NCBI GenBank assembly: GCA_037200925.1
Contig: JBBCGO010000001.1
Coordinates: 317,248 to 381,247 of the forward strand
Length of the DNA stretch: 64,000 nt
From: Candidatus Doudnabacteria bacterium
Lineage (GTDB): Bacteria > Patescibacteriota > Doudnabacteria > UBA920 > O2-02-FULL-48-8
Direction: 5' to 3'
In this document: positions 1 to 64,000 of the stretch, one piece after another
Layout: each line of letters begins with the position of its first letter
Numbering within the stretch: position 1 is the stretch's first letter
Program-made: the position numbers and the translations under genes
Notes under the pieces: model-generated
What the model was told of the DNA's origin: nothing
Database searches by the model: none
What the model saw: the letters and a program-made list of their open reading frames with translations, nothing else

Positions 1-555
1 AGCGGCAACACGGACATTTTCAGACATTGAATCGAATCGCGGCATAAGCATGAATTCCTGAATATCTATATTGGTATCGCCGTGCTTGCCGCCATTGATG
101 ACATTGAACATCGGTTTGGGTATTTTCAATTGTTTTTTTTTATGCAAAAGGGCGACATATTTATAAACAGGAATTTTTTTAGCCAGTGATGCGGTTTTCG
201 CCGCAGCCCCCGATACTCCCAGAATCGCATTGGCGCCGAGTTTCTTTTTGCCGGACGTCCCATCAAGGCTGATCAAAGCCGCGTCCAGTAGAGACTGGTC
301 AAATACATTCATCCCGCGGATATTTTTGGCAATGATCGTATTCACATTCGCCACAGCTTTAGAAACCCCAAGACCGCCAAATTCCTTCCCGCCATCCCGC
401 AATTCCTGTGCTTCAGCCGTTCCGGTCGAAAGCCCCGACGGGACGCCAAACGTCCCTCTTGCAGTCCCTGCCTCAACTGTCACCTCAACTGTGGGATTGC
501 CGTTAGAATCAAGGATCTGCCGGGCAAGGATATTTTTTATCGGCGTATTAGGCAT
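1..555 (-). CDS. eno: enolase (phosphopyruvate hydratase); C-terminal part runs off the window edge
   Basis: Minus-strand translation from ATG 553-555 is open to position 1: MPNTPIKNILARQILDSNGNPTVEVTVEAGTARGTFGVPSGLSTGTAEAQELRDGGKEFGGLGVS...LGANAILGVS...FNVINGGKHGD. Classic enolase N-terminus. Missing from the ORF track because there is no stop in the window. Confidence 0.85.
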   Translation of the reverse strand, partial: MPNTPIKNILARQILDSNGNPTVEVTVEAGTARGTFGVPSGLSTGTAEAQELRDGGKEFGGLGVSKAVANVNTIIAKNIRGMNVFDQSLLDAALISLDGTSGKKKLGANAILGVSGAAAKTASLAKKIPVYKYVALLHKKKQLKIPKPMFNVINGGKHGDTNIDIQEFMLMPRFDSMSENVRVAA

Positions 556-1781
556 GATTTAGAGCCTTGATCGCCGGCAGTTGCTTGCCTGATAAAAATT
601 CCAGCATAGCCCCGCCGCCAGTGGAGACATGGTCCACGAATTGCGAAACTTTTGCCTGATCCACAACTTGGGCCGTCTCGCCGCCTCCGATCACTCCAAA
701 TGCGCGGCCTTTCGATCTTGAGGCAAAAATCAGGGCCAGGGCTTTGCTGCCATTGGCGTATCTTGGCTGTTCGATCAGGCCAAATGGCCCGTTCCAAACC
801 AAAGTTTTCGCCCCTTTGATAATACCGGCGAACTTGCGTATGCTTTTTGGCCCAATATCAAAAATGGATTCCTCAGGCCTGACCTTATCAATAGGTGTCA
901 CTCTGGCCCTTGCTTCCAAACTCGTGGCTACAACGATATCAACAGGCAAAACAATTTTATCTTTATAGTGCCTCAGCAGCTCGCGAGCAACTGCGATATC
1001 TGATGTTTTGGACTTACCCACTTCGTAGCCGTGAGCTTTCAGGAAAGTATTCGCCACTCCTCCGCCGACAATGATGTTGGATGCTTCTTTGGCCAGACTG
1101 TGGATCGTCCCGACCTTGTCTTCGATCTTGATCCCGCCGATCAGCATGACCAGCGGTTTCTGCGGATCCTTCATAACTTTTGAAAAAGACCGGATCTCTT
1201 TCATAAAAGAGAGCCCGGCGTAAGCCGGCAATTTTCTCGCCAAGCCGAAAGTCGAAGCTTCCCTCCGGTGAGCCATGGAAAAAGCTTCGTTGACAAAAAC
1301 ATCTCCAAAACCGGCCAGCAGGTCAATAAATCCTTCGCTATTGTCTTCTTCGCCTTTATAAAACCTCAGGTTTTCCAGAAATAAAATACTGCCTCCCGGC
1401 AGATCCCGGCTCATTTGGACGTAATCCGACTTCGTGATGTCTGCAGGCAGAAAATTGATATGCTGCACGGAATAATCAGGCAAGTGGTCTTTGATTTTTA
1501 CTACTTTTAAACCGAGTAATTCGCCAAGTTTTTCCGCGGCCGGCCAAAGACTTTTAGTATTTTTATGATGCCCGTCCGGCCGGTCGAGATGAGAGAGCAA
1601 AATAATTCTGGCTTTTTGCTTTATCAAATATTTCAAGGTCGGCAAAGCATCTTTGATCCGAGTATCATCCGCCACTTCCCATTGTTCGGTGTGGATATTT
1701 TTTTTTCAATGGCACATCAAATCCGGCGCGCAATATCACGCGCCGGTCTGTGACTTTGACGGATGAAATAGATTTTATCAT
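548..1781 (-). CDS. pgk: phosphoglycerate kinase, reading frame broken by +1 in a T9 homopolymer (1698-1706)
   Basis: Track ORF 548-1675 starts at ADDTRIKDALP..., which is mid-PGK. Upstream, in another frame, ATG at 1781 gives MIKSISSVKVTDRRVILRAGFDVPLKK, the PGK N-terminal motif. The two frames join if the A9/T9 run loses one base. The ATG overlaps the TGA of the upstream gene (ATGA). Confidence 0.8.
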
Positions 1782-2965
1782 TGAGTTTGCGATCCCGTCA
1801 CGATCACCCACCCGTTCGGCACGTCGCAGGGTGTGGGGAATTGTTTGACCTCTCCGGTCGCAGGATTCTTCGCAGTTGTAATTACTTGGATGCAGGCAAT
1901 CGGCTCATTGCTGATCGGCGATGTAAATCCAAAAGTGGAAAGGATCTGGCTTATTAGATCTTTTGTTCCTCCGGGTGCGCCAATCTCTAAATACTTATTT
2001 TGAACGGATATAGTGGCGGTTGGTATTCCCAAAACACTATCGTAGATCTTCGCACCGAGGCCATTGATCGCAGATTCAGCAACGTTGCTTTTCGACGCTA
2101 CCAATAATTGTTCTTCTGTGGTGAAAGCGGCTTGATTTGGAAAAATTTTCACATACAAAACATTGTTAGCAGTGGTTTGCGGAGGAGACTGCTGCTGTTT
2201 TATTGAGTTAAAGTTGATCCAGACAATCCCGGCTTTGTCGGTAGTTACGTCTCCTTCGCTCCAATCAACTGGGTATTTAAAGGCAATGCCGTATTTTGTA
2301 TTCGTATAAGTTTTCCAGGTGGAAGTATCTGCTGCCGCGCTTGGTTCAGTAAACTTGACATTAGAAACGATTTGGTCAAAATCTATATCAAACTTCGTAG
2401 GAGGTTTGGGGTAATTGATGTGAAATAGATCCGTTTTATTCAGCTGAACAATGACATGGAATTCGGATTGACCGGTTGAAGAATAATCCAATCGGATCGC
2501 CGGTTTTCCGCCGACAGTTATGTCTGTTTTTGGCAGTTGTTCAGGCGTAAGCTTAAAGGCAGCAAGCTGCTCTGTGTACCATTCATCCAACGGAAGGTTT
2601 TTTGGATTTCCGTTCGGCTCAACCTCAAACGTCACCAGCGAATTTGCCGCGGTTTGCGACGGTTCCAGGATGGAAATACTGTAAAACGTTCCTGTGCCCT
2701 CCAGCCCTACAAGCAATGTCGGCGGATATTTAAAACTAAACCCGTACTGAGAATTCGTATACGTTTTCCAGTCCGCTGTTGGGTCTTTGTGAACGACTGG
2801 TTGAGCCGGCGACGGGACGGAGATTGTTGATTGCCAATACCAGATGCCGGCTACAGCACATGCGCCTAAGACCAAAAGCGAAGCTATCACAGCAATGAAC
2901 TTTGGCGTGAAAGTTTTTTTAGGCGGCGAAATGTCCTGCTGTTGTTGTATTGGGGTTATTTCCAT
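1778..2965 (-). CDS. membrane-anchored secreted protein, YTN-motif family (two motif copies)
   Basis: N-terminal TM helix followed by YWQ, then DWKTYTNSQYGFSFKYP and a second TWKTYTNTKYGIAFKYPVDW. Paralog of 2985-4061, 6419-7402, 31110-31697 and 36021-36587. Confidence 0.6.
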   Translation of the reverse strand: MEITPIQQQQDISPPKKTFTPKFIAVIASLLVLGACAVAGIWYWQSTISVPSPAQPVVHKDPTADWKTYTNSQYGFSFKYPPTLLVGLEGTGTFYSISILEPSQTAANSLVTFEVEPNGNPKNLPLDEWYTEQLAAFKLTPEQLPKTDITVGGKPAIRLDYSSTGQSEFHVIVQLNKTDLFHINYPKPPTKFDIDFDQIVSNVKFTEPSAAADTSTWKTYTNTKYGIAFKYPVDWSEGDVTTDKAGIVWINFNSIKQQQSPPQTTANNVLYVKIFPNQAAFTTEEQLLVASKSNVAESAINGLGAKIYDSVLGIPTATISVQNKYLEIGAPGGTKDLISQILSTFGFTSPISNEPIACIQVITTAKNPATGEVKQFPTPCDVPNGWVIVTGSQTQ

Positions 2966-2984
2966 ATGGATGTGATGAATTTGA

Positions 2985-4061
2985 TCACTGCAGAAGTTTA
3001 AAATCCTTTATCCCTAAACCAAAAATATCTAAATAAACCGAGCATAAATAAGGCTCTTGGCTTTTAAAATTCGGGTCAATACAATCTGATCCGGGACTGG
3101 GAGGTTGTTGGATTTGTTTTTCAAATACATATTTACTATTCCTTCCCAACTCCTGGCCTTGATCGCAACCCGGTGTAGTTGCGCTTTGGCAAGCATCTTT
3201 CTTCCAACTGTTCAGAGGAGTAATAGCTATCCACCAAACAGCAAAATGGTCTGCTGTATCCTTTAACTTATGGTCGAGAGGTAATCCGAACATCAATATA
3301 GTTGTGTTAGGAAAAACTTGATCATCAGGACGAGGAGTTATTTCGTCGACCGTATATTTGGTCCAGCTATCAGGCATCGTCAGTTGAAATCCATATTTTG
3401 CGTTGGTATAAACTTTTGAGGTCAGAATAGTGCCAATGCTCGGAGTCGTAAACTTGAAAGTGGAAAGGATTTGGGTAAGAACCGGACTTAAATCCGTATC
3501 GCTTGGGTAAAGCTCTATTGTGTAGAATTTATTTTTGTACGGTGTATCCAAAAAAAGAGATTTGTGTTCAGCTCCTAGTCCTGTCGCGTCACGATGCGTA
3601 TTCCAATCGATTCCACCAATAGACATAGTGGGTCCGGCACCTTGAAAATTCTTAATCCCCGAATCTTCAGTCAAGCTTGAGGAAAATTCCGCATATGAAA
3701 AATCATTGTCGGATACTGTCTTAGTTACTTGTACTGTACTAAATTTTGTCAGTGGATTAGGATCGGCATTGCTTTCATCTGAAAGATTCCAGTCATTTGG
3801 ATACTTAAACTCAAACCCATACTGAGCATTCGTATAAGTTTGCCAGGTTGCCGTTGGATCGACCTTCACTTTATGCACCGGCAGATCGACTATGGCCGGG
3901 ATCTGCCTGACTGTCTGCCAATAATAAAGGCCCGCGACAATGGCAGCTAAAATCGCAAACAGAAAAACAAAACCCAAAATCATATGCCGGCTGAACCAAT
4001 TTTTCTTTACATCCGGATGGAAATTGAAATTAGGTTCATTTGATTGATTTTGCGGTTCCAT
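2985..4061 (-). CDS. membrane-anchored secreted protein, YTN-motif family
   Basis: TM helix then YYWQ, then TWQTYTNAQYGFEFKYPNDW; a second degenerate copy is KVYTNAKYGFQLTMPDSW. Confidence 0.6.
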   Translation of the reverse strand: MEPQNQSNEPNFNFHPDVKKNWFSRHMILGFVFLFAILAAIVAGLYYWQTVRQIPAIVDLPVHKVKVDPTATWQTYTNAQYGFEFKYPNDWNLSDESNADPNPLTKFSTVQVTKTVSDNDFSYAEFSSSLTEDSGIKNFQGAGPTMSIGGIDWNTHRDATGLGAEHKSLFLDTPYKNKFYTIELYPSDTDLSPVLTQILSTFKFTTPSIGTILTSKVYTNAKYGFQLTMPDSWTKYTVDEITPRPDDQVFPNTTILMFGLPLDHKLKDTADHFAVWWIAITPLNSWKKDACQSATTPGCDQGQELGRNSKYVFEKQIQQPPSPGSDCIDPNFKSQEPYLCSVYLDIFGLGIKDFKLLQ

Positions 4062-4065
4062 ATAT

Positions 4066-5128
<1,063 letters not shown>

Positions 5129-5263
5129 TTATTTCAATAATTGCAGCAGAAAAGCGACGATGAACAGCGCCCAAACGAGAAAAATGATAAATTCAATATT
5201 ATCTTCAAACAGAAAATAGCGATGAAGATGCTGGTCCAATGTTTTTCTTGTTTTTTTTGCCAT
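5129..5263 (-). CDS. hypothetical small membrane protein (44 aa)
   Basis: MAKKTRKTLDQHLHRYFLFEDNIEFIIFLVWALFIVAFLLQLLK, between gap and fba; not in the ORF track (below its size cutoff). Confidence 0.25.
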   Translation of the reverse strand: MAKKTRKTLDQHLHRYFLFEDNIEFIIFLVWALFIVAFLLQLLK

Positions 5264-5322
5264 ACGTTTTGATTAATTTTTTTAATTATTTTATTTAAGA
5301 TTTATTCCTCAAAGCAGTGATA

Positions 5323-6189
5323 TTACTGTATTCCGTTAAAAAGTTTCAACCTCCCTTCTACCACTTTTTCTATTGCATCTACGGCAGGTTGTAAAATTTT
5401 ATATGGAGCGATTTCGTCAGGATGTTCGGCTAAAGATTTTTTAAGCGCCTCGTCGTAGGCCACACGTATTTCAGTATTAATGTGGATAATTGAAATGCCC
5501 GCCTTGATCGCATTTGTAAAATCCACATCACGCAATCCTGAACCACCGTGCAATACGAGAGGCACGCCCGTTGCTTTTTTTATTTCTCCCACACGCTCTT
5601 CATTTATATGAGGTTTGCCGCTTTTTATGAGGCCATGGATGCTGCCGACAGATGGTGCGAGCATATCTGTGCCGGTCATTTCCACAAATTTCTTAGCATC
5701 TTCGGGTTTCGTCAGGATCCCGGCGCCTTCCGGTATGGTATCTTTTATATTTGACCCTGAACCGATAAACCCCAGCTCTGCTTCTACTAAAATATCTCTG
5801 CCGGTTTCCTGAATCACACTCTTGGCATATTCTACGGTTTGTTTTGTGATCTTTACATTTTCTTCGAAACTCAAATTTGCCAGATCTATGATCACGGCAT
5901 CGAAGCCCGCGTCAATCGCACTCTTTGCACGCTCAAAAGAATAATGATGATCAGCATTCAGGAAAATAGGGTAATTATCTTTCGCTCTAATCTGATTGAT
6001 CATCCCAACTGCTTCGTTCTTGCCGACAAAATCTTCCTCGCCTTCGGAGAGCCCGATAATGACGGGCACTGCCAGTTTTTTTGCAGCATTATAGATCCCG
6101 TGGAATCCTTCCAAATTTGAAATATTAAAATGTCCGATAGCAACGCCTTTTTCCTCGGCTTCTTTCACATATTCTCGCAATGTTTTCAT
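5323..6189 (-). CDS. fba: class II fructose-bisphosphate aldolase
   Basis: GHFNISNLEGF, PVIIGLSEGE, LNADHH and VLHGGSG motifs of class II FBA/tagatose-bisphosphate aldolases. Confidence 0.8.
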   Translation of the reverse strand: MKTLREYVKEAEEKGVAIGHFNISNLEGFHGIYNAAKKLAVPVIIGLSEGEEDFVGKNEAVGMINQIRAKDNYPIFLNADHHYSFERAKSAIDAGFDAVIIDLANLSFEENVKITKQTVEYAKSVIQETGRDILVEAELGFIGSGSNIKDTIPEGAGILTKPEDAKKFVEMTGTDMLAPSVGSIHGLIKSGKPHINEERVGEIKKATGVPLVLHGGSGLRDVDFTNAIKAGISIIHINTEIRVAYDEALKKSLAEHPDEIAPYKILQPAVDAIEKVVEGRLKLFNGIQ

Positions 6190-6196
6190 AAAAGAG

Positions 6197-6409
6197 TTAA
6201 AACCTTATACCTGCTTTAAGAATATCCCACAATCCCGGCAATGTGGCTTTATTATTTGTGGCCTGGCACAAAGCATAGACCACCTGATATTGGCAATTCC
6301 AGCCTTTGGATTCTATCAGCAGGCTTGTGACTCCGCGCCAATACAGGAACAGGACCACCACGATCGCCAGCAAAATAAGTTTTACTCTCATTTTTTTCTT
6401 CAGGTACAT
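6197..6409 (-). CDS. hypothetical small membrane protein
   Basis: 70-aa ORF with one TM helix; no recognisable domain. Confidence 0.3.
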   Translation of the reverse strand: MYLKKKMRVKLILLAIVVVLFLYWRGVTSLLIESKGWNCQYQVVYALCQATNNKATLPGLWDILKAGIRF

Positions 6410-6418
6410 ATTAATGAT

Positions 6419-7402
6419 TTATCGGATGCCGGTATCGATATTGAAATCCGAAGTTGTAGTCTGGCCGGATTTGATAGTGACTGTGCCGACTGTCATACTG
6501 AGCTGGTCAACTCGCATTCCGCTGGCCTTCAGGGTGTATGTGCCTGCGGGCAGGGAAAATTTGTAATTTCCGTTTCCATCAAGGTGCTGGCTTGCGACCA
6601 AGCCGTTATTGCCAAAAACACCGACTTGTCGCGCCATATTCATCTCTGGCGTAGCCTGGCACGGATGGCCCGCTTGCTCCACGGGACAGATCGGCCCGAT
6701 CGTCACATGTCCCAAAAGCGTTCCCATTGACGAGGTTGATGAATTTGGATCACTAAATTTAAAAGTCTTTAGCATTTCATCCAATCGTTTCCAAACAGCA
6801 TTCGCATCAACTTCCGCCACTGCCCCGGGGGTGTAGTTGCCGATGTTGGCAATTCCGATGGTCTGACTGACTTCCATACAATCTTGGCCATGAAAAACCC
6901 GGTAAATTCTGGTTTGATAGTTCGTCCCGGCCGCTCCTTGGTTTTCATCGGATTCATGGAATATCACACCGTTAACTTCATACGTCTTAGCCGCGGCAAT
7001 GCAGTTTGATTCTGAACTTTGCGGCTGGACTGCAACCGTCAGATTGGCCGAACCAAAATTAGTTTTCGGATAAAGGCTTTGCGGGAGCACCGCGCTGATC
7101 AAGCTTTTGGCCGCATGTTTGAAGAAATTTGCCTGGTTGCCGGACGTATCAAGATCATAATTTTTATCATAATTAAACTGGAAACCATATTCGGTGTTCG
7201 TGTAAGTTCCGGTTTTCGGCGCCAGATGCATTGGCTGCATAAAATCTCCCGGGATCGGCTGGTAAGCCATTTGCCAATAATAGATCAGGCTGACTGCGGC
7301 TGCGAAAGCCAGTAAAACAAATAGAATTCCTAAAAATCTGAATTTCATTTGTTCATCTTCTTTTTGTGAAGCTTTGTGAATTTTATTTTTGGGGTTTGCC
7401 AT
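6419..7402 (-). CDS. membrane-anchored secreted protein, YTN-motif family, with C-terminal beta-sandwich-like tail
   Basis: TM helix, then YYWQ, then GTYTNTEYGFQFNYDKNY. C-terminus GTYTLKASGMRVDQLSMTVGTVTIKSGQTTTSDFNI resembles a carboxypeptidase-regulatory/Ig-like fold. Confidence 0.55.
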   Translation of the reverse strand: MANPKNKIHKASQKEDEQMKFRFLGILFVLLAFAAAVSLIYYWQMAYQPIPGDFMQPMHLAPKTGTYTNTEYGFQFNYDKNYDLDTSGNQANFFKHAAKSLISAVLPQSLYPKTNFGSANLTVAVQPQSSESNCIAAAKTYEVNGVIFHESDENQGAAGTNYQTRIYRVFHGQDCMEVSQTIGIANIGNYTPGAVAEVDANAVWKRLDEMLKTFKFSDPNSSTSSMGTLLGHVTIGPICPVEQAGHPCQATPEMNMARQVGVFGNNGLVASQHLDGNGNYKFSLPAGTYTLKASGMRVDQLSMTVGTVTIKSGQTTTSDFNIDTGIR

Positions 7403-7419
7403 GTTATTTAATATTTATT

Positions 7420-8409
7420 CTACAATAAAACAAGTTCTCTGGCTCTGAATTTTGGATGTGTTTTAAGATATGCTTCGATCTGCGGCTTGGACTGGAGGCC
7501 TTTGTGGGGGCCCACGAACTGCACCACGTGTCCGCCGTTGACAGTGCCCCACGCGATCGCTTCCTCTATCGGCTTGCCGTAAAAGATGGCGGATGTGAAG
7601 GCAGTGCCGTAAGCATCTCCTGCTCCGGTGGCTTCGATGTGCGGACCGATAAATTCATCCATGAACCAGACCTTGGGCGAGCCGTCTGAGGCGTATGATC
7701 CGGCCCGGCCATCGGTGATGACGGCTATCTTGGCGCCCAATTTATGCATTCCTTTCAGCAACGTTTTGACATTTCTGGTCTGATGCTTTAAGACCAATTG
7801 AGCCTCTTCGCGGTTGAGGAACAAAATTTCGGTCCGTTTATATATCCCTTTCAACTTTTCCGTACCCATGCGCATCTGAAAAGTGCCCGGATTGAAAGAC
7901 AATTTGATCTTCGGATTTTTCACTAAAAATCTCTCCAATTCCTTGTTAAATTTCTCTGTGCCGGCGGCCATTGATGAAAAATAGATCCATTTGGTATCAA
8001 GTTTATGAGGCAATTTATAGAGAAATTTGTTGTGTTTGATCAGGATAGTGCGCTCGCCCTGGAACGAAAGCACAAAATGAAAATTGGTCTGTGCGCCCTT
8101 ATTGATGTGGATAAACCGGGTGTCGATGCCTTCTTCCGTCAGCTCTCTGATGATCTTTTGCCCGCTTTCATCATCGCCGACCGAGGTGACAAAGGCGTCT
8201 TTCATGCCCAATCTGGTCGAGCCAACTGCATTGTTTGTGGAGTTGCCGGCCGGCAGCAGGGTCAAAGTGTCATAAGGGATCTTGTCCGCAAAAGACATGC
8301 AAAGCTGGCAATTCGTATGGTCCACCGCGCAATGCACAGAAGCTTCATGCAATTGGATGAAGGCATCAATGGTCGCATCCCCGATTGAAACTATGTCGTA
8401 TTTGGCCAT
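7420..8409 (-). CDS. PfkB/ribokinase-family carbohydrate kinase
   Basis: N-terminal IVSIGDATIDAF and C-terminal ATGAGDAYGTAFTSAIFYG (PfkB signature 2). Sits in the glycolytic cluster. Confidence 0.7.
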   Translation of the reverse strand: MAKYDIVSIGDATIDAFIQLHEASVHCAVDHTNCQLCMSFADKIPYDTLTLLPAGNSTNNAVGSTRLGMKDAFVTSVGDDESGQKIIRELTEEGIDTRFIHINKGAQTNFHFVLSFQGERTILIKHNKFLYKLPHKLDTKWIYFSSMAAGTEKFNKELERFLVKNPKIKLSFNPGTFQMRMGTEKLKGIYKRTEILFLNREEAQLVLKHQTRNVKTLLKGMHKLGAKIAVITDGRAGSYASDGSPKVWFMDEFIGPHIEATGAGDAYGTAFTSAIFYGKPIEEAIAWGTVNGGHVVQFVGPHKGLQSKPQIEAYLKTHPKFRARELVLL

Positions 8410-8471
8410 TTTTTGTTTCCTAATGTTATTTTTACTTCTTTATTATAATGAATTGTTAATTTTTTGTAAAA

Positions 8472-8504
8472 TTAAAAGCCCCTCTTCAATATGAGGGCTT
8501 TTGG
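8472..8504. terminator. bidirectional intrinsic terminator hairpin
   Basis: AAGCCCCTC-ttcaatat-GAGGGCTT flanked by an A-run and a T-run, downstream of 8512-10287. Confidence 0.5.
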
Positions 8505-8511
8505 GACTAGG

Positions 8512-10287
8512 TTAATTTATTCCTGAAGGACTGGCGGTCTTAACTCCGGCCGTATATCCGGCGATGTCAGCGCTTAAACAAAATGTCAACTGATAGCTCT
8601 GTCCGGAATTAAGCTGTTGGTAAGTGTAAGTATTCTGGGCTTGGGTGCAGGTTCCACCGGCCGGAACCGGAGCCGTCGGCCATGTGGAAATATAAGTGCT
8701 CCATTTCGGATTTCCGTCATTGGGGTTGGCTGTGCCGTTTAAACTGGCCGGATAGCGATTGTTGTCATTGTAGAACAATTCCAAGCCGGTCATAAGCTGG
8801 TGTACATCTGCCATCCGCCTGGCATCATCCGCAACTCCCTGCGATTTTTTCAATATTTCAGCATAGTCGTAGGTGTGCACTCCTGCTGTCAGCAACGGGT
8901 TAGAAGAAAGATCGGTATGGTCTACCTCCAAGCAATATTTTAAGGTGAAGTTTGTCAGATCAGCGGATACCGTATAAACATAGTTATTGTCCGAGCCGGA
9001 GCAGGGGGAAGCTGACGAGGCAACAGGGGTTGGTACGGCGTCCATGTAATTGGGAACCAAAGATTGGAGAGTGACCGGGAATTTTTTTGAATTATTTTCA
9101 GAATATATTCCCAGTCCGCCAAATATCGTGCCTAGATCAATTAATCTTTGCGCATCCCGCAGCTCTGCCGGGGTCAATATTGTGATTGTAACCTGCTCAC
9201 TCACAGTACCGCTGGCACTGGTCGCAGCCAAAGTATAAGTCGTGGTCGCAGTCGGAGTAACGTCTTTCGAACCGGTTAAATCTACCGGACTGTTGTCCAA
9301 AGTTACGGTTGTAGCATCCGAAGTCGACCATTCCAAGGTGGTGGTATCACCGGGTTTGATCTTGGCAGAATAAGCATCGAAGTAAGAGATCGAGGGTTGG
9401 CTGTTGTTTACAAACTCCACTGTGGCAGATTGACTAACAGACTGTCCGTTAAAAGTCGCAGTCAAAGTATATGTGGTCGTTTTATCTATTACATCCGCGG
9501 CTCCACCACCACTACCGACAGGATTCGGCACGTCTTTAATCTCCGGGGTAATATTTACAACACTGCTTTGAGGAATCACTTGCCAGAGAAGAGTCGGGCC
9601 ATATTTTTCATTGGGATCTATGGCGGTTATACTCTGTGGCGTAACATCAAATTGTAAAATCTGCGGGGCAGTTAAAGGCGCCAGTGTAAATTTGATCGGC
9701 GATCTGGCCAGTTCAACGAAAGTGTTCCCTGTATCATCATTAATATCATTGGCATACATGTATGCGGTGTGTTCAAGTCCATCGCGGAGATTATCAGGAA
9801 TAATGACTTCAAAACCGTGATTGCCCGTTACGCCCAAAGCCGAATTAACATCAGGCCGGCTGATATATGCGCTGCCGGCGGCATTTGAATCTCCTCGTTT
9901 CGCGTCAAAAAAAGCCCAAACTAATAGTGAGCTATCAAGAGAATCCTTATCCAATGCCCAGCCATGAATTACACCATTTTCGTCTATAGTGTCCGTAAAG
10001 CCGACCGGAAGCTGATTTATTGAAACAGTCGGGCCTATTGGCAGTGCCAGATCTTCCGAATTGGCTTTATTGATGTCGCTTGCTTTGTGGCCCCAGGATT
10101 TGAATATGGCCATGGACGGGAACGGATAACGCTGATCCGTGCCCAAAAAAAATACAGTATGCTTGCTGTCTACGACAACGGAACCCTTGGTATGCCGTGT
10201 TGCGGCGGAGGCAAAAGGAACATTAATGAGCAGTCCTACGGCTAATATTAGCCCTAAACACCCGATCGCTTTCAAAAAATTTGTCAT
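8512..10287 (-). CDS. large secreted protein with a C-terminal pilin-like core
   Basis: Signal peptide MTNFLKAIGCLGLILAVGLLINVPFASAA. C-terminal region ARRMADVHQLMTGLELFYNDNNRYPASL resembles the pilin/pseudopilin core. Adjacent to a type IV pilin gene. Confidence 0.5.
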   Translation of the reverse strand: MTNFLKAIGCLGLILAVGLLINVPFASAATRHTKGSVVVDSKHTVFFLGTDQRYPFPSMAIFKSWGHKASDINKANSEDLALPIGPTVSINQLPVGFTDTIDENGVIHGWALDKDSLDSSLLVWAFFDAKRGDSNAAGSAYISRPDVNSALGVTGNHGFEVIIPDNLRDGLEHTAYMYANDINDDTGNTFVELARSPIKFTLAPLTAPQILQFDVTPQSITAIDPNEKYGPTLLWQVIPQSSVVNITPEIKDVPNPVGSGGGAADVIDKTTTYTLTATFNGQSVSQSATVEFVNNSQPSISYFDAYSAKIKPGDTTTLEWSTSDATTVTLDNSPVDLTGSKDVTPTATTTYTLAATSASGTVSEQVTITILTPAELRDAQRLIDLGTIFGGLGIYSENNSKKFPVTLQSLVPNYMDAVPTPVASSASPCSGSDNNYVYTVSADLTNFTLKYCLEVDHTDLSSNPLLTAGVHTYDYAEILKKSQGVADDARRMADVHQLMTGLELFYNDNNRYPASLNGTANPNDGNPKWSTYISTWPTAPVPAGGTCTQAQNTYTYQQLNSGQSYQLTFCLSADIAGYTAGVKTASPSGIN

Positions 10288-10378
10288 TAAAATTTGGGGT
10301 TAAATATACGAACTAACCAGTATACCCCTCTCTGATGCTATTGTCAATGCTGGAGGTGATACAAGTCTTTTTATTTAA

Positions 10379-10936
10379 TCACGGACCCAAATATTGCAGA
10401 CAATAATAATACTTGTCTAAGTGCTGGACCGGAGTAACTGACGGACAATTGGAATCGGGTATAACGCTTTCCTGCATCCATATCAGGTAAGCACCTGGGG
10501 GATCAGGGGGGCCTAGAAAGATCGACCCAACACCGTTCCAATGAGCATTGTACAGGAGCCGGTTATACGCATTCGTGCCCTGGTCAGCGTTATTGTCCGG
10601 AAATATTGGCAAAAAAGGCGTCATGTCAGTGACCAATGCATCCGAACCTTCATAAAAACCGTCCCAGCAGGTCTCGTTGGCGGGGCCGAAACAGCTAAAA
10701 CCGTTCGCAGCGCCGTTGCCGTGCGGCTCGTTCGGCGGCCAGGAGCTGTTATGTGTCTGATAATACAAATTCAGGGCGATGACGACTTGTTTTTTGTTTT
10801 GAAGCCTTTTGACATCGCGGGCTTTGAGCTGCGCTGAATCTAAGTAAACCAAAAATATCGCAGACAAAAGACCGATAATGGCAATGACGACAAGCAATTC
10901 TATTATTGTAAAACCAGAACCTCTTTTTGGTTTCAT
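10379..10936 (-). CDS. type IV pilin / pseudopilin with prepilin (class III) signal
   Basis: MKPKRGSGFTIIELLVVIAIIGLLSAI: G-F cleavage site, Glu at +5 and a hydrophobic helix. Confidence 0.8.
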   Translation of the reverse strand: MKPKRGSGFTIIELLVVIAIIGLLSAIFLVYLDSAQLKARDVKRLQNKKQVVIALNLYYQTHNSSWPPNEPHGNGAANGFSCFGPANETCWDGFYEGSDALVTDMTPFLPIFPDNNADQGTNAYNRLLYNAHWNGVGSIFLGPPDPPGAYLIWMQESVIPDSNCPSVTPVQHLDKYYYCLQYLGP

Positions 10937-10937
10937 A

Positions 10938-12452
10938 TTATTTACCGGTCAAACCCGTCTTTTCGCCCGGAATAGCATTCGCATCCGGTTTGGCAGTTGG
11001 CTGTTCGGCAATCAACTGGGCCGGCGATATAGGCGGAGGCGGGTTTATTTTTTGGTCGTTCAGCTGTTCAAATCGCTTCTCGTCCCGATTCAACCGCTTA
11101 TATAGAACGAAAATCACTATTGAAGCAAAAATAATGATTATAAAAACAATAATTGCCACAGCGGTGGTTTTGCCATGACCTTTGATGCTTGCGGCCAGCT
11201 GATCAAACTTGGTGTCAATCGATTTTTTAGCAGCGATCATTTGTTGGCAATCAGCAACATACGGATCAATATACTTTACCAAAGAAAAATCCGGATTGAT
11301 GTTATCTTTTGCCTGGTCAAATTCAGAAATCGCGCTCCTGCAATGGCTGGCCTGCATTAGTGCCAGCCCACGGACGATGTGATCAAAATAATCCGAATTC
11401 CCGTTCAATAAATTACTGGCCTGCAAAAAATCCTTGGGTATCTGGATCGGAATTGCAAAGGCAAAATTATCCCCTTGGCTATTGGTGCTGGTGTCGGATT
11501 CGTAAGTTACCACCCCGATCGCTTCCCCGGATGCGTTAAACAGCGGTCCGCCGCTCGATCCGGGCGAAATTTTGGCGTCGGTCTGGATAAGCTGGAAGTC
11601 CTTGTTAACGGAATCCTTAAATGCGCCTATTGAGCCTTGGGTGAATGTCGATTCGCTCAAATTCGTACCGTTAGCGTCAGCACTGGCCGGGAAGCCAAAA
11701 ATATAAATCTTATTGCCTGCATTCAGACCGGCAGAATTGCCGAGTTTGATCACCGGAAGCTTGCCTTTGGGATCGATCTTTATTTCGCCCACGTCCTTTC
11801 CGTCAAATTCAAAATTAGAGTTGGCGCTCACAAGAGTGGCGACAGAACCGTCCTTCACCGAATCGGAAAGAGTATTTTTTATTGACGAAGGATTGAGCAC
11901 GGTCAGTTCATTTTTCAGATTCGCAGTATTGTGAGCCAGAATATATTTTAGTAGATTCTGGTAAATTTCAAGACCCTTTGCCCCCGCATTATCCTGGGTA
12001 TAACCGAAGCTTTCCAATTGTGCATCTGAAAATTGGGAAAATTTTTCGGCCAAAACCAAATAAGCCAGGCTTTGGGCCTTGGTCACCAGATCGGCATTAT
12101 CCGAAACGACATGAGCATTGGAAAGGATATAACCGTCCGGACTGACCACAAAACCTGTCCCCAGCAGATCATCATCCACATTGACCTTCAGAGGCAGGCC
12201 GTGGTCATCAAAAATATCGCCGGTTTTGAGGTCAAAATCAAACGAATCAAAAGAAACATCTCCGGAAATATGGTGCACGATCCGGACAACTCCCGGCTTG
12301 ACCAGATTCACCAGATCTTCCTGGCTTAAATTCGCGGGCGGAATATCGGAACTGTAAATTATTTTCTGTGAATTTAAATAAACATAAACACCGGCGGCAG
12401 CCAGCATCAAAATCGCCGCGAAAACGCCCAAGCCCAAGAGGATTTTTTTCAT
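10938..12452 (-). CDS. trypsin-like serine protease (S1/HtrA-like) with N- and C-terminal TM segments
   Basis: GTGFVVSPDGYILSNAHVV (His) and GSSGGPLFNASGEAIGVV (Ser). C-terminal hydrophobic stretch VAIIVFIIIIFASIVIFVLY. Confidence 0.7.
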   Translation of the reverse strand: MKKILLGLGVFAAILMLAAAGVYVYLNSQKIIYSSDIPPANLSQEDLVNLVKPGVVRIVHHISGDVSFDSFDFDLKTGDIFDDHGLPLKVNVDDDLLGTGFVVSPDGYILSNAHVVSDNADLVTKAQSLAYLVLAEKFSQFSDAQLESFGYTQDNAGAKGLEIYQNLLKYILAHNTANLKNELTVLNPSSIKNTLSDSVKDGSVATLVSANSNFEFDGKDVGEIKIDPKGKLPVIKLGNSAGLNAGNKIYIFGFPASADANGTNLSESTFTQGSIGAFKDSVNKDFQLIQTDAKISPGSSGGPLFNASGEAIGVVTYESDTSTNSQGDNFAFAIPIQIPKDFLQASNLLNGNSDYFDHIVRGLALMQASHCRSAISEFDQAKDNINPDFSLVKYIDPYVADCQQMIAAKKSIDTKFDQLAASIKGHGKTTAVAIIVFIIIIFASIVIFVLYKRLNRDEKRFEQLNDQKINPPPPISPAQLIAEQPTAKPDANAIPGEKTGLTGK

Positions 12453-13423
12453 TTTTTTCTTTTTAGGACTTTTTTGACTGCATTAATGATCGCTTTGCTG
12501 TCCATTCCCCATTTAGCGATCAGTTCGTTCTGTTCCCCGCTTTCGCCGAAGTGGTCAGGCATGCCCACGAACTCCTGAGGCACGGGAAAATTGCGCCCCA
12601 AAACTTCGGCCACAGCTCCGCCCACTCCGCCTGTGATCTGGTGCTCTTCGGCAGAAACAGCGCAGCCGGTTTTTTTCACGGATGCTGTAATGGTTTGCTC
12701 GTCGATCGGTTTGACCGAAGCAACATTTATAACCTCGCACTCAATCCCTTCTTTTGCAAGCTCATTGGCCGCGGCAAGAGCGTAATAGACCTGCGGACCG
12801 GCCGCGGCGATCGTGCAGTCCTTGCCTTCGCGGAAAACCTGCGCTTTGCCAATTTCAAACGGCGTTTCTTCTACTGTAAATTGAGGGGTTTTTTCGCGGC
12901 CCAGCCGGATATAAACCGGGCCATTGATCTTAGCCGAGGCCAAAGTGGCTTTACGCGCTTCAATTGCATCGCATGGGACTAGAACTGTCATGCGCGGCAA
13001 TACCCGCGTGATGGCAATATCTTCCATTGCTTGGTGCGTCGCGCCATCAGGCCCAACCGATATCCCGGCGTGCGAGCCCACGATTTTCACATTGTTGCCG
13101 CCATAGCAGATAGAGACTCTGATCTGATCCCAATTCCTGCCCGGAGAAAAAGTCGCGTATGAAGTGATGAACGGGATCTTTCCTTCATGCGCAAACCCGG
13201 CCCCTAAGCCGGCTAAATTTTGTTCGGCCACGCCGACTTCCACAAATCTTTCGGGGAAAGCATCGGCAAATGCCTGCGACCGGGTTGATTCGGTCAGATC
13301 GCAGCAAAGCACAACCACATCCGGATTTTCCTTGCCTAAGATCATCAAGCCCTCGCCATATCCATTGCGGATCGGGACTTGCTTCATATCGGACGCATAT
13401 AAATTATCGACTAATTTGATCAT
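12449..13423 (-). CDS. transketolase, C-terminal (pyrimidine-binding) subunit
   Basis: CCDLTESTRSQAFADAFPERFVEVGVAEQNLAGLGAGFA and FITSYATFSPGRNWDQIR. Confidence 0.85.
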   Translation of the reverse strand: MIKLVDNLYASDMKQVPIRNGYGEGLMILGKENPDVVVLCCDLTESTRSQAFADAFPERFVEVGVAEQNLAGLGAGFAHEGKIPFITSYATFSPGRNWDQIRVSICYGGNNVKIVGSHAGISVGPDGATHQAMEDIAITRVLPRMTVLVPCDAIEARKATLASAKINGPVYIRLGREKTPQFTVEETPFEIGKAQVFREGKDCTIAAAGPQVYYALAAANELAKEGIECEVINVASVKPIDEQTITASVKKTGCAVSAEEHQITGGVGGAVAEVLGRNFPVPQEFVGMPDHFGESGEQNELIAKWGMDSKAIINAVKKVLKRKK

Positions 13424-13683
13424 GGGTTATATAATTTTCCGAGGTCTTTTATCACCTTGCCGATCCCGAATCTTTCGATCTCTTTTTTTACGCCGGCCTT
13501 ATCAAAAGGGGTCAGATCCGGATTAAGTTCAACTAATTCCAAGATCAGTCCTGCGGCTCTGTCTTCCAATTCTCCGGTTGGCAGCCCGGCATTATCAACT
13601 TTGACTAGATCCGAAGTCACGCTGGCCAAATCGGAACTTAACTTCTGGAGTGGATTCAAATTTTCACTTCCCGGATCATTCAT
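13420..13683 (-). CDS. hypothetical protein (87 aa), translationally coupled to the tkt C-subunit
   Basis: Stop overlaps the tkt C-subunit start (ATGA). No recognisable domain. Confidence 0.4.
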   Translation of the reverse strand: MNDPGSENLNPLQKLSSDLASVTSDLVKVDNAGLPTGELEDRAAGLILELVELNPDLTPFDKAGVKKEIERFGIGKVIKDLGKLYNP

Positions 13684-13698
13684 GTAAATAATCGGTAA

Positions 13699-14088
13699 TC
13701 AATCCAATTTTTTAGTATTCAACCGGCGATTCTCATCTTCAACTTTTTTATCAATATCTTCTTGAACGACACTTTTCAATTCACTTAGGGACATAGGCTC
13801 AGTCGTAAGGTTTTTTGGATGCAGTTTATATGTCAGAGCTTCGGCTTTGTCCGCAAGCATTTTATCCTCTTCACTAATCGGCCAACCGGGGTTTGCAAAA
13901 ATCATCTCAGTTTTAAGGGCTTTATATTCGGCCAAACGTTTTTCAGCCAAAGATTCATCTTGGCTTGCAGCCGCCTGCGCCAACGCATCTATCTTTTCGC
14001 TCAACATGCCTATCAGCTGACGATGTTTTTCTTGAAAAGTATCTGATTCTCTTGCTCCCAAATAATTGGGTTCTTTATTCATATTCAT
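13699..14088 (-). CDS. hypothetical coiled-coil protein (129 aa)
   Basis: Helical, charged sequence; no recognisable domain. Confidence 0.4.
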   Translation of the reverse strand: MNMNKEPNYLGARESDTFQEKHRQLIGMLSEKIDALAQAAASQDESLAEKRLAEYKALKTEMIFANPGWPISEEDKMLADKAEALTYKLHPKNLTTEPMSLSELKSVVQEDIDKKVEDENRRLNTKKLD

Positions 14089-14093
14089 GTGAT

Positions 14094-14252
14094 TTAATAA
14101 CAGATCATGCGTCCGCCCAGAGGTCTGCAGCCCCCGATCGGAGGGTTATAATTACTTTTTTTAGGTTCATATTTCCAAAGAAGAACACCAGAAAAAATTA
14201 GAGAAGCTAACAATAATAAAGCTAAAACGATGATAATAATATTTTTATTCAT
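14094..14252 (-). CDS. hypothetical small membrane protein (52 aa)
   Basis: MNKNIIIIVLALLLLASLIFSGVLLWKYEPKK...; its start lies inside the direct-repeat copy at 14245-14267. Confidence 0.25.
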   Translation of the reverse strand: MNKNIIIIVLALLLLASLIFSGVLLWKYEPKKSNYNPPIGGCRPLGGRMICY

Positions 14253-14274
14253 GCTCGCTCGCAAAATAGGTTCA

Positions 14275-14517
14275 TTAATTAAGTTTATTCTTGATCTCCT
14301 GCCCTGATTTTAGGTCAAAATCTTTCAAAAATTCAGGATCAGACTTTAGAATCTCTGCAGCAATTTCTTTGGCCAAACGTTCCATTTTTTCCGCATCAAC
14401 TCCATTCCTGTCTTCTCGAAGAGATGCTTCCTTTTTTTTGATATCTACATACTGTTCTTTGAGGTCTGCTAATCTGCTGTATGGCTCATATTCATACAGA
14501 TTCATTTCTCTGTCCAT
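14275..14517 (-). CDS. hypothetical acidic coiled-coil protein (80 aa)
   Basis: Flanked by approximately 23-bp direct repeats that copy the 3' end of the tkt N-subunit gene. Confidence 0.4.
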   Translation of the reverse strand: MDREMNLYEYEPYSRLADLKEQYVDIKKKEASLREDRNGVDAEKMERLAKEIAAEILKSDPEFLKDFDLKSGQEIKNKLN

Positions 14518-14540
14518 ATTATTGCCTCAGCGAGATTGAT

Positions 14541-15419
14541 TTACTCATGTTCGCTCGCAATCTTCCCTCCCAGAGTTCTTAATTCTTTCAATGCGATCGC
14601 GGCCTGCTGGTCCTTAGGAGGCGATCCGGACGGCTCAATCGTGCCCGGCGGATTGCCATGCCATTCAAAGCGGTATTCCATATAATCCACGCCTTTGCCC
14701 GGGATCGTATGGCAGATTATCACAGTCGGTTTTTCGGCAATTGCCTTGGCCTGATTGCAGGCATCGATTATTTCTTGCATATTGTGTCCGTCAATTTCCA
14801 GAACATGCCAGCCGAATGCTTTCCATTTATCAATGAAAGGTTCCAGCGGCATGATGTCTTCCGTGTAGCCGTCGATCTGAATGTTATTCCGGTCAATAAT
14901 TCCGGTCAGATTCCGCAGTTTATTTTTTCCCGCGAACATCGCCGCTTCCCAGATCTGGCCTTCTTCCTGCTCACCGTCGCTCATGACGCAATACACGCGC
15001 CAAGGTTCTTTTTTCATTTTCAAACCCGCATAGGCCATGCCCGCGGCTTGCGAAAGCCCTTGGCCTAAGGGGCCGGAAGTATTTTCAGCTCCTGGCAAAC
15101 CTTCGTGATGAGGGTGTCCCTGCAGTCTGGTTCCCAATTTGCGTAAGGTTGCCAGTTCAGCCATTGGGATAAATCCGGCTTCTGCCAAAGCTGCATACCA
15201 CACGGGGCAAATGTGTCCGCATGATAAAACAAATCTGTCGCGGGTGGGAAGTTCAGGATTTTTCGGATCAACGTTCAAGATCCCGCCAAAATATAGCGCT
15301 GTAAATACATCGGCCATGCCCAAAGGCCCGGCCGAGTGGCCCGATTTGGCAGCGACTAGCATTTTAATAATATCTTGTCGGATATCGTTTGCTTTTTGTT
15401 CGAGTTCTTTGATAGTCAT
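14541..15419 (-). CDS. transketolase, N-terminal (TPP-binding) subunit
   Basis: SGHSAGPLGMADVFTALYFGGILNVDPKNP, RFVLSCGHICPVWYAALAEAGF. Confidence 0.85.
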   Translation of the reverse strand: MTIKELEQKANDIRQDIIKMLVAAKSGHSAGPLGMADVFTALYFGGILNVDPKNPELPTRDRFVLSCGHICPVWYAALAEAGFIPMAELATLRKLGTRLQGHPHHEGLPGAENTSGPLGQGLSQAAGMAYAGLKMKKEPWRVYCVMSDGEQEEGQIWEAAMFAGKNKLRNLTGIIDRNNIQIDGYTEDIMPLEPFIDKWKAFGWHVLEIDGHNMQEIIDACNQAKAIAEKPTVIICHTIPGKGVDYMEYRFEWHGNPPGTIEPSGSPPKDQQAAIALKELRTLGGKIASEHE

Positions 15420-16075
15420 TAACTTTCAATATCTACTTTAAGCGCTTCAATTGCCAATTCTTCGTCTTCTGAGCGCAAGATCGCCGACCCGGCTACCAAG
15501 ATGTCAGCGCCTGCCTTGGCACACTGCCGGGCAATGCCGACTTTCACGCCTCCATCCACGCAAATTGTGACACTTTTGCTTAAGCTTCGCAATTCAACGA
15601 TCTTTGCGATTGTGGAAACCATAAACGGTCGGCCCTGAAAACCCGGCTGGATACCCATAAGCTGGATAATATCAACTTCCTTCAAAAATTTTCCGGCCAG
15701 ATGAAGCGGTGTTGCGGGGTTTATCACTAGTCCTGGCTTTAGTCCCAGACTTTTTGCCCTCTCGATCACCGGCTGGATCTCTGAATCATGGTTAAACGCT
15801 TCCAGATGGAATAAAACCCATTTGAATCCCGCATTTTTTGCATCCTCAAAATATATTTCCGGGGTCAGCGTCATAAAATGCGCCATCAGAAGAAACGGCG
15901 AGGATTTTAAAAAACCCAGATCAGCGGGCATCACGGTCTTATTGTGAATGAACTTGTCGTCAATGAAATCAATATGCAACTTAGTAAAATATTGGCTCAA
16001 CGCAAAAAGCCGCCCGTACCTTAAGCGGAAATCCGAGATATCATTGGTCAGAATTGCCGGAGAAATTTCGGTCAC
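15419..16075 (-). CDS. rpe: ribulose-phosphate 3-epimerase
   Basis: (beta/alpha)8 RPE with MGIQPGFQGRPF and GADILVAGSAI. Confidence 0.8.
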   Translation of the reverse strand: MTEISPAILTNDISDFRLRYGRLFALSQYFTKLHIDFIDDKFIHNKTVMPADLGFLKSSPFLLMAHFMTLTPEIYFEDAKNAGFKWVLFHLEAFNHDSEIQPVIERAKSLGLKPGLVINPATPLHLAGKFLKEVDIIQLMGIQPGFQGRPFMVSTIAKIVELRSLSKSVTICVDGGVKVGIARQCAKAGADILVAGSAILRSEDEELAIEALKVDIES

Positions 16076-16521
16076 AGATTTATATCTATTTTTTTTACTT
16101 TATTCACCCGCCTGTTAAATCGTTCTTCGTCGGCAAATGGAGTCGTCAAAAAAGTATGCACGATCTTTTTCGCCTCATCCAGGGTCGTGTAATCGGCTGC
16201 CAGACAAAGGATATTGGCGTCATCATCATTGCGCGCGGCGTGTGCGGTTTTTTCATTCCAAGCCAGAGCCGCTCTCGCCCCTTTGGCTTTGTTCGCCACA
16301 ATGCACTCGCCTTGCCCTGACCTGCAAACCAAGATCCCGAACGAATCCAGTTCCGAACCGACTCTGACCCCGACCGGCCAAGCAAAATCCGGATAATCAT
16401 CTTCTGAATCAAATTTTTTTGCTCCCAGATCCTCAAAATCAATACCCCACTCTTTGAGCCAGTTTTTTATCTCTTCCTTCAATTTATACCCGCCGTGATC
16501 AGCGCCTAAGTATACTTTCAT
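16072..16521 (-). CDS. rpiB: ribose-5-phosphate isomerase B
   Basis: MKVYLGADHGGYKLKEEI...ILVCRSGQGECIVANK. Confidence 0.85.
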   Translation of the reverse strand: MKVYLGADHGGYKLKEEIKNWLKEWGIDFEDLGAKKFDSEDDYPDFAWPVGVRVGSELDSFGILVCRSGQGECIVANKAKGARAALAWNEKTAHAARNDDDANILCLAADYTTLDEAKKIVHTFLTTPFADEERFNRRVNKVKKIDINL

Positions 16522-17295
16522 ATTCGATGTATTGCTTCCCTGTTAAATTCTTTAATTACCTGCCAAAAATTCTCCGTATCCAGGCTGGCTGCGCCGACCA
16601 GTGCGCCGTCAATGATCGGATATTTGGCATACTCCTGAACGTTATTCTTGTTCACCGTCCCGCCGTATAAAACCCTCAGATTTCTGGCGGCCTTGCCGAT
16701 CCGATGCTCCAAAAGCTGAAAAATATGTTCTATCAGCTCACTGGCATGCTCACCTGTTGCAGGTTCGGATCTTTTCATGGTCGAAATAGCCCAGATTGGT
16801 TCATAAACGTAAACGATCTTCTCCAATTGCTTCTTGTCCAGGTCCTTTGTAACTTCCGCAAACTGTCTGGTAACCAGATTTTTCATTTCCGTCTTGACCG
16901 CGCCCTCTTCCCCGCCCAAACAGACAATAGGCGTGATCTTATGTTTTAGAGCGGCGATGATCTTGGCATTCACAACTGAGTCAGTCTCGCCTAGAGATAA
17001 TCTTCTTTCTGAATGGCCCAAAATAACGTATTTAACATTCCATTGCAAAAGCTGGACAGGCGAAATCTCGCCGGTCAGCGCCCCCCCCGTCCGCCCAGCT
17101 CATATTTTGCGCGCCCAACTGCACGCCGTCCGTATAATGCATGAGCGCCGGCAAATAAACGAACGGCGGACAGACCACGACCTCGGTATGAGCCGCGATC
17201 GATCGGCTGTGATGTTCAATGGCGGCTGCCAAGCGCTTTGCTTCGTCCACAGCCTGAGGATTCATTTTCCAGTTTGCGACAATAAGTTTTTTCAT
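16518..17295 (-). CDS. tpiA: triosephosphate isomerase, frame broken by +1 in a C8 run (17081-17088)
   Basis: Track ORFs 17032-17295 (MKKLIVANWKMN...NMSWADGGGADRR) and 16518-17048 ([15 protein letters not shown]...) are two halves of TIM. Removing one G from the minus-strand G8 restores [33 protein letters not shown]. Confidence 0.85.
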
Positions 17296-18287
17296 TAGGG
17301 CTGTCTGTAAAGGTCGGCCGCCGCTTCCGGCATCACGGTATTCACATAAACGTCAGAACCCAATTCAAACCCACCCCAGACATTCAGGCGCGGCATGATC
17401 TCCAGGTGCCAATGGTAGCTGCGCACGTCATACTGCGTCCGCGGCGAATGCGATACGGGCAGGGTGTGGATGTAATAATTGTAAGCCGGATCAAAAAGTT
17501 TATAATAGATCTTTTGCAAAACGATTTTGAGCACGCGCGTCAAGGAGCTGCGCTGACTGTCGGTCATTTCAAAAAAATTCGCCTGGTGGGTTTTCGGAAG
17601 GATCCGCAGGGCATATGGAACTCTGGCCGCAAAAGGAGAAAGCACCAAAAAATCCTCGTCATCCAAAACCAATCTTGTCGGCTCGGATAATTCTTTAAGG
17701 ATCAACTCGCAAAAAATACAGGCGCCTGTTGCCATAAAAAAATGATGGCTGCTTAAGACCTCGTCATGCAGATGCTCCGGGACGAACGGCGTGGCAAAGA
17801 TCTGAGAATGGGGATGAATGACTGACGCACCGCCCTCATGTCCGTGATTTTGCAGGATATGGACATACTGGACCTCAGGATGATCAGACAGCGTAAGCAT
17901 CCGGCTCTGGTAGACTTCAAGGCATAAATTCAAAAGTTTGTCAGGCAAAAAACCCGTCAGGACATTGTGCGGCCTGGTGATGATGACCTCATGATCCCCG
18001 ATCCCTTCGCGTACGCGATAAAAATCGTGCCGTTCGCGGCCGCCAAAATGGCCTAATGCTTCAAACTTATTGGGTATTACGCGGACTTGCCAATTTTTTC
18101 CGACCGGCCGTGATAAAATTTCCTGATTCAAATTTTCCTGCCCGGGACAAAACGGGCAAGTTTTGTCGTGCTCAGGTAAAGTTGCCGGAAAAGCCGGAGG
18201 ATGCTTAAAATCCTCAGGGCGCGTGGACCTGTTCGGCGCAAAAAGCACCCAGTGTTTGGAGACTATGTCTTGTCGGAACTCACTCAA
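17295..18287 (-). CDS. GalT-family nucleotidyltransferase (galactose-1-phosphate uridylyltransferase-like)
   Basis: CPFCPGQE zinc motif and HPHSQIF (HxHxQ) active site. Confidence 0.65.
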   Translation of the reverse strand: MSEFRQDIVSKHWVLFAPNRSTRPEDFKHPPAFPATLPEHDKTCPFCPGQENLNQEILSRPVGKNWQVRVIPNKFEALGHFGGRERHDFYRVREGIGDHEVIITRPHNVLTGFLPDKLLNLCLEVYQSRMLTLSDHPEVQYVHILQNHGHEGGASVIHPHSQIFATPFVPEHLHDEVLSSHHFFMATGACIFCELILKELSEPTRLVLDDEDFLVLSPFAARVPYALRILPKTHQANFFEMTDSQRSSLTRVLKIVLQKIYYKLFDPAYNYYIHTLPVSHSPRTQYDVRSYHWHLEIMPRLNVWGGFELGSDVYVNTVMPEAAADLYRQP

Positions 18288-18801
18288 AATGGAATGTTAA
18301 TTGTAACTGCCGGACAAAGGCATCCGTGCCGCGGATAACGTACAATTTATTTCCGTGCAAAGCCAAAATTACCGTTTCTGAATGACCCATGCCTAGATCA
18401 TTGGCGATTTTCTGCGCCGGCATATCGTCAAGCTGAGTGCTGACCTCGCTCGAAATTTTCAGGGTTTTGCGGATGGCTTTTTCTGAATCAGGGCTGGTGA
18501 CCTCGACAGTAACCCCCTCATCCGAATTAGTGCTCGGCACAAAAGTGATCGCGGAATTACTATCAGCTTCAATGGACCAATCCGCAGGGTAACGCACGTC
18601 AAAGCCCAGACGGGAATCTTTGTAGTTGTGCCACGGATAAAATGTATTTTCCGCAACCTGGGCTTCAAAACTTACATCCGTAACTTTGATATATCCGACC
18701 AGTGCGACCGTGACGATCACGGCGTAGGCGATCGTCCATATCAGCCATCGATTAGGATGGATTACAATTTTATGTATTTTGCTTAATTTCGTTTTGGCCA
18801 T
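18280..18801 (-). CDS. membrane-anchored secreted protein, distant YTN-family member
   Basis: TM helix then YPWHNYKDSRLGFDVRYPADW. Confidence 0.5.
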   Translation of the reverse strand: MAKTKLSKIHKIVIHPNRWLIWTIAYAVIVTVALVGYIKVTDVSFEAQVAENTFYPWHNYKDSRLGFDVRYPADWSIEADSNSAITFVPSTNSDEGVTVEVTSPDSEKAIRKTLKISSEVSTQLDDMPAQKIANDLGMGHSETVILALHGNKLYVIRGTDAFVRQLQLTFHFE

Positions 18802-18835
18802 GCAATCTTATTTTGTCCTATGTTGATTGTTCGTA

Positions 18836-19012
18836 TTAGTGCTGTGCGGTACCGTCAAAAAAGAATTTGAGACCCCATCTGTGTCCAGCTCTAGCTTTGC
18901 GATTGAAATCTGCGCCAATAGTCCCCGCACCTACAATAATCGCAAACACGACTGCCCAAACAAAATACCGCTGCGCGACCAATTGATCAACCCACGTTTT
19001 TCTTTTTGCCAT
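18836..19012 (-). CDS. hypothetical small membrane protein (58 aa)
   Basis: MAKRKTWVDQLVAQRYFVWAVVFAIIVGAGTIG...; preferred over the protein-unlike plus ORF 18827-19108. Confidence 0.3.
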   Translation of the reverse strand: MAKRKTWVDQLVAQRYFVWAVVFAIIVGAGTIGADFNRKARAGHRWGLKFFFDGTAQH

Positions 19013-19073
19013 CTTTTTCCCTTGCCCGCCGTAGCTTTATGCGTAGGCGGATTAATTTTTTTATTAATTTTAA

Positions 19074-19478
19074 TTATTTTTTTGTGTCCAGGTATTGCTG
19101 CAGCATGATCTGTGCTGCGATATTGTCTTTTATGGCCCGTTGCTGGCGTACCCTCATCCCCTGATCCTTTAACAGCTTTCCCGCCTGAACTGAACTAAAC
19201 CGTTCGTCAACCAGTTTGATCGGAACTTTCACGGACCGGAATAAATTATCCGCAAATATTTTGAGTTTTTCAGCTGATTTGCCCTCCTTCCCGGAAAGAT
19301 CCGTTGGCAGGCCGAGTAAAATTAACCCGATTTCCTGCTCTTGGATTATTCTTTTTATTTCTAGAACGGCTTTTTTGCTTTCAAAAGGCTGTTTTAAGGG
19401 AAATGCGATTTTCGTGGCACTGTCGGCTATGGCAGCTCCTACCCGGACCGAGCCCCAATCCAGGGCCAGTATGCGCAT
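19074..19478 (-). CDS. ruvX: Holliday junction resolvase-like protein RuvX/YqgF
   Basis: MRILALDWGSVRVGAAIAD... RNase H-like fold. Confidence 0.8.
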   Translation of the reverse strand: MRILALDWGSVRVGAAIADSATKIAFPLKQPFESKKAVLEIKRIIQEQEIGLILLGLPTDLSGKEGKSAEKLKIFADNLFRSVKVPIKLVDERFSSVQAGKLLKDQGMRVRQQRAIKDNIAAQIMLQQYLDTKK

Positions 19479-20747
19479 TATTTGCTTTCACCCAAAGTTA
19501 CGGTAACATCTTTGGTCTTGCCCCCGCTTAGCACGGACATTTTGACGATATCGCCCGGATTAAAGTCTTTCAGATACGAGGCCAGGCTATGATCCTGATC
19601 GATGGTGTGCCCGTTGATCTGTAAAATAATGTCATTCTCTTTAAGTCCGGCCTTATCAGCCGCAGACCCGGCCACAACTGCCGGAGCTGATGAAGCATCG
19701 CCGGAAACGATCAAGGCCCCATGATCAACGCTTAAATTATTTTCCTGCTGGATGCTCTGATTGACCAAAACGTAGCGCACACCGAGGAAAGGCTTGACGA
19801 TTCGTCCGAATTTTTTGAAGCTGTCTATATCCTTCTTAATGTCATTGACCGGGATTGCAAATCCGATGAGCTGTCCTTGGGAATCAATGGCGGTATTGAT
19901 GCCGATGACAGAGCCGCCGATATCCAGAAGCGGACCGCCGGAGTTGCCGGGATTGATGGCAGCATCTGTCTGGATGACTCCTTCAAGCTGCTCAGAATCA
20001 GAGCTGCCGGTCGTATCTCCGGCCGTGATCGTCCGGCCGATGCCGGACACTATCCCTTTGGTCACTGTGTTGCTGTACTGGCCCAGAGAATTTCCGATCG
20101 CCACGACTGTCTGGCCGATCTGCAGATTCGAAGAATCTCCCAATGCCAAGGTCGGTAAGTTGGAGGCGGTGATCTTTACCAAAGCCAGGTCATTGACCGG
20201 GTCCCGGGACAAAACGGTGGCGTCATATTTTTTGCCGTCATTTGTCAAAACGGTGTACGTTGCGGTTGTATCGTCGACCACGTGCTTATTGGTCATGATC
20301 AGCCCGTCGGAAGAGATAATGAACCCGGACCCGCCGCCGACCTGCTGAATATTCGGCGTAGCGCTGTTATTTTGCTGATTCTGACTGCGGTTCTGGAAAA
20401 AAGGGTCAAACGAAAACGGCCCGAAATCATAGGGCGAAGTCGAGTATCCCGGGATCTTATTCAGGTCTTTGGAAATAATGATGGAAACCACTGCCGGACT
20501 GGAGTTTTTCACGACATCCACAATTCCCGACTGCTCGTTAACTGAAACTGTCTTAATGTCAGCGCCGGTGCTGCTAACACCCAAAGATATGCCGTGCGTG
20601 AGTAAGAAAGGTCGTACCAAACACGGCACCCGCTATGCCAAACAGGAAACTCAGCAAAACAACCAGAGAAACCAGCTTAAAATTGGACTTATCCGCGTTT
20701 TCCCGCAGATCCTCGGTGAGATTTTTTTCGTTATGTAAATTTGTCAT
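19478..20747 (-). CDS. HtrA/DegP-family serine protease with PDZ domain; N-terminal TM segment in a different frame (+1 at CCC 20580-20582)
   Basis: GGGSGFIISSDGLIMTNKHVV, GNSGGPL and a C-terminal PDZ domain. Upstream ATG 20747 encodes MTNLHNEK...FKLVSLVVLLSFLFGIAGAVFGTTFL (TM anchor). It joins the main frame if one G of GGG is removed. Confidence 0.75.
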
Positions 20748-20821
20748 ATTTCTATTAACGATTTTGGCTATCAGGTATTACAGGTTGGTATATTATAACA
20801 TATTCCACGTCAAGTTCAAAA

Positions 20822-21586
20822 TCATTGCAAGGTAAGGATCTCGCATCCGTTATCGGTTATCATAACCGTATGTTCAAAGTGGGATGATCGGCCATGATCA
20901 GAAGTTTTAATGGTCCAGTTGTCTTGTGCAAAGTAAACCTTCCAGCCAAATTCATTGACCATGGGTTCTACCGCGATCACCATGCCTTTGATAAGTTTAG
21001 TTCCTGTGCCGTGTTTGCCAAAACACGGAACTTCCGGCTCTTCATGCACGGCTTTTCCCACTCCGTGCCCCACCAGCTCCCTGACAACCTGGAATCCGTA
21101 GTCTTTTGCTATCGATTCAATCGCAAACCCGACATCACCTGTATAATTATCCGGTTTCACCTGCATAAGTCCGGCTTTCAAAGCTTCTTGAGCTGCTGCG
21201 ATCAATTTCAGGTACTTTCCAGAAACTTTACCCACAGGTACGGTGATTGCGGCGTCCGTGAACAACCCTTGATATTGCACTCCGAGATCCAGGCCGACGA
21301 TATCGCCGTCCTGCATAATTTTATCTTTGCCAGGAATGCCGTGCACGACCTCATCATTGACGGAAACGCAGAGGCTGGCAGGAAAAGGCGTATCGCCCGG
21401 CTGCGGGCGGTAATTTTTGAACGACGGAATCCCTCCGAGCTTCCTGATCTCCGATTCTGCCAGCTGGTCCAGGTCAAAAGCCGAGACTCCCGGTTTCACT
21501 TGCTTTGCGACCAGATCCAAAACAGCGGCCAAGATCTTGCCTCCTTGGCGCAGAATTTCAAGCTCTTTTGGATCTTGAGTAATCAT
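20822..21586 (-). CDS. map: methionine aminopeptidase type I
   Basis: VHGIPGKDKIMQDGDIVGLDLGVQYQGLFTDAA and HEEPEV metal ligands. Confidence 0.85.
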   Translation of the reverse strand: MITQDPKELEILRQGGKILAAVLDLVAKQVKPGVSAFDLDQLAESEIRKLGGIPSFKNYRPQPGDTPFPASLCVSVNDEVVHGIPGKDKIMQDGDIVGLDLGVQYQGLFTDAAITVPVGKVSGKYLKLIAAAQEALKAGLMQVKPDNYTGDVGFAIESIAKDYGFQVVRELVGHGVGKAVHEEPEVPCFGKHGTGTKLIKGMVIAVEPMVNEFGWKVYFAQDNWTIKTSDHGRSSHFEHTVMITDNGCEILTLQ

Positions 21587-22142
21587 CTATTGCCTTTTTA
21601 ACATCCAGGGCAACTTTCACGATAGTTTGGTTGCCATTGATGAATTTAACTTTATGGAATTTCTGGAAATATCGGATCGTTTCCATAACCTGTTTTTTAT
21701 GGTAACTGATCCGGGATCGGATGTACTGCATGTCTAAATCCTTTTTTTCTCTATCTCTGTGAAAAGAACGTTTTTTTACCAATGCATCAGGCAGGCGGAG
21801 GTAGATCGCAAAAAAATCGCGGTGCTTGCGGTCCAGAATTTTTTTTAACAACACAGCCTCGCTTTTCAGTCTTGGTGTGCCGACAAACAACAAGTTTTTA
21901 CTTCTCGGGGCTCGTTCGACTGATCTTTTGATATATTCGTCAATAATTTTTGAAGGCACGGGAAGACCCCTGTCATAAGTCTGCAAAAAAATTTTTTTAT
22001 ATCTCGGATTTTCCCTCAATTTTCGCAGATACTCGCCGGATTTTACAAGCTTGAACTCATAATAACTTGCCAATAAATCAGCTTGGGTGTCTTTACCGGA
22101 AACCGGGGAACCGAGAATTATAAGATCAAAGCCGAGTTTCAT
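21558..22142 (-). CDS. divergent adenylate-kinase-family (NMP kinase) paralog
   Basis: LIILGSPVSGKDTQ P-loop variant. Adjacent to canonical adk. Confidence 0.5.
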   Translation of the reverse strand: MKLGFDLIILGSPVSGKDTQADLLASYYEFKLVKSGEYLRKLRENPRYKKIFLQTYDRGLPVPSKIIDEYIKRSVERAPRSKNLLFVGTPRLKSEAVLLKKILDRKHRDFFAIYLRLPDALVKKRSFHRDREKKDLDMQYIRSRISYHKKQVMETIRYFQKFHKVKFINGNQTIVKVALDVKKAIDDYSRSKRA

Positions 22143-22714
22143 AAGATCCCCAGTTGGCTTAAAATTTCCTGCTGGACTCCTTCAATCGACTGATCTCCGT
22201 TTATATGGATCAGCATTTCTTTTGATTCATAGTAATCGCGGATCTGGGCGGTCTTTTTTTCATATTCTTCAAAGCGTTTTTCAACTCTGGCAATATCCGA
22301 GTCATCAACCCGGCCTTCCGTAGCGCTCCGTAAAGATAACCGGGTCAACAATTTTACCTTATCGACATCAAGCACAAAAATTCTCTGGTCACTTATATTA
22401 TGCTTAGCTAAGACCGAATTCAGCATCTCCACTTGTCCGGCCGTTCTGGGAAAGCCGTCCAAAATTAAGCCCGGTTTACCCATGACCTTCTCGATCTCCT
22501 GATCGAAAACTTGCTTTGTCAGTTCATCCGATACGATCATGCCCTGGTCAATTGTGGTTTTTATCAGGCGGCCCAGATCATTGTCTTGTTTTGCCGCTTC
22601 GCGGAAAGTATCGCCCATACTAAAATAGCCGTACCCGAGCTTTTCCATCAGAAGTCTGCTTTGAGTGCCCTTGCCGCTCCCAGGCGGACCCATGAGAATA
22701 ATGATTTGTTTCAT
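22139..22714 (-). CDS. adk: adenylate kinase
   Basis: MKQIIILMGPPGSGKGTQ. Start trimmed from track ORF 22139-22801 to the internal Met. Confidence 0.85.
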   Translation of the reverse strand: MKQIIILMGPPGSGKGTQSRLLMEKLGYGYFSMGDTFREAAKQDNDLGRLIKTTIDQGMIVSDELTKQVFDQEIEKVMGKPGLILDGFPRTAGQVEMLNSVLAKHNISDQRIFVLDVDKVKLLTRLSLRSATEGRVDDSDIARVEKRFEEYEKKTAQIRDYYESKEMLIHINGDQSIEGVQQEILSQLGIL

Positions 22715-22773
22715 ATCAATATTATAGCGTAAAATCGGGACAAAAAAAACGGCTTTTGAATCATTATTGATTC

Positions 22774-23022
22774 TTAAGCCTGGTCTAGATGCTGCATCCA
22801 CTTCAAGTATTTCGTCCTCTTGTCCTCGTTGGTCGTGTAGAGCTGATGGCTTTCGATGATCTCTCTGGCCAGCAAAGGATCACCTTCATCTAACGCGCCC
22901 GCGGCAAGGTCATAAGGCTCGGCATAACGCACGTTGTTCACATGACCGTTCCGCATTTGCTGAGCCAGGTCCCGCAACCATCGTGAAATTTTTGGCCGAA
23001 CTTGCTCTGATCCCATTGACAC
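22774..23022 (-). CDS. hypothetical protein (82 aa) inserted between secY and adk
   Basis: GTG start preceded by TAGGAGGA; no recognisable domain. Confidence 0.45.
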   Translation of the reverse strand: MSMGSEQVRPKISRWLRDLAQQMRNGHVNNVRYAEPYDLAAGALDEGDPLLAREIIESHQLYTTNEDKRTKYLKWMQHLDQA

Positions 23023-23035
23023 GCATCCTCCTAAT

Positions 23036-24337
23036 CTAGAAATCTTCGTAATCCCGCATGACCATTTGCGACTGGACTTGTTTCATAACTTCAATGACCA
23101 CGGACACCACGATCAAAAGCGAAGTGCCGCCCAAGGTCAGCGATTGGGTATGAGTGAAAGCCTGGATAATGTTCGGCAGCACAGCCACTAATCCTAAGAA
23201 AATCGCGCCGACCAGAGTAATGCGGTTCAAAACTTTATACAAAAATTCGGCGGTCTGCAATCCCGGCCGCAGGCCTGGGATAAACCCGCCTTGCTTCTGG
23301 ATATTTTCGGAAATTTCTTCGGGATTGAATACGATGGCAGTATAGAAGTAAGTGAAAGCCACGACCAAAATAAAGTAAACAATACCCTGATAAGTAGGAT
23401 TTTGGAAAAAATTATTGATGGCAGTCGCGGCGTGCGCGATAAATACGGTCTTGGCGTTGGCAAAAAAATTGGCGATCAGGCCCGGGAACAGCAGGATGGA
23501 AATGGCAAAAATGATCGGAATGACCCCTGCCTGGTTGACGCGCAGAGGCAAATGCGTGTTCACTCCGCCGTACATTTTATTGCCGCGGATCCTTTTCGCA
23601 TAAGACACGGGAATATTGCGCTGGGCCTCGGTGATCAAAACCACCGCGCCGATGACCACGACAGCGACCGCCAGATAAGAAAGCGCAGTTATCAAATTCT
23701 GAGGGCTTAGAACCGAAGACGAGTTGGTCAAACTCAGGTAAGCCTGCTGGGCGGCAGTTGGCAGCCTGGCCACAATGCCGGCAAAAATGATCAGGGATAT
23801 GCCATTGCCGATCTTGTATTCAGAAATGATCTCACCCAGCCAGAGCAGGATCATGGTGCCGGTGGTGATGGACAGCAAGGTCACAAACCACTGGAAAGGC
23901 GTGAACCCGGACGTGATGTCAATGTTGCTGGTGCGCGCCAGCAAAAGTATCGTGCCGTAGCCCTGGATCGGGGTTAAAAAAACCGTAAGGTAGCGCATAT
24001 ACTGGTTGATCTTCATCCTGCCGGCCTCTCCGCCCTCTTTGCTCAATTCACCAAGACTGGGAATAATAATTGTCAGAAGCTGGATAATGATGGACGCGGT
24101 AATGTATGGCCCGATGCCAAGCATGACGATAGAAAAATTACGCAGACCGCCGCCGGAAAAAATATCAAATAATCCCAGCAGCTGGTTGTTATTGAGTAGT
24201 GCCCGCAAACTGGTCACATCGATCCCAGGGATGGGAATATGTGCCAGAACCCTGGTGGCGACCAAAAGCAGCGCCACAATGATAATGCGGTTCCTGAGGT
24301 CTTTGACTTTCCAAATTTGTGAAATTCTATTAGCCAT
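23036..24337 (-). CDS. secY: preprotein translocase SecY
   Basis: 10-TM protein in the canonical position after rplO. Confidence 0.9.
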   Translation of the reverse strand: MANRISQIWKVKDLRNRIIIVALLLVATRVLAHIPIPGIDVTSLRALLNNNQLLGLFDIFSGGGLRNFSIVMLGIGPYITASIIIQLLTIIIPSLGELSKEGGEAGRMKINQYMRYLTVFLTPIQGYGTILLLARTSNIDITSGFTPFQWFVTLLSITTGTMILLWLGEIISEYKIGNGISLIIFAGIVARLPTAAQQAYLSLTNSSSVLSPQNLITALSYLAVAVVVIGAVVLITEAQRNIPVSYAKRIRGNKMYGGVNTHLPLRVNQAGVIPIIFAISILLFPGLIANFFANAKTVFIAHAATAINNFFQNPTYQGIVYFILVVAFTYFYTAIVFNPEEISENIQKQGGFIPGLRPGLQTAEFLYKVLNRITLVGAIFLGLVAVLPNIIQAFTHTQSLTLGGTSLLIVVSVVIEVMKQVQSQMVMRDYEDF

Positions 24338-24339
24338 AA

Positions 24340-24810
24340 CTATTGACCGGCCTTCTCGGTTTCAGTTTTAAGAATGACCTTCCCGCCCGCCTTTTCAATT
24401 TTTTCGCGGGCAGCGGCCGAAACCGCGATCTTTTCGAAATTAAGCGCTTTCTTGATCTCGCCGGAGGACAAAACTTTTACCCTGGAACTGCCTGATTTGA
24501 TGAGGCCCAGATTATATAAAATTTTGGGATTAACCGTATCCCCGGCTTTGAACTTATCACTCAGATCATCCAGGTTGAGTATTGTGGCTTTCGTGTTTCT
24601 GCTGGTAAAGCCGCGCCGCTTCGGCAGCTGGCGCTGCAGCGGCATTCGTCCGCCCTCAAATCCGATAGGAATTGAAGAGCCGGCGCGGGCTTTCTGGCCC
24701 TTGGCGCCGCGGCCGGAAAAAGTGCCATGGCCAGACCCAACGCCTCTCCCTACGACTTTACGGCGTTTAGTGGATCCTTTATGCGGTTTTAAGCTGTGTA
24801 AATTAAGCAT
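24340..24810 (-). CDS. rplO: 50S ribosomal protein L15
   Basis: GSGHGTFSGRGAKGQKAR. Follows rpsE directly, with no L30 gene between them. Confidence 0.9.
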   Translation of the reverse strand: MLNLHSLKPHKGSTKRRKVVGRGVGSGHGTFSGRGAKGQKARAGSSIPIGFEGGRMPLQRQLPKRRGFTSRNTKATILNLDDLSDKFKAGDTVNPKILYNLGLIKSGSSRVKVLSSGEIKKALNFEKIAVSAAAREKIEKAGGKVILKTETEKAGQ

Positions 24811-24811
24811 A

Positions 24812-25306
24812 TTACTTCCTTAGTTCCGCCATTTCTTCCTTGGAACGCAATTTGGACAAAGCCAAATAAGTGGCCATGGCGTTATTGACCTTGTTTGAAG
24901 ACCCGAGCATTTTCGACAGGACATTCTTAACACCAACAAGGTCCAACACCTGGCGGATAGCTCCGCCGGCGATGACTCCGGTGCCGGGCTGGGCCGGCTT
25001 TAGGAATACAACGGATGATTTATATTTAAACTTGATCTCATGCGGAATGGTATCGTTGACGATCTTGATCGGGATCATGGTTTTTTTGGCAGCCGCCACT
25101 GACTTGTTCACGGCTTCGGACACGTCAGCTCCTTTCCGCAGGCCCACACCCACGCGCCCTTTCTTATCTCCGATGACGACCAGCGCCCGAAAACGCATGC
25201 GCTTACCGCCTGCCACCACGCGCGTGACGCGCTTGATCTCCACGATCTTTTGTTCAAAATCGCGCTTGCCTGCATCCTGATTTCTGCCTCTTGATTGTCT
25301 GCGCAT
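24812..25306 (-). CDS. rpsE: 30S ribosomal protein S5
   Basis: RVTRVVAGGKRMRFRALVVIGD. Confidence 0.9.
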   Translation of the reverse strand: MRRQSRGRNQDAGKRDFEQKIVEIKRVTRVVAGGKRMRFRALVVIGDKKGRVGVGLRKGADVSEAVNKSVAAAKKTMIPIKIVNDTIPHEIKFKYKSSVVFLKPAQPGTGVIAGGAIRQVLDLVGVKNVLSKMLGSSNKVNNAMATYLALSKLRSKEEMAELRK

Positions 25307-25307
25307 A

Positions 25308-25652
25308 TTAAAACTCCAATCCGGAAGCTCTTGCCGCTTCTGCTAATTCTTTCACGCGGCCATGGTACTGATATCCGCCGCGGTCAAACACGACTTTTTT
25401 AATTCCCAATTTTTGCGCTTTTTCTGCCGCCAATTTTCCGACTGCCGCTGCAATTTCCGATTTCTTGCCTTTCATTTTTACTTCAGTGCTGCTTGCTGCG
25501 GCCAAGGTCTTACCTGTTTCATCATCGATCAGCTGTACATAAATGTGAGACAACGAGCGAAAAACATTCAGTCGCGGTTTGCTTCCGCTGCCTGAAACTT
25601 TTGCCCGAACTCGGCGCTGTCTTAGTTTTCTCTGGGTTCGTCTGGAGTTCAT
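25308..25652 (-). CDS. rplR: 50S ribosomal protein L18
   Basis: [24 protein letters not shown]. Start trimmed to MNSRRTQ at 25652, adjacent to the L6 stop. Confidence 0.85.
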
Positions 25653-25653
25653 A

Positions 25654-26208
25654 TTATTTGCCTCCGCCGACGGCTTTGACGACCTTGCCCGCTTTGCGCC
25701 TGATAACTTCATCGCTGTATTTAATTCCTTTGCCTTTGTACGGTTCCGGCTCCCGCTGCGAACGCACCACAGCCGCAAACTGGCCGACTGCCTGGCGATC
25801 GGAGCCGGTAATGGTAATGATATTTTTTTCCACTTTTGCTTCCAGTCCTGTTGGCACTTCCATTTCGATAGGATGAGAATAGCCCAAATTAAGCACTAAC
25901 TTTTTGCCTGAAATCGCGGCCTTGTATCCGACCCCGTTGATCTCCAAAATTTTGGTAAAACCGGTGGTGACGCCGGTGACCATGTTATTTATCAGTGAGC
26001 GGAACAGCCCCCACAAAGCGCGCTCGGATTTTTCATCCGGTTTTTTAACTGTGACAATTATCTCCGTGTCTTTGTGTTCAATCAAAACTTTCGGGTGAAT
26101 GGTCAGCATTAATTCGCCCTTTGGTCCTTTGACCCTGAGGGTTTCATCTTTGATGTCCACAGTGACGCCTGCGGGAATGACTACTGGTTTTTTGCCTATT
26201 CTGCTCAT
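25654..26208 (-). CDS. rplF: 50S ribosomal protein L6
   Basis: [17 protein letters not shown]... Confidence 0.9.
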
Positions 26209-26289
26209 AATTATTGCTTTAGCGAGGATGTTGAATAAAAAAGAATTCTGAGGCCGAAGTTGCTTTGTCGCAACGAGGCCGAGGACTTA

Positions 26290-26335
26290 GGTCTAAATTA
26301 CTGCGACTAGCATAATTTAGACCGTCTTTTTTTTG
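26290..26335 (+). terminator. strong hairpin plus T9 (plus-strand orientation) inside the 142-bp rpsH-rplF spacer
   Basis: GGTCTAAATTA-ctgcgactagca-TAATTTAGACC followed by TTTTTTTTT. A second weaker hairpin (GTTGC...GCAAC) lies at 26255-26285. Confidence 0.4.
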
Positions 26336-26350
26336 CAACATCCGAGCGCC

Positions 26351-26749
26351 TCACCAAATCTGGCAGACAATCTCGCCGCCGACTTTGTTCGCCCGCGCTT
26401 CCTTGTCTGTCATTAATCCTTTTGAAGTTGAAACGATAGTGGTCCCGATGCCACCCATGACTTTGGGGATCTCAGTCCGGGTGGAGTAGATCCGCTGGCC
26501 GGGCTTGCTCACGCGCTTGATACCGGAAATAACCGGGGTACCTGTCTTGTCATACTTTAGTTCCAGCGACAGACTCTTTATCCCTTCGGTTTCTTTCACT
26601 TCCACGTTTTTGATATATCCTTCCGACTGCAAAACTTTCGCCAGACTGTGCTTGAAATTGGAATACGGCAAAACCACGTCTGATTTCTTTGCCATCAGGC
26701 CGTTGCGGATGCGGGTCAGCATGTCGGAAATTGTATCGCTCATTGTCAT
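26351..26749 (-). CDS. rpsH: 30S ribosomal protein S8
   Basis: MTMSDTISDMLTRIRNG... Confidence 0.9.
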   Translation of the reverse strand: MTMSDTISDMLTRIRNGLMAKKSDVVLPYSNFKHSLAKVLQSEGYIKNVEVKETEGIKSLSLELKYDKTGTPVISGIKRVSKPGQRIYSTRTEIPKVMGGIGTTIVSTSKGLMTDKEARANKVGGEIVCQIW

Positions 26750-26755
26750 ATATTT

Positions 26756-26950
26756 TTACCAGGAAGCCTTAAATACGCCGGGGATCTCGCCGTTTGAAGC
26801 CAGCTCGCGGAAACAAATGCGGCAAATATCAAAATCGCGCATGTAGCCGTGCTTTCGGCCGCAGCGCCAGCAGCGCCGCACGATCCGCGACGAATACTTC
26901 GCATTGGTGCGGGAACGGAACGATCTGATTGTCTGTGCTTTTGTAGCCAT
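26756..26950 (-). CDS. rpsZ: 30S ribosomal protein S14 type Z (zinc-binding)
   Basis: [23 protein letters not shown]. Confidence 0.85.
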
Positions 26951-26954
26951 ATAT

Positions 26955-27494
26955 TTAGTCCTTTTGAAACGGGAATCCTAATGATTTTAACAATTCCAGT
27001 GCTTTCTTGTCATCATTGGTCGAAGTTTGGATGTTGACCTCAAGGCCAAAAACATATTCCAAATGCTCGCGCGTGGTTTCCGGAAAAACGATCTGTTCTT
27101 TGATCCCGACATTGTAATTCCCGTGGCCGTCGAATTTTTTCGGATTCAGGCCCCTAAAATCCCGCACACGGGGCAACGCCACATTTACGAACTTTTCCAA
27201 AAAATCATACATCCGGCGGCCCCGAAGCGTGACAGTCAGGCCGACGACCTGATTTTCGCGGATTTTAAATCCGGCTATGGATTTCTTAGCCAGCGTTTTG
27301 ACCGGAGCCAGACCCGCAATGCGCTTAACATCCTCAATGATCGCCTCAAGCATCTTCGGGTCTTTTAGGGTCTTGCCCACGCCCACGTTCAGCACGACTT
27401 TCTCAACTTTGGGTACAGCCATAGGATTGGTCAATCCGAAAGCTTGCTTCAACGTTGGCACCGATTTTTCTTTGTAAATAGTCTTAAGACTCAT
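26955..27494 (-). CDS. rplE: 50S ribosomal protein L5
   Basis: Canonical L5. Confidence 0.9.
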
Positions 27495-27498
27495 ATGA

Positions 27499-27813
27499 TT
27501 ATATTGCTTTTCCGCAATGCTTGCATTTGCGTAAATTTCCCTGCGCAGTTATTTCATGGCCGATCCTGGTCGGCTTGCCGCAATTCGGACATATCAGCAT
27601 GACTTTGGAAACATTCAAAGGGGCGGGCAATTCCAAACGCTGGCCTTTCTCGCCCTGATTCTTCGGCCGGGAAAACCGGACGTGGATATTCAAGCCTTCC
27701 ACAGACACTCTTTTGTCCTTTGGGAACACTTCCAAAACCTTGCCGGATTTGCCTCTTTCCTTGCCGGCCAGCACTTTTACCATATCGCCTTTTTTAATGC
27801 TCATCTTCTTCAT
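27499..27813 (-). CDS. rplX: 50S ribosomal protein L24 with C-terminal C4 zinc-ribbon extension
   Basis: KOW domain [26 protein letters not shown], followed by [30 protein letters not shown]. Confidence 0.85.
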
Positions 27814-28181
27814 ATTACTTCCTCTGCCAATGAAATGATCTTGGTAAATCCGAGATCCCGAAGCTCGCGCGGAATAGGCCCGAAAATGCGCGTGCCGCGT
27901 GGTTCCGGATTGTCTTTATTCACCAATACTGCGGCATTATCGTCAAACCGGATGTAAGAACCGTCAGCGCGCCGGACTTCCTTATGCGTGCGGACGATAA
28001 CAGCATAAACCTTGTCGCCTTTTTTCACCTGGCCTTTGGGGCTGGCGATCTTAACCGAAGCTGCGACCACGTCGCCTAGCCTTGCCCAGCGGCGGTGGTT
28101 TTTGCCGGACACGCCGAACACTGCGATCTCTCGAGCGCCTGTATTGTCCGCGACTTTTAATCTGGTTCTTAGCTGGATCAT
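27810..28181 (-). CDS. rplN: 50S ribosomal protein L14
   Basis: [18 protein letters not shown]... Confidence 0.9.
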
Positions 28182-28193
28182 GGATCTAAATAA

Positions 28194-28442
28194 TTAAACT
28201 TTGCTTAATACTTTCCAAAAGACCGTTTTGCTGTAAGGCTTTGACTCTTCAATTATAACCTTATCGCCTATGGCAAACTGCTCTTCCGCGTGCGCCGGGA
28301 ATTTCTTAAAGACCTTGTAGCGTTTATGGTATTTCGGGTGGACCTTCACGCTCTCAACTTTCACGATCACCGTTTTGTTCATCTTGTTTGAGGTCACGAT
28401 CCCCGTTAATTTTCGCTTGATGGCATCCATATTATTTGGCAT
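28194..28442 (-). CDS. rpsQ: 30S ribosomal protein S17
   Basis: Canonical S17. Confidence 0.85.
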   Translation of the reverse strand: MPNNMDAIKRKLTGIVTSNKMNKTVIVKVESVKVHPKYHKRYKVFKKFPAHAEEQFAIGDKVIIEESKPYSKTVFWKVLSKV

Positions 28443-28614
28443 TCATTAAGGTTAAAATTCGGGCAATGTCGCGCTTTACGGCTTTGAGCATATGGTTATT
28501 CTTCACTTCGCGCGAGTGCAGCTTGAAAGACAGGTCCCGCACCTGCTCCCGCAGGGTGGCTAGCGTTTTTACCAATTCAGCCTGGCCCATTACTTGTAAT
28601 TCCTTGATCTTCAT
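28432..28614 (-). CDS. rpmC: 50S ribosomal protein L29
   Basis: MKIKELQVMGQAELVKTLATLREQ... Confidence 0.85.
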   Translation of the reverse strand: MKIKELQVMGQAELVKTLATLREQVRDLSFKLHSREVKNNHMLKAVKRDIARILTLMNAK

Positions 28615-28618
28615 AAGA

Positions 28619-29032
28619 TTATGCCTGATTCCTTAATACAAATTTAGTCTTGATTGGCAATTTATGAGAGGCCAACCGCATGGCTTCAGCCGCCTGATCT
28701 GACGTAACCCCATCCATCTCGAACATCACGCGCCCTTTTTGCACTACCGCCACAAAGTGATCCACCGCGCCTTTGCCGCCGCCCATGGGCGATTCGTTGC
28801 CGTGAGAAGTAATGGGTTTATCCGGAAAGATCCGGATCCAGATCTTGCCGCCGCGCTGAATATATCTGGTCATGGCTCGCCTAGCCGCTTCTATCTGGCG
28901 GCTGGTGACCCAGCTGTTTTCCATGGCTTTCAATCCAAAACTTCCAAATGCCACAAAGTTGCCGGACATGGATTTGCCGGAGGAGCGCCCTCTGTGATGC
29001 TTTCTGTGCTTAACTTTTTTCGGGATCAGCAT
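28619..29032 (-). CDS. rplP: 50S ribosomal protein L16
   Basis: [16 protein letters not shown]... Confidence 0.9.
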
Positions 29033-29035
29033 AAA

Positions 29036-29698
29036 TTATTCGCCTTTCAGCTTAAGCTTCTTGCCGTCAAAAACTTCGCCTTTATTGATCCAAACCTTCA
29101 CGCCTATGGTGCCATAGGTGGTAAATGCCGTAACTCTGGCAAAATCAATATTGGCGCGCAAAGTATGCAGTGGCAATTTGCCTTTGAACAACCGTTCACT
29201 GCGGGCAATTTCCGCGCCGCCCAGTCTTCCCGCGCATTCTATCTTAACGCCCAAAGCCCCGGCTTCCATGACCTGCTCTATCGCGCCTTTCATGGCGCGG
29301 CGGAAGGCGATGCGCTTTTCGATCTGGTCCACGATATTCTGCGCCACAACCTGGGCCTGCAGATTCATGTCTTTGACTTCTTCAATATTGATCTTCATGT
29401 CCAATTTCTTCAGCTCCAGATTCTTCAGGATCTTTTTCTTCAGATCTTCAATGCCGGCCCCGCCTTTGCCGATGATCATGCCCGGCTTGGTGGTTTTCAC
29501 TGTGACGATCAGGTTCTGGCCGAATCGCTCAATATCAATCCTGACCAAACCGGCGCGGCGCAATTCTTGCATCAGAAAAGCGCGGATCCGGGTATCCTGC
29601 TGGAGTTTCGCGGCAAAACCGGTCTTGGCCAGCCATTTGGATTTCCAAGTTTCGGTAATGTTCAGTCTTAAACTGTTGGCATTAACTTTCTGTCCCAT
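29036..29698 (-). CDS. rpsC: 30S ribosomal protein S3
   Basis: MGQKVNANSLRLNITETW... KH domain. Confidence 0.9.
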   Translation of the reverse strand: MGQKVNANSLRLNITETWKSKWLAKTGFAAKLQQDTRIRAFLMQELRRAGLVRIDIERFGQNLIVTVKTTKPGMIIGKGGAGIEDLKKKILKNLELKKLDMKINIEEVKDMNLQAQVVAQNIVDQIEKRIAFRRAMKGAIEQVMEAGALGVKIECAGRLGGAEIARSERLFKGKLPLHTLRANIDFARVTAFTTYGTIGVKVWINKGEVFDGKKLKLKGE

Positions 29699-29699
29699 A

Positions 29700-30281
29700 T
29701 TATTCTCCGCTCTTTCTGTTAAATAACCGGCGCTTCAAAGACACTATATTCTGCTTGAGCTTTTCAGAAGGCCTCGGAGCCTGTTTGGCCTTGGTCTTTA
29801 TAGCCTGTACTTCACCGGCTTTAGGCTGTTCTATCTGGCCTGTGTGCGGCTCTTTTACTTCCGGCGCTGCGGCCCTTGGCCTCAAAGAGAAAATTGACCG
29901 GGTTTGCTTGGATTTGGCCCGCTCGCGGGATTCCAAAACAACATTGATATGGCTGGTGCGCTTGCGCTCCACAAATGCCCGGCCCTGGGCTCTGGGTGCA
30001 TAGCGTTTGAATACCGGGCCTTGGTCTATGGTCACGGCTTTTACGAATAAATTTTCTTTTTTCAGGTCAAAATTATGCACGGCATTGGCCACAGCTGAAT
30101 TGATGGCTTTGGTCAGGGGCAAAGCGGCATTCTTGGAAGAAAACCGGAGCTGTTCTAAGGCCACATCCACAGGAGTCCTTCGGATAAGGTCCGCCACAAG
30201 TCGAAGCTTGCGCGGAGACACATGGATGTATCTGGCGAATGCTTTGACCTCTTTAACTTTTGATAAATCTTGTTTAGCCAT
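29700..30281 (-). CDS. rplV: 50S ribosomal protein L22 with long basic C-terminal extension
   Basis: L22 core plus an approximately 80-aa lysine/alanine/proline-rich tail. Confidence 0.85.
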   Translation of the reverse strand: MAKQDLSKVKEVKAFARYIHVSPRKLRLVADLIRRTPVDVALEQLRFSSKNAALPLTKAINSAVANAVHNFDLKKENLFVKAVTIDQGPVFKRYAPRAQGRAFVERKRTSHINVVLESRERAKSKQTRSIFSLRPRAAAPEVKEPHTGQIEQPKAGEVQAIKTKAKQAPRPSEKLKQNIVSLKRRLFNRKSGE

Positions 30282-30308
30282 AATTATTTCTTAGGAGCAG
30301 CAGCTGGT

Positions 30309-30632
30309 TCAGCTTTTGCAGCTTCCAATGACCGTTTTTTCCGCTTCCTGGGCCGCAATCGCCTCTTCTTTGGCCATGCGTCCGCCGTGTCTGACGAATT
30401 TGCGGCTTGGTGAAAACTCGCCTAATTTGTGCCCGACCATGTTTTCCGAACAATGCACGGTTATAAAATTCTTGCCGTTGTGAACAAGGAAAGTCAGGCC
30501 TACCATTTCGGGAAAAATAGTGGAGTCGCGCGACCAGGTCTTGATCTCAACTTTCTGCCCAGGCCGAACCTTCTGGATCTTCTCCAGAAGTTTAGGATCT
30601 ATAAATGGTCCTTTTTTCAGTGATCGTGACAT
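30309..30632 (-). CDS. rpsS: 30S ribosomal protein S19
   Basis: [12 protein letters not shown]...[18 protein letters not shown]. Confidence 0.9.
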
Positions 30633-30635
30633 ATA

Positions 30636-31091
30636 TTAATTAGTAGATTTATTTGGATCAGGACCGCAAATGATATGTCCCGGGATACTCTGGGTTGTTC
30701 CGATCGGCACTTGTCCGGCAGGACATGGCCCGGGTGACGGGATCGGCGCTGGCGCTTCCGCACCAACTGGTGTTTGATCAGCAAGAGTAATTGTGGAAAC
30801 AGCAATGGTTCCTTCTCCTTGCTGACAAGTGCTCATTTCTTGCAAAGTACCTTTAATATCCACCGCATCACCTGTTTTGAATCCGGCAAGATTGCCTGTC
30901 AAAGTGTATTGTTTGCCGTCATCGGTTTGGAACAATTGGCATTCAGCGCCACCTGCTATTAACTTCCCGCTGAAAGAAGTTCCATTGCCTGGCTGATTTC
31001 CAGGCCCAACAGGTGCCTGTTTGTTGCAAGCTGCGGCTATTAAAATAATAGCCGGGATCAGGATAATTAATTTTTTCAGCGATCGTGACAT
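30636..31091 (-). CDS. lipoprotein inserted in the S10 operon; N-terminus MSRSLKK duplicated from rpsS
   Basis: MSRSLKKLIILIPAIILIAAAC (lipobox LIAAAC). Gene flanked by 24-bp direct repeats 30612-30635 and 31071-31094. Confidence 0.65.
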   Translation of the reverse strand: MSRSLKKLIILIPAIILIAAACNKQAPVGPGNQPGNGTSFSGKLIAGGAECQLFQTDDGKQYTLTGNLAGFKTGDAVDIKGTLQEMSTCQQGEGTIAVSTITLADQTPVGAEAPAPIPSPGPCPAGQVPIGTTQSIPGHIICGPDPNKSTN

Positions 31092-31109
31092 GTAATGCTT
31101 AATTTGGAT

Positions 31110-31697
31110 TTAATTGTTCTTGTCAGGAGGACATGGCTTGCCCATGTTCGGATCACAAGGATTTAGGCCATTAAGGTTGTTCTGATTTGCTTGAGATTGA
31201 GTAAATTTGAAAGTGGAAATTATCTGTTTGAATTCAGCGATCTTATCATTATTTTTCCCGTCAAAAGTTATAAACCTTACTTCTATGGCAGCGCCGGTGC
31301 TGGACTGGAAAGTAACCTCATATGAGATCCCTCCTGTTGGAGAGGCTGTCACTACCGGGGATTCATAAGCCGTAATTCCATTTACTTTGGTCTTATTTGG
31401 TATGTTTGCGAAATTCTTGTTCAAAAGGAAATCCATCGTGGAATAAGCTGAAGAAAAAGCCGGAGCCTGGGTACTGCCAAACATGCTGACCACATTCTTT
31501 GAAACGCTGTAATTGGAAGGGTACATTATCTGAAATCCATATTGAGCGTTCGTATACGTCTGCCAATCAGCCATTGAAACCGTTGAAGGAGCCGGTTGTT
31601 GTGTTTGCTGATTTTGGGCAGGTTGAACAGCCGCTTGTTGGTTGCAGGCCGCGGCCACTAATATTATTGAAGCTGTAACTGCCAGGATCTTTTTCAT
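31110..31697 (-). CDS. lipoprotein, YTN-motif family
   Basis: MKKILAVTASIILVAAAC lipobox, then DWQTYTNAQYGFQIMYPSNY. Confidence 0.65.
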   Translation of the reverse strand: MKKILAVTASIILVAAACNQQAAVQPAQNQQTQQPAPSTVSMADWQTYTNAQYGFQIMYPSNYSVSKNVVSMFGSTQAPAFSSAYSTMDFLLNKNFANIPNKTKVNGITAYESPVVTASPTGGISYEVTFQSSTGAAIEVRFITFDGKNNDKIAEFKQIISTFKFTQSQANQNNLNGLNPCDPNMGKPCPPDKNN

Positions 31698-31698
31698 A

Positions 31699-32340
31699 TT
31701 ATTTTTGTTTAATTTCTAATGTTTTAATTATATTGGTCATATCAATAAGCGCGGTGTTCAAACTTGCGCTGCCCTTCACGGGCAAACTGTTCACGTCCTT
31801 TGAATTATAAGCCATTGTCACTACCAAACCGGGAGGCTGATCATCTGTGTAATAATTGAAGTAGCCATTTCTGCTGTCCGTCAGATAAGAAAAATACCAA
31901 ACAGTAGAACCATTGGTCGGAACATTACAGTAATCTTTTTTGTCAGCAGCGGCAACATACAGATCCGCTCGGGAATAGTCATCAAATGCCGGATTTTTTT
32001 CTGAAGTCCCGCAGGGAGGGCTTGGCTGTTCGGTCACAACAGCATCAGCGCTTGGCGCCCCCATGGCAATTTCCGCAAAACGACCTCCCTCAACACCGCT
32101 GGCTTGTGAAGCCTGAGTGTTAACATAAAGAATATAGTTTCCCTTGGTAATATTGACCGCTGCGGAATTTGAACCGGCCTGAGCGGCTGTCCATCCGGCA
32201 GGGATCGTGATTTTCATGAATTGATTTTCGTAAACCTGGCTCTGTGGCGGCGGAGGTGGAGTAGGCTGAACAGCCGCTTGTTTGTTGCAAGCCGCGGCAA
32301 GTAGCAAAATTCCGATTGTAGCTACAAAAATCTTTTTCAT
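31699..32340 (-). CDS. lipoprotein, hypothetical
   Basis: MKKIFVATIGILLLAAACNKQAAVQP lipobox. The leader is near-identical to those of neighbours 31110-31697 and 36021-36587. Confidence 0.6.
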   Translation of the reverse strand: MKKIFVATIGILLLAAACNKQAAVQPTPPPPPQSQVYENQFMKITIPAGWTAAQAGSNSAAVNITKGNYILYVNTQASQASGVEGGRFAEIAMGAPSADAVVTEQPSPPCGTSEKNPAFDDYSRADLYVAAADKKDYCNVPTNGSTVWYFSYLTDSRNGYFNYYTDDQPPGLVVTMAYNSKDVNSLPVKGSASLNTALIDMTNIIKTLEIKQK

Positions 32341-32344
32341 AAAA

Positions 32345-33175
32345 TTATTTTTCCCGTCTCTTAACTATAAACTTATTAGATTTCTTTTTATCTCGTGTCT
32401 TTACGCCCAAAGCGTGTTTGCCCCACGGGGTTTTCGGGTATTTCAAACCGATAGGATTATGCCCTTCGCCCCCGCCGTGCGGGTGGTCTATCGGGTTCAT
32501 GGCCTTGCCGCGGACCGAAGGCCGGACTCCCATGTGGCGGACTCTCCCTGCCTTGCCGATCCGCACATACATCCAGTCAGTGTTGGAAACCTGTCCGATC
32601 GTGGCGTACGATTTGACCGGTACTTTGCGAAGCTCGCTGGAAGGCAGTTTCAGAGTCGTGTAATCCGGCTCCTGGGCAGCGACGATTGCATATGTTCCGG
32701 CAGATCTGGCGAGCAAGCCTCCCTGCCCGCCCAAAATTTCCACATTATGGACATTAGTGCCGAGGGGGATGTGTTTGAGCATCATGCGGTTTCCCGGCTT
32801 GATCTCCGCGCGTTCGGAAGTCACCAGAACTTCGCCCATCTTTACTCCGTCAGGTGCGAGAATGTACCGTCTTTCGCCGTCGCGGTAAGCCAAAAGGGAA
32901 ATGAACGCCGAACGGCCCGGATCGTATTCCAAAGTTTTGACGATTGCCGGAATATCCATCTTGTCGCGCTTAAAATCTATCAGGCGGTTTATCTGCTTAT
33001 GCCCGCCGCCCTGGTGGCGGATAGTGATCTTACCCTGGTTGTTGCGACCCGCGGTGCGGGCGGCTGATCGCATCAAAGATTTCACGGGTTTGGAATTTTT
33101 GGTCAAAACCGAATAATCCGTCACGGAATGGATGCGGCGGCCGGGTGAAGTTGGTTTGTAAATCTTGATAGCCAT
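32345..33175 (-). CDS. rplB: 50S ribosomal protein L2
   Basis: Canonical L2 (GRNNQGKITIRHQGGGHK...). Confidence 0.9.
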   Translation of the reverse strand: MAIKIYKPTSPGRRIHSVTDYSVLTKNSKPVKSLMRSAARTAGRNNQGKITIRHQGGGHKQINRLIDFKRDKMDIPAIVKTLEYDPGRSAFISLLAYRDGERRYILAPDGVKMGEVLVTSERAEIKPGNRMMLKHIPLGTNVHNVEILGGQGGLLARSAGTYAIVAAQEPDYTTLKLPSSELRKVPVKSYATIGQVSNTDWMYVRIGKAGRVRHMGVRPSVRGKAMNPIDHPHGGGEGHNPIGLKYPKTPWGKHALGVKTRDKKKSNKFIVKRREK

Positions 33176-33176
33176 A

Positions 33177-33599
33177 TTATACTCCTTCGGATAATCCTGC
33201 TATCCGTTCTCCGCTCTTTAAAGTAACTATTGCTTTCTTCCAATCCTGGGTTCTTCCCACTGACTTGCCTTGGCGGCGGTTCTTGCCGGAAACATTTATC
33301 ATATTGACCGCAGAGACATGCACGTCATATACAGCCTCAACCGCTTTTTTGACCTCTATCTTATTGGCGGTCTTGGCTACTTTGAAAACATATCGGCCGA
33401 TGGAGGAAAACTGGTTGGTTTTTTCCGACAAATGATAACGATGCAGAATATGATGCGCACGACCCGTGTTTTCTTTCAAAACAGTCGGCGTTGAATCGGT
33501 CTTTCCTGCAACAGGTTCTTTGACCAAATCCAAAACATTGTCCTCTTTCGGGGCTTTCTTGCTGCCTTGTTTGCTTTTAAATCTGTCTAAGAGCGCCAT
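33177..33599 (-). CDS. rplW: 50S ribosomal protein L23 (with N-terminal extension)
   Basis: L23 core in the canonical position. Confidence 0.8.
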   Translation of the reverse strand: MALLDRFKSKQGSKKAPKEDNVLDLVKEPVAGKTDSTPTVLKENTGRAHHILHRYHLSEKTNQFSSIGRYVFKVAKTANKIEVKKAVEAVYDVHVSAVNMINVSGKNRRQGKSVGRTQDWKKAIVTLKSGERIAGLSEGV

Positions 33600-33603
33600 A
33601 TCA

Positions 33604-34245
33604 TTAAACTTTTAAATACGTTTTCTCAATAATTGGCAACGCATCTTTCAAAACCAATACATCATGCTTCAAAAGATCCAAAACATTCAGCCGATCGGCG
33701 TATAGGACTTTCACATTTTCCAGATTTCGCGCAGCCCGTTCCAGGTCTTTATTATGCGTGGCCAGAACCAGCAAATATTTCTTGCCGAACTCGGCTTTGC
33801 CGGCAACAACCGCCAGTTTTGCCGCCAGTTCTTTCGATTTGGCGGTATTATCAAAACTTTCCACGATAACTAACTTATGCTCATTGACCTTGTCGGTCAA
33901 AACGCTGAACATTGCTTTTCTTTGGGCTGACTTGTTCATTTTCAAGGACCAATTGCGGGCGCTGGTCGGGCCAAAAGTGACTCCGCCGTGCCGCCAAATA
34001 GGCGAACGGACCGAGCCGGCTCTGGCGCGTCCGGTGCCTTTTTGCTTCCACGGCTTTTTGCCGGAACCGGCTACCTCGCCGCGGTTTTTCGTATGGGCGA
34101 TCGACCGGCGGGCGTTATTTCTCTGCGTTCGCACAGCCGAGTGGACCAGATTACCGTCAATTTTTTCAATGCCAAAGATCTTCGGATTCAGGTCCAGTTC
34201 CGTTACTTTTTCGCCTGTTTGGTTGTAGACTGATGTTTTTGCCAT
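33604..34245 (-). CDS. rplD: 50S ribosomal protein L4
   Basis: Canonical L4. Confidence 0.85.
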   Translation of the reverse strand: MAKTSVYNQTGEKVTELDLNPKIFGIEKIDGNLVHSAVRTQRNNARRSIAHTKNRGEVAGSGKKPWKQKGTGRARAGSVRSPIWRHGGVTFGPTSARNWSLKMNKSAQRKAMFSVLTDKVNEHKLVIVESFDNTAKSKELAAKLAVVAGKAEFGKKYLLVLATHNKDLERAARNLENVKVLYADRLNVLDLLKHDVLVLKDALPIIEKTYLKV

Positions 34246-34246
34246 A

Positions 34247-34840
34247 TTAGTTCCTAATCAAATTAGGGCAATCAGTAAACACACCGTCTATCTGAAATTC
34301 TTTAAGCTTTTCAAATCTTTCCCGGTCATTTACTGTCCAGATGAAGATCTTTTTATTCAGCTTTTTCAGATACTCGATCGTGATCCTGTTGCAAAAAAAC
34401 GATTTTGGATGAATGGAATAAAGCTGCAGAGTGCGGTCCAGCTTCGGAATGAGCGGAAGAAGAAAAAAATTCTCTCCCAGTATCAGCCCGAGTTTGATAT
34501 TTTCATCCAAACTTCTGATCTTCTTCAGTATCGACGGATACTTGGAGGAAACCAGAACTTCAGAGGAAAAATTCTTAAGCAATTCTACGAGCTGGGTTTC
34601 AAAACCCGTCTCTTTAACTTCCAGGTTCAGCGCAACCTTCGCGACCCGAAGCAGTTCTTCCAAGGTTGCCGGCTGGTTGTGTTTGTTCAAAAAATTATGG
34701 CACAGAACGATCTGGCCGTCGGAATTGAGGCGCAAGTCGGTTTCAAGCATGTCCACTCCCAGCTCCTGCGCTTTTTGAAAAGAACGGATAGTATTCTCAG
34801 GTTCCAGGCTTGGCGCTCCTCTGTGTCCTATTATTAGCAT
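34247..34840 (-). CDS. glycerophosphodiester phosphodiesterase (GDPD family), inserted between rplC and rplD
   Basis: MLIIGHRGAPSLEPENTIRSFQKAQELGVDMLETDLRLNSDGQIVLCHN - the GDPD catalytic motifs HRG...ENT...E.D. Confidence 0.75.
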   Translation of the reverse strand: MLIIGHRGAPSLEPENTIRSFQKAQELGVDMLETDLRLNSDGQIVLCHNFLNKHNQPATLEELLRVAKVALNLEVKETGFETQLVELLKNFSSEVLVSSKYPSILKKIRSLDENIKLGLILGENFFLLPLIPKLDRTLQLYSIHPKSFFCNRITIEYLKKLNKKIFIWTVNDRERFEKLKEFQIDGVFTDCPNLIRN

Positions 34841-34898
34841 AAATATTGAATTTTGATTTTAGTTTTTAACCTGTCGCGCATGATCGTCAACGTTGTTA

Positions 34899-35504
34899 CT
34901 AACTCTGCGTCTGGATCCTGACTATACCGCCGTTTGCGCCCGGAACCGCTCCTTTCACTGCTATCAGATTTCTCTTGAGGTCCACATCCACGACTTCCAG
35001 ATTGATGACTGTCCGCACGCCGCCCATGCGTCCGGCCATATGCAAACCTTTTCTGACATGCTGGGGAAACCTGCCGCCGATGGCGCCCACGGCTCTCGGA
35101 TGGTCATGGCCGTGGGAAGCCGGCGCGCCTTTGAACCTGTAACGCTTGATCGGTCCTGCAAATCCCCGGCCTTTCATTTCTGCCGTAACTTTCACCTTGT
35201 CGCCGACGGCAAACGCGTCAACTTTTATCTCCTGGCCTTTTTCAAAACTGTCTTTTTCGGAAATTCTGAATTCCGCCAAAGTTTTAAATGCGCCCGCCTC
35301 TTTGCCGTGCCCTAGTTCTGCTTTGTTTGCGTTCTTCTTCTTGCCAAACCCAACCTGCACGGCCTGGTATTTGTCTTTATCCAAGGTTTTGACCTGCACG
35401 ACTTTGACCGGTCCTGCCAAAAGAATGGTTACGGGCACGACCTTGCCGTCTTTCGTGAACATCTGCGACATATTCAGTTTTTCAGCGAGAATGAATTTGG
35501 ACAT
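34899..35504 (-). CDS. rplC: 50S ribosomal protein L3
   Basis: Canonical L3. Confidence 0.9.
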   Translation of the reverse strand: MSKFILAEKLNMSQMFTKDGKVVPVTILLAGPVKVVQVKTLDKDKYQAVQVGFGKKKNANKAELGHGKEAGAFKTLAEFRISEKDSFEKGQEIKVDAFAVGDKVKVTAEMKGRGFAGPIKRYRFKGAPASHGHDHPRAVGAIGGRFPQHVRKGLHMAGRMGGVRTVINLEVVDVDLKRNLIAVKGAVPGANGGIVRIQTQS

Positions 35505-35510
35505 AAATTT

Positions 35511-35563
35511 GGCTTAAAGAAAAACCATTCAGATCCCAGAAAGCTTCAGAAACCTGAATGGTT
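35511..35563 (-). terminator. terminator/attenuator-like hairpin plus U-run between rpsJ and rplC
   Basis: Minus strand: AACCATTCAG-(21 nt)-CTGAATGGTT followed by TTTTCTTT, immediately upstream of the rplC start. Confidence 0.4.
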
Positions 35564-35618
35564 CTTCTTCGTTGGCGATTTCCGGGAGGATCTATCCAAC
35601 ATACACTATTATAATTTT

Positions 35619-35945
35619 TTACATTTTGATCTCTATATCCACTCCTGCCGGCAAATTCAGATTACTTAATGCATCAATTGTTTTCGGCGTAGGAGAAGCA
35701 ATATCTATCAGGCGCTTATGAATGCGCATCTCAAACTGCTCGCGGGCATTCTTATGCACGAAGGTCGAGCGGTTCACGGTATACTTTGTCTTTTCAGTCG
35801 GAAGCGGAACAGGCCCGATGACCGCAGCGCCTGTTCGCTTGGCAGTTTCTACGATCTGCTTCGCGGACTGGTCTATCAGCTTATGGTCATAAGCCCGGAT
35901 CTTGATCCTTATTCTGCCTTTATTCTCGTCAGTATCTTGCGCCAT
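35619..35945 (-). CDS. rpsJ: 30S ribosomal protein S10
   Basis: Canonical S10. Confidence 0.9.
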
Positions 35946-36020
35946 CTGGTTTGTAAATATTACTTAACGCTCTTGTTAAAATACACATTTTCGAAGGGTT
36001 TGTCAACACCGGAAGGGATG

Positions 36021-36587
36021 TTATTTGGTAAATTTAACACTGGCCAGAATATAGTTTAATATTTGATCGTTCGTGGAATTTTTAAATCTGTTATCATAAG
36101 AAATCGCCAAGTAATTGTTAGCTGAAAAAGGAATCGAGATAAGTTGTTCCTTCGCGTCCGAAATACTGGTCGCTTGCTTGCCGCCGACGGTCAATTGCGT
36201 AGGGTTCCCTAATTTGCTTAAATTTCCCGTACCATTACCAACACTAAGCGAAAATATACAAACCGCCGAGGCCAAATTCTGCGGGTCAAAACAAGATTTT
36301 GATTCACTGACCAGCTTTAATCCCGAAACAAAAAGTGGGGATGGCTGCATAATTTCCATTTGTAAGCTTGTCGGATACTTGAACTCAAATCCATATTGCG
36401 CATTGGTATAAGTTTTCCAACCTGCTGTCGGGTCAGTTGTGGGGGCAGGGGCTGGTGCAGGAGTTTGAGTTACCGGCTGCGGGGCGGGAGCGGGCTGAAC
36501 AGCCGCCTGATTGTTGCAAGCCGCGGCGAGGAGCAAAACTGCTGATGTAATTACTAGAATCTTCTTCATAACTTCCAACCTAACCAA
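36021..36587 (-). CDS. lipoprotein, YTN-motif family, inserted between tuf and rpsJ
   Basis: Likely start MKKILVITSAVLLLAAAC at 36569, then GWKTYTNAQYGFEFKYPTSL. Confidence 0.65.
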   Translation of the reverse strand: MVRLEVMKKILVITSAVLLLAAACNNQAAVQPAPAPQPVTQTPAPAPAPTTDPTAGWKTYTNAQYGFEFKYPTSLQMEIMQPSPLFVSGLKLVSESKSCFDPQNLASAVCIFSLSVGNGTGNLSKLGNPTQLTVGGKQATSISDAKEQLISIPFSANNYLAISYDNRFKNSTNDQILNYILASVKFTK

Positions 36588-36627
36588 AGGACTACTTGGG
36601 GTTTCCTCAAGTAGTCCTTTATTTTTT
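36587..36627. terminator. 12-bp perfect hairpin downstream of tuf (bidirectional terminator-like)
   Basis: AAGGACTACTTG-gggtttcct-CAAGTAGTCCTT flanked by A/T runs. Confidence 0.45.
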
Positions 36628-37813
36628 ACTTTGTGATCTTGAGCACTACGCCGGCTCCTACGGTGTGTCCGCCTTCGCGGATGGCGAAACGCATCTTCTC
36701 TTCCATGGCCACGGGTGTGATCAATTTAATTTTTAAGGTAACGGTGTCGCCCGGCATGACCATTTCCTGCCCTGCTGGCAGTTCAACTTCTCCGGTCACG
36801 TCAGTGGTTCGGATATAAAATTGGGGTTTGTAGCCTTTGAAGAAAGGAGTATGACGGCCGCCTTCTTCCTTGGTCAGAATGTAGACTTCAGCGTCAAATT
36901 CAGTGTGAGGGGTCACAGAACCCGGCTTGGCCAAAACTTGTCCGCGTTCAACATCTTCTTTCTTGGTGCCGCGGAGCAAAACCCCGGCATTGTCGCCGGC
37001 CCGGCCTTCTTCCAATTGCTTGTTGAACATTTCAATACCGGTCACAACCGTCTTTGTGGTCGGGCGGATGCCGACGATCTCAATTTCTTCGCCGATCTTG
37101 ACTATGCCGCGTTCAATTCTTCCTGTGACCACAGTGCCGCGTCCTTCAATTGAAAAAATATCTTCTATCGGCATCAGATATGGCTTGTCGGTTTCTCGCA
37201 CCGGTTCAGGGATATAAGTGTCCAATGCTTCTACCAATTTCAGAATTGAAGGCTCGCCGATCTCTGACTGGTCGCCTTCCAACGCTTTGAGCGCGGAACC
37301 GCGGATGATAGGAGTATCTTTTCCCGGAAAGCCGTATTTGGTCAAAAGGTCGCGAATTTCTTCTTCCACCAGATCAAGCAATTCCTTGTCATCCACCATA
37401 TCCACTTTGTTCATATAAACCACGATGTAAGGAACGCCAACCTGCTTGGCAAGCAAAATATGTTCGCGGGTCTGAGGCATGGGACCGTCAGTTGCTGACA
37501 CGACCAAGATCGCGCCGTCCATCTGGGCTGCACCCGTGATCATATTCTTGATGTAATCTGCGTGTCCCGGACAGTCCACGTGCGCATAGTGGCGCTTGTC
37601 TGATTCGTATTCAACGTGCGTGGTGTTGATGGTTATACCGCGCGCCTTTTCTTCCGGTGATTTATCAATATCATCATACGCGCGGGCCTTAGCCTTGCCG
37701 GTTTTGGCCAGCACGTTGGTGATTGCCGCAGTCAATGTAGTCTTGCCATGGTCAACGTGGCCAATGGTGCCGATGTTGATATGCGGTTTGGAACGGTCAA
37801 ATTTCTCTGCCAT
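36626..37813 (-). CDS. tuf: elongation factor Tu
   Basis: [13 protein letters not shown]...DCPGHADY... Confidence 0.95.
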
Positions 37814-37987
37814 ACAAAATAGCCTTATTTTATTAAGGTTTAAGCGCTTATCATTCTGATCCTAAGCCAAGGATCTTTCGACCATGACACTTGGCCAAGT
37901 TCAGGATGAGGGCTCAAAACCTATATTTAATTATAGTCACTTGGAGATTATATAGGATTTGGAGGGCCTTAGCAAGTCCTCCAACCC

Positions 37988-38016
37988 TTGTGGATAAATA
38001 CCCTAAATGATATGCT
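37988..38016 (+). promoter_or_regulatory. candidate sigma70-like promoter for plus-strand islet 1
   Basis: TTGTGG-17 nt-TATGCT upstream of the SD AAGGAGGA and GTG 38040. Weak match. Confidence 0.25.
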
Positions 38017-38039
38017 AGGAAACCATAAGGAGGACGTTT

Positions 38040-38354
38040 GTGATTGATCCTACTGAGGAGACCATCCTGGCGATCACCGTATATTTGAAAAGACAACGCG
38101 CTATCTTTGAAACAATGAGCCAAGGCCTGGATGAAAATGCAAACCTATTCAAGGAAACCCTTGCCCAGATAGATGAGGCCATCGCCCATCTGCAGGCTGG
38201 CGCTTTTTCTCGGACAATCAGTCTATTAGAGGAACAACGTCACATTACCTCGAAGATAAATTTAAACACGATCGAAAAAGATGAGGTCAACAGAGTAGTG
38301 TTTAAACTGCTGGACGAATGGCTCAGAGTTCTTAAAAAACAGATCCAGTCATAA
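38040..38354 (+). CDS. hypothetical protein (104 aa), islet 1 gene 1
   Basis: GTG start 10 nt after AAGGAGGA; helical; no recognisable domain. Confidence 0.5.
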   Translation: MIDPTEETILAITVYLKRQRAIFETMSQGLDENANLFKETLAQIDEAIAHLQAGAFSRTISLLEEQRHITSKINLNTIEKDEVNRVVFKLLDEWLRVLKKQIQS

Positions 38355-38395
38355 GCTAAGTTTCTGGAATAATCGGGTCAAAAAGGAGGGCTTAA

Positions 38396-38788
38396 TTGCC
38401 CAAGAACATACGACCGCGGGTGAACCGGCTGGCCCGAAACAAGCAAGACGACAAACTTAGCTTTGTGATCAAAGAGGTCGAAGAATATGTGAGAGCCAGG
38501 ATCAAGTTGCATACAAAGGCAGCTCGGCGAAAAGGCGATAAGCTCTTGGCTCAAATTTTTCTGGTCCAAGACAAAAATGCCCTGAAATATTTGAACACGG
38601 GGCATCTGCCGAAAGTAGTTCAATTCCTGGCCGACGAACAGGAACTGTGCCGGGAGTTGGCCAAGAGCGCCCGCGAGGTAATGAAAGAGTTGCCGCGAGC
38701 CCAGCTCCTGGTACAAATCCGTGAGGCCCAGATCGAAGCTGAAATGGTCGGTCAGTGGATCAAGGTTCTTTCCAAACAACAGCGATGA
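38396..38788 (+). CDS. hypothetical protein (130 aa), islet 1 gene 2
   Basis: TTG start after AAAGGAGGG; basic helical protein. Confidence 0.5.
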   Translation: MPKNIRPRVNRLARNKQDDKLSFVIKEVEEYVRARIKLHTKAARRKGDKLLAQIFLVQDKNALKYLNTGHLPKVVQFLADEQELCRELAKSAREVMKELPRAQLLVQIREAQIEAEMVGQWIKVLSKQQR

Positions 38789-38890
38789 TCTGCCAAGATC
38801 AGCTGCCCCGCCCGCCCAAGCTAAATGCTGCTGCGGGTTCTTTTTTTATACAAAAAAATGATATACTGGAGGCCAAACAAGGAGGAGGAT

Positions 38891-39337
38891 GTGAAATACA
38901 TGATAGGACTCTTCCGAAGACTGCGTGCTTTGATGCCCGGCAGAAAAGACTGGTATCTAGGAACTTGGGGGCCTGATGTTTGCAAAGGTACGTGGAACTT
39001 TGACAACGGACGAGCCGTAATATTCGAACTTACTCCGCTCATATCCGTGGCTCGCTACCATACCCAAAGGGAAGCCGAGGATATAGCGTTGTATCTCAAT
39101 CAGGTAAATTTTTGCATTGTGCGGCCGGACAAAAGCATCTACGACGCGCCTGTGAGGATGCTGACCCTTTCGCCTGAAAACGACAGGTGGAACAAAATGG
39201 CTCTGGGCATCGCAGACAAGAAAACGCACGCTTGGCCGTTTGATTCCATCATAGGAGGACCGAATGAAGATCGAGCTCAACCTTTCGATAAGGGTGACGC
39301 AACAAATCCAAACGCTTCCTCTGATCAGGCGGTTTAG
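38891..39337 (+). CDS. hypothetical protein (about 148 aa), islet 1 gene 3
   Basis: Track ORF 38825-39337 trimmed to the GTG at 38891 (or ATG at 38900) preceded by AAGGAGGAGG. Overlaps the next gene by 74 nt. Confidence 0.45.
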   Translation: MKYMIGLFRRLRALMPGRKDWYLGTWGPDVCKGTWNFDNGRAVIFELTPLISVARYHTQREAEDIALYLNQVNFCIVRPDKSIYDAPVRMLTLSPENDRWNKMALGIADKKTHAWPFDSIIGGPNEDRAQPFDKGDATNPNASSDQAV

Positions 39338-39554
39338 GAAAAAGATCGAGATCGACCTGCCCGAGGGAGCCACGGTCGCGGATGTGAAGCTCGGACCAAA
39401 CAACGAGATCCGCGTCTCAATAAATGCCGATGGGATTGTCAACGAAGCCAGTTTCTGGAAGCTGGATCTTGATTGGCAACCGAACGGTCTGGCTTACACC
39501 AAGCAGATGGCACGGCCTATTGATCCGGAAGCCTGGCGCGCGGCCGTGGACTAA
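39264..39554 (+). CDS. hypothetical protein (96 aa), islet 1 gene 4
   Basis: ATG preceded by TAGGAGGA. Confidence 0.5.
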   Translation: MKIELNLSIRVTQQIQTLPLIRRFRKKIEIDLPEGATVADVKLGPNNEIRVSINADGIVNEASFWKLDLDWQPNGLAYTKQMARPIDPEAWRAAVD

Positions 39555-39572
39555 TGATTATCCGGAGGAGAC

Positions 39573-39791
39573 ATGAACAGACTGACCCGCTCAGAACGCT
39601 CAATCGGTCTGCGGCAGGCTCAACAGTCGAACCCGGAGCATTTCGCCGCCAAGTTCGAACTCGAACAGAACTATCGCAAAAAAGTCAGGAACGGTAAGCT
39701 GGTTCTGCTTGCGATCGTTGTTGTGGTTGTCTGGTGGCCTGATATCTTCAGATCAATAAGCCGGATCATGCACATGGTCGCTCGCAACTGA
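39573..39791 (+). CDS. hypothetical small membrane protein (72 aa), islet 1 gene 5
   Basis: SD GGAGGAG; one TM helix LVLLAIVVVVVWW. Confidence 0.45.
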   Translation: MNRLTRSERSIGLRQAQQSNPEHFAAKFELEQNYRKKVRNGKLVLLAIVVVVVWWPDIFRSISRIMHMVARN

Positions 39792-39817
39792 CGACCTGCC
39801 GCGAGGAGGAAAACTCC

Positions 39818-39955
39818 GTGTACTACCCGTCCCGATTCGACCGCTTCATCGTGCGCTTGGCCTACTGGGCCGGATGGCTCACTGATGTGGACAAAGAACT
39901 GGTGCAAGCCTTTCTGAACTCGCCCAGACACCCGCCCAAACTCACGCCAAAGTGA
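39818..39955 (+). CDS. hypothetical small protein (45 aa), islet 1 gene 6
   Basis: GTG 39818 preceded by GAGGAGGA at 8 nt; VYYPSRFDRFIVRLAYWAGWLTDVDKELVQAF... Confidence 0.3.
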   Translation: MYYPSRFDRFIVRLAYWAGWLTDVDKELVQAFLNSPRHPPKLTPK

Positions 39956-40002
39956 ATTTGGGTCTTTTTTTTGCTCATGACTTTGCTGCTGAGCATTATC
40001 TG

Positions 40003-40036
40003 GAACAAAAAACCGCCTTTCGGCGGTTTTAAAATT
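40003..40036. terminator. bidirectional intrinsic terminator shared by islet 1 (+) and fusA (-)
   Basis: AAAAAACCGCC-tttc-GGCGGTTTTAAAATTTT. Confidence 0.65.
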
Positions 40037-40042
40037 TTAAGT

Positions 40043-42175
40043 TTACTTACCTACCTGCCCGACTCTTATCTTTCCTGCTTCGCCGATGATCTTTTCTGAC
40101 ACGTGCTTCGGCACTTCTTCGTATTTGAGAAATTCCATGGTATAAGAAGCCTGGCCCTGCGACATGGACCTGATCTGCGTGGCGTAGCCGAACATTTCGG
40201 CCAATGGCACTTCCGCATCCACGACTTTGATGTTGCCGCGCTCGGTCATTTCCAGGATCTTGCCCCGCTTGGCGTTGAGGTCTCCGATGACATCGCCCAA
40301 AGATGATTCCGGGGTCAGCACTTCCACTTTCATAATAGGTTCCAAAAGAATTGGCTGGGCTTTTTTCACGGCATCCTGGAAAGCCATGGAGCCGGCGATC
40401 TTGAAAGCTATTTCGGATGAGTCAACTTCATGGTAGCTTCCATCGTAGAGAGTGGTTTTTACATTCAGCACCGGGAAACCCGCGATGACGCCGCGGTCTT
40501 CCGCTTCTTCTATTCCTTTTTCCACCGGCTTGATGTATTCCTTGGGGATCGTTCCGCCTACGACCTCGTTAACAAACTCGTTGCCTTTTGTCGGGTCATC
40601 CTGAGGCTCAATGCGGATGTAAACATGCCCGTATTGGCCGCGGCCGCCGGTCTGTCGGATGTATTTGCCTTCCGCTTCGGATTTTCCTTTGATAGTTTCT
40701 TTGTATGCGACCTGGGGACGGCCGACATTGGCTTCAACTTTAAATTCCCGCTTCATGCGGTCCACAATGATTTCCAGATGCAGTTCGCCCATGCCGGAGA
40801 TCAGGGTCTGATTGGTTTCTTCATCTGAGCGGATCCTGAAGGTCGGGTCTTCCTCGGCCAGTTTCTGCATGGCCAGGCCCATTTTCTCCTGGTCCTGCTT
40901 GGTCTTAGGTTCAATAGCCACCGAAATGACCGGTTCAGGGAATTTGATGCGCTCCAGTAAAATCGGATGATCGGCATCGCAAAGTGTATCGCCTGTGAAT
41001 GTGTCTTTCGGCCCCACTAAGGCTGCGATGTCGCCGGAAAAAACTTCTTTCACTTCTTCGCGCGAATCGGCATGCAGGCGGACCAGTCGGCCCACGCGTT
41101 CTTTGTTGCCTGACCGGGCATTGAGAATATACGAGCCGGTCTGCAGGGTCCCGGTGTAAACGCGGAAGAATGCCAATTTTCCCACGAACGGGTCAGTGGC
41201 TATTTTAAATGCCAAAGCTACGAACTTGTCCGAATCTTTCGGGGTCAATAAAATCTCTTCTTTGGTCTTCAGATTCGTGGCTTTGATCGGCGGCTTGTCC
41301 AGAGGAGACGGCAGATAATTCACCACGGCATCCAAAATACTGGTTACTATCAACCCGCGGCCATCACCGCCCAGAACCGGATAGAATTTTCCGGTCAAAG
41401 TGCTAAGCCTTATCGCTCTTACTAATTCTTCATCGCTGATCTCGGTTCCCGCCAGATACTTTTCCATCAAGGCATCGTCCGCCTCCACAACTTTTTCCAT
41501 AAGTTTCAAACGATATTCTTTGCACTTGGCCAGCATGTCAGCAGGCACTTCGCCTTCCACAAAACCTTTGTCTTTAAAATCTGTATAAGTATAAGACTTC
41601 ATTTTTACCAGATCCACGATACCGACGATGTCTTTTTCAAAACCGATCGGCAGCTGGATAGGATATGCGTTCGGGGACAGCCGCTTATGGATCGCATCCA
41701 AGGATTTATAAAAATCTCCGCCGGTTTGGTTGATCTTGTTTATAAAACACATGCGGGGCACCGAATATTTATCTGCCTGGCGCCACACAGTTTCGGATTG
41801 CGGTTCCACTCCCATTTTCCCGTCAAACACCACGACCGCGCCGTCCAGCACACGCAAAGAACGCTCCACTTCCACCGTAAAGTCTACGTGGCCCGGAGTA
41901 TCAATGATATTTATGCGGTGCGTATCTTCGGCCTTGCCGCCACTATGCAAACTTGGAGACCAAAAAGCCGTAGTGGCTGCAGCCGTGATCGTAATGCCGC
42001 GCTCGCGCTCCTGTTCCATCCAGTCCATGGCTGTGTTGCCTTCGTGCACTTCGCCTATCTTGTGGATCTTTCCCGTGTAAAACAAAATCGCCTCGGTAGT
42101 GGTGGTCTTACCGGCGTCAATGTGGGCAATTATCCCGATATTGCGTGTCTGTTCTAATGAATACTCACGTGGCAT
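40043..42175 (-). CDS. fusA: elongation factor G
   Basis: [12 protein letters not shown]..., 710 aa. Confidence 0.95.
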
Positions 42176-42179
42176 TTAT

Positions 42180-42665
42180 TTACCTTCGTTGGAATCTTGC
42201 AAAATGAGCGAAGGCTTTGTTCGCTTCCGCCATCTTATGCACGTCTTCGCGCTTTTTGATGGCTGCGCCCTGCTTGTTGTAGGCTTCCATCAATTCCGTG
42301 GCCAGTTTTTCGGCCATGGGCTTTCCTTTTTTGGCGCGGGCCGCATCAATCACCCATTTCATGCCGAGCGTGGTTTTGCGCGGCTCCTGCACTTCCATCG
42401 GCACCTGATAATTGGCTCCGCCGATGCGGCGGCCCTTGACTTCAACCATCGGCGACACGTTGCGGATAGCCTGCTCAAAAACAGTTTTCGGATCCGCCTT
42501 CATATCAGTTTCAATTTTATCCATCGCGCCGTAAACCACTTTTGAAGCCACGGTCTTTTTGCCGCGGGTCATGACATAGTTAATGAACTTCGCGATCTTC
42601 ACGCTATTGTATTTGTTATCCGCCGTGACCGGATGTTTTTTATAGCTTCTTGCTTTCCTAGGCAT
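42180..42665 (-). CDS. rpsG: 30S ribosomal protein S7
   Basis: Start trimmed to MPRKARSYKKHP. Confidence 0.9.
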   Translation of the reverse strand: MPRKARSYKKHPVTADNKYNSVKIAKFINYVMTRGKKTVASKVVYGAMDKIETDMKADPKTVFEQAIRNVSPMVEVKGRRIGGANYQVPMEVQEPRKTTLGMKWVIDAARAKKGKPMAEKLATELMEAYNKQGAAIKKREDVHKMAEANKAFAHFARFQRR

Positions 42666-42666
42666 A

Positions 42667-43083
42667 CTATTCGGTCCTCTTCGCTCCGTACTTTGACCGG
42701 CCTTGCTTGCGGCCTTCCACTCCGGAGGCATCCAGTTTTCCGCGGACAATGTGATATCGAACGCCTGGTAAATCCTTCACGCGGCCGCCGCGGATCATGA
42801 CCACTGAGTGCTCCTGCAAATTATGGCCGATACCCGGGATATAGGCCGTGACTTCCATGCCGTTTGATAATCTAACGCGCGCGATCTTCCGCAAAGCCGA
42901 GTTTGGCTTTTTCGGCGTGGTGGTGGTGACTTTGATGCAAACTCCGCGCTTAAAAGGCGAACCCTTTGGCAAAGAATAAGGACTCCCTTGGAGCAGGTTA
43001 AAGCCGCGGTCCAGGGCCGGGGTTTTGGATTTATAAACTGATTTGGTTCGTCCTTTCCGGACAAGTTGATTTACTGTAGGCAT
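42667..43083 (-). CDS. rpsL: 30S ribosomal protein S12 (with approximately 13-aa insertion after ...SKTPAL)
   Basis: [12 protein letters not shown]...[16 protein letters not shown]...; the extra segment is [17 protein letters not shown]. Confidence 0.9.
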
Positions 43084-43340
43084 GTCGTCGCAATTGGTCG
43101 AACCTTCGCAATTTTGCTTTGCAAAATATGCTACGGTCGACGTATTGCTCCTCTCGAAAAAATTGTTCTCGACGCTTCGCGTCTGCGACTCAATTTTTTC
43201 GTAATATTAATTTAGTTAAATTCGGCAAATTAAAACGGCTCATTAGCCGTTGTTGCAACTCAAAACAACGAATTTAATTACTGGCAAATCCTAACAAGTT
43301 TTTGAAGGTGTGTCAACAAATAAAGCAAAAAATCTGGCAA

Positions 43341-43369
43341 TTGACAAACTAAACATTTTATGCTAAAAT
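43341..43369 (+). promoter_or_regulatory. sigma70-type promoter for islet 2
   Basis: TTGACA-17 nt-TAAAAT. Confidence 0.55.
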
Positions 43370-43432
43370 AATAAGTTGGCAATACTGTCAACCTGTGATG
43401 TGCACAGCGATGTGTGCTTAGAGGAGAACAGT

Positions 43433-43603
43433 GTGGCGAAACCAAGTAAGAAAAAGGTCTGGACGAATCGAGAGATCTTTGAAGCCGCTCAATTCAAGGC
43501 TCTCAAAGTTCTAGATAAATCGCGCCGGCAAAAACTGAGGCCCGATCCGATCGACGATGAGCCTCAACTGAGTCTCGGCCTCGGTATCCATCTCAAGCGT
43601 TAG
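43433..43603 (+). CDS. hypothetical small basic protein (56 aa), islet 2
   Basis: GTG start 6 nt after GAGGAG; VAKPSKKKVWTNREIFEAAQFKALKVL...; stop lies 4 nt before the next gene. Confidence 0.4.
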   Translation: MAKPSKKKVWTNREIFEAAQFKALKVLDKSRRQKLRPDPIDDEPQLSLGLGIHLKR

Positions 43604-43607
43604 GAGA

Positions 43608-43925
43608 ATGATGGCTGCCAAACGGATCGAGAACTACAAACTTGGGAACATAGCGAACTTCGACAGATTGAAAAACACAGGCATTATCACACCCGAGATT
43701 GACGGTTGCAAACTGCAGTTCAGTTTCGAGAGTATCGCCCAACCGAGATTTGAAAACGGCATCATCGTCTGCCGTGGTCTAGTGCAGCCGATAAATCACA
43801 GGCGACCCAGGATCGGAGAGCAGATTCTCTATCTGACATCAGGCAATCGGCGCCCGGAGGTCATATCCTGGATAACCCTCACCGACGTCGGCAAGCTTGT
43901 CTGGCAAGAGGGGGCAACATCATAG
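43608..43925 (+). CDS. hypothetical protein (105 aa), islet 2
   Basis: SD AGGAGA; no recognisable domain. Confidence 0.45.
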   Translation: MMAAKRIENYKLGNIANFDRLKNTGIITPEIDGCKLQFSFESIAQPRFENGIIVCRGLVQPINHRRPRIGEQILYLTSGNRRPEVISWITLTDVGKLVWQEGATS

Positions 43926-44036
43926 TATAACGTTCGCAGAAATTGGCAAGATCGCCTGGGAGAAGTCTTGCGGACAATACAACATGGCAACTCGCAATAA
44001 CGAGTAGCTGACAGGAGGATGAACGAAAACTACAAA

Positions 44037-44076
44037 GGCGAGTTTGCATTAATGCAAACTCGCCTATTCTTTTTGT
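44037..44076 (+). terminator. intrinsic terminator
   Basis: GGCGAGTTTGCA-ttaa-TGCAAACTCGCC followed by TATTCTTTTTGT. Confidence 0.7.
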
Positions 44077-44092
44077 TCGAAAATTTGCGGCA

Positions 44093-44121
44093 TTGACGGG
44101 AACGAAAAAAAATGATAGAAA
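44093..44121 (+). promoter_or_regulatory. candidate promoter
   Basis: TTGACG-17 nt-TAGAAA. Confidence 0.35.
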
Positions 44122-44169
44122 AAATGCATTGTTCTCATCTAGCCATTTTCAACTGACCAAGGGGGGAAA

Positions 44170-44655
44170 ATGTCAGGGCAACCGAAACTTGCGGACGGCA
44201 TTGAGCATGGCAAAGTGAAATTCTTCACCAGCACCGGAGGCAGGAACTTCGGGTTCATCACACGCATCGGCAAACCTGATCTCCACTTCCATCACGACTT
44301 AGGTACTGCTTGGACATGCGTTAACGGCGAATTCTGTTTCGCAGGCAGGCACTGCAATCTGCCGAGCAGATTTGCCAAGCAGCATGACGATATCTATTTT
44401 ATCGAAGGCCGGACCAAGAAAGGCCCGACCGCCGCTCCCTGGGCCCTTGGCGAGGACCTCGATCGGTTGATCAAAGCGCGAAGCAGAAACACGGTCACCA
44501 ACACCGGCACAGAGGCCATCCGTCGGCCGCGCGAGCCCGTGACCTCAGAAGACCGTTTCGAAACCGGCGACGACTTTGTCGATCGGATCGATCGAATAGA
44601 AGGTCGCAGAGCCACGGACAGGATGTTGTCGCGAATGCTTCACGATGATGACTGA
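44170..44655 (+). CDS. cold-shock-domain-like protein with charged C-terminal extension (161 aa)
   Basis: GKVKFFTSTGGRNFGFI...DLHFHHD...IYFIEGRTKKGPTAAPWAL resembles the CSD pattern (GxVKWFNxxKGFGFI...VHF...GP.A.NV). Confidence 0.45.
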   Translation: MSGQPKLADGIEHGKVKFFTSTGGRNFGFITRIGKPDLHFHHDLGTAWTCVNGEFCFAGRHCNLPSRFAKQHDDIYFIEGRTKKGPTAAPWALGEDLDRLIKARSRNTVTNTGTEAIRRPREPVTSEDRFETGDDFVDRIDRIEGRRATDRMLSRMLHDDD

Positions 44656-44685
44656 ATCGGCAACGATTTGGAAGATAAAAAACAA

Positions 44686-44726
44686 AGGCGCCCGGTCATA
44701 AAAGACCCGGACGCCTCTTCTTTTTG
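44686..44726 (+). terminator. intrinsic terminator
   Basis: AGGCGCCCGG-tcataaaaga-CCCGGACGCCT followed by CTTCTTTTT. Confidence 0.55.
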
Positions 44727-44729
44727 CCA

Positions 44730-44758
44730 TTGACTTATAGCTCCAATAAGTCTAGAAT
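44730..44758 (+). promoter_or_regulatory. sigma70-type promoter
   Basis: TTGACT-17 nt-TAGAAT. Confidence 0.5.
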
Positions 44759-44783
44759 TATCTCCTCACAACAGGAGGATGAA

Positions 44784-45335
44784 ATGTACAAGGCTGGTAC
44801 GATCACGCTTGTCGCGCCAAGCCTTGGAACGGCTTTGGCAGTCAATGGCGGAGAAAAATGGCTTGTTCAGCAGAACCGCAGAGGTCAGTTTATACAAGGA
44901 CTGGAACAACCCGAACTGACTGAATCTTCGGCGGAAACTAGGCAACGTCTGCCGATACGGTCTGAGGTCATTTATTTCATTGAGGATGAGAATGACCCTG
45001 CTGCGGTAAAGCTGTGGGCCACAAAACAGGACTACCTGGACATAGAAGAAATCATTCGGCAGCGAAAAGAATCAGACCAGCAGAAAGAAGAAATGGCGTC
45101 TCGGCCCAAGATCCGTGTCATGGAGCAACTCATCGAGCGAGGTATCCTGATCGGTGAGGCGAAACCGGTCATAAACGAAATATTCCTTGATGACTTTCTC
45201 AGGCAATATTCGATCATCAGACGCCACGATACGTTCGCTACATCAGGCGATTTTTATCAAACCCGCAAACGCTGGTTTGAACAACTAACGCCGGAAGGCT
45301 GGGTTCAAACTCCGGACCCGCGCCGGAAGTTATAA
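44784..45335 (+). CDS. hypothetical protein (183 aa), islet 2
   Basis: ATG preceded by AGGAGG; MYKAGTITLVAPSLGTALAVNGGEKW...; no recognisable domain. Confidence 0.45.
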   Translation: MYKAGTITLVAPSLGTALAVNGGEKWLVQQNRRGQFIQGLEQPELTESSAETRQRLPIRSEVIYFIEDENDPAAVKLWATKQDYLDIEEIIRQRKESDQQKEEMASRPKIRVMEQLIERGILIGEAKPVINEIFLDDFLRQYSIIRRHDTFATSGDFYQTRKRWFEQLTPEGWVQTPDPRRKL

Positions 45336-45337
45336 CA

Positions 45338-45376
45338 CGGCGAGTTTGCGCAGCGCGCTAGCTCGCCTCTTTTTTA
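45338..45376. terminator. GC-rich hairpin plus T8; its 5' arm matches the terminator at 44037
   Basis: GGCGAGTTTGCgcagcgcgctagCTCGCC followed by TCTTTTTT. Confidence 0.55.
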
Positions 45377-46030
45377 TTAAAAACCCAGCGGCGCGTTGGG
45401 ACCCAGCAAAAATTTCAGGAAAAAAACCAGCGGCGGCAGAACTATGCTTTGCAAAACACCTGTATACAGCAATATGGCCAAAACCGCGAACAGCCAAATG
45501 CCAAACCGCTCCAAGGATAAAATAGCGTACATCCATGCTTCATTAAAATAACCTAAAATGCTCGCTAAAACTTTGGAACCGTCCAGAGGCGGAACCGGGA
45601 TGAGATTAAAAAAACAAAGCACTAAATTCAAGCTCACGGTTTCTATCAGCAGATCTTGCCCCATTGCGGAAATATTCGGCACCAGCCTGAAAACTGCGGC
45701 CGCCAAAATTGCCAGCAAAAAATTCGTAGCTACGCCCGCAATTGCGACCAAAAACATATCACGCTTAAGATTTTTGAAATTCCTGTAATCCACCGGCACC
45801 GGCTTGGCCGCACCGAACACGAACATACCGTGAGTGGCCCAAAACAAAAATAGAGGCAGTAAAATTGAGCCGAACGGATCTATGTGCGGTATGGGATTAA
45901 GGGTCAGCCGTCCTGCTTCACGCGCAGTCGGGTCCCCCAGTTTTTCCGCCACCAAACCATGCGCGACTTCATGAAAGATCACGGAGAACAGCAAGATCAA
46001 AATAAATATGATGATCGAGATCGGGTCCAT
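45377..46030 (-). CDS. M50-family (site-2 protease-like) membrane metalloprotease
   Basis: HEVAHGLVAEKLGDPTAREAGRLTLNPIPHIDPFG. Confidence 0.8.
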   Translation of the reverse strand: MDPISIIIFILILLFSVIFHEVAHGLVAEKLGDPTAREAGRLTLNPIPHIDPFGSILLPLFLFWATHGMFVFGAAKPVPVDYRNFKNLKRDMFLVAIAGVATNFLLAILAAAVFRLVPNISAMGQDLLIETVSLNLVLCFFNLIPVPPLDGSKVLASILGYFNEAWMYAILSLERFGIWLFAVLAILLYTGVLQSIVLPPLVFFLKFLLGPNAPLGF

Positions 46031-46121
46031 ATGACTTGATAAATTCCTTTTATTATGCTAACCTTAACCAGTGCTTATTCATCATAAGCATTATTTATTT
46101 CTTTAACAAGTGGAGCATTTT

Positions 46122-46313
46122 ATGGCAAGAGTTTGCGAAATTTGCGGCAAAGGCTATCTCGCCACGTTTACGCGGTCCCATTCCATGCGCAAGACCAAGG
46201 TCCGGCTCTATCCCAATCTCCAACGGTTGACCTTGGATCACGGCAAGAGGGTCAAGGCTTGTACCAAATGTATCAAGACGCACAACCGTAAAATGGTGGC
46301 AGTCGCCGTATAA
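46122..46313 (+). CDS. rpmB: 50S ribosomal protein L28
   Basis: MARVCEICGKGYLATFTRSHSMRKTKVRLYPNLQ; SD GTGGAG. Confidence 0.8.
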   Translation: MARVCEICGKGYLATFTRSHSMRKTKVRLYPNLQRLTLDHGKRVKACTKCIKTHNRKMVAVAV

Positions 46314-46346
46314 AAAATCCCCGTCAAATGACCGGGGATTTTTTGT
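46314..46346. terminator. bidirectional terminator between rpmB (+) and mscL (-)
   Basis: AAAAAATCCCCG-tcaaatgac-CGGGGATTTTTTG. Confidence 0.65.
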
Positions 46347-46733
46347 TTAGCTTAATTGCGAGGTGCAGTTCGGGCAGCGTGTGGCTTTCAGTGCTATCGG
46401 CGTGATACAGAACGGACATTCTTTCGTATTCGGGACGTCTTTAGGTACACGGCTCAAACGGTTGAACTGCTTGATCACCAAAAATACGGCAAATGCCACA
46501 ATGAAAAAATTTATAAGCGCATTCAGGAAAGATCCGAAAGCCAATGAATGGTGAAAAAATACCAATTTTAAATTGGCAAAATAAATATGCCCGGTGAATA
46601 TACTTATGATCGGATTGATGATATCGGTAACCAAAGAGTTGACCACTTGGCCAAAAGCCGCCCCGATCACTACGCCGACCGCCAGTTCTAAGGCGCTGCC
46701 TCTGATTGCGAATTCCTTAAATTCTTTCCACAT
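46347..46733 (-). CDS. mscL: large-conductance mechanosensitive channel MscL with C-terminal zinc ribbon
   Basis: MWKEFKEFAIRGSALELAVGVVIGAAFGQVVNSLV...; tail CPFCITPIALKATRCPNCTSQLS. Confidence 0.8.
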   Translation of the reverse strand: MWKEFKEFAIRGSALELAVGVVIGAAFGQVVNSLVTDIINPIISIFTGHIYFANLKLVFFHHSLAFGSFLNALINFFIVAFAVFLVIKQFNRLSRVPKDVPNTKECPFCITPIALKATRCPNCTSQLS

Positions 46734-46743
46734 ATACCCTATC

Positions 46744-47679
46744 TTACACTGTTCGGGCTTCGGCTTCAACCGCTTTTTTATCCGGCAGATTTTCGTTCAC
46801 AATTGTCAGTTTCGTGATCGCAAACAGCAAAATTGCCCCGCCATAAATTTGCATCCCAGATAAAGTAGCACCAAGGAATTTCCAGTTCACGATCACGGCC
46901 GCGAACGGAAAAGCCAGCTCGCAAAGCGTCGCTACTGAGGCTTTGGTTGAGCGCAGGCCGTAATAATAGATCATAAGCGAAATAAACCCTGCGACAATGG
47001 CGGTGATAAACACGAATCCCCAATCTTTTTTTGTGGTCAAGGCCAGCTCCGGCAAAGCATGATAATAAATTTCAAGAAAGAAAAGAAAAACCAAGGCTGA
47101 GAGAAACCGAAGCCCGGTCATAACTTGAAAACTGACTTTATTCAGCACAAACCTCCCGAACACGGTTGACCCGCCCCAGAAAAACGCGGCTCCCAAAGCC
47201 AGCAGCACTCCTAAGGTATTGGAGTTCCAGGTAAAACCCGTCGGCCGCAGGTCAGGAAATGAAATAATGTAGGCGCCAAAAATCGCCACAACGGCCCAAA
47301 GCCAAAAATTCTTGGACAAATTTTCTTTCAAGATCCAGGCGGCCAGACCGATCGCGATCAAGGGCTGGAGTTTTTGCAATAAAATCGCGACAGTAGGGTT
47401 CAAATAGTGGAAGCTTTGCGTAAACAAAACTGTGGCCAGGGCGGAACCGCCAAAACCGATGAAAATAACTGACAGCCATTCGCGCCATGTCAGATTTTTT
47501 AATTCATGCAAGCGAGGCAATAAGATCGCTATTGCCAGAACTGCGATCATGATGTGTTCCATCAAAACGATCGTGGTCGATGACAGCTGAGTCGTTAAAT
47601 ATTTGCGGAACGGCGCGTCCACTGCCCACAAAATCGCCGCAAAGGTCACGAACCAAGGCCCAAATTTGTCGTTTTTCAT
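46744..47679 (-). CDS. EamA/DMT-family transporter, putative riboflavin transporter (ImpX-like) under FMN riboswitch control
   Basis: 10-TM EamA-like protein. Start set to the ATG at 47679, immediately after the riboswitch terminator. Confidence 0.7.
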   Translation of the reverse strand: MKNDKFGPWFVTFAAILWAVDAPFRKYLTTQLSSTTIVLMEHIMIAVLAIAILLPRLHELKNLTWREWLSVIFIGFGGSALATVLFTQSFHYLNPTVAILLQKLQPLIAIGLAAWILKENLSKNFWLWAVVAIFGAYIISFPDLRPTGFTWNSNTLGVLLALGAAFFWGGSTVFGRFVLNKVSFQVMTGLRFLSALVFLFFLEIYYHALPELALTTKKDWGFVFITAIVAGFISLMIYYYGLRSTKASVATLCELAFPFAAVIVNWKFLGATLSGMQIYGGAILLFAITKLTIVNENLPDKKAVEAEARTV

Positions 47680-47705
47680 AAAAATAAAACCCTGTTCTTT
47701 CAGGG
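47680..47705 (-). terminator. riboswitch expression-platform terminator
   Basis: Minus strand: CCCUGAAAGAACAGGG followed by UUUUAUUUUUAUG (start codon). Confidence 0.6.
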
Positions 47706-47719
47706 CAAACGCAAAAAAC

Positions 47720-47850
47720 CTGCCTTCTTTCATCCGGACTTTACCGTCGCCTCTGGAATTGCACCAGATCAGCCCAGTTCCAGTTCTTCAAACTGGGGCT
47801 GGGGTCGCGGGGTTTACCGCCGGTGGGGACTTACACCCCGCCCTGAAGGA
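47720..47850 (-). promoter_or_regulatory. FMN riboswitch (RFN element)
   Basis: Minus strand: UCCUUCAGGGCGGGGUGUAAGUCCCCACCGGCGGUAAACCCCGCGACCC...GCAAUUCCAGAGGCGACGGUAAAGUCCGGAUGAAAGAAGG. Matches the RFN consensus GGGCAGGGUGAAAUUCCCGACCGGCGGUA...CCGACAGUGAAAGUCUGGAUGGGAGAAGG. Confidence 0.85.
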
Positions 47851-47852
47851 TA

Positions 47853-48212
47853 TTAATTGCTTGAATTATAACTTTTGAAAAACTCTCTTGCAAGCTGCTC
47901 ATCCTGCTTCATTTGTTCGATCAGCGCTTGTTCGGATTCAAATTTTTGATTCTCACGCAGTTTTTTTATTGTCTCTACCTCAATTTTTTGGTTATAAAGG
48001 TCATCTGAAAAATCTAAAATATAAATTTCCGCTTTTCGGTCAGTCTCGCCAAAGGTTTGAGCCGCACCAATAAAAACCAAAGCCGGTTTGCTGTTTGCCA
48101 GCCCGATATAAAGTCCGTCTGGCAGATCTTTCGGAACGTCAAGATTTGCCGTTGCAAATCCCAGATCTTTTCCGCGCCCTGCTCCTTTTTTTACAATTCC
48201 CGAAAACTTCAT
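47853..48212 (-). CDS. monofunctional riboflavin kinase
   Basis: GIVKKGAGRGKDLGFATANL, the riboflavin-kinase domain motif. Confidence 0.75.
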   Translation of the reverse strand: MKFSGIVKKGAGRGKDLGFATANLDVPKDLPDGLYIGLANSKPALVFIGAAQTFGETDRKAEIYILDFSDDLYNQKIEVETIKKLRENQKFESEQALIEQMKQDEQLAREFFKSYNSSN

Positions 48213-48625
48213 CTGCTCTTTTTTCTGATTATTGAGCTCTTAAATACCTCGGGTCGAAAGGGTTTGAGTCTTATTACTTTGGTCTTCAACCCTCGCTTCT
48301 GCAATTCTTTGGGCAGATTTCCAACAAAAGACCCTTGGTCATAACCAAGCGCAATTAAGTCAGGTTTTTCTTTTTTGATGTGCGGCCACGGGTCTTTGGT
48401 GCCGCCCAAAACGACTCTGTTTGCAAGCTTCAGTTGTTTGACATGCTGAGCGCGTTTTTTTTCGTCAAAAACAGGGGACTTCTCTTTGATTCTTTTCACA
48501 TTCAAATCTCTGGCAACGGAAACTATCAAAAACGTCCCCAATTTTTTTGCCTGCTTAATAAAACTAATATGCCCCGGATGCAGCAGATCAAAAACTCCGA
48601 ATACCATGACTTTCTTCATGACCAA
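48209..48625 (-). CDS. cytidylyltransferase-like FMN adenylyltransferase (RibL/TagD-like)
   Basis: VFGVFDLLHPGHISFIKQAKKLG (HxGH nucleotidyltransferase motif), DLIALGYDQ. Likely ATG at 48619. Overlaps the riboflavin kinase by 4 nt. Confidence 0.6.
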   Translation of the reverse strand: MVMKKVMVFGVFDLLHPGHISFIKQAKKLGTFLIVSVARDLNVKRIKEKSPVFDEKKRAQHVKQLKLANRVVLGGTKDPWPHIKKEKPDLIALGYDQGSFVGNLPKELQKRGLKTKVIRLKPFRPEVFKSSIIRKKSR

Positions 48626-48658
48626 ATCATAGCGAATTTTGGGAAAAAAAAGAAGACT

Positions 48659-48687
48659 TTGATTATATCTAACATAAAGACTATAAT
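48659..48687 (+). promoter_or_regulatory. promoter for tRNA-Pro
   Basis: TTGATT-17 nt-TATAAT, 20 nt upstream of the tRNA. Confidence 0.5.
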
Positions 48688-48706
48688 AGACTAGCTAAAA
48701 AATTAT

Positions 48707-48780
48707 CGGGGTGTAGTATACCGGTAGTACGCGCCCATGGGGTGGGTGTAGACCGGGTCCAATTCCCGGCACCCCGACCA
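48707..48780 (+). tRNA. tRNA-Pro (anticodon GGG)
   Basis: 7-bp acceptor stem CGGGGTG/CACCCCG plus A-CCA, U8, A14, anticodon loop AUGGGGU, T-arm CCGGG/CCCGG. Confidence 0.8.
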
Positions 48781-48787
48781 AGAAAAA

Positions 48788-48812
48788 ATCTCAACGTCTG
48801 TTGGGATTTTTT
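48788..48812 (+). terminator. terminator after tRNA-Pro
   Basis: ATCTCAAC-gtct-GTTGGGAT followed by TTTTT. Confidence 0.5.
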
Positions 48813-48992
48813 CTATAATAGACAAATATAAAAAAGAAGCCCGAAGATTGCTCTTCAGGCTATATGGTGGCACGAATTTCCGCGATTGTGCGGATAGGCG
48901 GACAAACTTTCTCCTGCTCATCGGCGCGGCGCTGCTGGGGTACTGGACGATCATCTGTTCGGCGAGTTTGCTCAGACATGGCTCTCTGTCCT

Positions 48993-49250
48993 TTATGTTG
49001 CGGAGCGGGCTGTGATCCGGAAGATTTTGACTAGTTCGTTGCGGCGTCCGTACCGGAAGCTTTGTTCCGTGTAGATACAAAGTTCCGGCGGAAAGCAAGT
49101 CGCATACACGCTTCTCTCCTCTGCCCGGATCAATGCCTCGTTCTCTGATACGGCAAGTTTGTACCCTGTATAGTCCCTTCCGAGACCGATTAGTTCGCGC
49201 ATGTCCTTCTCCGCGCTAGACGCCATGACCATAGCCCTTCGGGTGCTCAT
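48993..49250 (-). CDS. hypothetical protein (85 aa) in GC-rich segment next to tRNA-Pro
   Basis: GC-rich codon usage; overlaps 49216-49476 in another frame. Confidence 0.3.
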   Translation of the reverse strand: MSTRRAMVMASSAEKDMRELIGLGRDYTGYKLAVSENEALIRAEERSVYATCFPPELCIYTEQSFRYGRRNELVKIFRITARSAT

Positions 49251-49476
49251 CCGGTTTTCTGGTCAGCTGAGCCGAAAGAAAGACCTGTCCGGGTGCTCCC
49301 TGCAGCACTGCGGCTATCCTGTTCGCGGCGGCGCGCTGCGCTGCGAGAGTGCGAGTCAACGCCTGTTTACGGAACTCCGGCACTCTCGGATTGTTCAGGC
49401 GGGCCTGGATTCCGATGATATTGGCCTCGATCCGGGTATACCTGGCCATGACCGGACAATGCGGCATATCGTGCAT
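49216..49476 (-). CDS. hypothetical protein (86 aa) in GC-rich segment
   Basis: MHDMPHCPVMARYTRIEANIIGIQARLNNPRVPEFRKQ...; no recognisable domain. Confidence 0.3.
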   Translation of the reverse strand: MHDMPHCPVMARYTRIEANIIGIQARLNNPRVPEFRKQALTRTLAAQRAAANRIAAVLQGAPGQVFLSAQLTRKPDEHPKGYGHGV

Positions 49477-49733
49477 CTTATTCCCCCTTCACTTTCTGAA
49501 ATTTACGCCTCAATAAAAATCCGACCACTTGGTCGGTTCATTCTAGAATTAAGTTTTGCCTACAACTTACATTCTATGAACCGACATCAACCAAGACAAT
49601 ATTAAGAGCGGCCAAAAGGTTTTGGCTAACGGGCTTAATAAGGTTGCTGAACAAATGTCCGTTCATAGATTTATGCATAGAATATAGTAAATAAAATAAC
49701 TTGTCAAAAAAAGACCGAGAAAATTTCTCGATC

Positions 49734-49922
49734 TTAGGAACCCCACAAGGGTTCGATGCTTTCAGGCCAATTGATGGTGGAAGCATTCGCCTTGGGTTTA
49801 TTGCCGGCAGGGCAATTCGCTTTTTGCCAGTCTTCTTTGTTGGGGTACTTCGTCTTGCAATTCGGACACCTCATGCCGCCGCCCTTTAGGTTGATGCCGC
49901 CGAAACTCATGCACTTTGCCAT
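49734..49922 (-). CDS. small zinc-ribbon protein
   Basis: ATG preceded by GGAGGAA; MAKCMSFGGINLKGGGMRCPNCKTKYPNKEDWQKANCPAG. Confidence 0.45.
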   Translation of the reverse strand: MAKCMSFGGINLKGGGMRCPNCKTKYPNKEDWQKANCPAGNKPKANASTINWPESIEPLWGS

Positions 49923-50097
49923 CGTTTCCTCCAATTTTGTGCAACAAAAACACCGACTTTCCGTCGGGTTTGTTTGCTGTTATCTGACAAGCAAAAACGC
50001 CCGACTAGCCGGTGAAATAAAACCAAAATGAATTGGTGTTTACATGCGCTTTGCTCATATTAAAAACATTATAATCTTCAAACTAAAAATCGTCAAA

Positions 50098-50949
50098 TTA
50101 TTGTTCCAATTTATTGATCTTATCCAAAAAACTGTTCAACTCTTCATTTGAAAAAAATTCAATGGTGATCTTACCCGACTCTCCTGACTTCTGTACTCTA
50201 ACTTTAGTACCCAGCTTTCCTCGAAGCTCAGATTCAAGCGCCGCCACATCGGGATCGGAAGTTCCTCTCGTAGCTCTGATCGCTTTTGGCCGCTCCAGGA
50301 GTTCTCGGACTTTTTCTTCCACCTGGCGGACCGTCATCTCTTCTTTGATGATCAGCTCGAGCAGGGCTATTTGTTTTTCCATGCCCGGCAATGCCAAAAT
50401 TGACCGTGCATGACCTTCGGAAATGCTTCCTTCAGCCAATGAGTTCTGAATTTTTAAAGGCAAATGCAGGAGCCTGAGCATGTTCGTGACCGTCGTTCGT
50501 CCTTTGCCGACTCTTTTCGCCACTTCTTCCTGGGTGATCTTATATTCATCGATCAGCTGCTGATAGGCCAGCGCTTCTTCGATCGGATCCAGATTATGCC
50601 GCTGGATGTTCTCGATCAATGCCAACTCCAGCTTTTTCTGCTCCTCCATAAAATCACGGATCATGACCGGGACTTTGGTCAGGCCCGCGATCTTTGATGC
50701 GCGCAATCTTCGCTCACCGACGATCAGCTGGTACGTACCGTCGGGCAAAGGAACTACGACCAATGGCTGCAAAATACCGTGCTCGCGGATAGAATCGGCC
50801 AACTCCTGCAGAGCCTGCTCATTGAACGTCCGCCTCGGCTGCCAGGGATTGGGTTTGATCAGGTCAATCGAAATTTCCGCCAAATTCAAAACCGGCAGAT
50901 TCTCTGGGGGCGGGACGTATAATACTTCACCTGAATCGATATCATCCAT
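50098..50949 (-). CDS. parB: ParB/Spo0J-family partition protein
   Basis: LELALIENIQRHNLDPIEEALAYQQL... plus an HTH. Confidence 0.8.
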   Translation of the reverse strand: MDDIDSGEVLYVPPPENLPVLNLAEISIDLIKPNPWQPRRTFNEQALQELADSIREHGILQPLVVVPLPDGTYQLIVGERRLRASKIAGLTKVPVMIRDFMEEQKKLELALIENIQRHNLDPIEEALAYQQLIDEYKITQEEVAKRVGKGRTTVTNMLRLLHLPLKIQNSLAEGSISEGHARSILALPGMEKQIALLELIIKEEMTVRQVEEKVRELLERPKAIRATRGTSDPDVAALESELRGKLGTKVRVQKSGESGKITIEFFSNEELNSFLDKINKLEQ

Positions 50950-50963
50950 AAAAATATTTTAAT

Positions 50964-51701
50964 TCACGGCCGGATCAGCTGATACAGATGGTCTTCCAAA
51001 TGGAAGAAGTCAGTCGAACGCAAGGACCTTGGCCTGGGCAGATTATTTTTTACCACCCGCTCAAGCTTTGCGGGTCTTTGCGTAAGTACTGCCACGCGAT
51101 CCGCCAGCTCCAAGGCCTCAGCAATGATGTGCGTGACCAGCACGATCGTGGTCTTCCGATCGGTCCAGATCTTCAAAAGTTCGTGACGCAGTTCTTCGGC
51201 GGTAAAAGAATCCAGTTCAGAAAACGGTTCATCCATAAAAATAATTTTCGGATTTGTGGCCCAGGCCCTGGCGATCCCGACTCTTTGCTTCATCCCGCCG
51301 GACAAATCTTTAGGATAAACATGAGCAAATTTCTCAAGGCCGAATTGTTTAAGTTCCTTGGCGACCACGCTGTTACGCAAATTTTCATCCAATTTTTTTG
51401 AAAACAAGCCTAGTTCGATATTCTGACGGACAGTCAGCCACGGCAGAAGAGCAAACTGCTGGAAAACAAAACTCATATCCAAATCCGTAATATCCTTGCC
51501 CAAAATCACCTCACCTTTGTAATCTTTTTCCAAACCCGAGGCAATGCGCAGAATGGTCGATTTGCCGCTCCCTGACGGCCCTACCAACACGAAAAATTCA
51601 CCCGCCTCGATCTCCAAACTGATATTATCCAAGATCAAAAGCTGCTTTTTATCTTCTTCAAAATATTTAGTGATATTTTTCAGGGTAATTACTGCTGACA
51701 T
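50964..51701 (-). CDS. ABC transporter ATP-binding protein (NitT/TauT-like)
   Basis: Walker A GPSGSGKST and signature LSGGMKQRVGIARA. Confidence 0.8.
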   Translation of the reverse strand: MSAVITLKNITKYFEEDKKQLLILDNISLEIEAGEFFVLVGPSGSGKSTILRIASGLEKDYKGEVILGKDITDLDMSFVFQQFALLPWLTVRQNIELGLFSKKLDENLRNSVVAKELKQFGLEKFAHVYPKDLSGGMKQRVGIARAWATNPKIIFMDEPFSELDSFTAEELRHELLKIWTDRKTTIVLVTHIIAEALELADRVAVLTQRPAKLERVVKNNLPRPRSLRSTDFFHLEDHLYQLIRP

Positions 51702-51722
51702 TTGTTAAATTAATCCTATTTT

Positions 51723-52451
51723 TTATTCTTCCATGAGTCTGTGGCTGGCATCCAGAAGAGGTATCCAGACCAGCTTATTGATGCTGAAAACAATAATCAA
51801 TAATGCTAAAATTCCCAACAAAGTAATGGTCGTGTCGAGAGAATGGATCTGAAAAAACTCTCCCACTCCGCCGGGCAGTTTGACTATAATTTCTGTTGCC
51901 ACAAGCGCGCCCCAGCCTTCACCCAAACCGATGATCGAACCGGTGACCAGGCCCGGAATACTAAGCGGCAAAATAAATTTACGGAAATAATTCCAGCCGG
52001 ACAGATGATAGATCTCAACCGCTTCCTCCACTTCGTGCTTGACCAACCGAAGCGAGCTTAAAACTGAAAACACAACCGGCCAAATAATCGTCAATACCAG
52101 AAAAAAAATGACTGTAAAATTAGATTGACCAAAATAGTGGACGGCAAACGGCAAGATCGCAAACTCGGGAAAACTTTGCAGAATGTCAAAAAGCGGCAAA
52201 ACCACATGCGACAAAATCCCGCGATAAAAAAGTGTGGCTAAAGACCAGCCTAATAAAACGGCGATCACGTAGGCCGCAAACAGGCGTCCGATAGACATAA
52301 ACATGTCACTAAATAGGCTCAATACATCGAGCTGTTCGACTTTTGCGAAAAAAAGCAGAAATAGGAAAGGTGCGACTATGATCAAAAAAGTTGCAGCCAA
52401 ATGAATTCCTGAACGATAAATTTTGATTCTATGTTTTGGATTTCGGTTCAT
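51723..52451 (-). CDS. ABC transporter permease
   Basis: 6-TM BPD-type permease partner. Confidence 0.7.
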   Translation of the reverse strand: MNRNPKHRIKIYRSGIHLAATFLIIVAPFLFLLFFAKVEQLDVLSLFSDMFMSIGRLFAAYVIAVLLGWSLATLFYRGILSHVVLPLFDILQSFPEFAILPFAVHYFGQSNFTVIFFLVLTIIWPVVFSVLSSLRLVKHEVEEAVEIYHLSGWNYFRKFILPLSIPGLVTGSIIGLGEGWGALVATEIIVKLPGGVGEFFQIHSLDTTITLLGILALLIIVFSINKLVWIPLLDASHRLMEE

Positions 52452-52484
52452 ACAAAGTGTTGCTTCGCGCTTTGATTATACCAT

Positions 52485-52511
52485 AAAAAACAAAAAAGCG
52501 CTTATGCGCTT
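52485..52511 (-). terminator. terminator downstream of tRNA-Leu
   Basis: Minus strand: AAGCGC-auaa-GCGCUU followed by a U-rich run. Confidence 0.5.
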
Positions 52512-52520
52512 AATATAATC

Positions 52521-52606
52521 TGGTGCCGAAGGAGAGAGTCGAACTCTCATGGGATTACTCCCGCGCGATTTTGAGTCGCGTGCGTCTGCCATTCCGCCAC
52601 TCCGGC
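52521..52606 (-). tRNA. tRNA-Leu (anticodon CAA)
   Basis: GCCGGAG acceptor, anticodon loop CUCAAAA, long variable arm, T-arm GAGAG-UUCGACU-CUCUC, CCA end. Confidence 0.85.
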
Positions 52607-52618
52607 ATGCATTATATT

Positions 52619-53131
52619 TTAGCTTAAAAACCTTTTTTTGAGAAGACGGCGGAAAAACAGCACGGTCGCCAAGGCGATGACCATGCTGGCCAGAACATCT
52701 GACGGATAATGCACTCCGATAAAAATTCGTGCCACCGAAGCCACTGTGGCCAAAACCAGTAACGGATAAAACAGCTTAGTGCCATAAAAACTGAAGGCAA
52801 TACAAAACAAGATCACGGCATGGCCGGAAGAAAATGACAGCCCTTTTTCGGTATCCGATACTATTTGATGGACCGGAAAAATTTCATAAGGCCTCGGCCG
52901 GTTGACCAGCCTTTTTATGACCTCAACGATCAGAAGTCTGGCTACCAAAGAACTAATGATCGCGAGAATCGAATTCCAAAAGTACCGTTTGTAGAAAAGC
53001 AAGATCAATACCCACCCTGCAAGAAAATAGATCAGCCAAACACCGAGAAAAATCCCGACAATATCCAAGACCTGGTTTTTACCGGCCAAACCGTTGATAG
53101 AAAAGAAAATTTTGTAGTCTAGATTATACAA
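52619..53131 (-). CDS. PAP2-family lipid phosphatase
   Basis: KRLVNRPRPY, SFSSGH and GVHYPSDV motifs. Confidence 0.75.
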   Translation of the reverse strand: MYNLDYKIFFSINGLAGKNQVLDIVGIFLGVWLIYFLAGWVLILLFYKRYFWNSILAIISSLVARLLIVEVIKRLVNRPRPYEIFPVHQIVSDTEKGLSFSSGHAVILFCIAFSFYGTKLFYPLLVLATVASVARIFIGVHYPSDVLASMVIALATVLFFRRLLKKRFLS

Positions 53132-53894
53132 ATAGCCAAAAAATAATTGCGACTAAGATCCGATACGTGCCAAACGGGGTAAACGTGTGTTTTTGCACAT
53201 ATTTTATAAAATACTTGACTGCGGCCATTGCCACGAGGAAAGCTACCACAAACCCGGTCAGCAGAATCGAAAGGCTTCCCGATTCCAAGGTCTTATAACT
53301 GTGCAGCAGATCCAAACCGGAAGCGGCGATCATGGTCGGTACAGCCAGCAAAAAAGAAAACTCAACGATCGTTCTTCGCTTAATACCCAAAAGCAAACCG
53401 CCAACTATCGTCGCGGCCGAACGGGACACGCCGGGAATTATCGCGATCGACTGGAACAAGCCGATTATGAAAGCCTGCTGATAGGTAATTTCAACCAGAG
53501 ACTGTTCCAATTTTTCTTTTTGCGATTTTTCATACCAACGCTCGAACAGGATCAGGGTGATCCCGCCCAAAAACATGCTCCACAAAACTATGGAATTATT
53601 GCCCAGAAGATAGTTCTTTACGATCTTGTACAGCACAAGCCCTATCACTCCGGTTGGCACAAATGCCACTGCCAAACGCTTGATAATTTCCCATTTCCAA
53701 AGATCTGTCGAATACAGAACGACGACAGCCAAAATTGCGCCGACCTGAATAATAATTTCAAAACTCTTCACAAAGTCGGTTTGACCGATGTGCAAAAGAC
53801 TGGAAACCAAGATCTGATGCCCTGTGGACGAGATCGGCAGGAATTCTGTCAGTCCTTCAACAATGCCTAAAATTATGGCGTGGATAAAACTCAT
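53124..53894 (-). CDS. uppP: undecaprenyl-diphosphate phosphatase (BacA/UppP)
   Basis: ILGIVEGLTEFLPISSTGH...GVSRSAATIVGGLLLG. Start trimmed to MSFIHAI (ATGA overlap with the glyA stop). Confidence 0.8.
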   Translation of the reverse strand: MSFIHAIILGIVEGLTEFLPISSTGHQILVSSLLHIGQTDFVKSFEIIIQVGAILAVVVLYSTDLWKWEIIKRLAVAFVPTGVIGLVLYKIVKNYLLGNNSIVLWSMFLGGITLILFERWYEKSQKEKLEQSLVEITYQQAFIIGLFQSIAIIPGVSRSAATIVGGLLLGIKRRTIVEFSFLLAVPTMIAASGLDLLHSYKTLESGSLSILLTGFVVAFLVAMAAVKYFIKYVQKHTFTPFGTYRILVAIIFWLFV

Positions 53895-55126
53895 AAGCCA
53901 GGGGCTGGGAAGTTTTTGGTGAACCGCTTGATTTCCATGCGGACTTTTTCCGTGACTGAATGTTCGGTGATGACAGCCGTGATCCACGACGCGATCTTGC
54001 TCATTTCTTTTTCCTTCATGCCGCGGCTGGTCACGGCCGCAGTGCCGAGCCTGATGCCGGACGGGTCAAACGGCGAACGAGGGTCATTCGGCACCATATT
54101 CATATTCAGGATAATTCCGGCTGACTCCAGGAGTTTTTGCGCATCTTTGCCTCCGATATTCTTATTGGTCAGATCGATCAGCATCAGATGATTATCCGTG
54201 CCGTCGGACACCAGTTTGAACCCGAAATCCGAAAGTGCGTGGGCCAGGGCTTTGCAATTTTTCACTATCTGTTCAGCGTATTTTTTGAAAGACGCGGTTT
54301 TGACCTCTTTCATGGCCACTGCAATTGCGGCAATCGCATTCTCGTGAGGACCGCCCTGCATGCCCGGAAACACGGCTTTATCAATGGCCGTGGCAAATTT
54401 ATCTTTGCACATGATGATCGCGCCTCTGGGACCCCGCAAGGTTTTGTGAGTGGTGGTCGTGACCACGTCAAAAAACGGGATTGGAGATGGATGCACGCCT
54501 GCGGCTACCAGGCCGCCGATGTGGGAGATGTCAGCCATGGTGATCGCCTTCACCTTGTCGCCGATCTCTTTGAGTTTCCGGAAATCAATTTCGCGCGGGT
54601 ACGCCGTAAACCCGGACACTATCAGTTTGGGATTGACGCGATCGGCCATTTTCAGGATCTCCATGTAATCCAGCAATCCGGTTTTGGCTGATACGCCGTA
54701 ATGGACGAATTTGTATGTTTTACCCGAGGCATTGACTTTGGACCCGTGGGTCAGATGCCCGCCGTGCGCCAGATCCATGGCCATGACCGTATCTGCTGGC
54801 TCCAAAAGAGCGGCATAAACTTCCAAGTTCGCGGGACTTCCGGAATACGGCTGGACATTCACGTGCCAATCCAGCGGCAGATCAAAACCCTCGCGCACGC
54901 GCTCTATTGCCAGTTCTTCCACCTGGTCGATTATTTCATTGCCAGCATAGTATCGCTTGCGCGGGTAGCCCTCGGCATATTTATTAGTCAGCACCGAACC
55001 TAAGGCTTCCAAAACTTCATCGGACACATAATTTTCAGACGCGATCAATTCTAAAACTTCAGCCTGCCTGCGGCGCTCTTTTTGGATCAGATCGTAAATT
55101 TGCTGATCTTTTTGCTTTAGTGACAT
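53891..55126 (-). CDS. glyA: serine hydroxymethyltransferase
   Basis: Canonical SHMT (411 aa). Confidence 0.9.
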   Translation of the reverse strand: MSLKQKDQQIYDLIQKERRRQAEVLELIASENYVSDEVLEALGSVLTNKYAEGYPRKRYYAGNEIIDQVEELAIERVREGFDLPLDWHVNVQPYSGSPANLEVYAALLEPADTVMAMDLAHGGHLTHGSKVNASGKTYKFVHYGVSAKTGLLDYMEILKMADRVNPKLIVSGFTAYPREIDFRKLKEIGDKVKAITMADISHIGGLVAAGVHPSPIPFFDVVTTTTHKTLRGPRGAIIMCKDKFATAIDKAVFPGMQGGPHENAIAAIAVAMKEVKTASFKKYAEQIVKNCKALAHALSDFGFKLVSDGTDNHLMLIDLTNKNIGGKDAQKLLESAGIILNMNMVPNDPRSPFDPSGIRLGTAAVTSRGMKEKEMSKIASWITAVITEHSVTEKVRMEIKRFTKNFPAPGL

Positions 55127-55219
55127 AAGTTTAAATTAATTCTGATTACACCTTCAAAAAGATGAGGGTCAAACGAAGTAATTTGTGTAATTAGAGTTGA
55201 TCAGAATTAACATAAATTA

Positions 55220-56386
55220 TTATTTTCTTGCAGCCCCAGGCTTTAAAAATCCGTAAAATAAGGTTAAGACTCCCACGAACGCGAACACATAAAAGATATT
55301 CTTAGTATAGTATAAAATCGCTATCGCACCCAGGGCCGTGATTATTTTCCCGACTGCCAGGCTGAGCTCATAGAACACACTATATGCAGTGGCATAATCA
55401 GTACCTTTCGATCCTGCTATCTCATAAGTCAGAGCGATCATGGGGATGTTAAGGAGCCCTTTGGCCGCTTTGGTCAGCGTATCAAAGATCAAAACGGCCG
55501 GAGTATTTACCGCCAGGAACCGGCCGAACCAGGTCAAAGAATAAATCAGGGAACTATTTTTGATAAGCTGCACTTTTTTGTCTATATCAGCGCGGCTGCC
55601 GATGTACAGCATCAACCCGGTGGCGAGCAGCATAGAGGTCGTGCTGATCAAGCCTACCGAGGCCACTTGCGGCACCACGATGAAAATATACACGGGCCAA
55701 AGGCTCATCAGCATCAGATCCTCGGCATAGCCCCAGTATCCGAAAAAATTTGAAGGGTACTCGCGAAAAATTTTCCATAGATCCCGGAATCGGAAATTCT
55801 GCCGGGTATAAAGATCGCGCGACAAGAACAACGGCGCGGAGGAAACAGCCATCAATACTGAGGCTAAGGCAAACAGCAAAAAGAAACCAAAAAAATAAGA
55901 GATCAATCCGCCTATCAACGGGCTGATGATGAGGGTGACCTGAATGATAGAAAATAATAAGCCGATCTCACGACCCTGCTGGTCTTTTTTGTCTGAAAGC
56001 GACACATCCGCGTCAAATGCAGGCCAAAAAAATGATTTCTGCAGGGCAAAAAATACGGGAGCCAGAAAGAACAGCTTCGGATGGAACCGGATGGAATAAA
56101 GCGCAGCCCAGTAAGCCACGTAAATGATATTGGAAATAAAAATTGAATGCTTATAGCCTATTTTACCCGCGATCTTCGCCCCCCAGCCTATCAAAACCAC
56201 ATACCAGCCGTATACATTCACATAAAACCACATGATGCTTATCAAAGAAAAGCCCAATTTATACAGATAGATCGGCTCGAATATGAAAACCAGGGAGATC
56301 GCGAGATTGGCAATGAAAGTCTGCCAATATACCTCTTTCACTTCCCTGTTCACTTTATGAGAAAAATAATGAAAATAATTTTGCAT
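55220..56386 (-). CDS. polytopic membrane transporter (MFS-like)
   Basis: Approximately 12 predicted TM helices. Confidence 0.5.
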   Translation of the reverse strand: MQNYFHYFSHKVNREVKEVYWQTFIANLAISLVFIFEPIYLYKLGFSLISIMWFYVNVYGWYVVLIGWGAKIAGKIGYKHSIFISNIIYVAYWAALYSIRFHPKLFFLAPVFFALQKSFFWPAFDADVSLSDKKDQQGREIGLLFSIIQVTLIISPLIGGLISYFFGFFLLFALASVLMAVSSAPLFLSRDLYTRQNFRFRDLWKIFREYPSNFFGYWGYAEDLMLMSLWPVYIFIVVPQVASVGLISTTSMLLATGLMLYIGSRADIDKKVQLIKNSSLIYSLTWFGRFLAVNTPAVLIFDTLTKAAKGLLNIPMIALTYEIAGSKGTDYATAYSVFYELSLAVGKIITALGAIAILYYTKNIFYVFAFVGVLTLFYGFLKPGAARK

Positions 56387-56393
56387 TTTGTTA

Positions 56394-56455
56394 TTGTCAT
56401 TCCCGCGAAAGCGGGAATCCAGAGACTGGGTCCCGGATCAAGTCCGGGATGACAA
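56394..56455. repeat. 62-bp palindromic element (two tandem 7-bp-stem hairpins inside a 7-bp terminal inverted repeat) overlapping the tsaC 3' end
   Basis: TTGTCAT-TCCCGCgaaaGCGGGAA-tccagagactggg-TCCCGGAtcaagTCCGGGA-TGACAA. The last 5 tsaC codons lie inside it. Confidence 0.4.
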
Positions 56456-57076
56456 ACTATTTTTTTTTCTTAATACTTTGTCAATTTGTTTTTCTGTGAT
56501 CGGCCCTTCTCTTAGTATTTTAACATGTCTGCCTGACAATATGACCACAGTTGAAGGTTTTGTGCGCTTTAGCTCGCCTCCGTCCAGATAAAAATCAGGC
56601 TTTAATTTGGATCCTGTAAATTGTTTTTTGACCTCAGCAACCGAGTAGCAATTGGGTTTTCCCGAAACATTAGCCGAAGTTGTGGTGATCGGTTTGCCCA
56701 AACAACCCGACAGATCAAGCGCAAGCTTATTTTTCGGCCTACGAATTCCTAAAGTTCTAGTTCCTGCTGAAAGCATGTCCCAGGACCTGCCTTGGGCCCG
56801 CAGCGGCAAAACTAAAGTCAGAGGGCCCGGCATTAGTGATTCGATCAGTTTTTTTGCTTCCGGCCTAAGTTTGACCAATTTTTCTATCCAACCCTTGGTC
56901 GGCGGGATGACATGGATCGGTTTGTTATAATCCCGGCCTTTTAGGCGATAAAGTCTTTTTACAGCTGCAAGATCGGCCGCATCCACTGCCAAACCATAAG
57001 CGGTGTCGGTTGGATAAACCACGACACCGCCTTGCTTCAAGATCTGAACTGCTTTATTTATATTGTTCGAGCGCAT
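56438..57076 (-). CDS. tsaC: L-threonylcarbamoyladenylate synthase (TsaC/YrdC/Sua5 family)
   Basis: VVVYPTDTAYGLAVDA... Confidence 0.8.
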   Translation of the reverse strand: MRSNNINKAVQILKQGGVVVYPTDTAYGLAVDAADLAAVKRLYRLKGRDYNKPIHVIPPTKGWIEKLVKLRPEAKKLIESLMPGPLTLVLPLRAQGRSWDMLSAGTRTLGIRRPKNKLALDLSGCLGKPITTTSANVSGKPNCYSVAEVKKQFTGSKLKPDFYLDGGELKRTKPSTVVILSGRHVKILREGPITEKQIDKVLRKKNSLSSRT

Positions 57077-57083
57077 GCGAGAA

Positions 57084-59357
57084 CTATTCCACTACAAAAT
57101 TAATCAATTTGTCCTGGACAAAAATCTCTTTCACAATTTCCTTGCCTTCCAAATGTCTTTTGACATTTGCATCTGCCAAAGCCTTTTCTTTCACTTCAGA
57201 CTGTGAAGCACCGGAAGAAAATGCCAAAGACGCGCGGACCCGGCCCAAAACCTGAACTACCACCGTAACTGTTTCTTCCTTGGTTAATTTTTCATTATAT
57301 TTCGGCCAGGATTGGGTATGAATTGATTCCTTATGCTTCAACTGATGCCATAGATCTTCTGTCATGTGCGGGGCAAAGGGCGCTAGCAGGATCAAAAAAG
57401 TTTCCCAATTCTCTTTTGACAGTTGCTTGTTCTCGTTCAAAAATTCCATAAATGAGGCGACAGCGGTATTGAATTTGAAATTCTCAATGTCAGAAGTGAT
57501 TTTTTTGGTCAATTTATTGATTTGCTTGTTGTCCGTGCCTGCCTCAAAAACCTGCTGATACCGCCAAACTTTGTCCAAAAATCTTTTTACGCCGACAATT
57601 CCATTGGTTTGCCAAGGCTTGGCGTCTTCCAAGGGCCCCAAGAACATTTCATACATCCGGAAGGCATCAGCGCCGAATTGTTCGATGACTTCGTCCGGAT
57701 TGATGACATTGCCTCGCGATTTGCTCATTTTCTCGCCATCAGGTCCCAGGATCAATCCTTGATTGCGAAGTTTGATGAATGGTTCTTCAAAATTAACATA
57801 ACCCAGATCAAATAAAGCTTTGGTAAAAAATCTTGCATACATCAAATGCAACACTGCGTGTTCCGCGCCGCCCACATACGTGTCCACAGGCAGCCATTCT
57901 TTCATTTTTTTCTTGTCGGCAAAAGATTTGTCATTATGAGGATCGGCAAACCGGAAAAAATACCAGGATGAATCCACAAACGTATCCATAGTGTCGTGAT
58001 CGCGCCGGGCCGGGCCTTCGCACTTTGGACATTTCACGTCATTGAATTTTTTTGATCTGGCCAAAGGGGATTCGCCTGTGGGTATGAAATCAACATCATC
58101 CGGCAATTTCACGGGAAGATCTTCATCCGGCACAGGACTCATGCCGCATTTGTCGCAATAAATGATCGGGATGGGCGCGCCCCAATATCGCTGCCTGGAG
58201 ATCAGCCAATCGCGTAGTTTATATTGAATTTTTTTAGTTCCGAATTTTTTAATTGCTTCCGGAATTGGCATGAGTGGTTTGTCGGCAATAGGGATATCAT
58301 ACTTTTCCGCAAATTGTCGGTCCCGCTCGTCGTGCGCAGGAACTGCCATGATCGCGCCGGTGCCATAAGTCGCGAGTACATAATCTGCGATCCAGACCGG
58401 AATTTTTTCTTTAGTGGCAGGATTAATCGCAAAGGCCCCGGTGAATTCACCTGTTTTTACTTTCTCCAATGCTGTCCGTTCCAGTTCTGATTTAGCTTTG
58501 GTTTTTTCTATATATTCGTTAACTGCTTTTTTGCGGTCTGCAGTCGTGATTTGAGGTAACAAAGAGTGTTCCGGCGACAAAACCATATATGTTGCGCCGA
58601 ACAATGTATCTGGCCTGGTGGTGAAGACTTTGATTTTTTCTTTTCCATTTTCCAATTCAAACTCGATCTCTGCTCCTTCGCTTCGGCCGATCCAGTTTTT
58701 CTGCATGAGTTTGATCGGCTCCGGCCAGTTCAGTTTAGTAAGTTCATTCAACAGCCTGTCTGCGTAATCCGTGATCTTGAAAAACCATTGGGATAACAGT
58801 TTTTGCACAACGACAGTGCCGCATCGCTCGCAGCAGCCGTCGATCACCTGCTCATTGGCCAGAACCGTCTGGTCTTTCGGACACCAGTTCACATATGCCT
58901 CTTTTTTGTATGCCAGGCCTTTTTTGTATAACTGCAAAAACAGCCATTGGGTCCATTTGTAGTACTCAGGATCAGAAGTGTTTAATTCACGTGACCAATC
59001 ATAAGAAAGCCCGATGGACTTTATCTGCTCCCGAAAACGGTTTATATTTTTGGCAATCGATTCAGCTGGAGCGATCCCTTCTTTGATCGCATAATTCTCC
59101 GCCGGCAGGCCAAAAGCGTCCCAACCCATGGGATGCAGAACATCGAAGCCCTGCATGCGCATGAAGCGGGATAAAATATCAGTCGCTGTATACCCTTCCG
59201 GATGGCCGACGTGAAGGCCAACACCAGACGGATACGGGAACATATCCAAAATATACTGCTTCTTCTTTGGATGCTCAGGCGTTTTATAGAGTTGCATCTT
59301 CTCCCAAGCTTCCTGCCACTTCTTTTCAATTGTCTTATGGTCGTAAATTTCTGGCAT
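57084..59357 (-). CDS. leuS: leucine--tRNA ligase
   Basis: PYPSGVGLHVGHPEGY (HIGH) and KMSKS; 757 aa. Confidence 0.85.
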   Translation of the reverse strand: MPEIYDHKTIEKKWQEAWEKMQLYKTPEHPKKKQYILDMFPYPSGVGLHVGHPEGYTATDILSRFMRMQGFDVLHPMGWDAFGLPAENYAIKEGIAPAESIAKNINRFREQIKSIGLSYDWSRELNTSDPEYYKWTQWLFLQLYKKGLAYKKEAYVNWCPKDQTVLANEQVIDGCCERCGTVVVQKLLSQWFFKITDYADRLLNELTKLNWPEPIKLMQKNWIGRSEGAEIEFELENGKEKIKVFTTRPDTLFGATYMVLSPEHSLLPQITTADRKKAVNEYIEKTKAKSELERTALEKVKTGEFTGAFAINPATKEKIPVWIADYVLATYGTGAIMAVPAHDERDRQFAEKYDIPIADKPLMPIPEAIKKFGTKKIQYKLRDWLISRQRYWGAPIPIIYCDKCGMSPVPDEDLPVKLPDDVDFIPTGESPLARSKKFNDVKCPKCEGPARRDHDTMDTFVDSSWYFFRFADPHNDKSFADKKKMKEWLPVDTYVGGAEHAVLHLMYARFFTKALFDLGYVNFEEPFIKLRNQGLILGPDGEKMSKSRGNVINPDEVIEQFGADAFRMYEMFLGPLEDAKPWQTNGIVGVKRFLDKVWRYQQVFEAGTDNKQINKLTKKITSDIENFKFNTAVASFMEFLNENKQLSKENWETFLILLAPFAPHMTEDLWHQLKHKESIHTQSWPKYNEKLTKEETVTVVVQVLGRVRASLAFSSGASQSEVKEKALADANVKRHLEGKEIVKEIFVQDKLINFVVE

Positions 59358-59443
59358 ATACTCAACTTATTCTAGCATTTCGGGCATTTTTTGATAAATG
59401 ATTTCAAATAGTTTAAAATAGTGTTAACTTCACGGAGGGTCTC

Positions 59444-59908
59444 ATGCCTCTGAACCAGGAAGAACTCGACCGGAAGATCCACCAGCTTACGTTTTGCTAC
59501 CGGATCGTCGCCAAAAAGCTTCTGGGCAATTCGGAGTTGGGCAAACTCTGGGCACAAGAACAGAACAGACGACAGGACCAAGTCTTTGGGCTAGAAATAC
59601 TCTGGTCCAAAACGCAACAAAAGTTTCGCGAAGAAAGGCAGAGAATGGACCAGGGTTTTGCGGAGTTTGTCATGCTGCTTGAGTCGTCGATCGAAGAATC
59701 ATCAGCCGCAAGCACTCTTCGCAACATCAAGGAAGAGATCCAAGGGGCCTACCCGGAATTCTGTATCGGCATTCTGATATCGTCACAGCCGAAACAGACA
59801 GCTCTGGTGTGCCTCCCAAAATCATCTCGCTTCGAAATTAATGCCAATGACCGCAGGTTCCTGCGATCTTTGCGAATTGTGGCAGACCAATCAGATCAAC
59901 AGGATTAA
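59444..59908 (+). CDS. hypothetical protein (154 aa), isolated plus-strand gene
   Basis: SD GGAGGG; helical; T8 run after the stop. Confidence 0.45.
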   Translation: MPLNQEELDRKIHQLTFCYRIVAKKLLGNSELGKLWAQEQNRRQDQVFGLEILWSKTQQKFREERQRMDQGFAEFVMLLESSIEESSAASTLRNIKEEIQGAYPEFCIGILISSQPKQTALVCLPKSSRFEINANDRRFLRSLRIVADQSDQQD

Positions 59909-60774
59909 CCTGCTGATCTTTTTTTTATGCCAAACAGTTCACAAGCATTCTCAAAAGTTTTTTGCCCGACCTCTTCCACATTCAATTTTCTGATCTCAGC
60001 CATCCTTGCCGCCACATGCCGGACATAGGACGGTTCGTTTCTTTTTCCGCGATAAGGCGGGGGGGTTAAGTAAGGCGCATCGGTTTCCGTCAGCAATCGG
60101 TCAAACGGGGATTTTTCCACGACTTCCGCCAGCTTACCGGTTTTGTCAAAAGTTAAAATACCGTTGAGTGCAATATAAAATCCCAAGTCAAGAAATTTTT
60201 TCGCAGTTTCCCAGTTGTCCGTAAATGAATGCGCCACGCCCGGAAGCCCTTCGTATTCGCTTTTCAAAATTTCTATCAAGTCAGAATAGGCATCGCGGCA
60301 ATGGATTATGACGGGCAGGCCGTGTTTTTTTGCAAATTCCAATTGTTTGATGAATTCTTGTTTTTGCCGCCGCTTGATGGGTTCCGGATCTTGCCCTAGG
60401 GGCAATCGGAAATAATCCAGTCCGCACTCCCCGATCGCCACAACTTTATCCGAAAGCATTGGCTCATAATCCGTTTCCTCAAAATTTTCCGCACGGGATT
60501 GGAAATGGCTTTCTTCCTCATCGAGCATTTGCTGATAAGTATGCACCGGATGAAGCCCGATGGCCGCATAAACTCCTTCCGGATGATCTTTCGCCAGATC
60601 CACCGCGGATTGGGATGTGTCGGTTTGTGTCCCGACATTGATCATCCAGGTTTCCGCATCCAAAGCACGCTTCACAATTTGGTCACGGTCTTCTTTGAAT
60701 GCCGAAAAATTAACGTGAGTGTGAGTGTCGAAATACATAGATAAGATTGCTTCGTCGACTTCGCCTCCTCGCAA
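59905..60774 (-). CDS. tatD: TatD-family metal-dependent hydrolase/deoxyribonuclease
   Basis: YFDTHTHVNF... Confidence 0.8.
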   Translation of the reverse strand: MRGGEVDEAILSMYFDTHTHVNFSAFKEDRDQIVKRALDAETWMINVGTQTDTSQSAVDLAKDHPEGVYAAIGLHPVHTYQQMLDEEESHFQSRAENFEETDYEPMLSDKVVAIGECGLDYFRLPLGQDPEPIKRRQKQEFIKQLEFAKKHGLPVIIHCRDAYSDLIEILKSEYEGLPGVAHSFTDNWETAKKFLDLGFYIALNGILTFDKTGKLAEVVEKSPFDRLLTETDAPYLTPPPYRGKRNEPSYVRHVAARMAEIRKLNVEEVGQKTFENACELFGIKKRSAG

Positions 60775-60813
60775 ATTCGAATCTGCGAGCGAAGCGAAGC
60801 AGTCTATTCCAAG

Positions 60814-62250
60814 TTAATCAATCTTCTGGAAAAGCGGCTCAGGTTTTTTTATTTCTCCTGACTCCAGCACCGATTTGATCTTCTGGGCTGTTTCGGGCAT
60901 GATGGGCGATAATTTTGCCGCGATCTCAAGCAATAGCGCGGCCAAACTTAACAGCAGGGTTTTTACTTTGTCAGGATCGGTCTTGACCAGTTCCCAGGGC
61001 TTGGATTTGTCTATCAGCTGGTTGGCCCAGGCGATCTCTTTCCAGATCAATACCAATCCTTCGGAAAAATCAAAATTATAGAACGATTCCCAGGCGCCTG
61101 ACAGGTCTTTTGGCGAGTCCGCGAAATCCTCGATCTGGCCGTCAAGATATTTTTCTATCATATCGGTCACGCGGGAAAACAAATTGCCCAGGCCATTCGC
61201 CAGATCGCCGTTAAAGCGCGCTTTCAATTTTTCCTCGCTGACGTCCCCGTCCTGTCCGAACGGCACCTCACGCAACAGAAAATAGCGCACGGCGTCCGGT
61301 CCGTACTTCGCCACCCAGTCATTCGGATCGATAACGTTACCCACGGTTTTGCTCATTTTCTGCCCGTCAACGGTAAAAAACCCGTGCGCAAATACTTTCT
61401 TGGGAATTTCCTCGCCGATAGCAAGCAAAAGCGCCGGCCAGATAACGCAATGAAATTTTATGATATCTTTGGCCATGAGATGTGCATCCGCCGGCCAAAA
61501 TTTCCTGAAATTCTCCTCATCTTCGCCATAACCAATAGCGGAACAGTAATTGAACAAGGCTTCCACCCAGACATATACGGTCTGGTTTTCGTCCCAGGGC
61601 AAAGGGATCCCCCACTTAACGTTAGGTCTTGAGATCGCGATATCCTCCAGGCCCTGCCTGACGAAAGACAGAACCTCGTTGCGCCTGGCTTCCGGCCTGA
61701 TCACGAAATCATTATCGGAAATTTTTTCTTCCAGGATCTTTTGGTATTCGGATAATTTAAAAAACCAATTTTTTTCCTTCAAATGCAGAGGCTTGGTCTT
61801 ATGCTCCGGACACAGGCCGTTGACCAGTTCCGACTCTTTGATAAAAGCCTCATGACCCACGCAATACAAACCTTCGTATTCTCCTTCATAAAGCTTGCCG
61901 GAATCTTTCAGTTTATTTAAAAACTTACCCACTGCTACTATATGTTCCTTATCAGTGGTACGTATAAATTTATCCGGCGCGATGCCTAAGCTATCCCAGG
62001 CAAACGAAAACTTGGCGGAGATCTCGTCTACGAATTCTTTCGGCGACTTGCCGCTCTTTTCTGCAGCTTGCGCGATCTTGGCTCCGTGCTCATCAGTGCC
62101 CGTGAGAAAAAACACGTCCTCGCCCAAAAGCCTGTGAAGACGGGCCACGACGTCGGCCGCGATAGTGGTATAGGCGTGGCCAATGTGCGGTTTATCATTC
62201 ACATAATATATCGGCGTGGTGATATAGAATTTTTTCTGCTCTTCTACCAT
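60814..62250 (-). CDS. metG: methionine--tRNA ligase
   Basis: YYVNDKPHIGHAYT (HIGH), KMSKT. Confidence 0.85.
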   Translation of the reverse strand: MVEEQKKFYITTPIYYVNDKPHIGHAYTTIAADVVARLHRLLGEDVFFLTGTDEHGAKIAQAAEKSGKSPKEFVDEISAKFSFAWDSLGIAPDKFIRTTDKEHIVAVGKFLNKLKDSGKLYEGEYEGLYCVGHEAFIKESELVNGLCPEHKTKPLHLKEKNWFFKLSEYQKILEEKISDNDFVIRPEARRNEVLSFVRQGLEDIAISRPNVKWGIPLPWDENQTVYVWVEALFNYCSAIGYGEDEENFRKFWPADAHLMAKDIIKFHCVIWPALLLAIGEEIPKKVFAHGFFTVDGQKMSKTVGNVIDPNDWVAKYGPDAVRYFLLREVPFGQDGDVSEEKLKARFNGDLANGLGNLFSRVTDMIEKYLDGQIEDFADSPKDLSGAWESFYNFDFSEGLVLIWKEIAWANQLIDKSKPWELVKTDPDKVKTLLLSLAALLLEIAAKLSPIMPETAQKIKSVLESGEIKKPEPLFQKID

Positions 62251-62313
62251 ATTTGTAAATTAAAAAAGCCTGACTTAAGGCCTGATAATTATAGCATAAA
62301 TCCCGCTAAAAAA

Positions 62314-63339
62314 TCAGGCCGGAGGTTCTCCGATCTGCCCGTCCATGATGTCGTTGATAAATACCGAAATTCCGCTGGCCACCGGGATGGCGATCAATGC
62401 TCCGACTACTCCTCCCAGCGTTGCTCCGACCAAAACGGCCAAAATGACCATGATCGGGTTTATGCCCACGCTTTTGCTCATAAGGATGGGCACGATCACG
62501 TGGGCTTCCAGTTGCAGAATGATGAACCAAAGGATCAATACGGCCAAAGCCAGGGCCGGACTCTGCAAAAATGCGAAGAATACGCCGATGGCCAGTCCGA
62601 TGAACGGCCCGATGATCGGGACGATCTCGAGCAAACCCGCAACCAAGGCCAGAACGAGGGCGAATTGCACATTCAGAACCGTCAGGCCGATAAAGACCAG
62701 ACCGAAGATGACAGCAGATAAAATTATCTGTCCCAAAAGCCAGGAGCCCATTTTGCGCTGGATCTTCGTGACCAGCTTCATGACATAAGCCTGATGTTTG
62801 TAAGGCGACAGATGTTTAATGAAATTCTTCATGCCGTTTTCCTCTACCGTCAGGTAGAATGAGATCACGAGCACCAAGATCAGGGAAGCGATCCCTGTTA
62901 AGACCCCTCTGGTGGTGGCAAACAGCGTACCGCCGAAATTGTTGGCCAGATCATTAAAGCTGTTGTTAATGGCCTGGCCGAGCGCCGAATGGCTCAAATT
63001 TTCGCTATAGACGCCGATTTTGGAAATAAACGCCTGGTAAACGTCCGCGCTTTTGATGGCTTCGAATTGTGATGTTACCGGCGGCACGATCAAAAAACCT
63101 ATCAGTACCACGAGCCCCAGAAAGACTATATATACAAATGTCACGCTCAAGATTCTGGGAATTCTGTACTGGAGAAAAAAATCCGCCACCGGATCGATGG
63201 CCGATGAGATGATGATAGCGATCAAAAATATCAACAGCACGTCCCGCACCACCCATAAAAAGCAAAATAAAAGGACGATGAAAACGATCTTCAATAAAGT
63301 TACTGTGGAAATATTGATTGTGTCGTGGCGTTCGCTCAT
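62314..63339 (-). CDS. AI-2E family (PerM/YhhT) transporter
   Basis: 8-TM protein with the conserved UPF0118 architecture. Confidence 0.7.
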   Translation of the reverse strand: MSERHDTINISTVTLLKIVFIVLLFCFLWVVRDVLLIFLIAIIISSAIDPVADFFLQYRIPRILSVTFVYIVFLGLVVLIGFLIVPPVTSQFEAIKSADVYQAFISKIGVYSENLSHSALGQAINNSFNDLANNFGGTLFATTRGVLTGIASLILVLVISFYLTVEENGMKNFIKHLSPYKHQAYVMKLVTKIQRKMGSWLLGQIILSAVIFGLVFIGLTVLNVQFALVLALVAGLLEIVPIIGPFIGLAIGVFFAFLQSPALALAVLILWFIILQLEAHVIVPILMSKSVGINPIMVILAVLVGATLGGVVGALIAIPVASGISVFINDIMDGQIGEPPA

Positions 63340-63411
63340 GCAATTATTATATGTTTATTGCTTAAGTTTGTCGATAGTGATATATAATAAACCTAACTTG
63401 AGGAGGAGCCT

Positions 63412-63666
63412 ATGCAATCCGATTCGGTCTGTCTGACGTCCGAGGAACTGGAGCATTGGCCGCGGCTGCCGAAAGAACGTTCTATCCATCACAGGACTTG
63501 TGCGCAATGTGCCGAGAAAGTGCGGAAGCTGGTCCGACCCCGGTTCATTGAAGCCGCCGAGTCGTTCGGAGTGCGCCGGGGTTTGTCTGCCCAAGAAGTG
63601 CTGGACGGTGATCGGGCAGCTCTTACCCGCGGGGAGATTGATGAGGAACTTGACGACATGGCCTGA
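63412..63666 (+). CDS. hypothetical protein (84 aa), isolated plus-strand gene
   Basis: SD GAGGAGGA; extended -10 TGATATATAAT upstream; the stop codon lies inside a perfect terminator hairpin. Confidence 0.45.
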   Translation: MQSDSVCLTSEELEHWPRLPKERSIHHRTCAQCAEKVRKLVRPRFIEAAESFGVRRGLSAQEVLDGDRAALTRGEIDEELDDMA

Positions 63667-63692
63667 TCGTTGGAAGATCAGGCTTTTATTTT
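63661..63692 (+). terminator. intrinsic terminator
   Basis: GCCTGATC-gttggaa-GATCAGGC followed by TTTTATTTT. Confidence 0.7.
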
Positions 63693-64000
63693 CTGAATTT
63701 TTCCAAAATTGCAATATTCTTCGGATCGTCCTTCGGATCATCTTTCGGCGTTTCCAGGATCCAATCCCGTTTTCCCAAAACTTTATGATCAACCAGGGCT
63801 TTAAATCCCGCAAGCCCGATATGTCCCTGTCCTATATTTTCGTGCCGGTCCAGATGCATGCCCAATTCCGCTTTGGAATCATTAGCATGGACCATGATCA
63901 ATTTTTCAAACCCGATGACTTTTTCGAATTGTTTCAGGCTTTCCTCTACGACTTTTTTGTCCCTTAGATCATAACCCGAAGCAAAAGCATGGCAAGTATC
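63686..64000 (-). CDS. nfo: endonuclease IV (Nfo) family, C-terminal part; N-terminus lies beyond the window
   Basis: HLDRHENIGQGHIGLAGFKALVDH...ILETPK. Confidence 0.6.
   Translation of the reverse strand, partial: DTCHAFASGYDLRDKKVVEESLKQFEKVIGFEKLIMVHANDSKAELGMHLDRHENIGQGHIGLAGFKALVDHKVLGKRDWILETPKDDPKDDPKNIAILEKFRK

Follow-up and report, generated by a model that had tools for sequence, protein, structure and literature searches.

A probable FMN riboswitch-gated flavin salvage locus in a Candidatus Doudnabacteria genome

Results

Organization of the locus

The locus lies on the minus strand of the window, by which we mean the whole 64-kb stretch of DNA that was analysed. It holds, read in the direction of transcription, a gene for a small nucleotidyltransferase, a flavokinase gene, an FMN aptamer with a predicted promoter and a terminator-like expression platform, a permease gene and mscL (Table 1).

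Table 1. Features of the locus, in the order in which they are met on the minus strand
Feature	Position	Strand	Remarks
RibL-type (archaeal-type) FMN adenylyltransferase candidate	48209..48625	(-)	136-138 aa, HPGH motif
Monofunctional riboflavin kinase	47853..48212	(-)	119 aa, Flavokinase domain alone
Sigma-70-like promoter of the riboswitch transcript (predicted)	47865..47893	(-)	10/12 consensus matches
FMN riboswitch aptamer (RFN element)	47718..47854	(-)	RF00050 full-length match
Proposed antiterminator 5' strand, UUCAGGGC	47840..47847	(-)	3' part of P1 5' strand plus J1/2
Intrinsic terminator (expression platform)	47680..47706	(-)	hairpin plus U-run
DMT permease, regulated gene, proposed riboflavin importer	46744..47679	(-)	311 aa, 10 helices, two EamA repeats
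mscL (large-conductance mechanosensitive channel)	46347..46733	(-)	Pfam MscL, 117 bits

An earlier note on this DNA, made from the sequence, had described a stand-alone riboflavin kinase, and this is what we find: the 119-aa protein matches PF01687 at 105 bits over profile positions 6-124 of 124, carries no FMNAT module, and aligns with the NCBIfam RibF models in their C-terminal third only (about positions 184-322), below the cut-off in every case. An exact look-up of its sequence found a record. The start of its gene is overlapped by the stop codon of the ribL-like gene upstream (4 nt, ATGA), for which the ATG at 48619 (136 aa, as in NCBI P0121) is a more likely start than the TTG at 48625 (138 aa). 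A search for a promoter of this ribL-ribK pair found no convincing one.

The same note had placed an RFN element at 47720-47850 and named a covariance-model scan as the way to check it. The Rfam model RF00050 is matched along its entire length (model positions 1-138 of 138) with 105.6 bits (E 1.6e-23; gathering score 66.2), and the ends differ slightly from those first proposed. The aptamer has its 5' end within the stop codon of the flavokinase gene (TAA 47855-47853). Across 14 aptamers upstream of orthologous permeases, compensatory double changes are seen in 12 of the 24 predicted pairs of helices P1-P6. The predicted promoter (TTGCAA 47893-47888, a spacer of 17 nt and TATAAT 47870-47865) is located within the final codons of the flavokinase gene and would start the riboswitch RNA at about 47858. 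A -10 box (TATAAT, TACAAT or TATACT) is present 8-12 nt 5' of the aptamer in about 20 of 23 related loci, and the arrangement of aptamer, -10 box and terminator before an orthologous permease recurs in 22 metagenomic relatives. In the related loci, the position of the -10 box is kept whether the sequence is coding or intergenic there.

The permease reading frame is longest from an ATG at 47733 (329 aa), and the public annotation of L001 uses this start too. We rejected this start, which falls in the 3' strand of aptamer helix P1; homologues of 310-311 aa align from residue 1 of the protein that begins at 47679, and we therefore take 47679 as the start. An exact look-up of the 311-aa sequence returned no record, since genes annotated in public records begin at the start that gives 329 aa. 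Our assignment corrects a public annotation that extends into the riboswitch. At the other end of the gene, mscL begins 10 nt 3' of the permease stop codon and no terminator-like site was found between the two (46744-46733), so that mscL may be co-transcribed behind the riboswitch as part of the regulated unit. It also lies 0-100 nt behind the permease in several relatives.

The permease and its cargo

That the regulated gene encodes an EamA/DMT permease, as had been proposed, is borne out by two EamA repeats (PF00892, 136.8 bits in two stretches). The AF2 model (pLDDT 85, pTM 0.83) predicts the 10-helix DMT fold of LicB, YddG and SLC35, and its best Foldseek matches are LicB (7paf) and YddG (5i20), with TM 0.75-0.84 and E of about 1e-7. 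An NCBIfam scan of the permease gave no equivalog at its cut-off.

The further claim that the protein is ImpX-like, or of the ImpX family, was not supported. Mammalian RFVT/SLC52 is described as having been found by way of its bacterial relative ImpX, a distant homologue (PMC4897618, PMC4418817). Our literature search turned up no Pfam or TCDB family stated for ImpX, just this RFVT/SLC52 relationship. We compared the permease family profile with human RFVT3 by hhalign, as an indirect test of kinship with ImpX, and obtained a probability of 0.2%. RFVT3, in a sequence identical to 8xsn_A, matches PF06237 only, and neither 8xsn nor 8xsm is among the best 50 Foldseek matches of the predicted permease structure. 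By this indirect test, then, the family has no similarity to the SLC52 kin of ImpX. The ImpXRv primer, tried as an exact 21-mer against genome contigs, gave a single match, which we discarded as due to chance (a GC-rich Methylocella MAG contig without a permease).

We collected 37 non-redundant permease orthologues with upstream sequence. An FMN aptamer above the gathering score precedes 18 of them and one just below it precedes 3 more; a flavokinase gene lies upstream on the same strand in 29, and at least one of the two, aptamer or flavokinase gene, is found at 30. Where no riboswitch intervenes, the gap between flavokinase gene and permease is in many cases just 17-90 nt. More distant homologues (L067 and L069, 40-44% identity) also bear the riboswitch. 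No aptamer is detectable at 16 of the 37, and 7 have neither riboswitch nor flavin genes within 3 kb, so that FMN control is not universal in this permease family; in four riboswitch-less relatives (L007, L020, L025, L044) no hidden aptamer appeared even at E <= 0.1. Genes for riboflavin biosynthesis directly adjoin the permease in three loci. L048, whose permease is 77% identical, has the same riboswitch and permease with ribA-ribE-ribH interposed; the permease of L077 and that of L037 come after ribH. In the 64-kb window, tblastn with RibA/E/H from L048 found no rib biosynthesis genes. The earlier note's suggestion of an organism that lacks de novo riboflavin synthesis is not supported by these data, which cover 64 kb of a genome with some 900 kb more and include a close relative with rib genes in the operon.

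The linkage to aptamer or flavokinase at 30 of 37 orthologues, together with ribA/E/H beside the permease in three loci, makes a riboflavin importer the best reading of the comparative data and the most likely one, and a predicted FMN-OFF logic fits an importer. The co-location in L048 leaves open a different substrate, or a role alongside biosynthesis. An alternative, which we consider unlikely, keeps the riboswitch as described but has the permease export flavin or move some other flavin-related molecule, for which FMN, FAD, lumichrome, a pathway intermediate or a toxic analogue such as roseoflavin would be candidates. DMT/EamA proteins are very frequently exporters, and the nearest NCBIfam models of the permease are YedA and YddG, both far below their cut-offs. 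In L048, moreover, a riboswitch-controlled ribA-ribE-ribH operon ends with the permease gene, and a rib-operon context, shared by L077 and L037, is also that of RfnT, whose association-based assignment as a riboflavin transporter failed when it proved to be a copper importer (PMC6362234). Export is opposed, however, by the logic of an FMN-OFF switch, which represses when flavin is plentiful, the opposite of what an exporter needs. Another cargo sits poorly with the commonest neighbour, a flavokinase whose substrate is riboflavin, and with a permease that in the window has no biosynthesis gene to accompany it. The permeases known to be controlled by FMN riboswitches, RibN, RibM, RibU and ImpX, are importers (PMC4418817), and riboflavin import is the reading with which we proceed.

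Expression platform: terminator and antiterminator

Between aptamer and permease, the leader contains a 6-bp hairpin, GCCCUG(47706-47701)-AAAGAA-CAGGGU(47694-47689), and the U-run UUUAUUUUU at 47688-47680 abuts the permease start codon (ATG 47679-47677), which agrees with the earlier description of a stem and U-run ending at the transporter start. The motif (AU)GCCCUGAA...AGGG(C/U) plus U-run stands 3' of about 20 of 23 related aptamers, a script having located it in 18. The aptamer segment UUCAGGGC is complementary to GCCCUGAA at 47706-47699, the 5' arm of the terminator, so these bases would have a double role, as terminator arm and as 3' strand of an antiterminator. By its pairing potential this is a classical antiterminator, with the terminator 5' arm GCCCUGAA set against the aptamer UUCAGGGC. 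The competing structures are balanced in energy: -17.6 kcal/mol for the antiterminator duplex versus -5.1 for P1 plus -8.5 to -9.0 for the terminator. When the leader is folded as far as the U-run, its MFE structure is the antiterminator fold; with longer flanks it is aptamer plus terminator. Complementarity of 7-11 nt for the antiterminator is retained in 19 of the 20 loci with a script-located terminator (23 scanned), and in locus L038 it is kept through a compensatory double change (pair CUUCGGGGU / ACCCCGAAG). Conservation of both terminator and antiterminator in relatives, together with this change, supports the proposal that the element is an OFF switch acting by transcription attenuation. 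The shortness of the terminator stem, with five Watson-Crick pairs and one G-U at about -9 kcal/mol, counts against it.

The weakness of the stem as a terminator also speaks for a second alternative, to which we assign a low probability, in which control would be chiefly translational: the hairpin hides the sole purine-rich stretch that resembles a Shine-Dalgarno sequence (AGGG, 10 nt before the ATG), while the leader, being AT-rich, has its U-run by chance. An AGGG is found 9-11 nt 5' of the ATG in many related loci, and in L046 and L049 the hairpin is followed by a poor U-run. Incidental occurrence is hard to reconcile, however, with a run of at least five U immediately 3' of the stem in 20 of the 23 loci scanned. 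Among these 20 are loci such as L021, L063, L067 and L069, whose hairpin is separated from the ATG by 100-200 nt that include a ribosome-binding site of its own, so that sequestration cannot work there. The two modes are mutually compatible. The AGGG of the hairpin may be the sole Shine-Dalgarno-like element in the Doudnabacteria leader, in which case translation could also be blocked, and attenuation remains the mechanism that we favour.

The nucleotidyltransferase

The first gene of the locus encodes a single-domain CTP_transf_like protein with HPGH at residues 16-19, which matches PF01467 at 62 bits over profile positions 2-132 of 133. The suggestion that it is of the RibL type rather than a TagD is supported by several comparisons. 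Identity to Methanocaldococcus RibL (P0243) is 43% over 129 aa (E 4e-30); an archaeal RibL HMM scores the protein at 120.8 bits, about twice the 57-61 bits that it gives TagD/TarD; the profile comparison made in both directions yields 120-132 bits for RibL versus 56-61 for TagD/TarD; and the best PDB match is the archaeal 3glv (1e-27), with TarD at 1e-10. Homologues bear the names 'FAD synthetase/synthase' at JGI and NCBI, and one is found upstream of the permease in 20 of the 37 related loci, mostly immediately before the flavokinase gene. The N-terminal FMNAT of RibF (PF06574) reaches 16 bits against a cut-off of 27.

Among curated models, the generic PF01467 and TIGR00125 are the only ones above threshold. 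The best NCBIfam score is that of rfaE domain II (69 bits, cut-off 181.5), TagD scores 42 bits (cut-off 165), and the cut-offs of TagD, HldE and CoaD all go unreached. Genuine archaeal RibL orthologues likewise stay below threshold, with the same pattern of hits. An identity as TagD or HldE domain II was rejected on these missed cut-offs and on the higher scores of the RibL profile and 3glv. The sequence contains no cysteines, and thus lacks the two that are conserved near the C-terminus of archaeal RibL; this pair is not required for activity, since the active FADS of Entamoeba is also cysteine-free (PMC11423594). By homology, we regard the protein as a candidate FMN adenylyltransferase (FMN + ATP -> FAD). 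We think it very improbable that it is another small cytidylyl- or adenylyltransferase (the glycerol-3-phosphate cytidylyltransferase TagD, a heptose-1-phosphate adenylyltransferase or PPAT) with the FAD enzyme encoded elsewhere, since for all the generic nature of its above-threshold models, the top NCBIfam rank of rfaE domain II, the libraries searched holding no RibL-specific curated model, and the missing cysteines (PMC11423594), true archaeal RibLs fail the same cut-offs, and full-length identity to Methanocaldococcus RibL, the profile scores, the stop/start overlap with the flavokinase gene and the recurrence upstream of the permease all tell against it.

Discussion

In this study, we have analysed a locus of a Candidatus Doudnabacteria (CPR/Patescibacteria) genome which, in our judgement, probably serves flavin salvage, with riboswitch-gated import of riboflavin followed by its conversion to FMN and FAD. 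The analysis establishes the aptamer and terminator, the families of the genes, the affinity to RibL and the conserved synteny. As a module of import, FMN and FAD formation, which is how the earlier note had read it, the locus stands as a gene neighbourhood conserved among relatives.

Based on these results, we infer FMN binding, termination in vivo, the substrate and direction of the permease, and FMN adenylyltransferase activity, in the following model. The promoter in the 3' end of the flavokinase gene would give a transcript whose first 137 nt or so are the FMN aptamer. With FMN bound, P1 and J1/2 would be locked, the GCCCUG...CAGGGU hairpin would form with its U-run, and transcription would stop just 5' of the start codon. 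When FMN is absent, the 5' segment UUCAGGGC of the aptamer would pair with the left arm of the terminator, GCCCUGAA, as an antiterminator, and RNA polymerase would read through into the 10-TM DMT/EamA permease gene and probably also mscL. The permease would most likely bring in riboflavin, which the translationally coupled upstream pair would convert to FMN (the bacterial-type monofunctional flavokinase) and then to FAD (the archaeal RibL-type nucleotidyltransferase). An FMN-OFF switch on a riboflavin permease means that FMN would feed back on the uptake of its own precursor.

A broader reading, which we hold tentatively and would put somewhat below an even chance, is that the permease belongs to a separate, CPR-wide family of DMT riboflavin importers, orthologous to neither RibN nor ImpX. 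It would form, in combination with a flavokinase of the bacterial type and an FAD synthase of the archaeal RibL type, the standard chimeric flavin-cofactor pathway of many Patescibacteria. Since aptamers above threshold, just below it and absent altogether are found before orthologous genes, control by the FMN riboswitch would, on the same tentative reading, have been repeatedly gained, lost or be decaying within one clade.

CPR/Patescibacteria are uncultured and have reduced genomes, and their dependence on hosts for vitamins has mostly been deduced from absent genes. The present locus is a positive read-out: an RNA sensor specific for its ligand and a gene neighbourhood that is conserved nominate a route of riboflavin uptake. 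They also nominate the full conversion of riboflavin to FMN and FAD, with an archaeal-type FAD synthase in a bacterium. Our literature search found nothing relevant that joins riboflavin kinase or the FMN riboswitch with CPR/Patescibacteria. Known parts are thereby extended to a poorly studied phylum, and the understanding of riboswitches and of flavin metabolism is unchanged.

Comparison with known systems

The ribD and ribU (ypaA) leaders of Bacillus subtilis and impX of Fusobacterium nucleatum are precedents for FMN riboswitches with a terminator and antiterminator. The Doudnabacteria element resembles them in its full six-helix aptamer above the gathering score, its predicted OFF logic, and a terminator left arm complementary to the conserved 5' CUUCAGGG segment. 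Like the riboswitches of ribU, ribM, ribN and impX (PMC4418817), it precedes a proposed flavin transporter gene. It differs from known FMN riboswitches in its CPR host, in a promoter set within the last codons of the flavokinase gene before it, in a U-run that abuts the start codon, and in regulating a gene of an uncharacterised DMT subfamily. There is no intergenic spacer, because the flavokinase gene contains the promoter and its stop codon overlaps the aptamer.

RibN is the known riboflavin importer of the DMT family, found in Rhizobium leguminosarum, Ochrobactrum and Vibrio, with an FMN riboswitch in alpha-proteobacteria. It is annotated as a 'DMT family transporter' of 296 aa (PMC10012899) and has been reported from Proteobacteria only (PMC4418817). 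Our permease is likewise a secondary permease of the DMT superfamily, and the patchy riboswitch is common to both, being present in some RibN lineages and absent in others (PMC4418817). Unlike RibN, the CPR permease typically occurs within a ribL-ribK-permease neighbourhood. With ImpX (FN1498; Fusobacterium, Firmicutes), which is monocistronic, under FMN-riboswitch control and imports riboflavin (PMC4418817), it shares a multi-TM permease gene behind an FMN riboswitch. The predicted fold, however, is that of LicB, YddG and SLC35, not of 8xsn/8xsm, and the family has no detectable similarity to RFVT3, whereas ImpX is described as a distant RFVT/SLC52 homologue (PMC4418817, PMC4897618). ImpX has been found in riboflavin prototrophs only (PMC4418817, PMC6593275).

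As for the enzymes, the adenylyltransferase candidate resembles archaeal RibL in being a single-domain HxGH nucleotidyltransferase of the RibL/FADS type, which has about 140-150 aa (here 136-138). The reference archaeal RibL FAD synthetase is Methanocaldococcus jannaschii MJ1179 (KEGG K14656). The FADS of Entamoeba histolytica is an archaeal-type enzyme, cysteine-free and experimentally proven as a FAD synthase (PMC11423594); its identity of 41% to MjRibL is similar to the 43% found here, and it likewise does without the cysteines. The Doudnabacteria protein differs from archaeal RibL in being bacterially encoded and in lacking the two cysteines to which the archaeal enzyme owes its air sensitivity. 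Its partner is an ATP flavokinase of the bacterial/eukaryotic type (PF01687), not the archaeal CTP-dependent RibK. Bacterial RibF is a bifunctional FAD synthetase, with an N-terminal FMNAT (PF06574) and a C-terminal flavokinase (PF01687). The pair described here is predicted to carry out the same two reactions and shares the homologous flavokinase module. Unlike in RibF, the two activities would reside on separate polypeptides, and the adenylyltransferase is not of the RibF N-terminal type. In conclusion, the Doudnabacteria locus is a tidy instance of known biology rather than a new type of system.

Results

The FMN riboswitch that the earlier note had read ahead of the permease gene was recovered by an Rfam scan of the window, with 105.6 bits against an RF00050 gathering score of 66.2 bits; the first refuting outcome named in that note, a score short of this threshold, did not occur. 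Its aptamer begins within the TAA stop of the flavokinase gene (47855-47853), and 11 nt separate the 3' strand of helix P1 from a hairpin and U-run that directly abut the permease ATG, as that note had also described; this terminator-like site was listed by a pattern scan and also formed by RNAfold. The aptamer helices are supported by paired changes among relatives (double changes in 12 of 24 helix pairs, 14 aptamers compared), and the window RNA is, judged by its sequence, an ordinary RF00050 member.

Features of the window discussed in the text
Feature	Position	Strand	Description
M50-type intramembrane metalloprotease	45377-46030	(-)	217 aa
mscL	46347-46733	(-)	
Permease	46744-47679	(-)	Two EamA repeats, 136.8 bits
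Internal promoter-like site	46997-46970		
U-run	47688-47680	(-)	UUUAUUUUU
Hairpin, 3' arm	47694-47689	(-)	CAGGGU, after loop AAAGAA
Hairpin, 5' arm	47706-47701	(-)	GCCCUG
FMN aptamer	47718-47854	(-)	RF00050, full model length, E 1.6e-23
Flavokinase	47853-48212	(-)	Flavokinase domain, 119 aa, 105 bits
Promoter-like sequence	47893-47865	(-)	TTGCAA-17-TATAAT, 10/12 consensus matches (pattern scan)
RibL-like protein	48209-48625	(-)	CTP_transf_like, 136-138 aa, HPGH motif
tRNA-Pro(GGG)	48707-48780	(+)	Called by ARAGORN
GC-rich segment	48830-49480		GC 0.51-0.59 vs 0.38-0.46 around
Terminator-like hairpin of segment	48861-48838		Strong
Small overlapping ORFs	49476-49216, 49250-48993	(-)	
Unannotated unit	49512-49700	(-)	Promoter TTGACA-17-TATATT
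ORF in hairpin of unit	49574-49666	(-)	30 aa, MNGHLFSNLIKPVSQNLLAALNIVLVDVGS

Downstream of the aptamer, the motif (AU)GCCCUGAA-loop-AGGG(C/U) with a U-run recurs in about 20 of 23 loci (a stricter script locates 18), and several loci keep it despite extra hairpins or 100-200 nt between it and the aptamer or start codon. The invariant left arm of this terminator is reverse-complementary to UUCAGGGC, which is conserved in the 5' segment of the aptamer, the complementary run being 7-11 nt long in 19 of the 20 loci with a located terminator; at the related locus L038 (L-numbers denote related or looked-up database loci), the aptamer carries CUUCGGGGU and the terminator arm the matching ACCCCGAAG. 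In the window, the antiterminator duplex is predicted at -17.6 kcal/mol, versus a sum of about -14 for P1 (-5.1) and the terminator (-8.5 to -9.0). Cut at the U-run, the leader is predicted to fold into the antiterminator form (-63.2), and with longer flanks into aptamer plus terminator (-65.7). In these models the two states have almost the same energy, as those of a ligand-tipped switch should, and ligand binding would tip the near-balanced leader towards termination. From the conserved complementarity and the balanced energies, we infer that the element is an FMN-OFF attenuator of classical design, which agrees with the transcription attenuation predicted earlier. As the hairpin AGGG, 10 nt upstream of the ATG, is the sole purine-rich stretch there, one may speculate that translational masking adds to the effect of termination.

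The promoter-like sequence at the end of the flavokinase gene would begin transcription about 4 nt ahead of the aptamer. A -10 box is equally spaced from the aptamer in about 20 of 23 relatives, whether intergenic or coding; in the window and in L013, L027 and L076, the box coincides with the final flavokinase codons (...S-Y-N-S-S-N-stop). In loci with an intergenic promoter (L021 ~415-440, L048 ~1140-1165, L010 ~100-125, L079 ~2765-2790), the -10 box is central in a near-perfect palindrome of about 25 nt, e.g. GAGATTATTGTGATACAATAATCTC, preceded by a conserved CCCCGCTTTCGCGGGG hairpin. This palindrome may serve as an operator or form a hairpin in the RNA, and is absent from the window, whose promoter sits in coding sequence. 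Because there is no terminator between the flavokinase gene and the aptamer in the window, ribL-ribK read-through transcripts would also stop, conditionally, at the riboswitch terminator. At the other border, mscL starts 10 nt past the permease stop with no terminator between, and is also close behind the permease in several relatives; it may be co-transcribed under FMN control, unless the internal promoter-like site drives it. The only NCBIfam match of the metalloprotease gene product is the daptide-biosynthesis HExxH protease, at 37 versus a cut-off of 300 bits.

The regulated gene encodes, as had been proposed, an EamA/DMT permease; it reaches no NCBIfam equivalog cut-off. Its AlphaFold model has a 10-helix DMT fold (pLDDT 85, pTM 0.83) and, among the fold matches listed, the solved structures nearest to it are those of YddG and of LicB, a choline importer (TM 0.75-0.84). 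The ATG at 47733 (329 aa), given by the ORF list and the public call (L001 8480-9469), was rejected as the start: it lies inside the aptamer, where it supplies the AUG of GGAUGAAAGAAGG, a stretch conserved at the aptamer 3' end, and the frame runs through the terminator. Since the best 120 homologues are mostly 300-312 aa long and their alignments begin at the first residue encoded from 47679, the true start is, by homology, ATG 47679 (311 aa).

The flavokinase aligns solely to the C-terminal third of bifunctional RibF models, consistent with the stand-alone riboflavin kinase recognized earlier, and an identical protein is encoded on NCBI contig JBBCBH010000057.1 (L001; 964 kb, assembly GCA_037975565.1). 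Its ATG overlaps the TGA stop of the RibL-like gene (ATGA), whose product is identical to a record for a Candidatus Doudnabacteria bacterium (P0121); these two matches assign the window to a CPR/Patescibacteria MAG. A TagD-like glycerol-3-phosphate cytidylyltransferase, the second refuting outcome named in the note, was considered for this 138-aa protein and rejected: the best solved relative is archaeal Thermoplasma 3glv (E 1.2e-27, full length, versus 1e-10 for TarD and 4e-9 for TagD), and a profile of 109 archaeal RibLs gives it 120.8 bits versus 57-61 bits for TagD/TarD. Reciprocally, a CPR profile gives archaeal RibLs 120-132 bits and TagD/TarD 56-58 bits, so that scores are about twofold either way. 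An MjRibL sequence, used as bait only, retrieved real Methanocaldococcus and Methanococcus orthologues, and the window protein is 43% identical to RibL of Methanocaldococcus sp. FS406-22 over 129 residues (E 4e-30). True archaeal RibLs share its sub-threshold NCBIfam pattern (rfaE domain II first, TagD far under cut-off), and dozens of its homologues are named "FAD synthetase" by JGI, and some "FAD synthase" by NCBI. It is a candidate RibL-type FAD synthase.

A single search of metagenomes with 23 aligned permeases yielded 80 loci. At the Rfam gathering threshold, 22 loci have an FMN aptamer immediately ahead of the permease gene; none was found at that threshold in 40 others, and none upstream even at E <= 0.1 in four of these (L007, L020, L025 and L044). 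FMN-like aptamers just below threshold precede orthologous permeases in L011 (2846-2962), L031 (606-776) and L032 (1794-1936), with 62.5, 54.5 and 54.2 bits; P1, J1/2 or P2 is altered or disrupted in them, and they may represent variant riboswitches or ones in decay. Neighbourhoods were counted for 37 orthologues of at least 57% identity, with near-duplicates and loci with <450 nt upstream removed. Upstream of the permease, 18 of the 37 have an aptamer above the gathering score and 3 one just below threshold, 29 have a flavokinase gene on the same strand, 30 have an aptamer of either kind and/or the flavokinase gene, and 20 have a RibL-like gene. Without an intervening riboswitch, the flavokinase-permease gap is often only 17-90 nt. 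The riboswitch also occurs at L067 and L069, whose permeases are only 40-44% identical. Locus L048 (1191-3912) reads FMN riboswitch-ribA (GTP cyclohydrolase II)-ribE-ribH-permease and lacks ribB and ribD; L077 (1564-3924) reads RFK-ribE-ribH-permease, and L037 (6-1176) ribH-permease.

Upstream of the RibL-like gene, RF00005 gave no report at the gathering threshold for the tRNA-Pro(GGG); at E <= 1 the same stretch has a sub-threshold match to the SpF41 sRNA model (40.5 vs 52 bits), and the sub-threshold SpF41 match of L011 likewise overlaps a tRNA. The GC-rich segment adjoining the tRNA 3' end contains two ORFs with no Pfam match and no counterpart in related loci, ends in a terminator-like hairpin, has an RNA fold z-score of -3.9 (only 20 shuffles), and may be a strain-specific islet. 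Beyond it, the unannotated, self-contained unit consists of its promoter, an imperfect hairpin of about 100 nt (arms ATGAACGGACAT / ATGTCGGTTCAT) that doubles as an ORF, and a terminator (GAACCGACC...GGTCGG plus U-run). It is conserved ahead of the RibL-like gene in each of L011, L028 and L013, and has a few compensatory pairs, a reading frame intact in 4/4 loci and no Rfam family; it is a candidate sRNA or small-protein gene.

Discussion

The observation from which we started and its core interpretation were borne out; two additions to it, the membership of the permease in the ImpX family and riboflavin auxotrophy of the organism, found no support. RibU, RibM, RibN and ImpX were predicted by such comparative logic before validation (PMC4418817), and here the riboswitch and the linkage to flavin genes among relatives support a flavin, most simply riboflavin, as the probable substrate. 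The impX sequence led to the identification of RFVT3/SLC52A3 (PMC4897618), and RFT2 is distantly homologous to ImpX (PMC4418817). Human RFVT3 (the sequence identical to PDB 8xsn_A) matches PF06237 only, the permease family profile has no similarity to it (probability 0.2%), and no RFVT structure is among the permease fold matches listed, which argues indirectly, via these RFVT relatives, against an ImpX lineage for the permease. A published ImpXRv primer has a chance exact 21-mer match in L004 (JBOHJU010000135.1, 605-625), a GC-rich "Methylocella sp." MAG contig without any permease, and no exact match in the collection's F. nucleatum species representative.

The 64-kb window, about 7% of the genome, contains no rib biosynthesis gene, and the predicted genes of the relative L048 show that bacteria of the same clade can carry them. 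Every component of the locus is of a known kind, and databases already label RibL-like proteins FAD synthetase; what makes the locus of value is a coherent, testable candidate module for flavin salvage in CPR bacteria, together with the corrected permease start.

RibN is the known DMT-protein riboflavin importer (PMC10012899) and, as the permease family here, is patchy in riboswitch presence (PMC4418817). The identity between the RibL-like protein and Methanocaldococcus RibL is close to the 41% shared by MjRibL and the experimentally validated archaeal-type FADS of Entamoeba (PMC11423594). The RibL-like protein contains no cysteines, in which it differs from archaeal RibL and agrees with EhFADS, and the combination of a bacterial/eukaryotic-type flavokinase with a predicted archaeal-type FAD synthase is the same mix as in Entamoeba (PMC11423594).
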